From Octopus sinensis (taxonomy: Eukaryota): a DNA stretch of 64,000 bases. Both the position numbers and the translations under genes were made by a program. Below the pieces are notes generated by a model. That model searched no databases and had not been told where the DNA came from. It saw nothing but the letters and a program-made list of their open reading frames with translations. Position 1 is the first letter of the stretch. The number at the start of each line of letters is the position of its first letter. The stretch is from the NCBI RefSeq assembly GCF_006345805.1, contig NC_043002.1, positions 3,038,001 to 3,102,000 of the forward strand, in the 5' to 3' direction. Shown here in pieces: positions 1-64,000 of the stretch.

Positions 1-603
1 CATTCCCCTACCACCCCACCGCATGAAGCTGCAGCCATGTTACCCCTTGAATCCTCGTAATAAAATCCCAATTCCTCAATCTAAATCCATGGCTGGTTTT
101 TATCCATCTCTGTCCTCGGTAGCTTCTAATTAACAAACCAATTAATGAAATCATTCTCTTTACTACAGAGACTTGAGGAGAAACAAATGTTCTGCTTAGA
201 AACACTGGGCTTATGTTTTGCTTTTTTTCAATTAGAAACTCATTAATATATCACAGTAATTAATGATAAACCTATGAAGAATAAATTTATAAATGAGAAA
301 AGGAAATAAATTAGAGGAAAACTTCCAGTAATTGCCGGCCAAATGAGAAAGGAAGAGAATCCAACAGAAATGAAATTTTACATTTTATCTCTAAGAATAT
401 TTCTCTTTTACTTGTCTCAGACATTAGACTGTGGCCATGCTGTGGCACCGCCTTCAAGACTCTCTTAAGTGAAACAAATCAACCCCAGTACTTTTTTTTT
501 TTTTAAAGCCTGGTACTTATTCTATTTTGCTGAACTGCTAAGTCATAGGGACACAAATTACACTGTCACCAGTTGTCAAGAAGTGGAGTACAAACACAAA
601 GGA

Positions 604-957
604 TCATCATCATCATCGTTTAACTTCCGCTTTCCATGCTAGCATGGGTTGGGCGATTTGACTGAGGACTGGCGAACCAGATGGCTGCACCAGGCCCCAA
701 TCTTAATCTGGCAGAGTTTCTACAGCTGGATGCCCTTCCTAACACCAACCACTCTGAGAGTATAGTGGGTGCTTTTTATGTGCCACCGGTACGGGGGCCA
801 GTCAGGCGGTACTGGCAATGACCTCGCTCAAATCATTTTACATATGCCACCGGCACAGGTGCCAGTAAGGCGATGTTGGTAACGATCACACTCGAATAGT
901 GCCCTTTTACGTGCCACCGACACGGAAGCCAGTTAGTCACTCTGGCAACGATCACAC
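604..957 (-). mobile_element. SINE family A ((ATG)n tail, internal ggcacgtaaaaagcacc tandem units)
   Basis: catcatcatcgtttaac..ttccatgctagcatgggttgg signature, shared with many copies in the window. Confidence 0.8.
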
Positions 958-1388
958 TATATGTGTGTGTATGTGTGTGTTTGTGTAAAGTAGGAGTGTA
1001 TATATGTATGTATGTGTGTGTGTGTATACCCAACAAAATATCTGAAACTGTTTCCTTGAGGGAAAAAAAAAAAGATTTGATTTTCAAAATGTGCATCCCA
1101 AAATGGTTTCCAGTAAATAATAATCAGAAAATATAATTTGACGCAGGAAATAGCTCAACTTTTTAGATCGTTAAATCTCCTTCTTACCACAAGAGTGCTA
1201 TCCCTCTTGACCTGACTCATATTCCCATGGCTTCATCCAAAAGGAGCACATATCCTTTTTTTCCCCACCTCCATATATATATATATATATATATATAGAT
1301 ATATATATATATATATTATATATATATATATATATACTTACATCCAAGACCAAAAAGGGTACGGATGCCGCTATATATATATATATAT

Positions 1389-1637
1389 GTAGAAAAATAC
1401 AAACTGGGACAAGAACGCAAAACATTTAGAGGACGATGCAAAAAACACGGGCGGGACATTCGAAGCCTTCGAAGCCTTGGGGCTGGCCAGGTCGGAGCAA
1501 TCTCAAGATTAATCAGCTAAAATTGCGAGGACGATCTGGTTCTTGACTGAAGATTGAAGGCTTCGAATGTCCTGTCCGTGTTTTTTGTATCGTCCTCTAA
1601 ATGTTTTGCGCTCTTGTCCCAGTTTGTATTTTTTTAC
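1389..1637. repeat. Inverted repeat with 82-bp arms (1389-1470 and 1556-1637) and an 85-bp spacer, within (TA)n
   Basis: Arms are near-perfect reverse complements (coordinate sum 3026 at both ends). Confidence 0.85.
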
Positions 1638-1643
1638 ATATAC

Positions 1644-1698
<55 letters not shown>

Positions 1699-2169
1699 GC
1701 CCTGTAGCTACCAGTTGAAATTTATAGTTGTATATTCCAGTTGATAGTTGGAGGTGTTCATACATCTTGAATTCACTGCTCATGGATCAGTTTACACACC
1801 TGGTTAGACACAGATTATGACATTTAACAAATGAGCACACCCACCCTCCTCACAGCTAGAATCAACTATGTTCAACCAGGTACATTTACACGTATATGAA
1901 CACACAAGTCAAGATATTAGCTGATGCTACAGGTACATGTATGGAAATGCCCACAAATTTGGACAATATCTTTTAAACTCAACATCATCATCATTATTAT
2001 TGTTGTTTAACATCCGTTTTCCATGCTGGTATAGGTTGGACAGTTAGACAGAAGCTGGCCAGCCAGGAAGGGGCCCAGACTGTCTGTTGTGGCATGGTGT
2101 CTATGGCTGGGTGCCCTTTTCTAATGCCAAAATATACTTTAATTTATGGCTTATAAATTCCTTGCATGT

Positions 2170-2230
<61 letters not shown>

Positions 2231-2457
2231 GAAATATTAAAATAACTAAGTCTCTCTAAAAGAGAACAGCGGCAACGTTCCCGGAAAATAATAGTTATTG
2301 CCATACTAATATGGCATTCTTATAAAAATAAGAAAAAAGCTGTCCGCTTATTAGCTCCATGAGGCCATCGTCTTAAGTTAGCTATTTGATACACAAACTG
2401 TATCCATATAACCTTCAAACAAGGGAGGTCAGTCGCTCCACACTACTTGACCAGCAG

Positions 2458-2497
2458 CTACAGACGCGTTTCGGGGTATTGCCCCTTTTCAATGCAG
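2458..2497 (-). ncRNA. Minimal type I hammerhead ribozyme (U3-A8 core variant)
   Basis: Minus-strand CTGCA-TTGAAAA-GGGG(caata)CCCC-GAAAC-GC-GTC-TGTAG: stem I CUGCA/UGUAG, stem II G4/C4, palindromic stem III ACGCGU, GUC cleavage triplet. Confidence 0.75.
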
Positions 2498-2863
2498 CGT
2501 AGCCAGCCAGTAGGTGTCGCTTCCGACAATCTCTGTTCGATGGTTTTATTTACCTAGTTTCGGTGGAATACATCCACTTGTTTTCAATAATAGAAATATT
2601 AAAATAACTAAGTCTCTCTAAAAGAGAACAGCGGCAGCATTCCCGGAAAATAATAGTTATCGCCATACTAATATGGCATTCTTATAAAAATAAGAAAAAA
2701 GCTGTCCGCTTATTAGCTCCATGAGGCCATCGCCTTAAGTTAGCTATTTGATACACAAACTGTATCCATATAACCTTCGAACAAGGGATGTATTCCACCG
2801 AAACTAGGTAAATAAAACCATCGAACAGAGATTGTCGGAAGCGACACCTACTGGCTGGCTACG

Positions 2864-2903
2864 CTGCATTGAAAAGGGGCAATACCCCGAAACGTGTCTG
2901 TAG
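2864..2903 (+). ncRNA. Minimal type I hammerhead ribozyme copy (stem III palindrome altered to ACGTGT)
   Basis: Same motif as 2458-2497 with one C>T change at a CpG in stem III. Confidence 0.65.
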
Positions 2904-3225
2904 CTGCTGGTCAAGTAGTGTGGAGCGACTGACCTCCCTTGTTCGAAGGTTATATGGATACAGTTTGTGTATCAAATAGCTAACTTAAGGCGATGGCCTC
3001 ATGGAGCTAATAAGCGGACGGCTTTTTTCTTATTTTTATAAGAATGCCATATTAGTATGGCGATAACTATTATTTTCCGGGAACGCTGCCGCTGTTCTCT
3101 TTTAGAGAGACTTAGTTATTTTAATATTTCTATTATTGAAAACAAGTGGATGTATTCCACCGAAACTAGGTAAATAAAACCATCGAACAGAGATTGTCGG
3201 AAGCGACACCTACTGGGTGGCTACG

Positions 3226-3265
3226 CTGCATTGAAAAGGGGCAATACCCCGAAACGCGTCTGTAG
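3226..3265 (+). ncRNA. Minimal type I hammerhead ribozyme copy, intact
   Basis: CTGCA TTGAAAA GGGG CAATA CCCC GAAAC GC GTC TGTAG, exactly 362 bp from the previous copy. Confidence 0.75.
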
Positions 3266-3435
3266 CTGCTGGTCAAGTAGTGTGGAGCAACTGACCTCCC
3301 TTGTTCGAAGGTTATATGGATACAGTTTGTGTATCAAATAGCTAACTTAAGGCGATGGCCTCATGCAGCTAATAAGCGGACAGCTTTTTTCTTATTTTTA
3401 TAAGAATGCCATATTAGTATGGCGATAACTATTAT

Positions 3436-3534
<99 letters not shown>

Positions 3535-3742
3535 TTGGCTTTGTTTACATACTCTCAAGTTTATTATGATTATAATTATTACTGCCATTGTGATTATGAA
3601 CAACAAAATCCAAATATATATTCAAAGTTTAAGACGGAAAAACAAAGTCTGTCCCTCTCCCCACCCACCACACCGATGTGCAATTTTCCCCCAACCCCAC
3701 TCACCACCAAGTGCCATCCATTTTGTGTAGCACTAGATTACA

Positions 3743-4204
3743 CAGTTCTATATAAAAATGGAGACCACCCTATCCCTGTGGGATGAAGTTAGAATAATAG
3801 ACAGAGAACACCACTGGAAAATACAAAAACTAAAAGAAACAGCACATATGCTAGGACACAACAACCTCCTAAGCAGACTGAGTGCAGGTTTGAATAGCAT
3901 ATAGGAACCGGTATTAAGGAAGGATAGGAGAATATTAGATTTATAAGGCCTAAAATTCACTCCATAATTGCCCACAGGCATATGGCAAAGTGGGAAAGAG
4001 CACAGGCTACTAACCCCAAGATTCCAAGTTCGATTCCAGGCAGTGACCTGAATAATAATAATAACATTGAAAAATACCTTAGGAATGAGAACCCAGGTTC
4101 GAAATTTCCCCAAGACACCTGATGAAGGCTGGAGGGTATATCAGCCGAAATGTTGTGTTAGCAACAAACAAGATGAGGACAAATATCTGTCAAATGTAAA
4201 TAAT
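3743..4204 (+). mobile_element. 5'-truncated Penelope-like element: GIY-YIG C-terminal remnant, tRNA-like segment and hammerhead
   Basis: 13-bp TSD gcactagattaca (3730-3742 and 4205-4217). Frame from 3776 reads LWDEVRIIDREHHWKIQKLKETAHMLGHNNLLSR..NSI*EPVLRK, like Penelope endonuclease tails. A/B-box-like segment at about 3975-4045. Confidence 0.7.
4114..4159 (+). ncRNA. Minimal type I hammerhead motif, second family
   Basis: GACAC-CTGATGA-A-GGCTG(loop)CAGCC-GAAA-T-GTT-GTGTT. Stem I GACAC/GUGUU; C15.2 changed to T. Confidence 0.6.
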
Positions 4205-7061
4205 GCACTAGATTACAGTTTCAATATCAGGCAACTTCACAAAGTACTTTAGCTTCATCATCGCTTCAGAATTAATTTTTTAATTTTCCTGTTAATAGGA
4301 CAACGATGAAGTTAAATGACTAAACTTTAAACAGCAACTGCAGTAAATTAGGGGATTCACATTACCATAACATTCATTGATGATATGATCCCTTACAAAT
4401 ATTAACTCCAATTATTATTGCTGTTGCTGCTGCACAAATTAATTTATTATTTTAAATGTATCTTAATTTGTATGAAGAGAAAGCAAAAAATATAGATATG
4501 TGGTTCCAGGTTCAGTCCCACTGCTGGTATCTCAGGCAAATGTCTTCTACTATAGCCTCAAGCCAACCAAAGTCTGTGAGTGGATTTGGTAGACAGAAAC
4601 TGAAACAAGCCTCTGTGTGGGGGGGGGTGACTGTATGTGTGTGTGTGTGACTGTGTGTATGTGACCACCACTTAACAACTAGTGTCAGTGTATTTATGTC
4701 CCCATAAATTAGCAGTTTCACAAAACAGACCAACAGAACAAGTATCAGAAATGGAAAGAGAAATAAGTCCTGGGTTGGAGTCCGACTAAAAGTTCTTCAA
4801 AGCAGTAATCCAGCATGGCTGCAGTCCAATGACTGAAGCAAGCAAAGGATAAAATATCAATCTGGATCTCTCCTTCTCTCACACACACACACACACGATG
4901 CATATGGCTGTTGTGATTTAGCAAATAGAAAGAAAGAGGTGAAAGGAGTTAAGAAATTTTAAACTAGGTCAGTCGTTTTGTGTGACAGAGAATATACTTG
5001 CACAAAAAAAGACATGAAGACACTGTTGCTCAGGGACGGTTGCCTGTAGCAACGGTGTAACTTGTTTTTTATATATTTGTTAACAATCTTAACTAAAAAA
5101 AAATGTAACAATGAAAAAAAGCAGCACATAGACATAAATGATTTGTGGGGAGAACTACATGTAAATAAGTTTGGTGCCTTACAATTCTGAAATTAACTTG
5201 ATGGAATGTGAAACAATAGGTAATGTGAAAAAATAAATAAATTCTAAATTTTCTCCACATAAAAGCAAAACAACATTGATTAAAGTTAGAAGCAGCCAGG
5301 GTTGCAGAATAAAAAATTTGCAGTCGGAAAAGCAAAAATGTTATGCTTGACAGTTTCATGCAATGCATGTTAGAGTAACAGGGAAAAAAAGGACTCAAAA
5401 AGTTTTTTAAAATCCAACATTTGATTGATCAGTTAATCCTTTTTCCTTAAACTACACAGTATCTGCCTAAAATAATTTCCTTTACAAAAAGACTGGATTA
5501 TTGAGAATGTTGGAATGTCTTGAACGAAGAAATTAAGTTGTTTAATTTTCAGCTTACCTAAAAACTCATTTTTTAAAACATTCTTTTTCTTATCATAGCT
5601 GTTGCTTAAAAGAAACAAATTTATTATTGTTGTTGTTGTTCCAAATGCTATAAATTTTCAGGTAGAGATCCTGGTACGGAAAATAAAAAATCCTGTTAAA
5701 AAATTATTTCTCTAGACAAAGTTTATTTCGAATACAGAGTAGGCAGTTATCTCCCCTACACTTTAAGGCTGTAAAAACGAATCTCTTACGGGAAAGCCAC
5801 CTTCAAACAAAGGAAAATGTTAAGATTTTTGTGATTTTAGGATTTAGAAAGAATAAAAGAAAACCCACAAAGTGTTTCTATGCTCCTAAATAAAGAATGA
5901 AGTTATTAGTTATGAGATCCTCGGTGAAATTTTAAATAGAAACTAATTTCAAATGTTTAGAGGTTATACAATATTTGTTTTTACCAACAAAAATACATTT
6001 CAAAATCTTTTGTTGCTTCTAGAATTTTTTGCCTTTTTTGGAAAGATTAATATCTGCAAATATTTGAAATAACAATACATTAACTTATAATCAAATCAGG
6101 AAAACAAACAACAAAATATGGAGAAGACTATAGAATAATAATAATAATAAATCTAAATAAAATGCAGTTTTAATATATTAATTACAAACATGCAAGTATC
6201 AGCTGAAAATAAACAATGTTAATTAAATATTTTAATGAGACACATTATAAATAGCCAGGTGAAAGATGGGAAAAAGCAACGGGCCTTTCAATGGCCCCGT
6301 TGGGTCTTTCCAGTTTAAAATTTCTCCTATTGTTTTCTACAACTTCAGATGGAATGGTTCATCACAGATTGTAGAGTATTTGATGTAATATGAAACATTT
6401 CTTGTATTTGGACAGGGGCTAAGACCAAAATTGTGTCAAACAGGTCAGCTCAAGCTCCTTCACAAACAGGAATTCCGAAAATCCTCCACCCAATCTGCCT
6501 ATTTCTTTTTTTATAATTCTATAACAACGCGTTTATGTAAGCAACACCAAGATGAGCAAAACTTAGTTTTAGAATTAAGCAATAGATTATGAAAGACAAC
6601 AGCACAACACACATTTTAGTCAATTCAACAAAAATATCAACACTTGGAAAACAAAAGGCATACCAAAAGAAGAACCTGATTTTAAAATAACGATCAACAG
6701 AAAATATCACACAAAAAAAAAAGAAAGATTAACCAGAGCTATTGAATGTCACATGCCAGTTTCTAATTTTTACCCTAAAATGTTATTTCAATGACACAAA
6801 GGAAACACAATTCAACCAAATAAATTTGGTTCTACAAAAGATATTAAACACAAACAACATCAAAAACGATAAAAAGAAACTAGAAAAACAAGATCCGATC
6901 AGAGGAGCAAACAGTTAGCATTGGACCTTATAATTGTTGACTAATGACAACATCGGTGATTATTACAAAAATTCTTTTAGATGTAGCTTGATTCTGATGA
7001 ACTAAATCTAAATTTTCGTGAAGAATTGTATGGCTGTAGATGGGAAATTAGATCAACTGAC

Positions 7062-7382
7062 CTGGTTCTGAGATGTAGACGATGTTGAAAAGCTTAAACA
7101 AAGCTACCTGGGCAGCCGCTGCCTTGGCAAGTTTCTTGCTGCGACCAGCCCCCTGCACCGTTTGGTCATTAGCCTTTACCGACATGACAAAATTCCTATC
7201 ATGAGGAGGACCAGATTCTGACATCAGTTCATAAACCAAAGGTTCGGGCAACAATTCATTTAGATACATAACCGGGTTTTTGGTTGTAAGAGTTGGTTTA
7301 AGAGACTGCGTTCCTTTGTTCTCATTGTCAGCATTGTCTTCAACAGTTTCAATTATAACATTAGGATCTTCAGTGGAGTTTC
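7062..7382 (-). CDS. ADAR2: Internal exon of an ADAR-family (ADAR2-like) adenosine deaminase encoding one complete dsRNA-binding domain
   Basis: Translation ...TTKNPVMYLNELLPEPLVYELMSESGPPHDRNFVMSVKANDQTVQGAGRSKKLAKAAAAQVALFKLFNIVYISEP matches the ADAR2 dsRBD pattern (KNPVMxLNEL, SESG, FVMSV, GRxKKLAKAxAAQxAL..FN). Acceptor ctaat..tttgttttcaactgtttttatttag|GA, donor CCAG|gtcagt. Length 321 nt, phase 1 to phase 1. ADAR2 versus a cephalopod ADAR-like paralog cannot be settled from one domain. Confidence 0.85.
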
Positions 7383-8517
7383 CTAAATAAAAACAGTTGA
7401 AAACAAAGTAATTAGAGAATAGGACACGAAACATTTCCTACCTCTACATAACTGATTACGACAACTACTTATCGCAAGCAACTAACAAATTAAGCAGAAC
7501 CATTCCAAAAGAACTCTACCATTTAAACAAATCCTGCTAAATCTACTCAACAGATGATCAAAATCTAAGAATCTACTGCGAACACAAAGCATGTGACAGC
7601 AAACATTCACTGAATCAAATTCAGGTGTCCAATTACTACTATGTTAGGTAGCAGTAAATGAAATATATACCATAAGGAACAATGTGATATCAACTAATTT
7701 TACTACAAAAACTGAATTCAAACAAAAGCAGATATGAAGCACAAATACGAAACAAACAGAAAAGAAAACTGAGACAAGCATTTCTAATAAAGAAACAAAA
7801 TTTCATACTAAAAATATCTGGAAAAAGCTCTCAAAACTGGAAAAACATTGTTTCATGATTACTGAAAATGCCATTTATAACTGGATTGTGGAATTGAGAT
7901 GTTAATACAGCAACAGTCGACAAGTGTTCTTAGAAGATCAAGTTCAATCGAAATATATACAACATGGGAATTATTAACCCTAATACTTACAGAAAAACAA
8001 CAACATTGTTTTCATGTTCGTTATAAAACTAAGAACCTTATTTGACCCAAAAAAAAAAAAAAATTAATAATAATTATCATAAATATAAAGGGGGAACAAA
8101 TGAAAAACTGAATCTGTTGATGGAATTAGAATATCGCATCAAATTATTCTCAGCAGAGAATTTAATTGTTTTGGATTTTAGTTTAAGCTCCAAATGTTGA
8201 AAAAAATAGGTTTCGTTTTTTGAACAGATTTTGGCACTTTTCCCAAATTCAGAATGGAAAAGAAAAACAGACAACAGCTGGATTCAAATGAAATACACTT
8301 AGCTTCTGGTGGTTGAACGAGCTAATTCCATTTGCTAACCTCTGACCTTTCGGACAATGATGAAAAACTGCATTCCCTCGTTTTTAATTATTAAAGACCC
8401 ACAAATGTATTCTAATGGCCCCAGAGCGAAAGCTGAGACTAGTAAAAAAACTGACAGAAATCTAGGTTCCTTTGTGGGGTTTTTTCGAATCCATATTTTG
8501 AACAAAATATTGCAGTG

Positions 8518-9714
8518 TATAAGGGTGGGCTGAAAAGTTCATAGGCTGACTATGAAGGAGTGACTAAGAAGTACTATGAAATCTTACATACATTAATTTC
8601 AACCCTTCTTATTAATTACTGCATTGTTTCTTTCCAGATAAACTGACATCTGACCGTTCAAAAAAGACTTCAAGAGTAACTGGTAGTGACTTCTCTTGGA
8701 AATAGACAAAATCTGGCATCATGATGTTATCAAGTACTTGCAGGAAAAGGGTTCAGCCCCCAATAGCATTCATGCTGACATGGTTGCTACATTAGAGGAT
8801 GATGCTCCAGCTTTATCAACAGTCCAAAAGTGGGGAGCAGAATTTAGGAGATGAAGGGAGTGTTTTGAAGATGACCCAATGTCTGGACATCCTGCAACTG
8901 ACACCACCGAGGAAAACCTTGATCGTGTTCACCACATGGTGATGGACGACAGGTGATTGACCAGAAACCAAATAGCCAATGCTATTAGCATATCCCTAGA
9001 CAGAGTTGAGAATATTCTGCACAAGGAACCTGGCATGACAAAGGTTTCTGCTTGGAGAAATCCGACATTGTCTGAGGCAGATCCAGCTGATATCCTTGAA
9101 CATTTCCTAACCCAACATCAGTGTTGGGTTCATCATTTTGAGACAATCCATGCAGTGGGAAACACTCCTCCTCAACTGCTCCAAAGAAGGCCAAGGTCAT
9201 TTCATCTGCAAGGAAGGTGATGGCATCAGGTTTTTTGGGGTGCAAAAAGGCATTGTGTTTATTGACTGCCTTCGAAAGGGCCACACCATCAACAAAGAGT
9301 ACTCTGCCAACTTGCCGCGGTGGTTATGAAAAGCTATCATGACCAAACACCCAGGAAAACTGAGGAAAGGGATCTTGTTACATCAGGATAATGCTCCAGC
9401 ACCCAAGTCCTTGACTTTAGTGGCTGCTGTGCACGATTGTGGCTCTGAACTGGTTTGATCAGCCTCCTCTCATTCTGCCGATCTGGCCTCATCTGTTCCC
9501 TAACACGAAAAACACTTGGCTGGGAACCAGTATCAAAGTGATGATGTTGTCACATCTGCTTTTGATCAACAGGATGAGGGCTTCCTCACCAAAGGGATTC
9601 AAGCACTGCAACACCAATGAAAGAAGTGCAAGAACTGCAGGGGGGGGGGGATAAACCTCGTTTGGTCCCATTCCATGAGAGTTCAGCCAATGAACTTTTC
9701 AGTCAACCCACATA
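8518..9714 (+). mobile_element. Near full-length decayed mariner (DD34D-type) transposon
   Basis: About 30-bp imperfect TIRs with TA ends (tataagggtgggctgaaaagttcataggctga and tcagccaatgaacttttcagtcaacccacata). Frameshifted transposase motifs: KYLQEKG..IHADM..STVQKW, EDDPMSGHP, GKVMASGFWG.KGIVFID, LHQDNAP. Confidence 0.9.
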
Positions 9715-10518
9715 AGTCTCAGGATAAAGAAATGAATTTGAATCTGATTCTACATAGAAATTCCAGTGAGCCAGAGAATGGTCAGGAAAAGTGCCAGGAT
9801 GGACACATGAGTGTGTCCATGTATAAACACACATACACAGGGCACACCACATGGACTAGTTTCAGATTATGTAGCTTGGAACATTAAAAACGTCTAAGAA
9901 TCCTTCAAAAAACAAGGTAAACTGCTGGTAAACAAAGATGCCAAGTTTCAATTCTCTACTAAAGTCATTTCCTTTGGCTTTCATCGCTAATTTCTTTCAA
10001 AACTTGTAGATTACATCTAACTTTCCCTCTTTAATTAGGCCTTATGCCAAGTCAAGAGAAACCACCATTTCAAGCTATTAAATCATAGACAAGTATAAGA
10101 GTCGATAAGATAACTAGACAGAACAGTAGGCTACAACAAAAATGTATTAGGAAGAACATGCTCCAAGAATCTGTCTAAATCTTCAACATAATTCAGCCGA
10201 TACCTCCATGTAAAAACCTGAAGACAAAATAATTTGTTTGAATTTTGCCACAAAAGATAACATAATTGAATCCAACACCTAGAAGCCAAAATTTTCCAAA
10301 ATGGAATCAGTGATACTTCCAATATTACCTGAAGGTAATTAGAGAAAAAAAAAAGTCAAAAACAATGGTTTTTTATTGTTTTTTTTTTCCAAGTAAATCT
10401 TTATTTATAAAACTAATATTGTACTGAATCTGGGGAGCTGTCACCTACAGGATGGCATCAGCTGTAAAAATGGAGAAAGGAAAAAGAAACAAAATATTTT
10501 AAATTGATTTTTTTTTAC

Positions 10519-10613
10519 CTGGAGATCCTAAAGATTTGTTCAGTTTCAGAGAACTTGACCACTTTCGCAGATATTCCAATACTTCTACGGCCTTAACCTG
10601 ACCATTAACTATG
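10519..10613 (-). CDS. Probable upstream coding exon of the ADAR-like gene (IVNGQVKAVEVLEYLRKWSSSLKLNKSLGSP-G)
   Basis: Acceptor ttcttgctgttttctag|C and donor CCAG|gtaaaa bound a 95-nt open frame. It enters in phase 2 and exits in phase 1, matching the phase-1 acceptor at 7382. No homology recognised. Confidence 0.5.
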
Positions 10614-13600
10614 CTAGAAAACAGCAAGAATACCAATACACAAGCCTAGAAAAATCAGCATAAAATCAGCTATGACCATGTGCTTTAGAAGATCATTTCA
10701 TAATCACGGTGGTTCCAGGTTCAAACCCATTCTCTGGCAACTTAAAAGTTTTTTTTTTTTTCACCTACCATTAGCTCTGGATTGACCAAAATCTTGTACG
10801 AGATGTTTGAGTAGGCAAAATCTGGATGGAAGCAACTTATCCTATATCAGGAAAAGGGCAGAATTGGTTCACTGGTCTAAGAATTCCATATTTAGCTCCA
10901 CCTCAATCACATCCCCCATTCTTTCTGATTCTTCATATCAAGGTTAATCGGTGCCAAACTAAGAACTCGGTCAATACAATTTAAAGCAAAGTTGAAGCAT
11001 GGTTTCAACCTAATACTTGTAACCAAGGAAAGAAAATCATTGGCTAAGATTCTCTAAAAACAAAATTTTGTAGCATTTTTTCTTTTACTTTTTTCTCCCA
11101 TTTTTTCCTTTGAATTTCAAATTTTCTAACATGTTTTTGGCAATTCAACTTCTGGAACAAATTGTTGTTGTTGTTGTTTAGTCACTATCAGACCAATGAT
11201 GAAAAGTGCTCCAGTTATGAGAATCCAGTCTTTTTTGGAGATGAGGAACTACATTCAAATTAATCTTTTTAATTAACCCGTTAACATTCAGATTATTTCG
11301 TAGTCTAATCCTAATCCTTATTTATTCATATTGTTTCAAATTAATTATGCATCATCTCATAGCGTTGAGATTTCAATGATGTGATTGTATATTTTTAGAA
11401 TGACATTAAAGGGTAGGTGTGAGAGGCTGGATCTGGCCAGTTTGAACATAAAACAGGTAGAATATTTGGACCCTGGATATGGCTAGTTTAAATACTTAAA
11501 AGACAGTAGGGTGTGAGGGAGATTTGGCCATTATTTCTAGCAAGTCGTGTAATTCATCTAAGCTGTGATATTAAGTAAACTTGTGGCCAACGATCCAGCA
11601 CCTGGGCTTTGGTTGTTGCGCCAATTATTTGTGGAAACAATTCTTTACAGTTTAACCCAACACACATTCTGACATTCCAAGACAATAGAAAGAAACCAAT
11701 AGAAGACATTTTGGTTCCAGTTTTATATTTGGATTGCCTTATCCAAATATAAAGCATGATTATTCTTGTATTGCTCCTGGTTTTGACTGAATTCAGAAAA
11801 AAAAATTAAATTAAACTGAAATAAAAAAAGAAGTTCAAAAATAGAATTGGTAGTTTTTTGGGGGGGTTTTTTGTTTTGTTTTTTTTTAAAGAAAATTGGT
11901 TTCTTTCATTCTTTGGTGAATAATGAGATTTAAAATAAAAGTTCTCTTTAACTTTTTTAATACCAAACCACATGAAAACACCCAATTCTATAATGCAAAC
12001 TTCTGGGTTTAAAGTGATCTAAATTAAAAAATTTCTTCCAAGAAAATTTCAGGTTAATTTGTTCCAAACACTAGATTAATAATGACAAAGTTATTTCACT
12101 TAAATTTTTCATTATTTTTCAAAATTAACAAAAATAAAATGAGTGTATTTCAGTAAAAATAAGGTAAAATATTCAAGTACATATTTACATTTCAATATCT
12201 TGTAATGACCATAAAAATATGCACCACCAGATATAAAATTAATAGTTTTTGTAAGTTTTTAAAACAAATTAACAAATTCCTACAAGGTTTCAAGGTAAAT
12301 CTTCGTCAAGAAAGACTGAAACACTGTTGCAATACCATTCCTTAGCAAATCAATCAAAACGAAATTTATTTACAAGAATATTCCCAACTTATTTCATCCT
12401 GTTCTTCTACTGATGTGTATCCTTATGTGCACATCATAAGGGTACATATCACAGAAGGGCAGAATGGAATAAGTGGAGCAAGAGCACACACGAATATTTC
12501 TTAACATTATGTAAAAAACTTGAAAAAGAATAAATATAATTAAAACCATTTTGAATATCCAATAGAACCAGGCCACTCCCTTTTATAAGTTGAAACCAGA
12601 GAAAGCAAACAGACTTCCTTAGTTTATAATATCAACAAAAAAGGGTGTCAAAAATTTTGAATGGTACCCCTAACTACCAGTGCTACCTTTAGTAATCCAC
12701 TTGTTCTGAAGAAACACATCTCCGCTAATACTGATCTAATTTGGAATTATCAATTCAGCTTGTGCCTATAAATATTCGCTGAACATGTTATCCTGGACTC
12801 CAACACTTGAAGAGCTTCCATCAAACTGATAAGAAAAATTGTTAAAACCTAATTTTGAAAGTTACTCTTGCAAAGTCTCTACACAAAGTCACTTTACTCC
12901 TGAAAGAACGTGGACACAGACGATAGGGAAAGACTCCATATTAAGACATATTTAAATCCTTAGTAACCTCCCACCCCTCTTCTGATTTGTGACTGTTTCA
13001 AGCTAAAACCAGACATGTTTGAGTGCTTGAATATCAAGGAATTCAATGACTACTGTGACTACTGAAGAAATTCATTCAATCTCTGGCAATCTTCAGATCT
13101 TCAACTCTAAATGTTTTTAAATATTTCACTCAAAGACTTCCATCAATTTCTGCATGCCATGTTTTATATAACCATTACCTACATACACTCACCTCCTCCA
13201 CTGCTTGCTTGACTAAACAAAATGCATTTCTATGCAAACAGTTGTGACTGTAGCCATAGCACTAATCCTCCGCTCTGGTTCATTCCTTGTCTTAACATTT
13301 AGATGAAATTACAAATCAGAGAACTACTAAAAGCCAGCAATTTGTAGTTGAATTAATTGTGGGTGCTTATTTGATTCACCTCTGAAGAACACAAGACAAA
13401 TTCCATCTGTCAGGAGGATTTGAACATGGAACAAAGAAATGGAGGAGCTAAATACTGTAATCCATCAAGTCTGACACTACCATTACTGCCATTCCATCAC
13501 CACATTCTTCAGACTTAAGATGTCCATCATGCCAGGTTTTGGTAAGCCATCACTTAAGTGAATTATGTTGGAATTAATGGCCAGACATCTTTAGTGAAAG

Positions 13601-15679
13601 AATGCAGATTGAAAAATTAGGATTTAAAACACATTGCCAGTAATATACTTTAAAGCTGACAAGATTAAGAACGAAGTTAGGATTAGCAGAATCTAAATCC
13701 TAATTGTGGAACACAGAATACTTAGAAGTTTACATTTCTCATAATGGAATAATATCAGTCGCTCACTGATACCTTCATCTCAAGTTAGCTTTCTATGAGA
13801 AAACTAATTTAAATGGTTTATATGCTGATGGCATTTTGAATTATTTCATATCTAAACAAATTTATTTTCCCAAGTCAATAGATGAACAATTTTGTACATT
13901 TTCTTACTATATCATTGCATATTTTAATCCCTATGTTGGCAAGTAGAGTAAAGTTATGCTGGTTGATGAGGTCAGTATAATACTGAAACCTGTCTACCAT
14001 ATTATACTGGAATGAAAATAACATTGCTTTTTTTGTTTTTCTAACTTCATATTTTTAGCCTTTAACATTCCATGTATTAAATCTGTTCGCATCAGTTTGT
14101 TTATAAATTTATTTGCTAAAATCAAAATTCAGTTCTCAAATTTTGACTATTAAAACTTTGCCCGTGTTCGTTTCCCTCTGATTTTGATGTTTTCAGTCCT
14201 AAAATGTCATGTTATGTTCTAGGAATCATTTTAAAACAGTTACAAACTGTAGGGTCAACGAGCTTCTCTCCCCACACAACTTTGAGTTCCGTCCCATGGC
14301 ATGGCACCTTGGGCAAGTGTCTTTTACTATAACCCTAGGCCAACCAAAGCCTTGTGAGCAGGTTTGGTAGACAGAAACTGAAAGAAGTCCATGATGGATG
14401 GATGGATGGATGGATGTATGCATGCATGCATGCGTGAGCCAATCACCTGACACCACATGGTTGTCAATGAGCATCCCATCAAACTAGTGATGTTATTTAT
14501 TTGCAGTTTTCCATGAAACATGTCTGGCCATGGAGAAATATCATTTAGAAACGAAGGTTTGCAACGGGATGGAGCAACAAGCCATAGAAAATGTTCTTCA
14601 ATGGAGACCATATGACCCAGGCAAGAATGGAAAAAGTGGACATTAAAACAACGATGATGGATATTGGTTAGAGGAGAAACTGAAAATGGTTATGTTCGTT
14701 AGTCTTATTAAAAGTTCTGAGAAATATTTAAACCAAAGAAGAAGAAAAACATCTGATTAATCCAAATGTGCTGCTTGAAACTTGGTCTGGAATAGAATCC
14801 TGAAAACTGTTATCTCTATATTCATCTCACAAAGAAAATGTTAGTAATTTTTTTTTTTTATAAAATACCTGTAGATGTGTAAAAAAAAAATGGTAGAAAT
14901 TACAGTGCTGCATGAAAATAATTTTGTGAGTAGCATTGTTTATAAATTAGTTTGGGATAAATCCAGGTATTATTGGAAAGAAATACATTTAAATCAGCAA
15001 AAAGTATAACAAACCTCCCCCTGAAAGTCTCATTTCTTTAATTCCATTGTTTTCCCCAAGAATTCTAGATCAATGGTTCTAAAGGTAGGCTGTGTCTCTG
15101 ACCAAAATACTTGGCCTTTGTTGCTAGATCAACTCCTTAACGCTTACCATTCAATTCATTTCTGTCAAATCTAATCTTTATTTATTCACATGGTTTGGAA
15201 TTAACCATGCATTGTCTTGCAGCTTCAACAATTTCAATGATGTTGTTTGCTTATTCCTTAGAATGACATGGTAGGGCTAGTGTAAGAAGCCAGATCTGGT
15301 AGGTTTGAACATAAAACAGGGAGAATATATTTGGACCTGATTTGGCCAGTTTGAATACTAAATGGACATACTATTGGAGATTGGACAAATATTTCAATAA
15401 TTTATCAGCAAAAGGCACCAAAGATGGGTTACATTGTATTCCACCCCACCCCACGCACCCCAGAAAATTCTAGTGATTCTTCTACAGGGTTACCCCTTAA
15501 AAAGCACAGGGTTGATAGTCATAGGTTTTTTGGGGTTTTTTTAAGAACAAATCCTTTTCTAAATACAGCCAGGATATAGTCAGCCCGAGACTACTCCTGG
15601 TTCTATGATATAACCTTCCATTTTAACAGGTAATCTAAATTAAAATCTTCCATTAAAATTTCAGGTTCCAGACATCAGC

Positions 15680-15901
15680 TTAACCCTTTTGTTACCAACC
15701 CGGCTAAAACCAGCTCTGGGTACAAATGTCTTGTTTTCATAAGTTTTGAATTAAAATTTTCCACCAAACCTTAGTCACAATTTATGTTCCTGACACTAGC
15801 TCAATGATAACTAAGTTATTTTACTAAATTCTTTGTTATATTTTAAATAATTGAAAGAAACACAGAACATCTCAAAATTAATACAGTAACGAAAGGGTTA
15901 A
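15680..15901 (+). mobile_element. Non-autonomous TTAA-ended (piggyBac-like) MITE
   Basis: ttaa-cccttttgttac ... gtaacgaaaggg-ttaa; 222 bp. Confidence 0.7.
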
Positions 15902-17905
15902 TAATAATAATGTTATTTTACTGAATTCTTTGTTAATTTTCAAACTTAGATAAAACAAAGGCAGTGTTTTTCAACAGAAAAATGGTAAGAAAAGAGTTTA
16001 AACATAAAGTCTTATAGAAATAATATGCAAAAAAGTGATATCTTCAAAATGTTCCTTAAGCTCATGAAAAGAAGGAAAAAAAAAGCCAAATATTAGAGTC
16101 GTAGACATTAAGGAATTTTGCAAACAGAGAATACATTTGAAATAATGATAATAATGATGATGATGATGATGATAGTTTCAAATTTTGGCACAAAGTCAAG
16201 AATTTCAGTGGAGAGATAAGTCAATTATATTGACACCAGTGTCCTTATTTTATAGACCCCAGCAGGATTTGAACTCAGAATGAAAAGACAGGCAAAATGC
16301 CACTGAGCGAGTTGCCTGGCATGCTAACAATACTGCCAGCTTTCCACCTTAATAATAATAATAATAATAATAATGTGGCCAATAAAATATGCCCGTTAAC
16401 TATGCAGGTATACACACACACAACCTTTGTTATCAGGTGTTAAAATTGTTATTGATGTATTCTGTGACTCATCTAATACATTAACTAATAGATGAGAGTG
16501 AAATGAAGTTTAACCGCTAGACGTCCACAGGCAGGGTAAATACGGATGCCGATAATATGAAGAGAACGGTAAAGTATAAAAGACAAAGAGAACAACGGAA
16601 AAGGTCGTTCCAACAATGTTTTTTAGATTTTATTCCTAACTGTCCAAATTATTAGAAACATCATTTTGGTAGCGAATCAATAATACAACAAACAGATCAG
16701 TTGCAAAAAGGCGGCAGCAGCAGCTGGTTTGCAGACCGACTCTCTCCACCACGAATCTACAGTCAGTGAAGAATTTCAGTTTTCTTAAAACATTTCTTAC
16801 ATAATCTATAAATAATTCTAAGAAGATTTCCTCCTCCCTCCCCACCCCCACCTCCTATTTTACAATGTTTTTCTAATTATAAAAGATACTTCCATAAATT
16901 CTGGTTCATGAATAAATTTATAAGTAAACGTTTTCACAGCTGAATGACCTGCTTTGCGAGTGAACAACCATCAGAACATCGGATGGCATTTATGGAGTTT
17001 TTATTCCATTCCTCAATCAATCACATCAACAACTCTGTGTTTGGCTGAGGGTCGGGGAGGGGCAGAGGTGTATTACTATAAATACTTTCAGGTAAAGAGA
17101 GGCCGGGTTGAAAGAGTGCTAAGCCCACTGACCAACAGTTTACACCCAATTAAATGATATCAATGATGACCACATTACTTTTAAGCCACTATTGTAGCTT
17201 GTGGGTCACTGTAGGGTTGAGGTGAAAGCTGAAGAAGGCCATAGGGAGGCAATGTGAGAAAGACCATTCCGGCCCTTTATCTCAAAAAGATAACCTACTG
17301 CATCCTTTTAGTTTAATTAAGCAATTATTTCCCATCCCTTGCTCAATTTAATAAGCTCCTGTTTATTCTTTGAGAAACCTGAAGAAATACATTTACAAGT
17401 TGAAAATTCTTAGTAATTGGCTGAACTAGTAATTCCATGACCAGGAACTCAGATCTCCTTATTCTAGATTCAGTGGCATTCAACTGAGACCCAGAGAAGA
17501 TCTTATTAAAACTCATCTGAAATAAATCAGTTATACTTCTACAATACGCAAAATATTAATTTTTTAAATCCAATTCCCAATAATATTTGATTAGTAAGAT
17601 TTTCCTCTTTTTTGTTTTATATATGGTGAATGGCTATGGAGGTCCAGTCAAGTAAAACAGGAATCAAAGAGATCCAAGGGCCAAAAATGGTTGAGAACGA
17701 CTGTTCTAGAGAATTCTTGCTTCGGTCTAACAAAAGATTCCCCCATTCCTGAATTGTTAGGGTTCAGAAAGTTTATCCCAAGATGTAAAAGAAACATCTA
17801 GCATTGCATCATCTCAGCCATTATTTAATGCTGCAGATGAAGAAATTACCAATTCCATTATGAGGGCAAGTTGACCGACAGATCTGAACACTTCATCCAT
17901 GTCCA

Positions 17906-18128
17906 TTAACCGTTTTGTTACTGGATTTCTGTTGAGATGCTTTGTGTTTCTTTCAATTACTTTAAATATAACAAAGAATTTAGTAAAATAACTTAGTTAT
18001 CATTCAGCTAGTGTTAGGAACATAAATTGTGACTACGGTTTGGTGGAAGATTTTAATTCAAAACTTATGAAAAGAAAACATTTGTACTCGGGAGCCAGTT
18101 TCAGCCGGTTTGGTAACGAAAGGGTTAG
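17906..18128 (-). mobile_element. Second copy of the same TTAA MITE in the opposite orientation
   Basis: Reverse complement of 15680-15901 with scattered mismatches. Confidence 0.7.
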
Positions 18129-18818
18129 ACAGTCGTCTGACCACGAAGGACACCAGAACCTCTTCAGTTTGATAGGAAATTATTTCTAGTGACTATGAGG
18201 AACATTAGATTAATAGTTGCTCTGTCAGATATGTTAAATAAACCAGATAATAAATGCTAACAAATGTTAACAGAGAGAATTGAAATATCATCCACAAAAC
18301 TTTAAAAGTTGGTTATATTTCAGGTCATCATGAACAAACAAATGAATGCTACGGAATTTGAAAACTTAACTTTTCAAAATATCAAGGTGACAATATGCAA
18401 TTTTGTTGTCTGGCCGTGGAGAAACGCACACGCACACACCCTGCTGCTTTGTTTGCACAAGATATTTGGTACATCAGCCTCAATTTAATTAACACCAGCC
18501 AATGATATCTCAATACATTTGATACATAAGTAACTGAATATGATTGATTTCTTAATAAGCCACATTAAAAGTTGAACTAATTAATCAACCAGGAGGTTAA
18601 AAGTGAAAAATTGTTACTATTTACCAAGTTCAGGTTATAAGCCACAGCATGAACCTTAGAGTTCCCTAAGAACCTACACCAATAATTTAAGAAGTTACGG
18701 GTGAAGATAGAAATTGTCATGGTTTGGTTTAAGGAGAGTACTCCTTTGAATTTATGAAAAACAATTTCATTGTATTTCGTTTGCAAGATTCTTTATATGA
18801 GTTTGTGTGTTGAAGCAT

Positions 18819-19012
18819 ATTCTGTTGTCTGTGGAGAGTCATTTTCTTTTCGTGCCTTATAATATAACACACTCAAAACTATTGAAAAGGTTGCAAGACG
18901 CAACGAAAATGTTAGGAAAATAAAAATAAGAAAAAAAGTGGAAATTTTACCGGTGAGTGTGTTAAATTATAAGGCACAAAAAGAAAATGACTCTCCCCAG
19001 ACACAACAGAAT
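18819..19012. mobile_element. Palindromic MITE (about 57-bp arms)
   Basis: attctgttgtctgtggagagtcatttt...acactca and tgagtgt...cagacacaacagaat are reverse complements. Confidence 0.75.
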
Positions 19013-20002
19013 TTCAATATATTTTCATATAATTTTTTGTTTTTAATTAAATCAAAATAGCACTCTTTCCAAGATTGATGATTCTTCAGTGATGTAAAGA
19101 AATCATTGATTAAACACTCGAAACAAAATAATATAAATAAAACCAATGCAAAAATCTATGTTAGACTACAATAATATCGTAATAATGTGGAAAAGGGAAA
19201 ACATTAAGTTGGAATGGTGCAAGGTTAGTTATCTGGAATCAAAATACATATTTCAAGAATTTCTGTATAATACTCAATCCATATTAGTAAAGGAGTTTGT
19301 AGTGAATATTTAGTCTTGAATATCAAATAAGCAGCAAATTGGCAGAATTGTTAGCATGCCAGACAAAATGGTTAATGGCATTTTGTTCATCTGTATGTCC
19401 TGAGTTCAAATTCCACCAACAGTGGCTTCACCTTTCAAAGTTGATAAATTACCAGTTGAACACTGAGGTCAATGTTAATCGACCTGACCCCCCCTCCTAT
19501 AATTGTTGGCCTTGTGCCAAAATTTAAAGCCAACACTTTATAAACCTTTCATACATGACAAAGCAAATTCAAACTTGCATTTTTAAACTGTAAAACTGAA
19601 AAATACAAATCATGTCCGACATGGTAAAAAGCATAAAAACTACATAAGCAGCAAATGTTGCTGCATCAAAGATAAAATGGGGACACAGGAAACCAAGAGG
19701 ACCCTTAGGATTATGAAAGAGCAGAGTATAATGGATTTCATGGGTAAAAAGGCAGGAGGGAAAGTGGAATAAGAGCCCCAAGAAAAAAATAATTCCACCA
19801 AACACTCAAAATACATTCCCACTTCTTTCAGCAGGGGTTTATACACCCCAATATCAGATTATTTGGTCGTTGAATAGATATGGTGAAAACTTATCTTTAC
19901 AAAATTTTCACTTGACACCATTTCTTAACTTACACAGAATACACACGTTTAAACACCACCATGAAATCATAGTTCTTAAATTTAAAGGACAAAAATAAAT
20001 GG

Positions 20003-20074
20003 CTTATGTTAGTGTAATCGGTTAGCACATTTATCATGAAAATAAGAGGTGGGAGTTCAATTCCCAAGCATACA
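20003..20074 (+). pseudogene. Degenerate tRNA-like sequence (pseudogene or SINE head)
   Basis: D-arm gtgt/gcac, anticodon arm tttat/ataag, GGAGTTCAATTCC B box. The acceptor and T stems are broken and U33 is absent. Confidence 0.35.
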
Positions 20075-21438
20075 AATACCCATTTTTTTTTTCCATTGGG
20101 AAAATATTAAACTATTTTCTATAGTCAATATATGGTGATACTTAAAATTGTATTACCAAATTTTCACTGGAAACAGAGTATTTAAAAAAACATAGAACTT
20201 CATTAATAGAGGGAAAAGTCACATTTTTATTGTTTTATTTGAAGGAGATGCTAACAAGAAATCAATTTTGATATAACTTATCAGAATTATTGATACATGT
20301 CAAAGAGTTGTTAGACTGAACTAAATATATTGATTTCTTATAACTAAGTACAAAACCAATTCCACAAAGTCAATTAAATCAATCCTCATTTATGGAGATG
20401 GAGAAAGTGACATGAAAAAACTCAAACTCAGAATTGTCAATCTAGTGTATTTTTTTTCCTTTTTTTTTTCGGCACCAACACAATGGCTAAATACAGCAAG
20501 AGAACAATCCTGTACAAGGGTGCAGGTATGGTTGTATGGTAAGAAGTTTGATGTCCAATCACATGGTTCTAGGTTCCGTCCCATTGTGTGACACCTTGGG
20601 CAAGTGTCTTCTATTATAGTCTCAAGCTGATCAAAAGCCTTGCGAGTGGATTTGATAGATGGAAACTAAAAAGAAGCCCATCATGTGTGTGCGTTTGTTT
20701 TCTGTCATCTTGTCTTGACTTCATATGATGGTTGTAAACAAATGTCACCATCATACAAGGTGTTGTTTGTTCCAATCATCCATGAAAATGTCTGAGGGAT
20801 ATTATCATACTTGGAAACAGGCAAGAGTTGGCAACTGGAAGGGCATCCAGTGGTAGAAAATGTGCCATCAGCAAAATCCGTTCAACCCATGCAAACATGG
20901 AAAACTGGATGCTAAAACAATGTTGATGAACATAAAGCCATGCAACAATCAGAATTGAAGATTCACAAAGTCCAGGCATCAGCCGCTCAATGGAACCGAT
21001 TCTAAGTTTAGATTTCTAACGTTGTTGCAATGCTATGTCTTGGACAAGGAACTAAATCCTTCATCTCTCTCTCTCTCTCTCTCTCTGCAATAAAAGCAAG
21101 TCAGAAAAAGAGAAAGGTCACAGCATAGTCTTGAATTTCCACTGTTAAAGAATTTCAAAACTTACAATACCAAGATTAAATCATCTCACATGATAAAAGA
21201 ATTAATGGTCTGTGGTTTAATAAGATTCCTCTCTAAACCATTAATGTCAGAACAGCAGAGACAGTCTTGTTTAAAAACCACCTTATCTATTGATACACAC
21301 CTTCAATATGAAACTCTAATAATAATAACAATAATAATAATACGACATATTCATCACAATAAATACAGAAAGAACTGCCTAACAGTGATAATGACAAAAA
21401 GAATTTTCTAGATCTGAGATAAAACCCACTAAACTCAC

Positions 21439-21440
<2 letters not shown>

Positions 21441-21510
<70 letters not shown>
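21441..21510. repeat. (TA)n microsatellite; others at about 1273-1335, 1640-1697, 2173-2226, 3443-3502 (then CA), 33115-33131, 34300-34318 and 60245-60340
   Basis: Directly visible. Confidence 0.95.
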
Positions 21511-21514
<4 letters not shown>

Positions 21515-21881
21515 CTGAAGTTGTCTGTGTATGGCAGGTTTGGTAGCCTTCAACTAACTACGAGACCCTGTGGCGCAAGTTGACCAAAATTGAGAGTATG
21601 ATAGAAGAAGGCTTGCTCTTCCTTCCGTAGAAGATAAAATTCAAATCGGACCATGTTAACACCAAAAATTATTTACATCAAAAAGGTGCTTTTTTTCTAT
21701 GAAAATCCCTATTTTTTAGGATTTTTTTTACTGCTGTGTCGCTGTTTTACGGTGTATTTCAACCATAAAATGTTCACTTAAAGAGAATAACAAGCTACAT
21801 AATGCAAAATTTTTACTTTTCAAAAATTCCAATTCTAAAGGGTTGAAACAAACCCGAGCAACGCCAAGCAACACTGCTAGT
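21505..21881 (+). mobile_element. Non-autonomous Helitron-like element
   Basis: 3' end cccgagcaacgcc...CTAGT (GC-rich hairpin region then CTAG); follows a (TA)n tract. Confidence 0.6.
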
Positions 21882-22828
21882 CAATTATAAGAATACTGCT
21901 AAATCTTTTCTATAGAGCTAAAGCCAACTTCCTAGTAAATTGTGTATCTTTTATTTGTTTCAGTCATCAGACTTTAGCCATGCTGAGGCACCACCCTAAA
22001 AGAATTTTAGTCAAGCAAATCAACGCCATTACTTTTGTTTTAAGTCAAGTACTTATTCCACCAATCTCTTTTGTCAAACCGTTAAGTTAGAGACAAGAAG
22101 ACAACAACACTGATTGTCAAGTGGTTGTGGGGGAGAAACAAAGAGAAACACATACGATGGGCTTCTTTTCAGTTTCCATCCACCAAATTCACTCACAAGG
22201 TTTTGGCTGGCCTGAGGCTATAGTAGAAGACACTTACCCAAGGTGCCACAAGTAGGGTTGAACCCAGAACCATGTAGTTGGGAAGCAAGCTTCTTAGCCC
22301 ACAGCAATTCCTGCACCTATTTTTATGTGGGGGAGAAGCAGGGTTATGCTTTCCTCACAATATCTTTTAAATTATACAAATGGAGAGCAAACCACCAACA
22401 CCAAAAATGCAAATAATAGAAATGACTTATTTGCTAAACGATGGAGCTTCCATATACAACATGAATGGTCGACTTGTAGATTTCTCAGAAAGAAAACAAA
22501 TTTGTTCTGTTCAACATTTTCCATCAGCTTTCATTCCAAAAACCAGTTTTTTCCAGTTTATACCACTTCTTTGCATAATTCATAATCCCTTTAGGAATAG
22601 ACCTACTACGAGCAGAAAACCCCCAAAATTAGCAACAATTCTCACCAAGCTTTCAGTCTTTCCCAAGACTGCACAAAGTTATGGTAAGAGGTTCAATTCC
22701 TTTTTCACTTTTCCAATTACTCTCCTATTAAGATGAGGAAAGCAGTAACTAACCAATTCCTAGAATTTCTCTTCCACTTTATGACAATCTGGTTTCTGCT
22801 TAAATGTTAAGAAACTAATGTAACCTAC

Positions 22829-23190
22829 ACCAGTGTCACATAACCAGCCCACTCAAAAGTACCTTGGATCGTAGGGTGACATGCCGTGCTTGAGGGGACC
22901 TATTGAGTCGAGTACATCAAAATCAAATGGAAATTGCAGCTGTGATCCCTGTGCTGGTGGCACGTTAAAAGCACCAACCAATCATGGTCATTGCCAGCCC
23001 CCTCTGGCCCTGTGCCAGTGGCACGTAAAAAGCACCCACTACACTCTCAGAGTGGTTAGCGTTAGGAAGGGCATCCAGCTGTAGAAACACTGCCAGATCA
23101 GACTGGAGCCTCCTGACTTCCCAAACTCCAGCCAAACCGTCCAACCCATGCCAGCATGGAAAACGGACGTTAAACAATGATGATGATGAT
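22829..23190 (+). mobile_element. SINE family A
   Basis: Ends ccaacccatgccagcatggaaaacggacgttaaacaatgatgatgat. Confidence 0.8.
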
Positions 23191-23334
23191 GTCATGTCTA
23201 CCATGTGACCTTTTCTTTTCTTTCTTTTTATAGTAAAACAACAACAACAACAACGATCTATAAACTCATGGACAGAGCATTGAGTTTCACCACTGAAACC
23301 CCTGAACACAATCCTCTTTGTCATAAGACTTCAA

Positions 23335-23715
23335 TAATTGTGGCACTCCGGTTACGACAACGAGGGTTCCAGTTGATCCGATTAACGGAACAGCCTGCTT
23401 GTGAAATTAACGTGTAAGTGGTTGAGCACTCCACACACACGTGTACCCTTAACGTAGTTCTCGGGGTGATTCAGTGCAACACAGAGCGTGACAAGGTTGG
23501 CCTTTGAAATACACTCACAACAGAAACAGGAAGAAAGAGTGAGAGAAAGTTGTGGTGAAAGAGTACAGCCGGGTTCGTCGCCACCCCCTGCCGGAGCCTT
23601 GTGGAGCTTTAGGTGTTTTCGTTCAATAAACACTCACAGCGCCCAGTTTGGGGATTGAAACAGTGATCCTATAACCGCGAGTCCACTGCCCTAACCACTG
23701 GACCATTGTGCTGCC
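23335..23715 (-). mobile_element. tRNA-headed SINE family D; a related copy lies at about 40720-41010(+)
   Basis: Reverse-strand A/B-box-like head at 23640-23715; body ggaacagcctgct.gtgaaattaa is shared with the 40.9-kb copy. Confidence 0.65.
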
Positions 23716-24354
23716 ACCACTTCAATAATACTGAACACCACAATCACAATACAAATATGAGGAACATATTTATTTGAGCTAGATTTTAGGGATTGCCAGG
23801 CAGATATTTCTGAGTATATCACTGGGCAACAATGATTGCCTCCTCCTAAGTGTTTTAATAGTCAGTTCTAAGTGTGTTGTATGCTGAATCGAAATGTGGA
23901 ATATATTTCCTATCAAGCTTATGGTTCTTATGATACTATTACTCCTTTTGACCTCATTTAGCAGACTGGGTTTATGTGTAACACTAATTATGGCAAGGAA
24001 TTTCCAGAAAAACATTTCTTGTATAGGATAAACACCGACTTTCCTTTAGTGTGACAATGTATAGAAAAAAAGAGTTTAGTCGGATTATTTGATTGCTGTA
24101 ATAGAAAAAAAAAAAAAATAGAATGCAGACAAAAGAGCTAAAAACTTTCGTATTACTACGAAAATGTTTGGTGGTATTCTGTCTTTACGTTGCGAGTTCA
24201 AACCCTGGCATAGGTCAACCTTATCTTTCACCATTTTGGGGTTGATAGAATAAGTACCAGTTGAGGGCTGGGGGTTGACGTAATTGACCTATCTGCCACT
24301 ACCCACCCCCCACTTCCCCTTGTGCCAAAATTTGAAACCAATCTTAATAATTAA

Positions 24355-24640
24355 CATCATCGTTTAACATCCGCTTTCCATGCTGGCATAGGTTGGATAG
24401 TTTGACTGCGGACTGGCAAGCCAGGAGACTGGATACCCTTCCTAATGCCAACCACTCCCAAAGTATATAGTAGGTCCTTTTTACGTTCCACTGGCACAGG
24501 AGCCAGTCAGGTGGCACTGGCAACTACCATGCTCAAATAGTGCTTTTTATGTGCCACCAGCACGAAGGCCAGTCAGACAGCACTGGCAACGACTGACTCC
24601 CCCCATGCCAGTGGAATGTAAAAAGCACCGTTCGAGTGTG
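24355..24640 (-). mobile_element. SINE family A
   Basis: Reverse-oriented tail and body. Confidence 0.75.
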
Positions 24641-27419
24641 GTGCACATTAAAAAAAAGTACACCTGTTGTAAAGTCGTTATTGTAGAAATGATATTTAGA
24701 AAATCATTAGGATTTGGATTGTGCAAGTGTGATTAAGTCAACATTTAGTCTGATGGGATTCAGGGCTGCTGTGTTTTCAAGCTGAAATTTTTTTAAATCC
24801 CTCCAACTTTTCAAAGTACTTTTTTTAATGACTAATTTTATATTTTAAACATCAAATATTCAGGATCTGGCAACATTTTTTTAATTAAAAAACATTGTTT
24901 TAATCAGAATCTTAACAGATTAATATACTGCTTGGATGGCTGCGGCTGGACCAGCTGCATGTTATTTCTTACAGTGGATTATCTAAAACACATGTTCTTG
25001 TAGCATTCTATATACACTAAAGTATAGACACAAGTGTATTACTAAGAAAATTCTTTAACACATCTTTAATTATAAGTTACAAATGTTTTCGTACCATCTC
25101 CATTTGCAACGACAGTTTTACATGAAAAGTCCAAAAGAAAACAAATTACATACTATTTTCAGTTTTAGGCATCGGAGTGGCAATTCCTCAGATTGGCATC
25201 ACAGTCATGCTATTGGGTTTGGCAAAATTAAAGAATGGCAGTGTTCTTGAGAAGTTTGCTTCCCAACCACATGGTTTCCAGGTTCAGTCCCACTGCGTGG
25301 CACCTTGGGTAAGTGTCTCCTACTATAGCCTCAGGCCAACCAAAGTGGATCTGGTAGATGGAAACTGATAAAAGCCCGTCTATATGTGTGTGTATCCCCA
25401 CCATTGCTTGACAACTGATGTCGGTGAGTTTACGTCCCTGTAACTTAGTGGTTCAGCAAAAGGGATTGATAGAATAAGTACTAGGCTTACAAAGAATAAC
25501 TCCTGGGGTTGATTTCTTTGACTTAAAAACCCTTTATGGCAGCACTCCAGCATGGCCAGAGTCAAATGACTGAAACAAGGAAATATATATATATACATAT
25601 GTCATCATCATCATTTAACGGACATTAAATGATGATGATGATGCATATACATATATATATCCGCACACACAGTCTTGTATGTAGAGGATTGTGCCTCCCT
25701 GTCTTGAGATTGCAGGATTCATGTAATGAATGTCATTCGTTTCCAATTTTCTAGAAAACCACATCTGGCCATGGAAGAATCTGCCTCAGTAACCTCCATG
25801 AAACCCAAACAAAAATGGAAAAAATGAGGACGGTTTCTGCTGCCGAATTATTTTATTATAATCCTAAAATAAGAAACAAACTTGGTGGAAACAATCCCTG
25901 ACATAGGCAGACATATGGAATCTAATTGATGTCTCATATAAGAACTGTATTGCTATTGTAGTAATTTAAATAGTTTGTTACACAACAGTTAACTTGGGAA
26001 ATAGATTTCTGGTCACATTGTCCCAAATATAATTATACAATATTAGGGGAGGGGAACAGATGATATTTAGTTTGTTGAGTATATGGTGCACTACATTCCA
26101 AATTTAGGTGTATTATACACAAATAAATATGGTAAAAGGAGATAAAAAAAATTATATATTAATCTAAGTATATTAACTTATATTTTAATAAAACTCAAAG
26201 AAAATAACTTAACCCCCTCAACCTGCACCAATGATTTTTGGGGAAGCTTGTTTTTAATGGTTTATCGTACCAAATGAACTGGAATAGGCTCTTCAATTTA
26301 AATGAGAGCTTTAATGAAAATCTCGTTACTCTTTCCATGAAAACAAGGCTTCACTGTTGCTTTACATTGCACCACACCTTTTAATGCGAGACTTGCGTCC
26401 TACAACATTCCCCCCCCCCTTAGCTGCAGGAGTGGCTGTGTGGCACCTTGGGCAAGTGTCTTCTACTATAACCTCGGGCCAACCAAAGCCTTGTGAGTGG
26501 ATTTGGTAGACGGAACCTGAAAGAAGCTCGTCATAATACGTGTGTGTGTGTGCTTGTGTTTATCCCCCCCACCACCACCACCATCAACTGACAACCAATG
26601 TTAGTATGTTTACATCCCCATAACTTAGTGGTTCAGCAAAAGAGACCAACAGAATAAGTACCAGGCTAACAAAGAATACGTCCTGGGGCCGATTTGTTCA
26701 ACTAAAGGGGGTAGGTACTCCAGCATGGCCACAGTCAAATGACTGAAACAAAAGAATATCGCTATTGTAACTATTAAACTTTGTGGCTTTTTTTATGGCA
26801 GAAAACCTGGACCCCAGTTTCCCTTTAACCCAAGCAGTGATTCTGACTGGTGTTTTTCCTTTAAAGTAAATCAAACATTTTGAGTTTCAACAGTGAAAGC
26901 AACAACTCACTGGTGCCATGAAAAAAAAGCACTCAATACATACAGGAAAGCAATACGAAGGTCATCCAGCAGTAGAAACCATGCTGATGCTGTCACCAGA
27001 CCCATCAGATCCTGTCAAACTGTCCAACAGTGATGACACTAAATGATAACAGTGATGACATATGCATCTGAATGAGGGGGGGAGGGACTGCAGATTGTCC
27101 TGGGCCCCTCCTCTCACTTTTCAACAACTGTACCTGCACACGCTTTCATACCTTTGTACAAAAGGGCCTTGGTGGCACTAATAAAGAAATTATTATTATT
27201 GGTAAAAACAAGAGAGGGTGGATTGGTAGAATTGTTAAAGCAGAAAATGAAATGACTTGAAGTATTTAGTTCTGGTTATTGAGATTCTAAGTTCAAACCA
27301 TGCCGGCATCAACTTCACCTTTCATGGTCAATGAAATAAAAGTACTGAGGCCAATAAAGTCAACTCAATCCTTCTCGTTAAGATTGCTGCCCTTGCAATA
27401 AGGAACATAATAAATAATA

Positions 27420-27772
27420 GTGCCACGTGGTCAATGCTAGTGTCCCCTGGCTGGCTCCCGTGCCAGTGGCACATAAAAAGTACCATCCAAACATGATCGA
27501 TGCCAGTGCCCCGTAACTGGCTCCTGTGCAGATGGCACATAAGAAGCACCATCCAAATGTGATCGATGACAGGCCCGCCTAACTGGCCCCTGTGCCAGCA
27601 GCACGTAAAAAGCACTCACTACACTCTCAGAGTGGTTGGCATTAGGAAACACAGCTGTAGAAACACTGCCAGATCAGATTGAAGCCTGATGCAGCCAGTC
27701 TTCCCAGACCTCAGTCAAATTGTCCAACCCATGCCAGCATGGAAAACAGACATTAAACGATGATGATGATGA
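27420..27772 (+). mobile_element. SINE family A
   Basis: Internal tandem units plus (GAT)n tail. Confidence 0.75.
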
Positions 27773-28035
27773 TATCCATCTATTTAAGGCCTTGTGCCTT
27801 AAGTAGAAGGGATTATTATTATTATAAAGGCAGCAAGCTGGCAGGATTGTTAGCATGCTGGGCAAATACTTAACAGCATTTCTTCCGTCTTCATGTTCTG
27901 AGTTCAAATTCAGCCAAGGTTGGCTTTGCCTTTCATCCCTTCCCTTCGGCATCAATAAAATAAATACCAGTCAATCAATGTAATCAACTAGCCCCCACCT
28001 CTGAAATTGCTGGCCTTGTGCCAGAATTTGAAGCC

Positions 28036-28067
<32 letters not shown>

Positions 28068-30629
28068 AAGGTGATAAGCCATTAGTTCCATTGTTCAAAT
28101 CCTCCACAGGGTCAACTCTGGCTTTCATCCCTTCAGAAGTGATACAAAGAAGTACCCGGCAAGCACTGGACTCAACAGAATCTACTAAACCCCTACCCTC
28201 GAAATTGTTGGTCAGGTACCACCCAAATTAGAGACCATTATGTAGTTTGCTGCGTGGAGACTGGCATGACAAAGAACAGGCCCAACGTTTCTCTCTATGT
28301 TGTAAAAGTCAACTAAAGAAGGTTGAATTAGGGTTCGCACGCCAACCCCATAAAATCCCTCACCAGCAACAACTAGCCAGAAAACAGACCCACGGGTTGG
28401 AGGGTTGTTGCCTGAGTGGCACAAAGGTGTGACCTACCAAGTGTAGTAGGGAATCCCCAATAAATTGGTAACTGCAGTAATGATGCACTGTTACAATACA
28501 AGACTCCATACTGCTACTACTACTGCTAGTATGTAGTAATTACTACAACTTCCAAATAAATTAAGTTTTTAATAAAATTTTAACTATGCATCAAATTCGG
28601 TTTAATTAAAGTATAAATTGACACCTTCCATTTTTATAAAAACAGAAATATTAAATAAAAAAAAAGGGATACCACATTTCATATTGATATTCCAGATTAG
28701 ACTCAATAATCTAGATTTTAAAGGACTACAATCACAAAAGAATTAAAATTAAATCTCATAAATGAATGTTTTTGTTGTTTTTGTTTTTTAATGGCTGACA
28801 GGATTAAATTCCGTTTTGTTTTTGAATCAATATTCAGTTTCTAAATAGAATCACTGGTATTCTTCAAGTTAATACTATGTTATTGAAATTACTAGAAAAC
28901 AAAAAAAATTTCAGACAGATGACTGAAATACAAAATTTTTTTTTAAAAGCTGCAGATACTTAACAGATGAATGATAATGAGTTTCCAATCAATTAATAAT
29001 TCAATCACTTTTATCAAAAACAGAGGATTATTAATGTTTTTTTTTTTCTTTTAATTATTTGCAGGCATGGCTGTGTGGTAAGAAGCTTACCTCCCAACCA
29101 CATGGTTACAAGTTCTGTCCCACTGTGTGGCACCTTGGGCAAGTGTCTCGTTCTATAGCCTCGGGCTCACCAAAGCCTTGTGAGTGAATTTGAAAGACAG
29201 AAACTGAAAGAAGTTCACACACATATATATATATATATATACAAATATGCGATGGGCTTCTTTCAGTTTCTACCAAATCCACCCTCAAGGCTTTGGTCAG
29301 CCCAAGGTTATAGAAAGGGTTGATAGAATAAGTATCAGTTAAGCAGTGGGATCAACATAAACATCCCCTCCCCTCGAACAGCTGGCTCTGAGTCAAAATT
29401 TTAAATCATCACATTATTATTGTTGTTGGCAAACTAGCAGAATCACAAGTATACCAGACAAAATACTCAGCAGCATTTTGTCTGCCTTTAAGTTCCAAGT
29501 TCAAATTCCACCAAGGTCAACTTTACCTCTCATCCCTTTGGGGCTGATAAGTACCAGTTGGACACTGGGGGTCAGTGTAATCAATATATTCGAAAATTGC
29601 TGGCCTTGTGCCAAAATTTAAAATCATCATTGTTATTATTATTGACAACAAGTACAAAAGCCATCGTTACTAAAAGACCGAATTACAAAAAGAATGCCTT
29701 TGCTGACCCCTCAAGTTCCACCACCCTGTCATGACTGGAACAATACCCAAAAGAAGATAATCAAATTGTTGAAATACAAGATGCAACATGGAGAAAAAAT
29801 GTAAACTAAAAAATTAATAGTTTTAAAACAAAAAAAAATATTTAAATTCCAAGCAAAGGCAAGAAAAATCATAATAGTACCAGGCACAAGAGACAATCCT
29901 TGCAAAAATAGTGGCCTCCCAGTTGGAGTATATAAAAGTTTTACACAAAAACCAAATGCAAAAATAAAAGCAACTTTTTGTCTGCACTTGAGAAATATGG
30001 AATTAAGTATGGAGCATAGAAACAGTGATGTACTTAACAGGCAGATGCTTAGCAAAACTTTCTAACAAATACGATGTATAAACAAACCAAAGAAATGTTA
30101 AAATTCCATAATTCAAACAATCTGGAGAAAATTATAACAGTTCTTCCCAAGACAAATTAAGAGAAGAGAGGAAAAGAAGTTTACTTTTGCAGATAATTAT
30201 GTAATAAACAATTATTTTGGTTGTAGTGAAAGAAATCTAAAATAAAAAACTAAAACGCTGCCACTTTCCACCAGCTGAACATGACGAAGGGAACAAGGAA
30301 CAGCTGCAAGTCTGTAAGCATCGCAAAGTTTACACAACGAAGAATGAAACAAACCGTTTCCAGCTGGGAAAACAAAAAGGTCACATTTAAACGACGACCA
30401 CCATCACCGATGCTGAATCAAAATATACATCATCTGATCATCAAATACAACTCAGATATGACGGAAGGAAATTCATGAAGACATACAAGAATCAGTTAAT
30501 GCCATGAAGACTACAAGACTTTCATTAAAAGAGGCAGCAATGCCAAAAACAATCGTTATCTCTAGGATTCTTTCACCTTGATAACAGAATGTTTTGCTTT
30601 GTTTGTTTGTTTGTTTTCTGAAACAAAGA

Positions 30630-30811
30630 TTAATCCTTTAGCATTCAGACTACTCGGTCAAATGTAATCCTTATTTATTCCCATTGCTTTGGATTAATCA
30701 TGCATTATCTCAGTTTGGAGATTTCAATGATGAGATTGTATATTTCTAGAATGACATTGTAGGATAGGTGTGAGAGGCCTGATCTGGCTAGTTTCAATGT
30801 TAAAGGGTTAA
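30630..30811 (+). mobile_element. TTAA-ended MITE of a second family (ccctttagcatt termini); further copies near 11273, 15130, 41190, 47841, 54955, 55630 and 56615
   Basis: Shared core gaatgacattgtagggtaggtgtgagaggc..gatctggc; ends aatgttaaagggttaa. Confidence 0.65.
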
Positions 30812-31527
30812 ACAAACTCAGGGGTAGTTAGATTTAGTATTGAAAGAAAACAGAAGCTATGGGCAGACACTGTAAAAAAAAAAAAAATCACAGCTACTCA
30901 AAGATTACTTTATTTTTTTCTTATAGAGATTTTTGCATTAGAAATGAGAAGAATAGAATTGGTTTGAATAAAATTGCTGGATTTAAAAGTCAATGAAGTC
31001 ATTGAGATCAGAGTAAACTAATTAACAGGTGACTCTGAAGTCACTGAAGGTAGTAATTAAAGAATTACAGGTTAAGCTTTTTATTATTGTTCTTTAAACT
31101 ACTTACATGTAAATGGAGCTGCAGGAATAAATTAGAAAGGAAAACCCAACCAACAGCAGACTTAGTAAAACAATTTAATATTTTAGCATCGATATTGAAT
31201 TTAAAATAACATTAAGAGAGAAAAGACTGCAGCGTGGAGCAGGAACTGAGGGTGTTCATAGGTCTGGCCTCGGATAAAACAAAGCAGAAAAGGGTGCAAT
31301 TATGGAGAAGAATAAATTTCATTCATTGTGTGCTGAGCAGATGAGCTCTACCAACCTTTATAAATAGTAATTAAGATATGAGGCTTTGATGTAAATGTCA
31401 GAAATAATAGAGAAAGAAAAATTAATGATATAAATAACTGGGAAACACAGTAAATCTCACGAAGATGAACGTGAATACAGCATTCTATATAAGTGTGTGT
31501 GCGTGTGTATTATACATAATCTATATA

Positions 31528-31741
31528 AACACACTCACCGGTAAAATTTCCACTTATTCCTTATTTTTATTTTCCTAAAATTTTCGTTGCGTCTTGCAAC
31601 TTCTTCAATAGCCTTGACTACTGAAAAGATTGCAAGACGCAATGGAAATTTTAGGAAAATAAATATAAGGAAATTTTACCAGTGAGTGTGTTAAATTATA
31701 AGGCACAAAAAGAAAATGACCCTCCCCAGACACAACAGAAT
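31528..31741. mobile_element. Same palindromic MITE family, one terminus missing, with an approximately 80-bp-arm internal hairpin
   Basis: Shares gttgcaagacgcaa..aggaaaata..ccggtgagtgtg..cagacacaacagaat with 18819-19012. Arms about 31528-31611 and 31618-31692. Confidence 0.7.
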
Positions 31742-31748
31742 ATATATT

Positions 31749-32137
31749 TTGGGTTGTCCGGAAAGTTCGAGCCGATTTATAGTAGCTTACCTTTCGACTT
31801 ATTTTAGAACATGATTGAGTCCATAAAATAGGATTTGACTACACTTCCATTTAGAGCACAGTTTAAGCTATCTCTTCTTGGAAAAAGGTTTATGTTCCTA
31901 TAACCTGTGTTAATTCTGTAACCCTTTAAATTGGAAGATAAGAAAGTTCATTTTCGGCACTTGATGCTTTTCTTTTTCCGTAAAGGAAAAAATGTGTCAC
32001 AAGCAACCAAAGAAATATGCACAGTTTACGGAGATGTTACTTTATCTGAAAGAACTGTATGGAAGTGGTTCGCAAGGTTCCGAGCTGGAGATTGTAGCTT
32101 TATTGATAAAGAGCAATCAGGTAGACCATCCACCATT
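31749..32137 (+). mobile_element. Mariner 5' fragment (TIR plus N-terminal HTH region)
   Basis: ORF 31931 EDKKVHFRHLMLFFFRKGKNVSQATKEICTVYGD..SERTVWKWFARFRAGD...SGRP is a Mos1/Hsmar-type N-terminus; truncated after SGRP. Confidence 0.85.
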
Positions 32138-32476
32138 CATTGTCTCTTCACCAAATCTACTCACAATGATCTGATTGACCTGAGGTTATATAGAAGCCCA
32201 TGGTGTTGCTCAGTGGAACCCAAGCCCAAAACGATATTTTCTGGAAGCAGTGTGCAAGTCTATACATCTGCATGCATCAACTATGACTGTAACACAATTT
32301 CAACTGATGCCTTTACTCGAATGTCTTCCTGAGCCTAAGTGGCACAGATGTGGCTTCTCAGTCCTGGTAGTGACCCACATACTTTTGCACAGATGTGGGA
32401 ATGATGAGCACCTCTTCATGGAATTTTCCAGTCAGTGCGGTTTGCTTTCCTCCGTTACAACCAGCCATAGTATGCT

Positions 32477-32750
32477 ACATCATCATCATCGTTTAACGTC
32501 CACTTTCCATGCTAGCATGGGTTGGACGTATGACTGAGGGTTGGCAAACCAGATGGCTGCACCAGGCTTCAATCTTGATCTGGCATAGTTTCTACAGCTG
32601 GATGCCCTTCCTAACGCCAACCACTCCAAGAGTGTAGTGGGTGCTTTTTACGTGCCACCAACACAAGTGCCAGTCAGGCGGTACTGGCAACGACCTCGCT
32701 CAAATCTTTTACACATGCCACCAGCACAGGTGCCAGTAAGGCAATGCTGG
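32477..32750 (-). mobile_element. SINE family A
   Basis: Close match to 604-957. Confidence 0.8.
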
Positions 32751-33134
32751 TAGCTAAAAACCAAGGGCTGCTTCACTTGAAGCTTTTTAAAGTGAAGAAA
32801 GGCCTTGCATAGGGCCAACTCTGACCTCCACTCCCTAAACAATGTATGCATTTGCTCATAAAGAACTAGTTTACATTGTTGGATGCAAACAAAGTTGCAA
32901 GTCACAGTTTACCTTGTAGAAAGACATCTAAACAAAGACTAGGGGATCTCCCATCCCCAGCTGTTTGCCCTTCGAGGTTTTGATTTTTGTCCTGCAGGGT
33001 GTCCAACAAGAGCCACCACCACTCCTTACCAAATAGGCTTGGTATGGTTGCTCTTTAGGCACCAATAGCCCTATAGGCTGCAATGGCTACGTTACATATA
33101 CATAGATGCACACATTATATATATATATATAAAC

Positions 33135-34297
33135 TTTTTTTCTGTAGTTTCAGCTCAGAGCTGCGGCCATGCTGATGCACCGCCATTTGTGCTGCACTGT
33201 TATTACTGAGAGCCTCCTCCAATATGCGGCACTTGGTGAAGAATTGAGTTTGATATAGCTGCCCTCATTTGCACCTCTTGCCGTGAGGTAGGTTCATCTG
33301 GGACTCTCGACAGGAAAAGGTCCAGCTTTGATTTAAAAAACCCTACATCTACTTTGTGCAGGTTCCTCAGGTTCTTTGGGAGAATATTAAAAAGCTGTGG
33401 GCCTTTGAAACCCAGGCTGTTTCAGTAAATGGTCCTGAAGCACGATGGCGTTGCTGGAATTTTTGACACTATGCAGTGTTGTTCCGTTTTGGCATTGGTG
33501 TAGCTTTCAATGCCAAAATTTGGCACTATTACTTCCAGGATCTTCCAGACATATATTACTGCATACTTCTCCCGTCTTCTCTCCAGGGAGTAGAGTCTTA
33601 GCTGTTTCAACCTTTCCCAGTAGCTGAGCCGTTGCAAAGAGACAATCTTCTTTGTGAATCTTCTCTGGATTGCTTCAAGGTCCGCTGTTAATTTTACACA
33701 GGTAGGTGGCCATAGCTGTGAACAGTAATCCAGGTGGCTGAGAATGAATGTCCTCCAGAGGACCATCATGGTTTCCTTATCTCTGGTTCCGAATGTTCTC
33801 AGGATCCATCCAGCCAGTCGTCTGCACTATGTCGCCATCCTGGTAATGTGCACTTGGAAAGAGGTATCATCACTCATGTCAATACCAGGTCCCTCACTGA
33901 TTTAGGCTCTGGGATTGAAATTCCCTGTGGACCAGTGTACCCTGTAAGTTTCATATTTAGTTTTGGATGCTGGTAGCACAGGGCTTGGAATTTTCCAGCA
34001 TTAAACTGCATATTATTATCCCCAGCCCATCTGTAGATTGAGTCCAAATCCTGCTGCAGATGTGCAACATCGCTGGGGTTCTGTATTTTCTGCGAGACTT
34101 TCGTATCGTTTGTGTAGCTTGCACGGGTGGCTATCCAGGCACTTGAGGGCATATCTGAGAGAGCCACTATAAAAAGTAGTGGTCCCAAGACAATGCCTTG
34201 TGGAACACCGCTCACTATTTGTGTGTTCATAGAGGTGGCTCCATTAGCCACTACTGTCTGACTCCTATCTTTCAGAAAGTCATGTAACCACACTCCA
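33135..34297 (-). mobile_element. 5'-truncated CR1-type LINE (RT C-terminal half and 3' UTR)
   Basis: WLHDFLKDRSQTV..SGVPQGIVLGPLLF..YTNDTK..LQQDLD..W...NMQFN..K and ..HLDYCSQLW..LEAIQRRFTK..SYWERLKQLRLYSLERRR. (TA)n on both flanks. Confidence 0.9.
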
Positions 34298-34944
34298 AAA
34301 TATATATATATATATATTTAAATACATATATACACACCCATATATACACATACACGTGTTTTAACATTTTATCAAATAAATTTCTCCAGATTATGTCTTC
34401 CTTTGATTTTCGCATATTATGGCAATTAATATCTCAAGCAAGGAGTTAGAATTCAACATTAATTATTAATGATTTCACTTGTCAATTTTCTCACTGATTT
34501 AATTGGAGAAAATGATTAGAACAATATTTCAATGTTGTTTGTAGCTAAGTGATATCGTTTCTGAGCAAGACTGGACCTGTCACACGTTTGATATAGCACT
34601 GTTCCTTTCATCAGTGAAAGGTAAGGGAATAAGAAAAAGAAAAAAATTGCTGATGAATTTTAAATTTGGGGTCTCTGCATACTGGTGGGTTTATGAACAG
34701 AGTTTTGTAATCATAGTAAATAACACTCGTTTGTTGAATGAAGAGGAACAAACAGATATGTCAGAATCCTTTTTTTTTTAATAGATGTTGTGCAGCTTCC
34801 AACTTTCTCTAAATGTTGGAAAAGCGTTACCTGCATTGCGATGATTCTTGCCAAGTATCAAAATGTCAATACCATGACTGCTGCTCAATGCTCTGTGGAC
34901 ACTAAACGCTATAAGACATGACATGACCAGCTGCAGCAGAAACT

Positions 34945-35510
34945 ATGAAGCCATGGCCCAGCAGGAAGGGACACAGCAATCATTCTGACTGTCCATATGC
35001 CAGGATTCATTGCCACATTTTTGAAAAGGGCTTTAGGCTCAATTCAGGCAGCTGCTGGAGAGGTCTGCTGCTTGAAGGTCATATGTCTGTCTGGCAGCAG
35101 GAATCGGCTCTTTGCCATACCTGTGCAAAGAGTCAGAAGTGGTTGTCGGAGAATTTCTACAACTTCACCAGACCCAATTTCTGATCCCCTAATTCCTTAG
35201 ATTGCAATCCCATGGATTACTGTGTGGGTCACATTTGAGAAAGATGCCAACCACTAGCCAGTGGTCAAGATCAAGGAGGTGTTCAAAGATCTTCCCAGGC
35301 ACACAGTGAGAAACACATGCACCAGGTTCCGGAGCCATCTTGAGGCCATGGTGGAAGGTAAACAGGGGGCTACTTTCAGTGCACATTTATCTCCCAGCCA
35401 TATATTCTAGTTAATATTTTTGGAGTTTTAAAAATACTTCTATTTTTGGATGGGATATTATTCCGTTTTCCTTTTATGAAAATTGTCATATTTTGCCCAA
35501 CCACCCTATC
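34945..35510 (+). mobile_element. Decayed Tc1/mariner (DD37D/maT-like) transposase 3' fragment
   Basis: VWQQESALCHTCAKSQKWLSENFYNFTRPNF*SPNSLDCNPMDY resembles WQQDSAPCH...WPPNSPDCNPMDY; downstream RFRSHLEAMVE. Confidence 0.75.
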
Positions 35511-36517
35511 TACAAACATACACAATATTTCAGATGCTTTTAAACTCAAATTGCTGTATGATCACTAATTTGTTTAGTATTATTCTAGTCATAAGAGATG
35601 CATATAATACTCCTTGGTTTGGAAAGCTAATGAAAAACATCCACCCCCATTTCACTGCATTTGGCCTTTCACTTCAATACAGAGAGAGAGAGAGAAATTA
35701 ATGTAGGGAAGAAACAATATATCATGGCAACTCTCTGTGATGTTCTTGAGTATGAATCAGAGAAGATTATATTCCACCGTTTCTAACACAAGAATTTTGT
35801 GGAGAATCAGGCAAAGTCAAGTGAACCAAAAACAACGTCTAATATAGAAAGCAACATTTAAAAACACATCATTAAATAGAATATCTTTTGAAGATAAAGA
35901 TTAGATCTAGTTTGTAGGCACTTTTCAGGAAACTTTGCCAAGTTATTCCCTGCTTCAAGCTTCTTAAAAGCAGCACACGATAAAGATATATCAACTGATT
36001 CCACAACCTCAATTTCAGTGGGAATAACGATTCATTCTCAAAATAGCTGGAAATTAAGAAATTCTACACCAAAATATTGTGAACTCTGTCAAAATTTAAA
36101 CCACTTTGGATAAGTTTCCACCGAACCATGTCTAAATTAAAAGTGTCACTGAACTGAAAAAGCTCACACACGAAAATAATTGAAAAATTGACTTTATAGA
36201 GAAGTATAGAACCTCTAAAATATAAAATTATGTTCATGCATGATTGTGTAGTTGGGAAGTCCACTTGTCAACCACACTGTGTGCTATCTTGGACAAGTGT
36301 TTACTACAGCCCTGAGCCAACCATGGCATCGAGTGGATTTGGTAGAGGGAAACAAAAGGCTACAGTGTTTGTATATAGCAAGATATACACAGACATGACA
36401 GAAGTAAATAGACACCTCATAGAACCTTGTTTTATGTATATTTTAACTTGTAACGGTTTATAGATTTTATTAATTGACACTTTTATGTTCCAGGTTACAT
36501 ATGTGACTGTTTAATTA

Positions 36518-36893
36518 TGTCATGTACAAAAGAAGCCTTGGAACTGTCCAAATTTCGAAGACGCCGTATTGTGAGTTAATCTGAAGGTGAACTAATCTGA
36601 AAACCTTGGGATCCCGATTTCTACAGTTAATAGGGTGATTGTGCAATTCACTAGAGAGGGGAAGGAGTCCACATCACCTTGCCCAGGTCAACCAGGGCAC
36701 TCTAACAGGAGCCTTCTCTTTGCTAAGTGTGAAGGATAATCCTCGTTGCAACACCTCTGACATAGCAGAACAAGTTGATGGCTGTCCCAGAACAGCTGCC
36801 AGGTTTCTCCACAAACTTGGTTACTATGACAGAAGAGCAAGAAGAAAACCACTTCTTCAACCAGCCAATATCAAGTGGAGAAAAGATTGGCCC
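36518..36893 (+). mobile_element. Tc1-like transposase N-terminal fragment
   Basis: [28 protein letters not shown] and RFLHKLGYYDRRARRKPLL motifs with frameshifts. Confidence 0.7.
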
Positions 36894-37182
36894 AATCTAT
36901 ACTTACCTATACTTGTAAGAAAAAAAATCTTTTGCTATTTAAGCATCCAGTAAAAACAATACATTTTCCAGTCTGAAAACGGTTACTTGAAGCTCAAAAC
37001 TCATACCAGACTAATTAACTTGTAAACTTTATTAAGATTAAAATTAAAATTATCCCCCACCCCACCAGAAGAAAGCCATCTCTACTCATTTTTTCAAATA
37101 TATATAACACTGTACCAAGAACTTTTTATTACTCTACTACATACAGACATATATTTACACACACAGACACACATATATAACT

Positions 37183-37370
37183 GTGCGGGTGGCACGTAAA
37201 AAGCACCCACTACACTCATGGAGTGGTTGGCGTTAGGAAAGGCATCCAGCCGTAGAAACACTGCCAGATTTGACTGGGCCTGATGAAGCCTTCTGGCTTC
37301 ACAGACCCCAGTAGAACCGTCCAACCCATGCTAGCATGGAAAACGGACGCTAAACGATGATGATGATGAT
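37183..37370 (+). mobile_element. SINE family A 3' part; an oppositely oriented copy lies at about 37770-37970
   Basis: Tail motif shared in inverted orientation about 400 bp apart. Confidence 0.75.
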
Positions 37371-38801
37371 AGATATACGTGTGCATGGAACCATGCATTT
37401 GTTTACATCAGCAATTGCTTATATGAAAGTGCAACGGCAGGAGGTGGTCAGTTAGTTTTAAGCTGTGTGGAGTAACTGACCTCACACTCGAAGAATAAGC
37501 AATGGGTAGCAACAGGAAGAGCATCCAGCTGTAACCACAATGCTTCCATAATATATTCATCCAACCCATGGAAGCATGGAAAACCAACCATTACAAAAAA
37601 AAAAGACAAACAAACAAAAGCTATACAGCTTTTACTGTCTGACCTGGTCATTATCCAAACCATTGGTCAACATAAAATTCCGCTGTTAAAATTTATGAGC
37701 ATTAAATTGGTTTTACTGCTACAATAGACAAAATATTAAAGAATTTCTTTTTATACAATTCCTAATCACCGTCATTTAACATCTGCTTTCCACGCTGGCA
37801 TTGATTGGACAGTTTGGCAGGAGGTGGCCAGTTGGAGAGCTGCCCAGGCTCCATGTTTTGGCAGGGTTTCTTTCTGCAGCTGGATGCCCTTCCTAATGCC
37901 AACCACTTTACAGAGTGTGCACTGGGTGCATTCTACGTGCCACTGGCACAGGGGCATTTATGTGGCACCGGCACCCACAAGAAAAATATGCACTCTCATC
38001 CTCATGCAGGGGCCACACTAACCTTTTCTGTATGGTTCCATTTAACTATAAAAATATAAGGCGACCCTTTTTAAACACTGAATGCTTATTAGGGTCCAGT
38101 AGAGTAAAATAAGAATCAAAGGGGTTGGCAGGCAAAAAAAGGGTTGAGAACCTCTGATTTGAACCTTAGTAATTCTCAGATTATTTAACAACCAGAGAAT
38201 CATTAGCCATCAAAAGTATTGAACTAATTAAGATTCAGTTGAATTCCTAGACTAATCACTTCCTCCCTCGAGACCGAGACCCAGCTCAGATTAATGCCGT
38301 CTTTCATTTCTCAGTTGATTCAATTGACAAAACGGCTTTCCAAGAACTGAGCCAATAAAAAATATCTCTTGTTGGAATCTCTATTAAATTTGAAACCATT
38401 ATAATAATGGTTTCAATTTTTGGCACAAGGCCGGCAATTTTGGGAGAGGGGACTAACTGATCACATCAACTCCAGTACTCAACTGGTACTTATTTTATCA
38501 TCAACCCCGAAAGGAGGAAAGGCAAAATAGACTTCAGCAGAATTTCAACTCAGAACATAAAAATGGACAAAATACACCAAACATTTTGCTTGGTGTGCTA
38601 ATGCTTCCACCAGCTCCTTTCTACTAAATGCAGGAGGCCTGAAATTTGGAGGGACGGGGACTAGTTGATTACATTGATCCCAGTGTTACACCAGCACCTA
38701 TTTTATCATCCCTCCCCACAAAGAATGAAAGGCAAAGTCAACCCCGGCAGAATTCAAACTTACAACGGGCAAAACACTGCTAAGCATTTCATCCAGCATG
38801 C

Positions 38802-38833
<32 letters not shown>

Positions 38834-41759
38834 GTCACACTTTGCATTGTTTGGAGAGAAAGTAAAACAAGAGATGCAGAGAGAGTTGACATAAGAAGTG
38901 CAGATAAGGCTTAGTGGCAGGCAAGGAGTAAAGAAGTGCTACACACAAAGAGAAGGCAGCATAGAGGGGAGGGGGAGGAGAAGGATTAAATAACAGTAGT
39001 TATGGGATGAGTTATACAAATGAGAATCCAATTCATATAATTTTATTTAAAGGGAATAAATTGGTTTTCTTCTGAAAATTAATATTTCATTATTTTGTGT
39101 AAGTACCAAGAAATTTAATAAAAGTCGAAATTATAATTATAGTACATAGATCATATTTGCTGATATTGCTTGTGTTACTAACCGTGTGAAGGTCCATGGC
39201 CCAGTGGTTGGGTGTTCCACTCAGGATGGTCAGATCATGGGTTCAATTCCCGGACCAGGCAACATGGTGTGCTGCTGAGAAACTACACTTCATGTTGCCC
39301 CAACACTGTGTAGGGACCAGCATGTCAAAGAAGAGACCCAACATTTCCTCTACTTGTCGTAAAAGAGGTTGACATAGGATTTGCACGCCGACCCCATAAG
39401 AGCCCTCACCAGTCACAACAAATCAAAGAGACCCGTGGGTTGGAGGGTTTGTTGCTTGAGTATTGCAGAGACACCATTCCACCAGGAATAGGGGATCACC
39501 AACAAATGGTGGATGCAGTGATGTGCTGTTACAGCACCTACCACTACTGCCCATGATGGCAGAAAGTTGTTCCTCCTCCATACTTGGTAAAGCTGTTTCT
39601 TGAATCAACCAAGCCACAAATTAATTTCCTAACTTTTTGAGGTCAGAGAAACCAGATATATACGGAAACTATACTTCTAAAACAACATCCAAATACAAGT
39701 AGTTGGGGTTTTTTTTTTCACTTGGAACGTGATACAGTTGTTCCATTTATGAATTCCATCAAGGAATATGCTCAATCGCTTGTAAGCACAGAATTTATTA
39801 AAATTAAGTTATTTCTCTGTTTACTTCTATTACATTTTTGCAAATTTCCGAAAATCTGAAAACCCAGCAAAAGTCAATATTTGGAACCACACACAAGGGA
39901 TGAAGGAACACCATTCCAAGACACAGTTCCAACTCCAGATTTTGTGTCTATATTTTAGTGTTGTTTTCATTTCTGTTTAGAAAGCTACATCATTGCCAGA
40001 CTTTCACATTTTATTTATTACCAACGCTCTATACCAATGACATTATCAGTTAAAGTCGATAAATGTCAATTTTTCAGACGCCTTCCACAATCTGTAGTCT
40101 TAATTTATCATACATAAAAATTAGATTAATTATTTTCACATATATATATATATGCATACAATATTAGTTATAATATCAACAGGCAAAAGAGCCAGAATTT
40201 ACAGCACAATGGCTTTTATTATACTACTAAGTTTTCTATGACATTTACATATTTTTGCATTAAACTCCACTAAACACACCCACTTAAGGCAATATATTTA
40301 TAGCCAACAGTTTTCAGAAAACAAATTAAAGTTTTAATATTAAAAGTTAACTGCAGTTTTTTAAAACCAAGCACCAGGAGAGAATTGCTTCATAAAACCA
40401 AGTTTAGTCATGCACGAAATAAAACTCCAGTCAAAGAGTGCAACTGCTAAAGAAATATTTTTAAACAAAAATCTATAATCATGGAAATGTCGGAATGAAA
40501 GAAGCCGGTGGTGGTGAGGTGAGTCCATGTTTTAAAATAAATAGAAAACAATATTCCTTTGTTTGTTAGGAAATGTTTTAAAGAAATCAAGAAAGAGGAG
40601 ATTCAACCAAGGCAAATCAAAGAATACGGGGGGGAGGGTTCATAAAGACAAAAAAAAAAAAAAACAGGTTAAGTATTTTTTCTCAAAAATGGTAATTATA
40701 TTAATTCGTTAACAAATGAAGGCACATGGCTTATTAGTGTATTTGGCCCTTGATCGTAAGGTTGTTAATTTGATTTCCAGCAGCACATTGTGTCCCTTAT
40801 TTCACATTGCTCCAGTCCACTCAGCTGGTACCTGTAATTCAATGGGATCAACCTTCTTGCATTCAATGTGTGATGTTGAATCTCCCTAAGGACTGCTTTG
40901 AGGATAAGCACGTCTGTGGAGCACTCAGTCACTTGCATATTAATTTCACGAGCAGGAGGCTGTTCCGTTGATTGGATCAACAAGGCTTGTCATTGTAACC
41001 AACCGAGTGCCCAGCCAATTGCTATAAAAGACTTTAATGAGTATCAGGAGGTGTAACAAATAGCAATGTGACACAGACGAAACAGGCCTCACTTTCCCGA
41101 TCCCTGTTACAACTTCAACCCCTTTCAATATCAACCTGCCAGAAACCAACCCTCCTGGTTCTGTGATACAAACTCCATTCTAAAAGTATCTGAACTCTTT
41201 AGCATTCACATTGATTTGCCAAATGTAACAACACTCATTGTTTTGAACTAATCATGCATTACTTGATGGTTTCCAGATGTCAATGATGATAAATTGTCTA
41301 TTGGAAAGGTGTGAGAAGCTGAACCTGACCAACTTGAATATAAATAGACAATTTGGCCTGAATCTGGTCAGTTTAAATGCTGAAGGATTAATTAAAACCT
41401 TCCATCAACATTTTATGCTAATTTACGTTTATGCTAATTTATGCTATTTTATGCTAATTTACGTTCCAAACACCAGCTTAATAATGAAAATTATTTTACT
41501 AAATTCATCATAAACTGACACAATGTTTATTTCCACAGAAATATGGCAACAAAAAAAGTACATTGTACAACTAAATTGGTTGTTGGGCCGAGTGCAATAG
41601 GGAGGCCTGTTGCTTTTTTCTGTGTCTCAATCTACTTGGTACTTCTAAATATGGTTCTAAAACAATAAACTGTTGACAATGGAGACAGTCATTTTACCAA
41701 TTAACATACACACACACTATTCACTTGATCTTCACTTTAGCTTTATCATTATTGTTGCC

Positions 41760-42235
41760 AGTGCCAAACCAAATCCTATGACTGGCACCCAGCCAATGCC
41801 AGTGCCACTGGACTTCCTGTGGAGGTGGCAAGTAAAGAAACACCATTTCGACCCTGTGCTTGAGGAGATCCATTGAGTCAAGTACACCGACATCAAAAAT
41901 CAATTGGAAATTGTAGTTGTGATCCCTGTGCCGGTGGCACGTAAAAAACACCATCCGAATGTGGCCGATGCCAGCGCTGCCTTGACTGGCTTCCGTGCTG
42001 CTGGCACGTAAAAAGCATCAACCGATCGTGGCCGTTACCAACCTCGCCTGGCACCTGTGCCAGTAGCACGTAAAAAGCACCCACTACACTCTCGGAGTGG
42101 TTGGCGTTAGGAAGGGCATCCAGCTGTAGAAACACTGCCAGATCAGACTGGAGCAGCCTCCTGGCTTTCCAGACTCCGGTCAAACTGTCCAACCCATGCT
42201 AGCATCGAAAACGGACGTTAAACGATGATGATGAG
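41760..42235 (+). mobile_element. SINE family A, long copy
   Basis: Three internal units plus tail. Confidence 0.8.
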
Positions 42236-42332
42236 TTTATTGTCAGAGTTCTTTCATCACACAGGAAAACAGTCATTAAAGAATAGGATGTATGAGGAAA
42301 GCAATGACAAATAAGCAATCACTAATAATAAT

Positions 42333-42688
42333 AGCAAGAGCACTCAGAGAGCGCAAACCCCTGCCAAGGCAACACCAACGTCCTGTCAACAATTAGCCAA
42401 AGATGATTTTTAAAATGAGAATACCTGAAACTCGACTGCTCTTACAAACAAGAATACTAAAAATGAAACCAACCGCTATACTTCATGTAAAGTAAATATA
42501 ACAAATAATCCAGAATCCTTGTCCGGTACCAGACTGATCTCAAAATCTAATCAGTTTGTGCCAGTCACGAGGCCAAACATCCCTGAAAGTTTCATCCAAA
42601 TCCATTCGGCAGTTCTTGAGATATCTTGTCCATGGACAAACAAACATGGGTAGAAACAACATCTCCACCTTAAGGTGGAGGTAATAAA
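42333..42688 (+). mobile_element. HINE/DINE-1-like non-autonomous Helentron-type element
   Basis: Degenerate subterminal inverted motifs (cctgccaagg and ccttaaggtggagg) and a 3' hairpin followed by taataa. Confidence 0.45.
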
Positions 42689-45419
42689 GGTAAAGTGAAG
42701 ATCCACTAAAGTGTGTGTTTATTGGCAAAATGACCCTCCCCAAATACAACACATGATTTCACATCAAGAATCTAGCAAAACAAAACATACGTAAAAAAAA
42801 ATTGTTCAGAATATCTTACGATGTTACCTATTTGTTTCCATGCCAATCTTGTTACATTCATTTTGTTTGATGTAAATGTCATTCCTACTGTTAATAATGA
42901 ACTTGGTAGATCCATTTCAACCCTCACTGAGTAAACTGACACTCAATAATATTCAAACTGTGACCATCCTGTTTTATATTGCTGATGAAAGGGACATTTA
43001 TTTAGTCACTATTTCTAGCAAGCCAAATAACCATACAGAAACTTTCTCATTGCACTTTCAAATAAGAAGTGAAAACTGGCATCTGCCACTTGCCCTCAAG
43101 TGCCATACGATGGCCAAAAGTCTGAAAGATTCATTGTAAGAAAGGTGAATAACATCTCTCTAAACCGAAAAATCCACTGCCTTTAAGGCCACAATTCTCA
43201 GCAATTGATTTGCTCCATCTCAAGTGATAGAAATCAATCAAGAGCTCCAGATACAATAGAGAAAGGCAAATAAAATTGCTCATAACACACCAGAATGACC
43301 TACCCATAATAACACTTTTTCTTTGGGTTATTTTCCATGTTATATTTGATAAAGGGAAGCTTTCCCGAAATATAATAGAATTATTAAACCTATGTAAAGT
43401 GATACAATATCTTGTCAGTTTTTATTTCTTGGTATCATATATTTTGCCTAATTTCTCACCTGCATTGTTTAAAGGCCCTTTTAAAAATATACCTATCTAG
43501 GATTTCGCTTTTACTGCCGCAAATCAGCCCTAATCGATCAATGGGATATCAACCCTGTCCATTTTTTACTGCATCGTGCAATCTTCCCTTAGTAAGACTT
43601 TAGTTTAAGGAAGGTCTGACTCCTGTTTCTAATAGTTCTAGCGGCCACATAAACTGTATATTCTACCATCAGGTGCCAACAACAGAAGCAAGATTTTAGT
43701 TTTGTGCGGGGTTTTTTTTTTTTTGTGATGACAAAAACATTTAGGTTCAACCCCAGTCTACGGTATGAACAATGATTGCGTTTTAAAGAAATTGTGAATA
43801 ATAACTAATTAGATTTGCGATTAAGATTTAATTTCATTTAACCATAATAATAATATATGCATTTTTGCTTTGTTGAAAACATTTTAGAAGGTTGATATTC
43901 CAGACATCAATGTCAACCAAATCGAAATATAAATTAAGAGATTTTATAGACATCAGTTTAAATTTCAAATATTACACCATGCAATGGAAACTGAATAATT
44001 ATATAACTTATGTTGTTTTAAACTAAGACGATGTTTAATCTATAAGAACTAGGATTTTTATACCATCACTAATTTTTTAAGAGCAACATCAGAAAAAGTA
44101 ATAATGTTGGCAGGTTTTAGGCGGCAATATTTCACGACAAACTATTGAAAACAATTTCTAGTTAAACATGAAGTAATTCTTAGAAACGTGAAAGAAATAC
44201 AAGAACAAAATTATCAGTTTGAAAGGAGGGGGGGGGTCTTTTTTTTTTTTTTCTCAGCAGACAGCGGGAAGAGAGGAGTTTTTATGACAAATGAGAAGAT
44301 ATGGAAGTGAACGTAGAAACAACTGGAGATGAAAGAAACTATTGATTTGTAAAACCTTCCCCGCCATTTCATTTCTATTACAAAATTAAGGGCGATCAAG
44401 ATTTGATTGAAGTTGTTATTATTTTCTTTAAAATATCGAAAGTAAATTTTGAATATATTAAATAGTTATGAAGAGTGAAGGTCAGAGTAAAACGGGGAGA
44501 TGTTGAGTAGACGAACACTAAACATTAGCTAAAACAGCACATGGCTCGACGGAGGGGGGGAAAAACTTGTCTGAGATAGAACGGGTTTCTTCTTCTGCTT
44601 TTTTTCTATTTAGAAATATGCAATTTCGGTATTGATCGTATATATATATATGTGTGTTACATATATATATATATATATAACGCACACACACACACACGTT
44701 TATATTTTTGCGTCTTTATTGATTAGACAAGGCAGAAAAATAAAATTAAGGGAGTGCGTGTGGAAGGAGCAAGATGTCTTACGAATTAAACAATAAAGAA
44801 ATATTGATGCAGAGAAGAAAGGTGATGGAGAAAACTAGAATAACAAAAGAAATTAATAAGATGCTTTCATATACGCAATTTACTGGGTTTGACGGTGGAG
44901 ATTAAGAGAAATTAAAATTAGAAACGGCGTAATCATTATTGAAAAGGCATTAAAAGTGATAAAATATAGGTTAGCCGGGTTTAAATAGACACGAGTCGGC
45001 AATTGAGATAAAAGATATTTAATATTCAGGTTTTTATACCGGTTTTGTCGGATAATTTCAAATATACAAAAGTCAAAGCAATACAGAGAGTTTAAATAAA
45101 AGGAAAACGATATAAAGAACAATAGAGACAAGATCGCAAACACCATTTTTGGCAATTTTAAAAACTGGTTACATAAAAGCAGAGAAAAGTGAAACAGTAA
45201 AATAAAATGTTTTGAAGAAGAAAAATAGATTTAGAAAAGAAAAAATGGTAAATTTAATAAATTTTTAAATCAAAAAAGTAAGCGAAATAATATAAAAAAG
45301 AGAAGAAACTACTGAGAATGTTAAAGGTTTGTGGAGGAGAGTTTAAGCGGAATGAGAGAAGATTAATTAAGGAGAAGAGGATAAGATTTAAGAAATTAAG
45401 GTCTTTTGCAATTACCTAC

Positions 45420-45462
45420 CTAAAGAGAGATCCTTCATTTTGGAGATGTGTAGATCCCGCAT
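45420..45462 (-). CDS. Candidate first coding exon segment of the ADAR-like gene (MRDLHISKMKDLSL-G)
   Basis: Two in-frame ATGs (45462, 45438) precede TTAG|gtaggt (phase 1) and an overlapping GTAG|gtaatt (phase 2). Lies just downstream of the CpG-rich promoter on the minus strand. The link to the 7-10 kb exons across a 35-38 kb intron is inference. Confidence 0.4.
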
Positions 45463-45620
45463 TGCTCCCTTTTTTTTTTTCTTATGAAGGTAGGGGTTTA
45501 GTTGGGGAAATAATTTCAATAACTAACACGGGTTATTAGTATTATAGACTGATATATATAAAGGAAAATGTTGAGGGGAACAGAGAGGAAGAAGAAGCTA
45601 ACAATGGATTAAGGAAGCCG

Positions 45621-45842
45621 CTAACGTGATTCTGTAATACACACGTTCGCCTCCGCCGCCGCCGCTGCTGATATTCGTTGGTGGCGTATAATGGACGAGG
45701 TAGGAACCCAAGAGAAGCAGATCTTGGGGAAATTTGCATAAATCGTCGTCGTTGGTGGAGGTGGAAGAGGTGAAGGTGGTGGTGCCGCCTCAGCCGCCAC
45801 CAATTTTGAACAATTACAAGCACTTCCCTCCGCCGCCGCCAT
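45621..45842 (-). other. 73-codon ORF in the putative ADAR 5' leader (uORF or alternative N-terminus), MAAAEGSACNC...PPPSPLPPPPTTT...AAAAAEANVCITESR
   Basis: ATG in strong context (gacgATGG). Pro/Ala-rich low-complexity sequence from GGC/CCA repeats, ending at TAG 45623-45621. Only weak donors near its end. Confidence 0.3.
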
Positions 45843-45849
45843 CGTCGTC

Positions 45850-46132
45850 GTCGGTCAATAAAAAGGGGGAAACAAGTGGCAGATGTCACCGGTGAATGAA
45901 TTAACAAGGTTTGGGTGGTAGAATAAAAAAATCTAGAGTGTAATGATGCCGGGCCGGGGCTTGGAGAAAGAGCGAGAGAGAAGGATTTGGCGAGAAGGAT
46001 ATTTACCTCGTTCGACTTCCATATTCATAGCACTTGTAGCCGCCATAGAAATAAGATGAATGAGATCTCGCGAGACTGGACGCGACCAGAACGAGACTTG
46101 GGCCGACAGGAAGATCTCGTCGTCGCGCAACA
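45850..46132. promoter_or_regulatory. Bidirectional CpG-rich promoter between the ADAR-like gene (-) and HRG1 (+)
   Basis: CpG-retaining, GC-richer island in otherwise CpG-poor DNA. Contains palindromic TCTCGCGAGA at 46066-46075 and GCCGCCAT (YY1-like) at 46039-46046. The divergent candidate start codons are about 670 bp apart. Confidence 0.6.
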
Positions 46133-46271
46133 ATGGCGTCAGTGTCAGGCGTCGTGATGAAGCTGAGGATCTTCTTCTCTCTTCTCGGGATTCTGGTAGG
46201 ATTATCCGTCGTCTTTGTCTTCGGAATTAAATTCCACAACTGGAATATTGCCCTCTGGGGCCTCCTATCAG
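46133..46271 (+). CDS. SLC48A1: Heme transporter HRG1 (SLC48A1), coding exon 1
   Basis: MASVSGVVMKLRIFFSLLGILVGLSVVFVFGIKFHNWNIALWGLLS-G resembles HRG1 TM1 and the start of TM2. Kozak acaATGG. Donor TCAG|gtttgt in phase 1 splits the Gly at the position equivalent to the human GGLA-G intron (recalled, not searched). Exon 2 not found in the window. Confidence 0.8.
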
Positions 46272-49200
46272 GTTTGTCAATCCCTATTCCTCTTCGTTTC
46301 ACCCCATCAAAGTCCTTTACCAATAAACCACGTCGTAAATTTATTGTAAACAAAATACGAAAAACCAAAAATCTTTCCTCAAAATAATTTCAATTAAACA
46401 AGATTTCTTTATTCTTTTAACATATATTCATTAATAAGTCAATGCTGCTTCAAATATTCCATGGCTCCAATTTATTAGATGAGACTTTTCCTATTTTAAA
46501 CCAATTCCGCTTTTATTGCTTTTTTTTTCTTTTAACCAAAAAATATTCTTTCATTAAATTAATTCCTTTTTCTTTGACGTTTCCTTTTTTTATTCCACAA
46601 TTAAAAGCCACTCGACTAACTTCATAAAATACCTCTTACATAATTCCCATATGCTAAATATTTCTGCTGTCATTAAATCCTAAACAATTCCAAATTAATA
46701 TTTTTGGAACTGTTTTTGTCGAATGATTTGTGTTTCTTTAATTTTGTTTATTTGGAAAAATTACCAAAAAGGCTGTCTTCTTCGCTTTGCCACCCACGTC
46801 TTAAAAATTCCTGCACTGAAATCCTTATTGACTTATTTTCCTCTTCACATTTGCTTCACTCAACTGAAAATACCTTCTTAAAGATTCTGTGTGAACACTT
46901 CGACATAATCTAAAGAATAAATCTCTTCGTTACCTTTTTGTACCCTTTTTCTAGGGGTTCGACCCCAAACGGCAGATCGACTTCTTCCGAATCGGTTTTA
47001 TCGATCTTCACCAATTGTCATCAACTGTGACACCCCCCCCCACCCACCTCTCGTCCTGTTAATGTACTTCTGCTAAAAATTATAATTATCGAATGAATAT
47101 ATTTACAAATATCATTGCTACTGTTGATATATAACTGTCACGTGGACGTCGTTTGTTCAGCAGCAAACGACCACGATCAATGACAATCCAGTTATGGCCA
47201 TCACCTCTGGTTTCCGGTACATCGTGTTGCCCTCCAAACTCCGTTAACTAATGTCAGTTGTTTGCTATTTGAACGTTGTAAAACGTGAAAGTAGAACCTC
47301 TTGAGTTATGGAGTACTTCCGTTTGAGGAAGTAATTTTCGATGGGTGAGCCATGAGAGGAGATGCCTAGCACTTCTGTTATTCGATGCTTTCATCTGTAG
47401 GGGACTCCTCTAACGATATTTCACCATTCACACCCAACTGGAACGTGATGTGACTTCCATAGAGTGGTATCTCGTAAATACTGGAAGCATTGTTGCTGGT
47501 TCAAGGATCGAAGCAGAGGTTCTTGGCATTCATATAAAAGAAATCATTTTAAGCAAGTCGTGAAGTGACTTAACCTTGGAAAAAATGGGAACCTACAAGG
47601 TCTGATAGTAACTATTACAAACAGCTCACCTGCACTACTAGAAGCAGTCCTTCCCCCAAAATACACAAACCCTCACCTAATACAGGGAATTCAGTATATC
47701 TCTTTAACAGTTCACTAACAACAGCATTACAATAACCCTTAACAACTAACCTAATCTTGTTAAGTACCCAACACCAGTCCTGAAGTAATAACGGGTCACA
47801 TTTGCTAAAATAATTCAGTATAGACACACAATAAAGGTTTTCAACTCTTTGGCATTTAAACCGGCCGTATCTGGTTTAAATATTCTGCTTGTTTTATGTT
47901 TAGACTGGCCACATCTGGCCTCTCACACCTACCCTGCAATGTCATTCTTAACAGTAAACGCATCATTACAGACTGAATGAATTAGCATTACATTTGACAT
48001 AGTAATATGGATGCTGAAGGGTTAAAGATACACAAGGCTAGGGATTTATGGGGTGGGGAGTCAGTGCCATCGACCCCAGTATTTCACTGGTATTTAATTA
48101 ACCTGGAACAAATATTGCAAGGTGGGATTTTTTTGTTTTTTTCTTGATACCCTTATTAATTTGTCTTGTTTAAGGTAATAAGTCTGCAATAATAATTTCA
48201 ACTCTTTGAAATCTTTCATAACCAGGGATCCCAATATAAAACTGGTATTGTGATTTGTCATTGTTATCCAAGCAGCATACCACAAAGATATTCAATGAAT
48301 TCTAGCTCATGTCTGATGTCATTGGAATGGTAAATTCTAGTGAAAATAGAAAGTAAACATTTCTTTACCTTTTCCAAACTCTACAATTCTGAAGAATGTT
48401 GACAAATTATCATTCTTGAAGAATTGGTCATGACCCGTTTTTGAGCAGGTGCCTTTGTGTTGAAATGCTTTTTACTATGTTCATCGGTCTTAACCTCACC
48501 AAAAATATTCTTCTTCATTGCAGAAAATCAAACGTATCTGAATAGCAGACATGTGATCAATTTTGAAATCCTTGGCATAGACATGGATATGTAGATAAGA
48601 AGTTGGCTTCCCAACCACTGGGTTTTGGGTTCTATCCTAGTGTGTGGCACGTAGGTCAACTTGTTTTGGTAGTCAGAATTTGTATGTGTGTGTATCACCT
48701 TTTCCTGAAATTATGTGGGAGTTGTAAACAAGTATCACTCTCATACGGGCAGTGTTGTTCATTTGCAAAACCTCCCATGAAAATGTCTGGCCTTGGGGAA
48801 ACATCTTGCTTGAAAACAGGTAAGGGTTCATAACAAGAAGGATATCCAGCCATAGAGAATTCTGTCCAACTCCTGCAAACATGAAAAAAATGAAGCTGAA
48901 ACGATGCTGAGGATATGAGAGGCCATTGTCCATCCCGTGAGAAACTCATCTAGAAACAGGAAGTGCCCTTGAGAAACTTAATTCCAACAACCAAAGCTCA
49001 CTCTCCAATGTGAAAGATTTCTTTAGCAGAAAATGTCTCCATTGTGGATCTCAAAGGAGCTTTGCAAGGGTTTAGTAATTTGGGAGAGGAGGGTAATATT
49101 TTGACCCTGAAGAGGAGGACCAGTCTTTCTTTTGTTGAACCAGAGGACAGCCTCACTGGTTGTGAGAATTAGCATTTATAGAAACCTTAAGAGTTCTGGT

Positions 49201-49559
49201 TGTGGATTATTCGTCTTTGAGTGGAATGTTGATAGTGTTTTCTAAATGTGTCTTCATTTTGTATTTGTGTATTGTTGGAGATTAGGTTTGCATGACCCTT
49301 TGAGACCATTTTCTGGTCTGTTGATGGGGTCAAGTGATTGAGACTTGGAATGCAGTGTCTAAATCAGTGATTCTCGACTATTTTGATATCTGGGCAGGAG
49401 CCAAAACCTGGATCCTTTTATGAGGCTTCACCAAAAGAAAGTACAACACAAATCAGTTAATGAAAAATTTTCAGAGTGAGGATCATCAAGGGCTGCCAGA
49501 AGGATGCTTGGGGGCAGCATGAGCCCCTTGGAAGACACTTGATTGCAGAAAGTAGGTTA

Positions 49560-49880
49560 ATCTACATAGAAGTAGGCATGGTAGGAGGGGACAGACAATA
49601 GATGATTGATTGATAGGACAAAATTTATTTTACATGTTGCCTTTGCTGTTGTTGGAGACAAAAGCAAACTTTGTGGAGCCCAAGAGTTGGTTCTACGAAT
49701 CAGACTGCATTGCATTGGCAAACACCAAAATGATGCAATCTCACTCGAAGCCATGGGCAGTTCCTTTTGCCAGATTTGTGTGCCAGGAATGATTGAATGG
49801 TTTTCAGATTTCAGGTGCACCAGCACTGTTTTCAATAAGTTAATTCAAGAATAAGGGTCCTCTAGTAGAAAGTCATTGTG
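49560..49880 (-). mobile_element. Highly decayed Penelope-like RT remnant
   Basis: Minus frames give FNHSW..KGTAHG..FANAMQSD.*NQLL and Y..YVD, reminiscent of GTAMG..ANLFM..E..LL..RYVDD; many disruptions. Confidence 0.3.
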
Positions 49881-50339
49881 CTGAGTATTAAGGGTTGTGG
49901 GGAAGCAGGGGGTCATTCAAAGTGTTGATGAAGGTGCTGTGAGAAAGTTGACCAGTCTTGGAATTAGGGCACACTTTAGCATATTTCCTTTACGAGTTTG
50001 GCAAAGAGAAGGGCTGTCCTAGAGTGCATTAACAGTAATGGGGTACTGTAAAGACTGGGGCTGGTTTTGTTGATTTGAGGTACTTTCCCACTTGGTATGC
50101 ATGTAAGCGGTGGTGGCCACAAATATGGAGGCTTTTTCCACTCCATCCTCTGACACAGCTCACAAATTCCCATTCTCTACATCTCAACTCCTGTCATTTT
50201 TTTTACACAATCTGAAAGTCTTCAAACTCCAGTGAGAGAGCTGCTATAAAGTCACTTTACCTGCTAAAAATAGCAACCAAAACTTTCAGCTTTCACTTCA
50301 CTATCTTTAAAACAAAAAGAGAACATTGAATAATGTAGT

Positions 50340-50880
50340 ATCATCATCGTCGTTTAACGTCCGCTTTCCATGCTAGCATGGGTTGGACGATTTTGACTGA
50401 GGGCTGGTGAACCAGATGGCTGCACCAGGCTCCAATCTTGATCTGGCAGAGTTTCTACAGCTAGATGCCCTTCCTAACGCCAACCACTCCGAGAGTGTAG
50501 TGGGTACTTTTTACGTGCCACCAGCACGAGGGCCAGTCAGGCGGCACTGGCAACAACCTCGCTTGAATCTCTTTACACATGCCACAGCACAGGTGCTAGT
50601 AAGGCGACGCTGGTAACGATCACGCTCGAATGGTGCCCTTTTACATGCCACCAGCACGGAAGCCAGTTAGCCGCTCTGGCAACGATCATGCTCAGGTGGT
50701 GCTCTTGGCACTCTACTAGCATGGGCACAAGTGCCAGTAAGGCGACTCTGGTAACGATCACACTTGAATGGTGCCCTTTTATGTGCCACTGGCACGGAAG
50801 CCGGTTAGCCGCTTTGTCAACGATCACACTAGTATGGTTGTCTTTGCACCCTGCTAGCACGGATGCCAGTTGTCGGTTTT
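50340..50880 (-). mobile_element. SINE family A, long copy
   Basis: Tail catcatcatcgtcgtttaacgtcc followed by 4-5 internal units. Confidence 0.8.
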
Positions 50881-52054
50881 CATTTTGATAAGACAGCATA
50901 GTCATTGTGAGAAGGGCTTCCATCACTGCACCTCCTTTCCATCATCCTCAAACTGTAAACTCCAAGAAGAAATCTCCGATCCTCATCCAACTCCTCAGTC
51001 TCTCTTTCTCTTTAAAAGAATTTATTCCAATCTTTCGTAATCATCAATTAACGTCCATTTTCCATGCTGGCATGGGTTGGACAGTTCAATAGGACCTGGC
51101 AAGCTAGAGAGCTGTACCAGGCTTCAATTGTCTGTTTTAACATGGTTTCTACTGCTGGATGACCTTCCAAATGCCAGCCACTACAGAATGCACTGGGTGC
51201 TTTTTATGTAGATAAGGTATTGAAAATAAGTTTTGGTGGGAAAGTTGAGAAGCAGTTGTTGTTCTATTTTTAAAGCTGACCAAGTGGTGGGCGAGTGTCC
51301 ACTTATAGAATTCCATTTATTGACAGAAACAGGATATTGCACCATCTGTTGAATAGTAAATAGAAGGGAATAAGATGGCCCTTGTTTGTCTTCCATTTGT
51401 TGGAAAGAAACTTAAGGTGGCAAGCTGGCAGAAACGTTAGCACACTGGGCAAAATGCAGTCATATTTCATCTGCTGTTACATTCTGAGTTCAAATTCCGC
51501 CAAGGTCGAATTTGCCTTTCATCCTTTCGATGTCAATAAATTAAGTACCAGTTATGCACTGGGGTTGATGTAATCGATTTAATCCATTTAGCCCCTTGTG
51601 AGTAGTAAAGAAATTAGGCATGTGAGATAGGCATTCTATTCAGTGTTGTTTATTTTAATGAACATTATTAAATTAGTTTCTATTGGTGGTGAGTTGTTCC
51701 ATTTGCACAGATTTCTTGTAAGTCAAAAGATCAGCTGCAGCACATTAGACATTCCTAGATAAGATATCTTTCCTACATCCTTATACGGCAAAATTTCATT
51801 GTGTTATCTGTGTTTTGGGGCCATCACATTTGAATTGTTAATATTCTCTGGTATGTGTGGGCACATTTTTTTAACCATGGGATTTCAGGAATGTTGTTGT
51901 TGTTGTTGCATGGAGCAGTTTGTATGACTTTAGAGACTCTGTCACCATCATGTACAAGGATTGTATTTAAGATGGGTGGAAAGAATAATAGGGATTAGGC
52001 ACAGCAAAATGCCTTTTCTGTTTTGATCAGGAAAAAAAAATAAAACAATATATA

Positions 52055-52458
52055 GGCGCAGAAGTGTCTGTGTGGTAAGTAGCTTGCTAACCAGCCACAT
52101 GGTTCTGGGTTCAGTCCCACTGCATGGCATCTTGGGCAAGTGTCTTCTGCTATAGCCCCGGGCCAACCAATGCCTTGTGAGTGGATTTGGTAGACGAAAC
52201 TGAAAGAAGCCTGTCGTATATATGTATATATATATATATGTATGTATGTGTGTGTGTCTGTGTTTGTCCCCCTAGCATTGCTTGACAACCGATGCTGGTG
52301 TGTTTATGTCCCCGTCACTTAGCGGTTCGGCAAAAGAGACCGATAGAATAAGTACTGGGCTTACAAAGAATAAGTCCCGGGGTCGATTTGCTCAACTAAA
52401 GGCGGTGCTCCAGCATGGCCGCAGTCAAATGACTGAAACAAGTAAAAGAGTAAAGAGT
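52055..52458 (+). mobile_element. Full-length tRNA-derived SINE family B; other copies near 4490, 25240, 26422, 22130(-) and 60585(-)
   Basis: tRNA-like head (gtggtaag..gggttcagtccc), accttgggcaagtg core, internal TA/TG microsatellite, and tail ggcggtgctccagcatggccgcagtcaaatgactgaaac. Confidence 0.85.
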
Positions 52459-52659
52459 ATATATTTGTGGTTAGTGAGATCAAAGAGAAAGCTATGAAGA
52501 TATGGAAAAGAACCATGGCATTAAAGACTAGTGTGTGAAGGTATTTATTAGTGGAAATGGCCAAACTAACCAAGATCAAAATTCAGTGACAACATCACTG
52601 AACAACAGAATCTCATTCTCTGATTCTGAGATTGGCTCTCATAGGATTTTTTTTTTATC

Positions 52660-53047
52660 TTAGACAGAAATGTTGGCATGCCAGGCGAAATGCTTAGCGG
52701 TATTTCATCTGTTTTTATGTTCTGAGTTAAAATTCCGCCAAGGTCGACTTTGCCTTTCATCCTTTCGGGGTCAGTTAAATAGGTACCAGTTATGCACTGG
52801 GGTCGATATAATCGACTTAATCCATTTGTCTGTCCTTGTTTGTCCCTTCTGTGTTTAGCCCCTTGTGGGTAGTAAAGAAATAGGTATTTCATCTGTCTTT
52901 ATGTTCTGAGTTCAAATTCCGCCGAGGTCGACTTTGCCGTTCATCCTTTCGGCGTCGATAAATTAAGAACCAGTTGCATACTGAGGTTGATCTAATCAAC
53001 TGGCCCTCTCCCCCAAAATTTCGGGCCTTGTACCTAGAGTAGAAAAG
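52660..53047 (+). mobile_element. Tandem dimer of SINE family C; other copies near 24150, 27825, 38400-38810(-), 51410 and 61805(-)
   Basis: ttctgagttcaaattccgccgaggtcgactttgcctttcatcctttcggggtcgataa core occurs twice. Confidence 0.8.
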
Positions 53048-54032
53048 AATATTTGCTTACATATAACTAAGCCAATCATTTTGGTTTTGTTGGAACCAGT
53101 TTGCTCTCTTCAAATAAATGTGTGCAATGGTTTTGAAAATAATCAAGACACACCAGATTTAATATCTATAAACTGTCCATCACATGCCTCGTACAGATGA
53201 TGACAATCGGGAGGCTGCACCCTGTTTATTTGGTGTGGATGGAACTCGACAGTAGAGTTTTAGACTCTAAATTAGCAGTTCTCAGTTGCGTTTACCTACA
53301 GTGGTGGCCCCTAATGGTCTTTCCCTCCCCACTATAAATATAATAAATTTTTCTTGTCTTTTTGGTCTGTGACTCCCTAAAATAATCCCAGTTTTGGATT
53401 TGGCTCAGATGTTAAAACGGTGGAGAACCACCATTCTAAATAATTTACTTGTTTTAGTTTCTTCGTTTCTAATTTCAAATTCTTCCAAAATAGATTTTGC
53501 TTTTATCTCCAGGAATATTCCTAATCGTTCATTCAACTATTATTTCTTACTTCATCAAAATTCCTTTTATGAAATTAATATTTAGTTCCCTGCGATAATT
53601 GTGATCATTTGCTGGCACTAAACCAATCGTTTGTCTCAATTACTGAAAAAAGACCAAGGGACAGTGTTTTTACTCTGGCAGAACTTGAACCCTTAAAATA
53701 TATAATCCTTTATGTTGAATGGATGACAGTCATGCTATGATGGAACTCATTAATAAGTGAATGATTTTTTTTTCCAGAAGTTTATGAAATTATTTTGAGG
53801 TTTCATATTTTTTTTTATAGTTTTTAGAATTTTTTTCATTTTGTTTTGTTTATTTTATTGATTCACTTGCATCAGCTGTGGTCAGTCTCAAACGATTTAT
53901 TGAAGCAGGGAAATCTAAAATATTAAACTAAGTGCTGATTTCTCATTAGATGATCCATATTTACAATTGATGTTTCTGTGCTTCTGGTAGTTTTTATCAG
54001 ATGAATTGATGATCAAATAGTGATAATATATG

Positions 54033-54320
54033 AAAAGCATATGGGAATTGGTATTAAGGAAAGATAGGAAAATTGCCCACAGGCACATGGCATAGTGGTT
54101 AAGAGCGCGGGCTACTAACCCCAACATTCTGAGTTCGATTCCAGGCAGTGACCTGAATAATACTAATATCAAAAAATACCTTAGGAATGAGAACCCAGGT
54201 TCAAAATTTCCCCAAGACACCTGATGAAGGCTGGAGGGTATATCAGCTGAAACGTTGTGCTAACAACAAACAAGATGAGGACAAATATCTGTCAAATGTA
54301 AATATTGTACATAATTCCTG
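54033..54320 (+). mobile_element. Second, shorter copy of the same Penelope-like 3' region with tRNA-like segment and hammerhead
   Basis: Aligns to 3890-4205 with an internal deletion. A box TGGCATAGTGG, B box GAGTTCGATTCC. Confidence 0.7.
54216..54261 (+). ncRNA. Minimal type I hammerhead motif, second family
   Basis: GACAC-CTGATGA-A-GGCTG..CAGCT-GAAAC-GTT-GTGCT, with palindromic AACGTT stem III. Confidence 0.6.
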
Positions 54321-54509
54321 TATAATTAATATAATTCTCAATATTTAACATTTTACTAAATTAATTACCTTCATTTCGTCTGTCATTAACATATTTCCAT
54401 ATGATATAACCTCCTTGATGATTTTATTCCAAGATTAGCCTAATATCATACACTCGACTCTTTAGCATTCAGAGCTCGTGCAATTTCTATGAGTCAAGAA
54501 GTGCTGATC

Positions 54510-54640
54510 CCTAATTGTGGAAGGAAGATGTGGGACGAAGTGGTGAGAAAGGATCTTCAAGCGTTGAGCTTCACAGAGGAGATGATAGGGAAGCAAGGCT
54601 CTTAGCGTTTTGCTGTGCCTGAGAAGACATGTGAAGCTAA
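54510..54640 (+). mobile_element. RTE-type LINE 3' end remnant
   Basis: GRKMWDEVVRKDLQALSFTEEM....*RFAVPEKT resembles the GRPxKTW...DL...W C-terminus of RTE RTs. Confidence 0.6.
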
Positions 54641-55899
54641 GTAAAATGATGGTTGTCTTTGCATACAGGCATGTCCCTTGCAACTATCTCCAGCTGAGCA
54701 TTCCTAGTCTTGTGGGCTTGTGGGTGTTCATGCCACATAGAATGTACCTGTACCAGTGTCATGTGAACACACCTGTGCTGGTGCCACATAAAAAGCACCC
54801 AGTACATTCTGTAAAGTGGTTGGCATTAGGAAGGGCACCCAGCTGTAGAGACCCTGCCAAAACAGGTACATGGAGCCTGGGCAGCTCTTCACCTGTCAAA
54901 CCGTCCAACTCATGCCAGCATGGAAAACAGATGTTAACTGATGATGATGATGATGCCTTTGTCAAATGTGTTGCTTATTCACGTTGTTTGGAATTAATCC
55001 CTCATTATCTTGTAGCTTTAAGATTTCAACGGTGTGTTTGCATACTTTTAGAATGACATTGTAGGGTTGGTGCAAGGAGTTGGATCTAGTCAGTTTTAAC
55101 ATAAAGCTGGTAGAATATTTGGGCCAGATACAGCTGAATCAAATGCTAGCTTTGGCCTTTGTTTCCTCTACTTTTACCTTTTGAACCCTTGACAAACGCA
55201 GTTTGATTCGCCAACACCGACTTGGAAGCAGGTGAGGATTGGCAGGAGGAAAGGCATCCAGTCGTAGAAAATCTCATCATTTCTGCATTCACTTAGTGTC
55301 CACTTTCCATGCTGGTGTGGGTTGGAAAAATCTGTGTCAACAAATTCCATCCAAGTACGGGAAAACAGTCATCAAAATGATGTCAGAGTCCTTTTTGAAA
55401 GAAACGGTGGTTTGTTTTTATTCACCTTATCTACATCTAAGCAGTCTACCGTCACCATGTAAGCTGTTTTGTAAAAGAAGATTCCAGATAAAGAAGTGGT
55501 CTCTAACGGCATATTCCCCAAGATAAGTGGAGAGAGAGAGGTTTCAATGTGATGACGTTCTGCAATGCATATTAATAATACTTGTGTGTTCTAGATGACG
55601 ATTCACTTCTTTCCTCACTCACATCACTCAGACTGATGTAATGCTTGCTTATTCACATTGATTCAAATTAATCATACGTTGTCTCATGGCTTCAAGACTT
55701 CAATGCTGTGATTGTTTATTATTTTGAATAACATTGTAGGGTAGGTGTAAGAGGCCAGATCTGACTGGCTTGAGCATAAGACAGGGAGAATATTTGGGCT
55801 GGATATGGGGGCCAGTTGAAATGCTAAAGGGATAAACTTAATTAATCACAGTTTATTAGGGAGCAATTAAAGCTCCCAGATAATTTTGATTTATGAAAT

Positions 55900-56284
55900 A
55901 CTAGCAGTATCGTCCGGCGTTGCTCGGGTTTGTAAGGGAAATAACTATATAAGCATTTTTAGAGAGTTATAGCAAAAAAATGCATTAAAAATGGAAAAAA
56001 AAAATTATGGTAAATTTTTTTTTAAATCGTTGACTCATCGTAGACATTTTTAGAGAGTTACTTCCCTTATATAATAGCTAAAAAAAATGCATTAAAATGG
56101 AAAAAAATGACGATAATTTTTTTTTTAAATCGTAGACTCACGCTAATACCCAGAAGGGCTCGATATGAATCACGACTATAAGATACCCGGTTTTGGTTAA
56201 ACTGCACCGCAAAATGTGGGAGTAGTTAGGAATCTAAATTGTAGGAGACAGACACGCAACTTCACTTTTATATATAAAGAAGAT
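55900..56284 (-). mobile_element. Helitron-like element with the same 3' terminus and an internal duplication
   Basis: actagcagtatcgtccggcgttgctcggg is the reverse complement of the terminus at 21853-21881. The other end, ttcacttttatatataaaga, resembles the 21505 start. Confidence 0.6.
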
Positions 56285-57456
56285 ATTCCGAGTCATTTGA
56301 ATTTTATTAAATATAAAACAAAATGAAGAGAAAATAGGAAAGGAAAGTTGATCTTTAACTCCAAGAAGTGAACAGCAACCCCCTAAATCACTCCCCCCCC
56401 CTCTTTAGTTGTCTTTCTTTCGCCTCAATGCACCTATTGTCTTCATTTGTTTGTGATCTTGTGTTCACCACATTATTTTCCAATATCGTTCCCTTCCCTC
56501 ACCTGATGTTCCTTGCATTTCCCACATTGTCTGCTGTTTCTTCTTTGTTTATTTCATATCAGAACGGTAGAATATTCCTGCTACATCTGCACACTGGATA
56601 TAACTCCGTCTAGTTTTACGCTTTAGCAATCAAACTGGCCAGAATATTTTACCTCTTTTACACTGGAACTAGCCAGATCCAGCCCCTCATGCCAACCCTA
56701 CAATGTCATTCTAAAACTAAACACTTACATCATTGAAATCTGAAAGCTACAAGATAATCCAGATTAATTCAAAACAAATATATTTGAGGGAATAATCTGA
56801 AAACTGAAGGTTAACAAATTGTCGATACTCCGAGTTTTGCATGTTATAGATATTGCTTCCTAGTTTAAAGCTTTGGCAGATACTCCTTCCAGTTCAAGAT
56901 ATTTGTGCTCCTTGTGTATTACGTAATATTGATGTTTGTTGTAAATAATTCTTCTCGGTTGCAATTCTAAATTTAAAGAACCAACCCATTTACGTTCGAC
57001 AGCAACCACATCAACAGTCTTGTAATAGTTGTTCTCCACATTTTCCTGTTCCTATTTTTGGATATTAGTGACTTTACCATTAAAGAGTTTTAGAAAATAT
57101 TACTCAGAATTATTGATGGAAGATTTGGCAAGAAAATGTTTTTAGCAGAGATGGCAATTCCTCTAATTACGAGCAAATGTTTGACAGTTTCTGGGACCTG
57201 AGCCAAAAGTCAAATAGACTGGAATTGGAGAAAACCTTCAAGAAATTTAATCTCCAAGAAAATATATTCACAAATCTGTAATTGATGACATTTAAGGGTG
57301 CCAAAGTCTGCAACGAAAAGCCCCAGACCAAGATACATGGCCTTAGAACCATGGCTTCTACATCTTTTCCAACAAAACTGTTCTCTATTAAAAGAAAATT
57401 GTTGACTGTATCCATAGAAAGCACTGCTAATATAGAATTAATTTTGGCAGTATTTT

Positions 57457-57479
57457 TTACCATTTAGCTAGTCTCTTGT
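57457..57479 (-). CDS. Candidate small nested gene, terminal coding segment (N-KRLAKW-stop)
   Basis: Acceptor ttttcttattttatag|, 83-nt intron, phase 1 closes the frame at TAA. AATAAA motifs on the minus strand near 56550 and 56305. Confidence 0.3.
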
Positions 57480-57562
57480 CTATAAAATAAGAAAAAAAAT
57501 ATTCCTTCCATTCTATCTCCAAATTATAAATCCTCTGATAGTCTTAGATTTCAGTTCCTCAC

Positions 57563-57666
57563 TTGTCAGGTCTAATAGTGAATATACCGATTCCTCTCCA
57601 ACACATTCTAGCTTAGCTCTTACTAGGTTAGTAGCTTGGAAAAGTTTTCTAAGTACATCCTGTCCT
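57563..57666 (-). CDS. Candidate small nested gene, middle exon (GQDVLRKLFQATNLVRAKLECVGEESVYSLLDLT)
   Basis: Acceptor atttccattcag|, donor ACAA|gtgagg. 104 nt, phase 2 to phase 1, open frame, 95-nt upstream intron. Confidence 0.35.
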
Positions 57667-57761
57667 CTGAATGGAAATATCATATTTAAAAAACAAAGTT
57701 CAGAAATTCAATATGGTTCCTTACTGTTAATATTCAATATATCTGTGTTTTGCAGGCTTAC

Positions 57762-57841
57762 TGAAGAAATGTCTTTTGGTTTATTTGCTTGCTTTTCTCT
57801 TCTGCTCCTACCAATGGCTGCGACACCATTCCTGCTACCAT
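57762..57841 (-). CDS. Candidate small nested gene, first coding segment (MVAGMVSQPLVGAEEKSKQINQKTFL-Q)
   Basis: ATG in ggaATGG context, donor TTCA|gtaagc (phase 2), upstream acceptor ttgtctttgcag| at 57938. Confidence 0.3.
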
Positions 57842-60241
57842 TCCCCTCCTCTCTAAGCTACTTAAAACAAATTTCTACTTGATGTTTCCTCCAAGCTCCA
57901 TTCCTGCCTACACACCGTCTGCCTTCTGCAATGAGACTCTGCAAAGACAAAATATATTTCCATCTCTCTGTCATTAATAAAATCTCACTGATTTACACAG
58001 TATAAAATATTAATCTACAATACAGTTGTAGATTAACCCCAGGGAGGGAACGTTTTTGTAGGTTAAATGTTAAAGTTATTTCACATCCAACTTTAATGCT
58101 TTCCATTGAAATCCTTCATAACTTTCGACACCCTTAAAACAGGTCACTCTTTGCCTCCTTTTTTATTATACACTGTGGTACCAGTTTTGTTTTTTATTTG
58201 TTTTCTTTTGTTCCATTTGTTGAGCAGAAGGATTACAAGATTAAAAATTATTGCAGGTTGTTAAGTTTAAAGCAAAACAATAGATTATTTGTTGGAATGG
58301 AGAACGTGATACTCAAAATATCTACCAACAGAGTATGATGTAAACAGTGACTACGAATGACTTTAATGATTTTTAAAAATAAAAAGCAGAGTAGGGTTTT
58401 TACATGAGGGAACTGCTGACTATTTTAGTCAGTAAAATCATTACAGAACAAAGATTAAAACCATTCTAAAACTACTTTCAAATGGCTACCACCAGAGGGA
58501 GGAAGAGAGAAAGACTGGGAACTATATGGTACAGAGAATTCATAACCCTCACAAGAGAAGCTAATATCATGTGACCAGATACAAAGAAAACGGCAGCCAA
58601 CAAAGTCCAGTGGCACCAGCTTAGTTCCAAGTGTGCTCGAGAGCAGAGGAAGAACAGAGACAGAAAGACAACCATATTTAACATGTCCATGCAGACTCAG
58701 ACGGCCGTTCAAGAATTTGGACCTGGGGATCTCCATTTCCAGCGACTTCGAGGGCCACCTCCCAGTGGTGTCAGGCGTCAACGAAGAGCCCTTGACTTTT
58801 CTCTTTTTTCCAAAGTCTGGGGTCTCCCGCCCCTAAGCCCTAGACCATCAGCTAATCACCCTTACCTGTCTTGTTGCTTAACAACAACAACTCAGACATG
58901 AAAAGGCAGAAATGGTCTCAAGAGGGAAATTCTCCTTTGTGAAGGAGACCAGGAGATTATCTTTTTCTCTCCAGACAATTTCTGCAGCTTTTCATGTCCA
59001 GGTGTATATGAACATTTTAAATATGACTGTACTCACCTACGTCTCATTCAGCACTGCTTAGTGCACCTCTAATTGATTCATTAGTTTTTAATTTAAAATA
59101 ACTGGCATGAATTAGAATTGAGCTGAATATTGAAATAATGTCTGTTTTTACTACTGTCTGGAAATAGCAACAACAACAACAATAGCAAATGGTGGTGGTG
59201 GTGGTGATGTCTTTATTCAACAAAAGGGGTTTGTTTTCTCAATACTTGATCAAATCATTGATTGAAGTTTTATTAACGTCAGAAATGAGGAAAAAATATC
59301 AAATCATTTCTGTGTAATCAATGAGGGGAATAGCTTTTAAGTAACATTATATTTGCACATTGTAACAATGACCGACAATGTTTCATTGGTGAGTGTGCGT
59401 GTGTGTGTCAAGTGGAACAACTTTACACAATCAAATAAGACAGGTTTTGGTTGTATTGAGAGAGGAAACCGGAGGAATTTCTTTGTTTCTGAGATAATAA
59501 ATTAATAACAGAGTGCAATGAAGTATTTCTAGTTTATTCTGTGTGGAGAGGAAGGAAAGGATAAGTTGGTCGTTGGTATTGAACCCTGAACTCTTCAATT
59601 TGAATAAGTCAACCAGTTAATAATAATTTCCACGGTGGGAATAATATTTCAGAATAAGACATTGAGTGAACTTAATAATGAAGGTTTTTATGTTCAGTCA
59701 ATGGTTTTAGTATGTTTAACATACTGATCAAGTTATCATCATCATCATTGTGTTCATGTCCTCTTTTCCATGCTTGCATGGGTTGGACAGGATTTATTGA
59801 AGCAAATTTTCTACAGCCAGATCCTTCCTTTTGCAAGATTAGTAATATTTCCTCAAGGCCAGGCATGTTTTTGTGTAATCTTCAAAATGAATGACACCAC
59901 TTGTATAACAGTGACACTCATTTACAACTATCACATGATATCAAGACAAGGAGACAGAAACATATACACACACACACACACACACATATATGTACATATA
60001 TTTTTTTTTTTCAAAATGTAACCACATGTGAATTGTTGGCGGTTTTTTTTTTTTTTCCGTCTTCCTTTTCTCATGAACTTTCCTCTGTCTCCTGTTTCTG
60101 AAAAAGAGCCTTGCTTGAAATGTAAAACCACCTTTCTTTCTTTCCCTGAGCACCTGCTAATACTTTACATGTACCACGTCCTCGCATTACTTTTTTTTTG
60201 TGTGTGTGTGGTTCTTCATTTTTTGGGGATTTACTATAAAC

Positions 60242-60289
<48 letters not shown>

Positions 60290-60294
60290 TATAT

Positions 60295-60330
<36 letters not shown>

Positions 60331-60340
60331 ATATATATAT

Positions 60341-60484
60341 ACTACGGGAAGCTTTATGAAAATAAACAAAAGACGAAGGCAGGTGGAAGACAAACGAACA
60401 ATTGTATTAGTATGGCGCTCAGGAAATATAATTACAACAAGTCTTTAACGTTTCGAGCCTACGCTCTTCAACAGAAAGATACAC
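60341..60484 (-). mobile_element. Penelope-like terminal repeat fragment next to (TA)n, cut by the assembly gap, with a hammerhead-like motif at 60479-60442
   Basis: Minus-strand TCTTT-CTGTTGA-A-GAGC(gtag)GCTC-GAAAC-GTT-AAAGA. Perfect stem I TCTTT/AAAGA; A6 replaced by U. Confidence 0.55.
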
Positions 60485-60584
60485 NNNNNNNNNNNNNNNN
60501 NNNNNNNNNNNNNNNNNNNNNNNNNNNNNNNNNNNNNNNNNNNNNNNNNNNNNNNNNNNNNNNNNNNNNNNNNNNNNNNNNNNN
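60485..60584. other. Assembly gap (100 N, probably unsized)
   Basis: Run of N. Confidence 1.
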
Positions 60585-62614
60585 TCCATTCACAAGGGTC
60601 TGGTTGGCCTAGGGCTGTAGTAGAAGACTCTTGCCCAAGGTGCTGCATAGTGGGACTGAACCCAAAACCATATGCTTGGGAAACAAACTTCTTAACCACA
60701 CCATTACCTATCACAGCCACAAACCTAGGCCAACACACTTTCCATCGAAGTAAATTTACTAACAAAACAAACTTGTGTTCTTCATCAAACTTAGCCTTTA
60801 ACCTTATGTAATCAAAGGTATGTTTGATTAGATGGTCAGCCTCACTGGCTTTCTGTCAGAAAAACCTAATCACTGTTCCCCACAGCTAGACAAACAGAAG
60901 CTACACAGAATAAACAAGCTGCAAGAAACACACACACACACACACATGTGGGCTTTCGTTCCCCTGCATGATGCCTTGCTCTTAGAGCCTCCAGATGACG
61001 GTTGAAAGTAAAATATGGAGATAATAAATTGTACGAAAGCCCATTACTCATATAATTTGTGTGTGTCTGGCTTTATTTTCTAATTGTCTTTTTTGTGATA
61101 CCATTGAACAACGGGTGCTCTCACATTTAGAACTTCTCACAACTCTACATCTTAAAATTTATTGGTTTCAATGTGTGAAAAGCGAGCAAATAGAAAAGGC
61201 ATTGCTTCAAAAACAAGCAAGGGTTGGCAACTGGAAGGGCATCTGGCCGTAGAATATGGCCTTAATGAATCTTGTCCAAGAGGTCAATATGGAGAAAGCA
61301 AATGTAAAATAATGATGTATAAAAATGTTCTTTCATTTATGATTTGGACAGGAATTTATTTGAGGCATCTGTTAATGACAAAATGTTCTTCTGTCACCAA
61401 CCGTTATCTGTATTCCTTATAAGGAGTGTTTTTTTTTTCCATCCCACTGCTCTTTAGAAGTATGGAGCAGCTTGGCGTCAAGGCAGCAAGGAACGTCAAT
61501 ATCATCAGCCTCATCATTTAATGCCTGTTTTCCTTGCTGTCATGGGTTGGACAATGTGACAGGAACTGGCATGGTTGGAGAGTTGCACCAGGTTCCAACT
61601 GTCTCTTTTGGCATGGTTTCTACAGCTGGATGCACTTCCTAATGCCAACCACTTTACAGAGTGCCACTGGGTGCTTTTTATGCAACACCATCACCGGTGT
61701 TTTTATGCCTTATCATTTCATGGGCTTCCATATAGTTTCTGTCTTCCAATCACACAAAGCCCAGCATATGGATTGATCTCTACTTTATTGTAGAAGACAC
61801 TCACTTTCACTACCTATTTCTTTACTACCCACAAGGAGCTAAACACAGACAGGACAAATGGATTAAGTCGATTATATCGACCCCAGTGCGTAACTGGTAC
61901 TTAATTTATCGACCCCGAAAGGATGAAAGGCAAAGTCGACCTCGACGGAATTTGAACTCAGAACGTAACAGCAGACAAAATATGGCTACGCATTTCGCCC
62001 GGCATGCTAACGATTCTGGCAGCTCGCTGCCTTACTCGCTATGAGTACCATGCAAAACTGAACCCAAAACCATATGAATGCATAGCTTACTGCTCCCACA
62101 TGACTGTATCCATGAAGATGTTGGTTTTTAACTCCTTTCATCTTGCAGTTGCCATTTAGGGGTCAGTTGCTAAGCATCTCTAAAATTACACCCACTTGAG
62201 GCAACCAGCTTTTCTCTCTGATGCAAGACTTCTTTTTCTGTCCCTCAACACTACTTCCCCTCCCTCAGTTGTCTTGCAAGATATTTGGTGACCCCCTCCC
62301 CACTGGCACCAGTGCCACGTAAAAAGCACCCAGACCACATTCTGTAAAGCAGTCGGCATGGCGAAGGGTATCTGGCCATAGAAACCATACCAAAGCAGAC
62401 AGCAGGGCTTGGTGCTGTCTTCTGACTTTGCTAGTTCCTGTGGAGCCGTCCAACCCATACCAGCATGGGAAATAGATTTCCAATAGCCTCAGCTAGGTTT
62501 GTGTTTGTTGACCAATGAGGTCTTCTGTTGAATCAATGCCCTGGAATACTTCTGCCTACTGAGGAAATACTCAGATGCTGAAGTTGAGAAGTCCCTGACT
62601 GTATTAGTCTTGAC

Positions 62615-63207
62615 TGTGGCACGTAAAAAGCACCAACCGATTGTGGTCGTTGCCAGCCTACCCTGGCACGTATAAAGCACCATCCATATGTGGCCAATGC
62701 CAGCGTCGCCTTGACTGGCTTCCGTGTCGGTGGCACATAAAAACTAACTCCAATTGTGGCCGTTGACAGCCTCCCCTGGCACCTGTGCCGGTGACACGTA
62801 AAAAGCACCATCCGTATGTGGTCGATGCCAGCGCCACTTTGACTGGCTTCCGTGTCGGTGGCACATAAAAGGCACCAACTGATTGTGGGACTTCCAGCCT
62901 CCCCTGGCACCTGTGCCGGTGGCACGTAAAAAGCACCATCCGTATGTGTCGATGCCAGCGCCACTTTGACTGGCTTCCGTGCTGGTGGTACGTAAAAAGC
63001 ACCAACCGATCGTGGCCGATGCCAGCCTCCCCTGGCACCTGTGCCAGTAACACATAAAAAGCACCCACTACACTCACGGAGTGGTTGGCGTTAGGAAGGG
63101 CATCCAGCTGTAGAAACACTGCCAGATCAGACTGGAGCCTGGTGCAGCCTCCTGGCTTCCCAGACTCGTGCTAGCAAGGAAAACGGATGTTAAACGATGA
63201 TGATGAT
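62615..63207 (+). mobile_element. SINE family A with an expanded internal higher-order repeat
   Basis: About seven alternating ~60-bp units (aaccgat-type and atccgtat-type) before the tail. Confidence 0.8.
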
Positions 63208-63243
63208 TGTTTATATATATTTATATAAGTAATGAAGACACAT

Positions 63244-63277
63244 CTGATGAGATCCCAACAAGGATCGAGAACCGGTT
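63244..63277 (+). ncRNA. Degenerate hammerhead relic (fourth family)
   Basis: CTGATGA-GATCC(caacaa)GGATC-GAGA-ACCGGTT. Core, stem II and palindromic stem III are present, but GAAA is mutated and stem I is not recoverable. Confidence 0.4.
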
Positions 63278-63292
63278 AAGATTGTTATTTTA

Positions 63293-63669
63293 GGCGCAGG
63301 AGTGGCTGTGAGGTAAGTAGCTTGCTAACCAACCACATGGTTCCACGTTCAGTCCCACTGCGTGGCACCTTGGGCAAGTGTCTTCTACTATAGCCTCGGG
63401 TCGACCAAAGCCTTGTGACTGGATTTGGTAGACGGAAACTGAAAGAAGCCTGTCATATATATATGTGTGTGTGTCTGTGTTTGTACCCCCCAACATCGCT
63501 TGACAACCGATGCTGGTGTATTTACATCCCCGTAACTTAGCGGTTCGGCAAAACAGACCAATAGAATAAGTACTAGGCTTCCAAAGAATAAGTCCTGGGG
63601 TCGAGTTGCTCGTTTAAAGGCGGTGTTCCAGCATGGCCGCAGTCAAATGACTGAAACAAGTAAAAGAGT
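63293..63669 (+). mobile_element. Full-length SINE family B
   Basis: Near-identical organisation to 52055-52458. Confidence 0.85.
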
Positions 63670-64000
63670 ATGTATAATATGTGTGGGGTGTATATTTAAA
63701 TCAGTATGTTTATCTGTGTGAATGGTTTTCCTTGTTTCTGTTTTCATTTTTTTTTCTTTTGTTTGTGTCTGTGTGTCCAGGGCTGTACTGCCAACAAACA
63801 TGCCAATACACTCTAACCAATGTATTGAGATCTACTTTAATGATTCAACTATATAAAATGTAGAAATAATACATTTCTAAATATCTCAGGGAGATATTAG
63901 CAGCGGTGGTACAATAGAGCAGTTGTATACTGTCAACTTAACGTGACAGTCCCATGAAGGGAATCACACCACCGCTATTTAACCCTAGGAAGCATCAACG

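Follow-up and report, generated by a model that had tools for sequence, protein, structure and literature searches.

Retrozymes and Penelope-like elements

Metazoan non-LTR retrozymes are tandem repeats of 170–400 bp that carry type I hammerhead ribozymes, and circRNAs of these elements are known in coral, mussel and axolotl (PMC7229834). The type I hammerhead of canonical metazoan architecture is defined as a three-way junction with an open-ended helix I of 6 bp, a helix II of 4 bp that is closed by G10.1-C11.1, a short helix III (1–2 bp) and a palindromic loop of 2–4 nt (PMC4209133). The papers drawn on here mention no cephalopod example of a retrozyme. Penelope-like elements occur as partial tandems with an adjacent inverted, 5′-truncated copy at the 5′ end, and their insertions are biased towards microsatellites, including (TA)n; they are carried by Octopus spp., and the cephalopod Naiads are old remnants (PMC8557442). 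Paired hammerheads on opposite strands, 100–700 bp apart, have been described in Penelope-like elements (PMC8557442, PMC4209133), and the same arrangement is found at the locus described here. In Schistosoma Penelope-like elements, a U3-A8 pair replaces C3-G8 as a natural covariation of the hammerhead core (PMC4209133).

The locus occupies positions 2225–3438 of the window, by which we mean the whole 64-kb stretch of Octopus sinensis DNA that was analysed. It is likely to represent a single insertion of a non-coding, non-autonomous element of the non-LTR retrozyme type into a (TA)n tract, with its inversion a by-product of integration and its ribozyme serving the element. As such it looks like an ordinary insertion of a small ribozyme-bearing retroelement.

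Two head-to-head arrays of a 362-bp unit

Repeat search revealed two inverted-repeat arms, at 2285–2791 and 2932–3438, each of 507 nt, which are 98% complementary, are separated by a 140-nt spacer and have a coordinate sum of 5723. In an alternative register, 2225–2575 pairs with 2786–3136 (351 nt, 98%). This is in agreement with the first-pass annotation, which had described a hairpin with a 504-bp stem and a 349-bp alternative register; each figure is at most 3 nt off. BLAST and register mapping resolved the interval into two partial tandem arrays of a 362-bp unit, arranged head-to-head with their 3′ ends outward and flanked by microsatellites:

2173–2227, no strand: (AT)27 microsatellite, left half of the target site (TRF, period 2, 27.5 copies, 100% matches)
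2225–2575, minus strand: copy C, unit positions 1–351 (BLAST, 98.3% over 351 nt)
2576–2791, minus strand: copy D, 5′-truncated, unit positions 147–362, without a hammerhead (BLAST, 98.6% over 216 nt; register map)
2786–2791, no strand: head-to-head inversion junction (5/6 microhomology)
2786–3147, plus strand: copy A, the full 362-bp unit of the plus-sense array (register mapping, BLAST)
3148–3438, plus strand: copy B, unit positions 1–291 (BLAST, 98.3% over 291 nt)
3438–3531, no strand: (TA)33 followed by (AC)14, right half of the target microsatellite (TRF)

The minus-sense array, read from 2791 to 2225, comprises unit positions 147–362 and then 1–351, which corresponds to 1.56 units, and the plus-sense array, from 2786 to 3438, comprises positions 1–362 and then 1–291, or 1.80 units. 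At the junction between them, the sequence GGATGT constitutes positions 1–6 of the unit in the plus sense and is also, with one mismatch, the reverse complement of positions 147–152. The 3′ end of copy C adjoins (AT)27 at …CTATTAT of the unit, and that of copy B adjoins (TA)33 at …CTATTATTTT. Terminal repeats are absent apart from the 362-bp unit itself, and no LTR, PBS or PPT is present. The unit has a GC content of 41%, no frame of its tandem consensus stays open for more than 55 codons, and a BLAST search with the unit returned no further copies elsewhere in the 64-kb window.

The variable sites among the copies are all private to one copy (11/11). CpG transitions account for 5/10 substitutions, compared with 8.8% of positions that lie in CpG (P = 9e-4). 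As the copies differ at private, CpG-biased sites, the sequence is real, aged DNA. Two of the 10 substitutions that arose since insertion lie inside the ribozyme (2.4 expected), so there is no depletion there. Elsewhere in the window, a run of N is located at 60485–60584, and the assembly is therefore not gap-free.

A type I hammerhead with a U3-A8 core

Hammerhead motifs were located with a structural descriptor and with a covariance model, R1, which was built only from four published retrozyme hammerheads with experimentally demonstrated cleavage, one from coral, one from mussel and two from axolotl (supplement of PMC7229834). Both approaches identified the same three sites:

2457–2498, minus strand: hammerhead of copy C, predicted cleavage 2463/2462 (model R1, 34.8 bits, E 4.8e-8; descriptor; MFE fold)
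2863–2904, plus strand: hammerhead of copy A, predicted cleavage after 2898 (model R1, 32.0 bits, E 3.3e-7)
3225–3266, plus strand: hammerhead of copy B, predicted cleavage after 3260 (model R1, 34.8 bits, E 4.8e-8)

In the 128 kb of strand searched, the next-best match to model R1 scored 12.4 bits. The descriptor matched the window at these three sites only and none of 200 whole-window shuffles; for copy C, it placed the start of the core at 2492 and C17 at 2463. The earlier claim that the repeats are built from hammerheads is thus borne out by both methods. That annotation had also placed an intact hammerhead at 2497–2458 of the minus strand with cleavage at 2463/2462. Its position agrees with the descriptor and with the model match (2498–2457), but the motif is not intact in the usual sense, as it has a noncanonical U3/A8 and no Rfam match. 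Among the three hammerheads, only that of copy C is in the sense orientation relative to the neighboring ADAR-type gene.

Where the conserved catalytic core is C3 U4 G5 A6 N7 G8 A9 / G12 A13 A14 / A15.1-U16.1 H17, the motif reads UUGAAAA … GAAA … GUC in 3/3 copies, and the sole mismatches at invariant positions are C3 to U and G8 to A, which together amount to an isosteric replacement of the C3-G8 pair by U3-A8. In the unconstrained MFE fold, helix I is a 6-bp, open-ended helix (GCUGCA/UGUAGC) followed by a UAC/U internal loop, and helix II is a 4-bp GGGG/CCCC helix with the loop CAAUA, followed by GAAA and GUC. The UAC/U internal loop lies at a distance of 6 bp from the core; it and loop 2 (CAAUA), the candidate sites of loop 1/loop 2 tertiary contacts, may resemble those of the Schistosoma ribozyme. 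Helix III consists of 1 bp (A-U) and a palindromic CGCG loop, a dimer-dependent design. In copy C, all 13 model pairs are standard, with U3-A8 in the core and CGCG in loop 3. In copy A, a CpG transition has changed CGCG of loop 3 to CGUG, and a G-U pair is retained in the dimeric helix III. Upon co-folding, the double hammerhead reaches −72.1 kcal/mol compared with 2 × −33.0 kcal/mol for single motifs.

The MFE fold, the descriptor and model R1 all describe the motif of the unit as a three-way junction with the short helix III and palindromic loop of type I. The three motifs are type I hammerheads in architecture, and their self-cleavage is putative. The Rfam hammerhead families gave no match at the gathering threshold across the 64 kb, at E ≤ 1 across 1.7 kb or at E ≤ 10 across 111 nt, and the only sub-threshold Rfam matches (mir-297, mir-1277 and snoR11) correspond to the flanking (TA)n/(CA)n microsatellites. 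Rfam and the standard CUGANGA descriptors miss the motif because its core is U3-A8, and such families may therefore be under-counted, also in cephalopods. The locus thereby presents a type I hammerhead of canonical architecture with a U3-A8 core.

Comparison with metazoan retrozymes

Several features are common to this element and metazoan retrozymes: the 362-nt unit, which falls in the published range of 170–400 (PMC7229834), the head-to-tail arrangement of type I hammerhead repeats within the ∼150–450 bp given for non-LTR retrozymes, the GC content of 41% (<50% in retrozymes), the lack of an ORF and a self-paired monomer. A model derived from ribozymes of metazoan retrozymes assigns 35 bits to the Octopus sinensis motif. 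Helix III is A-CGCG-U here and A-CAUG-U in axolotl HHR_Amex1, and it is close to mussel ACGCGCGU (PMC7229834). The core, however, is U3-A8 here and C3-G8 in metazoan retrozymes; furthermore, 1.6 and 1.8 units form an inverted pair in place of one direct array.

The plus array contains two ribozymes 362 nt apart, and the minus array one ribozyme and a truncated unit. The segment delimited by the two plus-strand cleavage sites is:

2899–3260, plus strand: candidate circRNA precursor, a 362-nt monomer from predicted double cleavage of a plus-strand transcript (MFE fold)

The MFE of this monomer is −119.4 kcal/mol, compared with −90.2 ± 5.3 kcal/mol for shuffled sequences (z = −5.56; 0/100 shuffles as stable). 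By analogy with published retrozymes, the ribozyme would act for the element and not for its host. A transcript of the plus strand would contain both tandem copies, which may join through a 6-bp intermolecular helix III into a double hammerhead, and double cleavage would then release the highly self-paired 362-nt monomer, which a host tRNA ligase could circularize. The predicted junction of the circle is …GAAACGCGUC/UGUAGC… on the plus strand, with 2898/2899 joined to 3260/3261.

Searches for relatives of the unit were negative. An exact look-up of ten short ORFs, two of them spanning the inversion junction, gave no matches, and the 55-residue open stretch that spans the ribozyme had no relatives in a protein search. 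A 24-nt pattern comprising the core and helix II was absent from metagenome, viral and prokaryotic-genome contigs, a poor place to find a cephalopod repeat, as the host genome is not included among them.

Proposed integration into the (TA)n tract

The arrangement of the copies corresponds to that of Penelope-like insertions. The 5′ ends of the two arrays meet at 2786–2791, the minus array, being 5′-truncated, starts at unit position 147, and TRF identified the (AT)27 and (TA)33 microsatellites to the left and right of the element. As in Penelope-like elements, inverted repeats arise from a partial tandem and an inverted truncated copy, and the target is a microsatellite, in line with the (TA)n bias of Naiads (PMC8557442, PMC4209133). 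The hammerhead, too, is akin to those of Penelope pLTRs in its dimer-type motif, its palindromic helix III and its U3-A8 covariation, known in Schistosoma (PMC4209133). Several differences are also apparent. No Penelope RT or GIY-YIG ORF is found within the 64-kb window, the repeat has a period of 362 bp where Penelope-like elements are multi-kb, and the 30–40-bp tail is not seen at the element; likewise, a target-site duplication is not discernible, and any would be masked by the microsatellite. The ribozyme is canonical in its helices I (6 bp) and II (4 bp) and in its loops, whereas Penelope-like hammerheads are of the 'minimal' form, and Naiads, the (TA)n-targeting Penelope clade, lack canonical hammerheads.

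These features suggest the following course of integration. Two cDNAs would have been primed from both 3′-OH ends of a cut TA-rich target where the template itself is TA-like (…CUAUUAU), namely at unit positions 351 and 289–291. Each cDNA would have been extended past one unit length, to 1.56 and 1.80 units, so the RNA template would have been circular or multimeric. Finally, the 5′ ends of the cDNAs may have been joined head-to-head at the 6-nt microhomology. In twin priming of L1, two cDNAs are reportedly likewise synthesized from both target 3′ ends and joined head-to-head, with microhomology at the internal junction. The locus shares with it the head-to-head cDNA topology, the outward 3′ ends and the microhomology at the internal junction. 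Unlike in L1 twin priming, the template was apparently circular or multimeric, there is no poly(A), and the enzyme was presumably of the Penelope type and not L1 ORF2p. The footprint is clean, with outward 3′ ends at TA-like template sites, arms longer than one unit and a central microhomology, and it would link circular or multimeric RNAs of the retrozyme type to Penelope-style twin-primed integration into (TA)n.

An origin at the DNA level, without an RNA intermediate, would require that a 362-bp segment was tandemly duplicated at the (TA)n tract as a minisatellite and that part of the array was later inverted by template switching or hairpin-mediated rearrangement. (TA)n tracts are fragile palindromes, a different (TA)n tract at a distance of 600 bp also harbors a small fold-back element (1372–1654), and the unit had no additional copy in the window or in the ORF, protein and metagenome/viral/prokaryote contig searches, all of which would fit such a history. 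Simple inversion of a tandem array was nevertheless rejected, as it would have placed unit position 351 next to position 1, and a further 11 nt must then have been deleted precisely at the breakpoint. Moreover, both outer ends coincide with the two TATTAT-like stretches of the unit, as expected of microhomology priming on a TA target, and a complete retrozyme-type hammerhead combined with a self-paired monomer fold is not expected of a random duplicated segment. We regard a DNA-level origin as unlikely, and even then the unit would remain retrozyme-derived.

The structure might also have been produced by the assembly, through a mis-join, a fold-back chimeric read or a wrong copy number. Tandem and inverted structures often trouble assemblies (PMC8557442), the window contains the N-run, and the element is bounded by long microsatellites. 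A fold-back read, however, yields a perfect symmetric palindrome, whereas the arms here differ in length (1.56 and 1.80 units) and are not in register, and the 11 private sites with their CpG-decay signature (P = 9e-4) are not producible by sequencing error. A fold-back read was rejected on the grounds of these unequal arms and CpG-biased differences, and an assembly artefact in any form is quite improbable. Fold-back elements have long inverted arms of tandem subunits. The arms described here resemble them in this respect, flanks rich in TA are usual for MITEs derived from Tc1/mariner, and the window contains Tc1/mariner debris, which together would point to a fold-back or MITE-type DNA transposon with long terminal inverted repeats built of subrepeats. 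But since the arms differ in length and stop at different positions of the unit, they have no defined termini that match, and the transposon was rejected for this reason; the unit is a hammerhead-bearing repeat of retrozyme size, and no transposase relic was found. Little credence can be given to this origin.

An ADAR2-type exon upstream of the element

The nearest coding feature is located 3.6 kb from the element, upstream of it in the direction of transcription and on the same strand as the hammerhead of copy C:

7062–7382, minus strand: ADAR2-type dsRBD exon, 321 nt, no stop (sequence; Pfam dsrm, 3.2e-12)

The exon is preceded by an AG acceptor at 7384–7383 and followed by the donor CAG/GTCAGT after 7062. 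Its best match among solved structures is dsRBD2 of rat ADAR2, and among homologues that have a catalytic domain, A_deamin proteins score best (E 1e-26 to 1e-24), with DZF/ILF3 proteins ∼5 orders of magnitude worse. In a domain tree, the exon falls outside both strongly supported DZF clades, in an alignment that is too short for a finer placement. Its amino acid sequence is 99% conserved in another contig, the introns of which are ∼84% identical, and exon-bearing contigs from two other samples (L001, 3.4 kb, and L002, 1.3 kb) end before the element. Only one dsRBD exon and no deaminase exon were found in the window, and tblastn with 150 homologues (E < 5) detected nothing convincing outside 7051–7434, with no further ADAR exon down to base 1. 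The segment 6330–6440 (tblastn E 0.06) was considered as an extra ADAR exon and rejected because stops are abundant in the neighboring frames.

The ADAR-like gene that had been annotated from the first reading of the sequence is supported, at the level of this exon, by the A_deamin-bearing homologues and the ADAR2 dsRBD2 match, and the exon donor and the absence of a stop over 321 nt are as described there. Because this exon has a good donor and no stop, the element at 2225–3438 is likely to lie in an intron of the ADAR2-type gene, as had been proposed, and no further exon follows down to base 1. In Xenopus, 42–44% of retrozyme copies are intronic (bioRxiv 10.64898/2026.07.22.740005). Further inverted repeats occur in the window, as do at least 14 SINE-like copies that lie in either orientation, and dsRNA-forming introns are therefore the norm here.

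RNA editing and the hammerhead

It had been proposed that the hairpin sequesters the sense hammerhead in the ADAR pre-mRNA and that heavy A-to-I editing either releases the ribozyme, leading to cleavage and negative feedback, or inactivates it, which would make the locus a sensor of ADAR activity. Parts of this proposal agree with our results: the ADAR2-type exon is on the same strand 3.6 kb upstream and has a donor and no stop, and the arms and the model match support one structurally complete hammerhead that is sense to the ADAR-type strand and is paired along its whole length in either register. The classic substrate for promiscuous editing by ADARs is long perfect dsRNA, and editing of their own transcripts by ADAR2 (in rat intron 4) and by Drosophila Adar is established, which also counts in favor of the feedback.

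The feedback itself is nonetheless extremely improbable, given the single sense copy with its dimer-type helix III, the stability of the hairpin and the lack of release in simulated editing. As copy D is truncated and has no ribozyme, the ADAR-sense transcript contains one sense hammerhead, the helix III of which (1 bp and a palindromic loop) depends on a second copy if cleavage is to be efficient. The equivalent single motif of axolotl was cleaved to 6% in 1 h (PMC7229834), and cleavage of single minimal hammerhead motifs was undetectable (PMC4209133). The predicted stability of the hairpin is −968 kcal/mol. We simulated editing of 25–100% of stem adenosines in 80 transcripts, counting inosine either as G or as unpaired; none of the 80 transcripts formed the ribozyme helices, and the five essential core adenosines were all unedited in only 1/80. 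Co-transcriptional escape of the ribozyme would also be disfavored, as the complementary strands are transcribed before it and the stem zips from the adjacent loop. In addition, the hairpin structure is fully accounted for by the mechanism of transposon integration, the ribozyme shows no signal of constraint (2/10 substitutions, 2.4 expected), and dsRNA-forming introns are usual in the window.

A broader version of the proposal would be that the duplex has been recruited to sense ADAR activity in cis, whether or not the ribozyme takes part, and that hyper-editing over ∼507 bp alters splicing, nuclear retention or cleavage and so feeds back on dosage. We see hardly any chance of this, and the version with ribozyme release is very unlikely. 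Known ADAR auto-editing sites are short conserved duplexes with a splice site or codon, whereas the hairpin here is pure transposon sequence that contains neither and lies 3.6 kb downstream of the exon. Sense-strand hammerheads within host introns are reportedly represented by HH9 and HH10 of amniotes. Those, however, are single and ultraconserved, in contrast to the young, decaying, dimer-type motif of this element.

The neutral recent insertion that the first-pass annotation had kept as a fallback is a better reading than feedback, given the integration pattern and the unconstrained ribozyme. Passive insertion of a transposon is the best interpretation of the hairpin, which probably does not matter as a regulatory device. 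The effect on the host would be passive as well: the pre-mRNA would gain a ∼507-bp hairpin, a plausible promiscuous substrate of ADAR and Dicer, that would be spliced out with the intron. Inverted pairs of Alu or SINE copies in introns and UTRs are likewise transposon-derived sources of intramolecular dsRNA, in which hyper-editing without a site-specific function is expected. Compared with typical Alu pairs, the duplex described here is much longer and closer to perfect pairing (507 bp at 98%), would stem from one insertion event rather than two independent ones, and carries a ribozyme. The lineage that hosts the hairpin edits its RNA heavily, and such an exceptionally long, near-perfect dsRNA in what is likely the pre-mRNA of an RNA-editing enzyme would be a handy natural reporter of promiscuous editing, functional or not.

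Structure and authenticity of the inverted repeat

An inverted-repeat search of the window recovered arms at 2285–2791 and 2932–3438 (507 nt, 98% complementary, separated by a 140-nt spacer) and a second register that pairs 2225–2575 with 2786–3136 (351 nt, 98% complementary). The inverted repeat reported in the first-pass annotation was thus borne out in both registers. When the repeat unit was aligned to the window by BLAST and its registers were mapped, the element resolved into four partial copies of a 362-bp unit; BLAST found no further copies of this unit in the 64-kb window.

Components of the element at 2225–3438
2173–2227, (AT)27, left boundary
2791 to 2225, minus strand, copy D (unit positions 147–362), then copy C (unit positions 1–351)
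2786 to 3438, plus strand, copy A (unit positions 1–362), then copy B (unit positions 1–291)
3438–3503, (TA)33, right boundary, followed by (AC)14

The minus and plus arrays are arranged head-to-head, with their 5′ ends joined at 2786–2791, and the junction GGATGT corresponds to unit positions 1–6 on one strand and to positions 147–152 (one mismatch) on the other. The outward 3′ ends of both arrays adjoin the microsatellite at TATTAT-like stretches, of which there are two per unit. The copies vary at 11 sites, and at each of these only a single copy departs from the rest. With the junction site excluded, five of the 10 sites are CpG to TpG/CpA transitions, against 8.8% of unit positions that lie in CpGs (binomial P = 9e-4 for the excess). 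These CpG-biased private changes are a signature of germline mutation rather than of sequencing errors or fold-back reads; a palindromic artefact is disfavoured by the unequal, out-of-register arms. The divergence of each copy from the consensus is ∼0.8%, which makes the insertion recent, though not so recent as to be unchanged.

Hammerhead ribozyme motif

A scan of the window with a descriptor of the hammerhead architecture returned three sites only, with C17 at 2898 (+), 3260 (+) and 2463 (−), and matches were obtained in 0 of 200 shuffles of the window. In the unconstrained minimum free energy (MFE) fold of the 86-nt region, helix I comprises 6 bp (GCUGCA/UGUAGC) and, beyond an internal loop (UAC/U), extends as a long rod; the core is UUGAAAA, and helix II (GGGG/CCCC, loop CAAUA) is followed by GAAA and GUC. 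No hammerhead was called by Rfam, whether at the gathering threshold or with the cut-off relaxed to E ≤ 1 and E ≤ 10. To check the motif without relying on our descriptor, we searched the window, with filters off, using a covariance model built only from four experimentally cleaving retrozyme ribozymes (coral Amil224, mussel Mg353, and axolotl Ax353 and Ax330; PMC7229834 supplement). The three copies scored 34.8, 34.8 and 32.0 bits (E about 5e-8 to 3e-7), each over the full model length and with 13/13 pairs standard, while the best score outside them was 12.4 bits. The only departures from the invariant core are C3 to U and G8 to A. The identical U3–A8 covariation is known from Schistosoma Penelope-like elements (Cervera & de la Peña 2014, PMC4209133), and this core explains the Rfam miss. 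Helix III (A-CGCG-U) agrees with the canonical metazoan type I definition of the same study (6-bp helix I, 4-bp helix II, and helix III of 1–2 bp with a 2–4-nt palindromic loop). As modelled, the motif is a hammerhead by all structural criteria applied.

By analogy, this helix III design is of the dimer-dependent type. An axolotl monomer with the same design showed 6% cleavage in 1 h (PMC7229834), and cleavage by single minimal motifs was undetectable (PMC4209133). RNAcofold predicted that two copies form a double hammerhead (−72.1 versus 2 × −33.0 kcal/mol) with a 6-bp intermolecular helix III (ACGCGU/ACGCGU), which is retained in the CGUG variant of copy A via a G-U pair.

Element class and integration

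The unit shares with metazoan non-LTR retrozymes, which are small ribozyme-bearing retroelements (PMC7229834), its length (362 nt), GC content (41%), lack of any reading frame above 55 codons, type I hammerhead in each head-to-tail repeat, and stable monomer fold, with the cleavage-to-cleavage monomer 2899–3260 folding far more stably than shuffles (z = −5.56). Penelope-like elements, which are present in Octopus spp., form partial tandems, often carry a 5′-truncated inverted copy at their 5′ end, thereby generating inverted repeats, and strongly favour microsatellites, (TA)n among them (Craig et al. 2021, PMC8557442); the inverted arrangement observed here agrees with that pattern. By these likenesses, the element is best classified as a retrozyme-type hammerhead repeat with a Penelope-style insertion, a kind already known.

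The topology suggests that two cDNAs were made from a circular or multimeric RNA template, each primed at one end of a cut TA-rich target. Such priming would account for the outward 3′ ends at TA-like template sites and the central join at microhomology, and, together with the circular or multimeric template, for arms longer than one unit. Twin priming of L1 is an analogous process. Of modest interest are the U3–A8 core within a ribozyme of canonical architecture, invisible to Rfam, and the unusually clean footprint of the putative twin-primed integration.

Gene context

ADAR-type exon
7382–7062, minus strand, 321 nt, AG acceptor, CAG/GTCAGT donor, no stop; within ORF 7048–7434

The exon encodes a dsRBD (Pfam dsrm, 3.2e-12), and its closest solved relative is rat ADAR2 dsRBD2. 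HMMER was run in full against 1.84 billion representative proteins; the best matches with a catalytic domain were A_deamin proteins (E 1e-26 to 1e-24), and DZF/ILF3 proteins appeared from 7e-21. A domain tree, although poorly resolved, does not place the exon within either of the two DZF clades that have strong support. One contig from a different sample (L001, Logan SRR11869391), aligned to 4897–7865, has 99% amino acid identity in the exon and about 84% identity in the introns, which indicates purifying selection on the exon; a second (L002, Logan ERR12370324), aligned to 7056–7299, has about 90% protein and 80% DNA identity in the exon. From these alignments, the dsRBD exon appears strongly conserved between samples that are apparently from different species. 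No other ADAR exons could be detected on either side of it within the window, and tblastn (E < 5) found neither dsRBD1 nor another ADAR-like exon in the 57 kb upstream (7434–64000), either because the introns are very long or because exons further upstream have diverged too far, or are too short, to be detected. We infer, on sound grounds, that the element is located in an intron of an ADAR2-type gene.

Proposed editing-gated self-cleavage

The first-pass annotation had proposed that ADAR editing of the hairpin gates hammerhead self-cleavage of the ADAR-like pre-mRNA as a feedback loop. Its structure, ribozyme motif, orientation and probable ADAR intron stand, and the feedback mechanism does not. 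The ADAR-sense (minus-strand) transcript of 2225–3438 is predicted to form a 507-bp hairpin (−968 kcal/mol) that contains only one sense hammerhead, since copy D, cut short at unit position 147, has none; this lone motif is of the dimer type, which needs a partner. In a crude, bracketing simulation (25–100% of stem adenosines edited, inosine treated as G or as unpaired, 10 replicates per condition, 80 transcripts), ribozyme helices I and II were present together in the MFE structure of 0/80 edited transcripts, and all five essential core adenosines stayed unedited in one of the 80, so editing that loosens the stem would wreck the catalyst. The ribozyme is also unlikely to have a kinetic opportunity to fold, because its antisense copies emerge earlier during transcription and the stem would zip from the adjoining loop. 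Nor have post-insertion substitutions avoided the ribozyme region (2 of 10, versus 2.4 expected). All of this argues against editing-gated self-cleavage. Intronic retrozymes are common (42–44% of Xenopus copies; bioRxiv 10.64898/2026.07.22.740005), and given also the other repeats in the window, a dsRNA-forming transposon pair needs no special cause. Promiscuous editing of the hairpin, as for any long intronic duplex, is plausible.

Other repeats in the window

Transposon debris and examples of SINE-like copies
31931–32332, plus strand, Mos1-type HTH_48 transposase N-terminus
33422–34293, minus strand, RVT_1 reverse-transcriptase fragment, LINE-like
36639–36953, plus strand, Tc3-type transposase HTH
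603–819, SINE-like
1989–2118, SINE-like
22990–23200, SINE-like
27583–27776, SINE-like
32478–32690, SINE-like
37181–37370, SINE-like
42035–42234, SINE-like
50340–50553, SINE-like
63020–63207, SINE-like

The transposon protein debris showed neither Penelope-type RT nor GIY-YIG in the window, which also contains a 100-bp N run (assembly gap, 60485–60584). The SINE-like family, represented in both orientations by 14 or more copies (69–93% identity), is the source of recurrent spurious ORFs with LDALPNANHSESVVGAFYV. One copy is overlapped by an array at 773–936 of the GC-rich motif TTTTATGTGCCACCGGTACGGGGGCCAGTCAG, with three tandem-like copies spaced 64–67 bp apart (74–81% identity). The window holds further inverted repeats. 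A second small fold-back element at 1372–1654 (arms 1372–1470 and 1556–1654, 99 nt, 94% complementary, 85-nt centre) is unrelated to 2225–3438, lacks a hammerhead and has a MITE-like appearance; it is flanked by (AT)n tracts at 1273–1336 and 1638–1698, giving two inverted structures in TA microsatellites within about 2 kb. Another inverted pair, 15720–15902 and 17905–18087 (183 nt, 91% complementary, 2 kb apart), could form dsRNA if transcribed.
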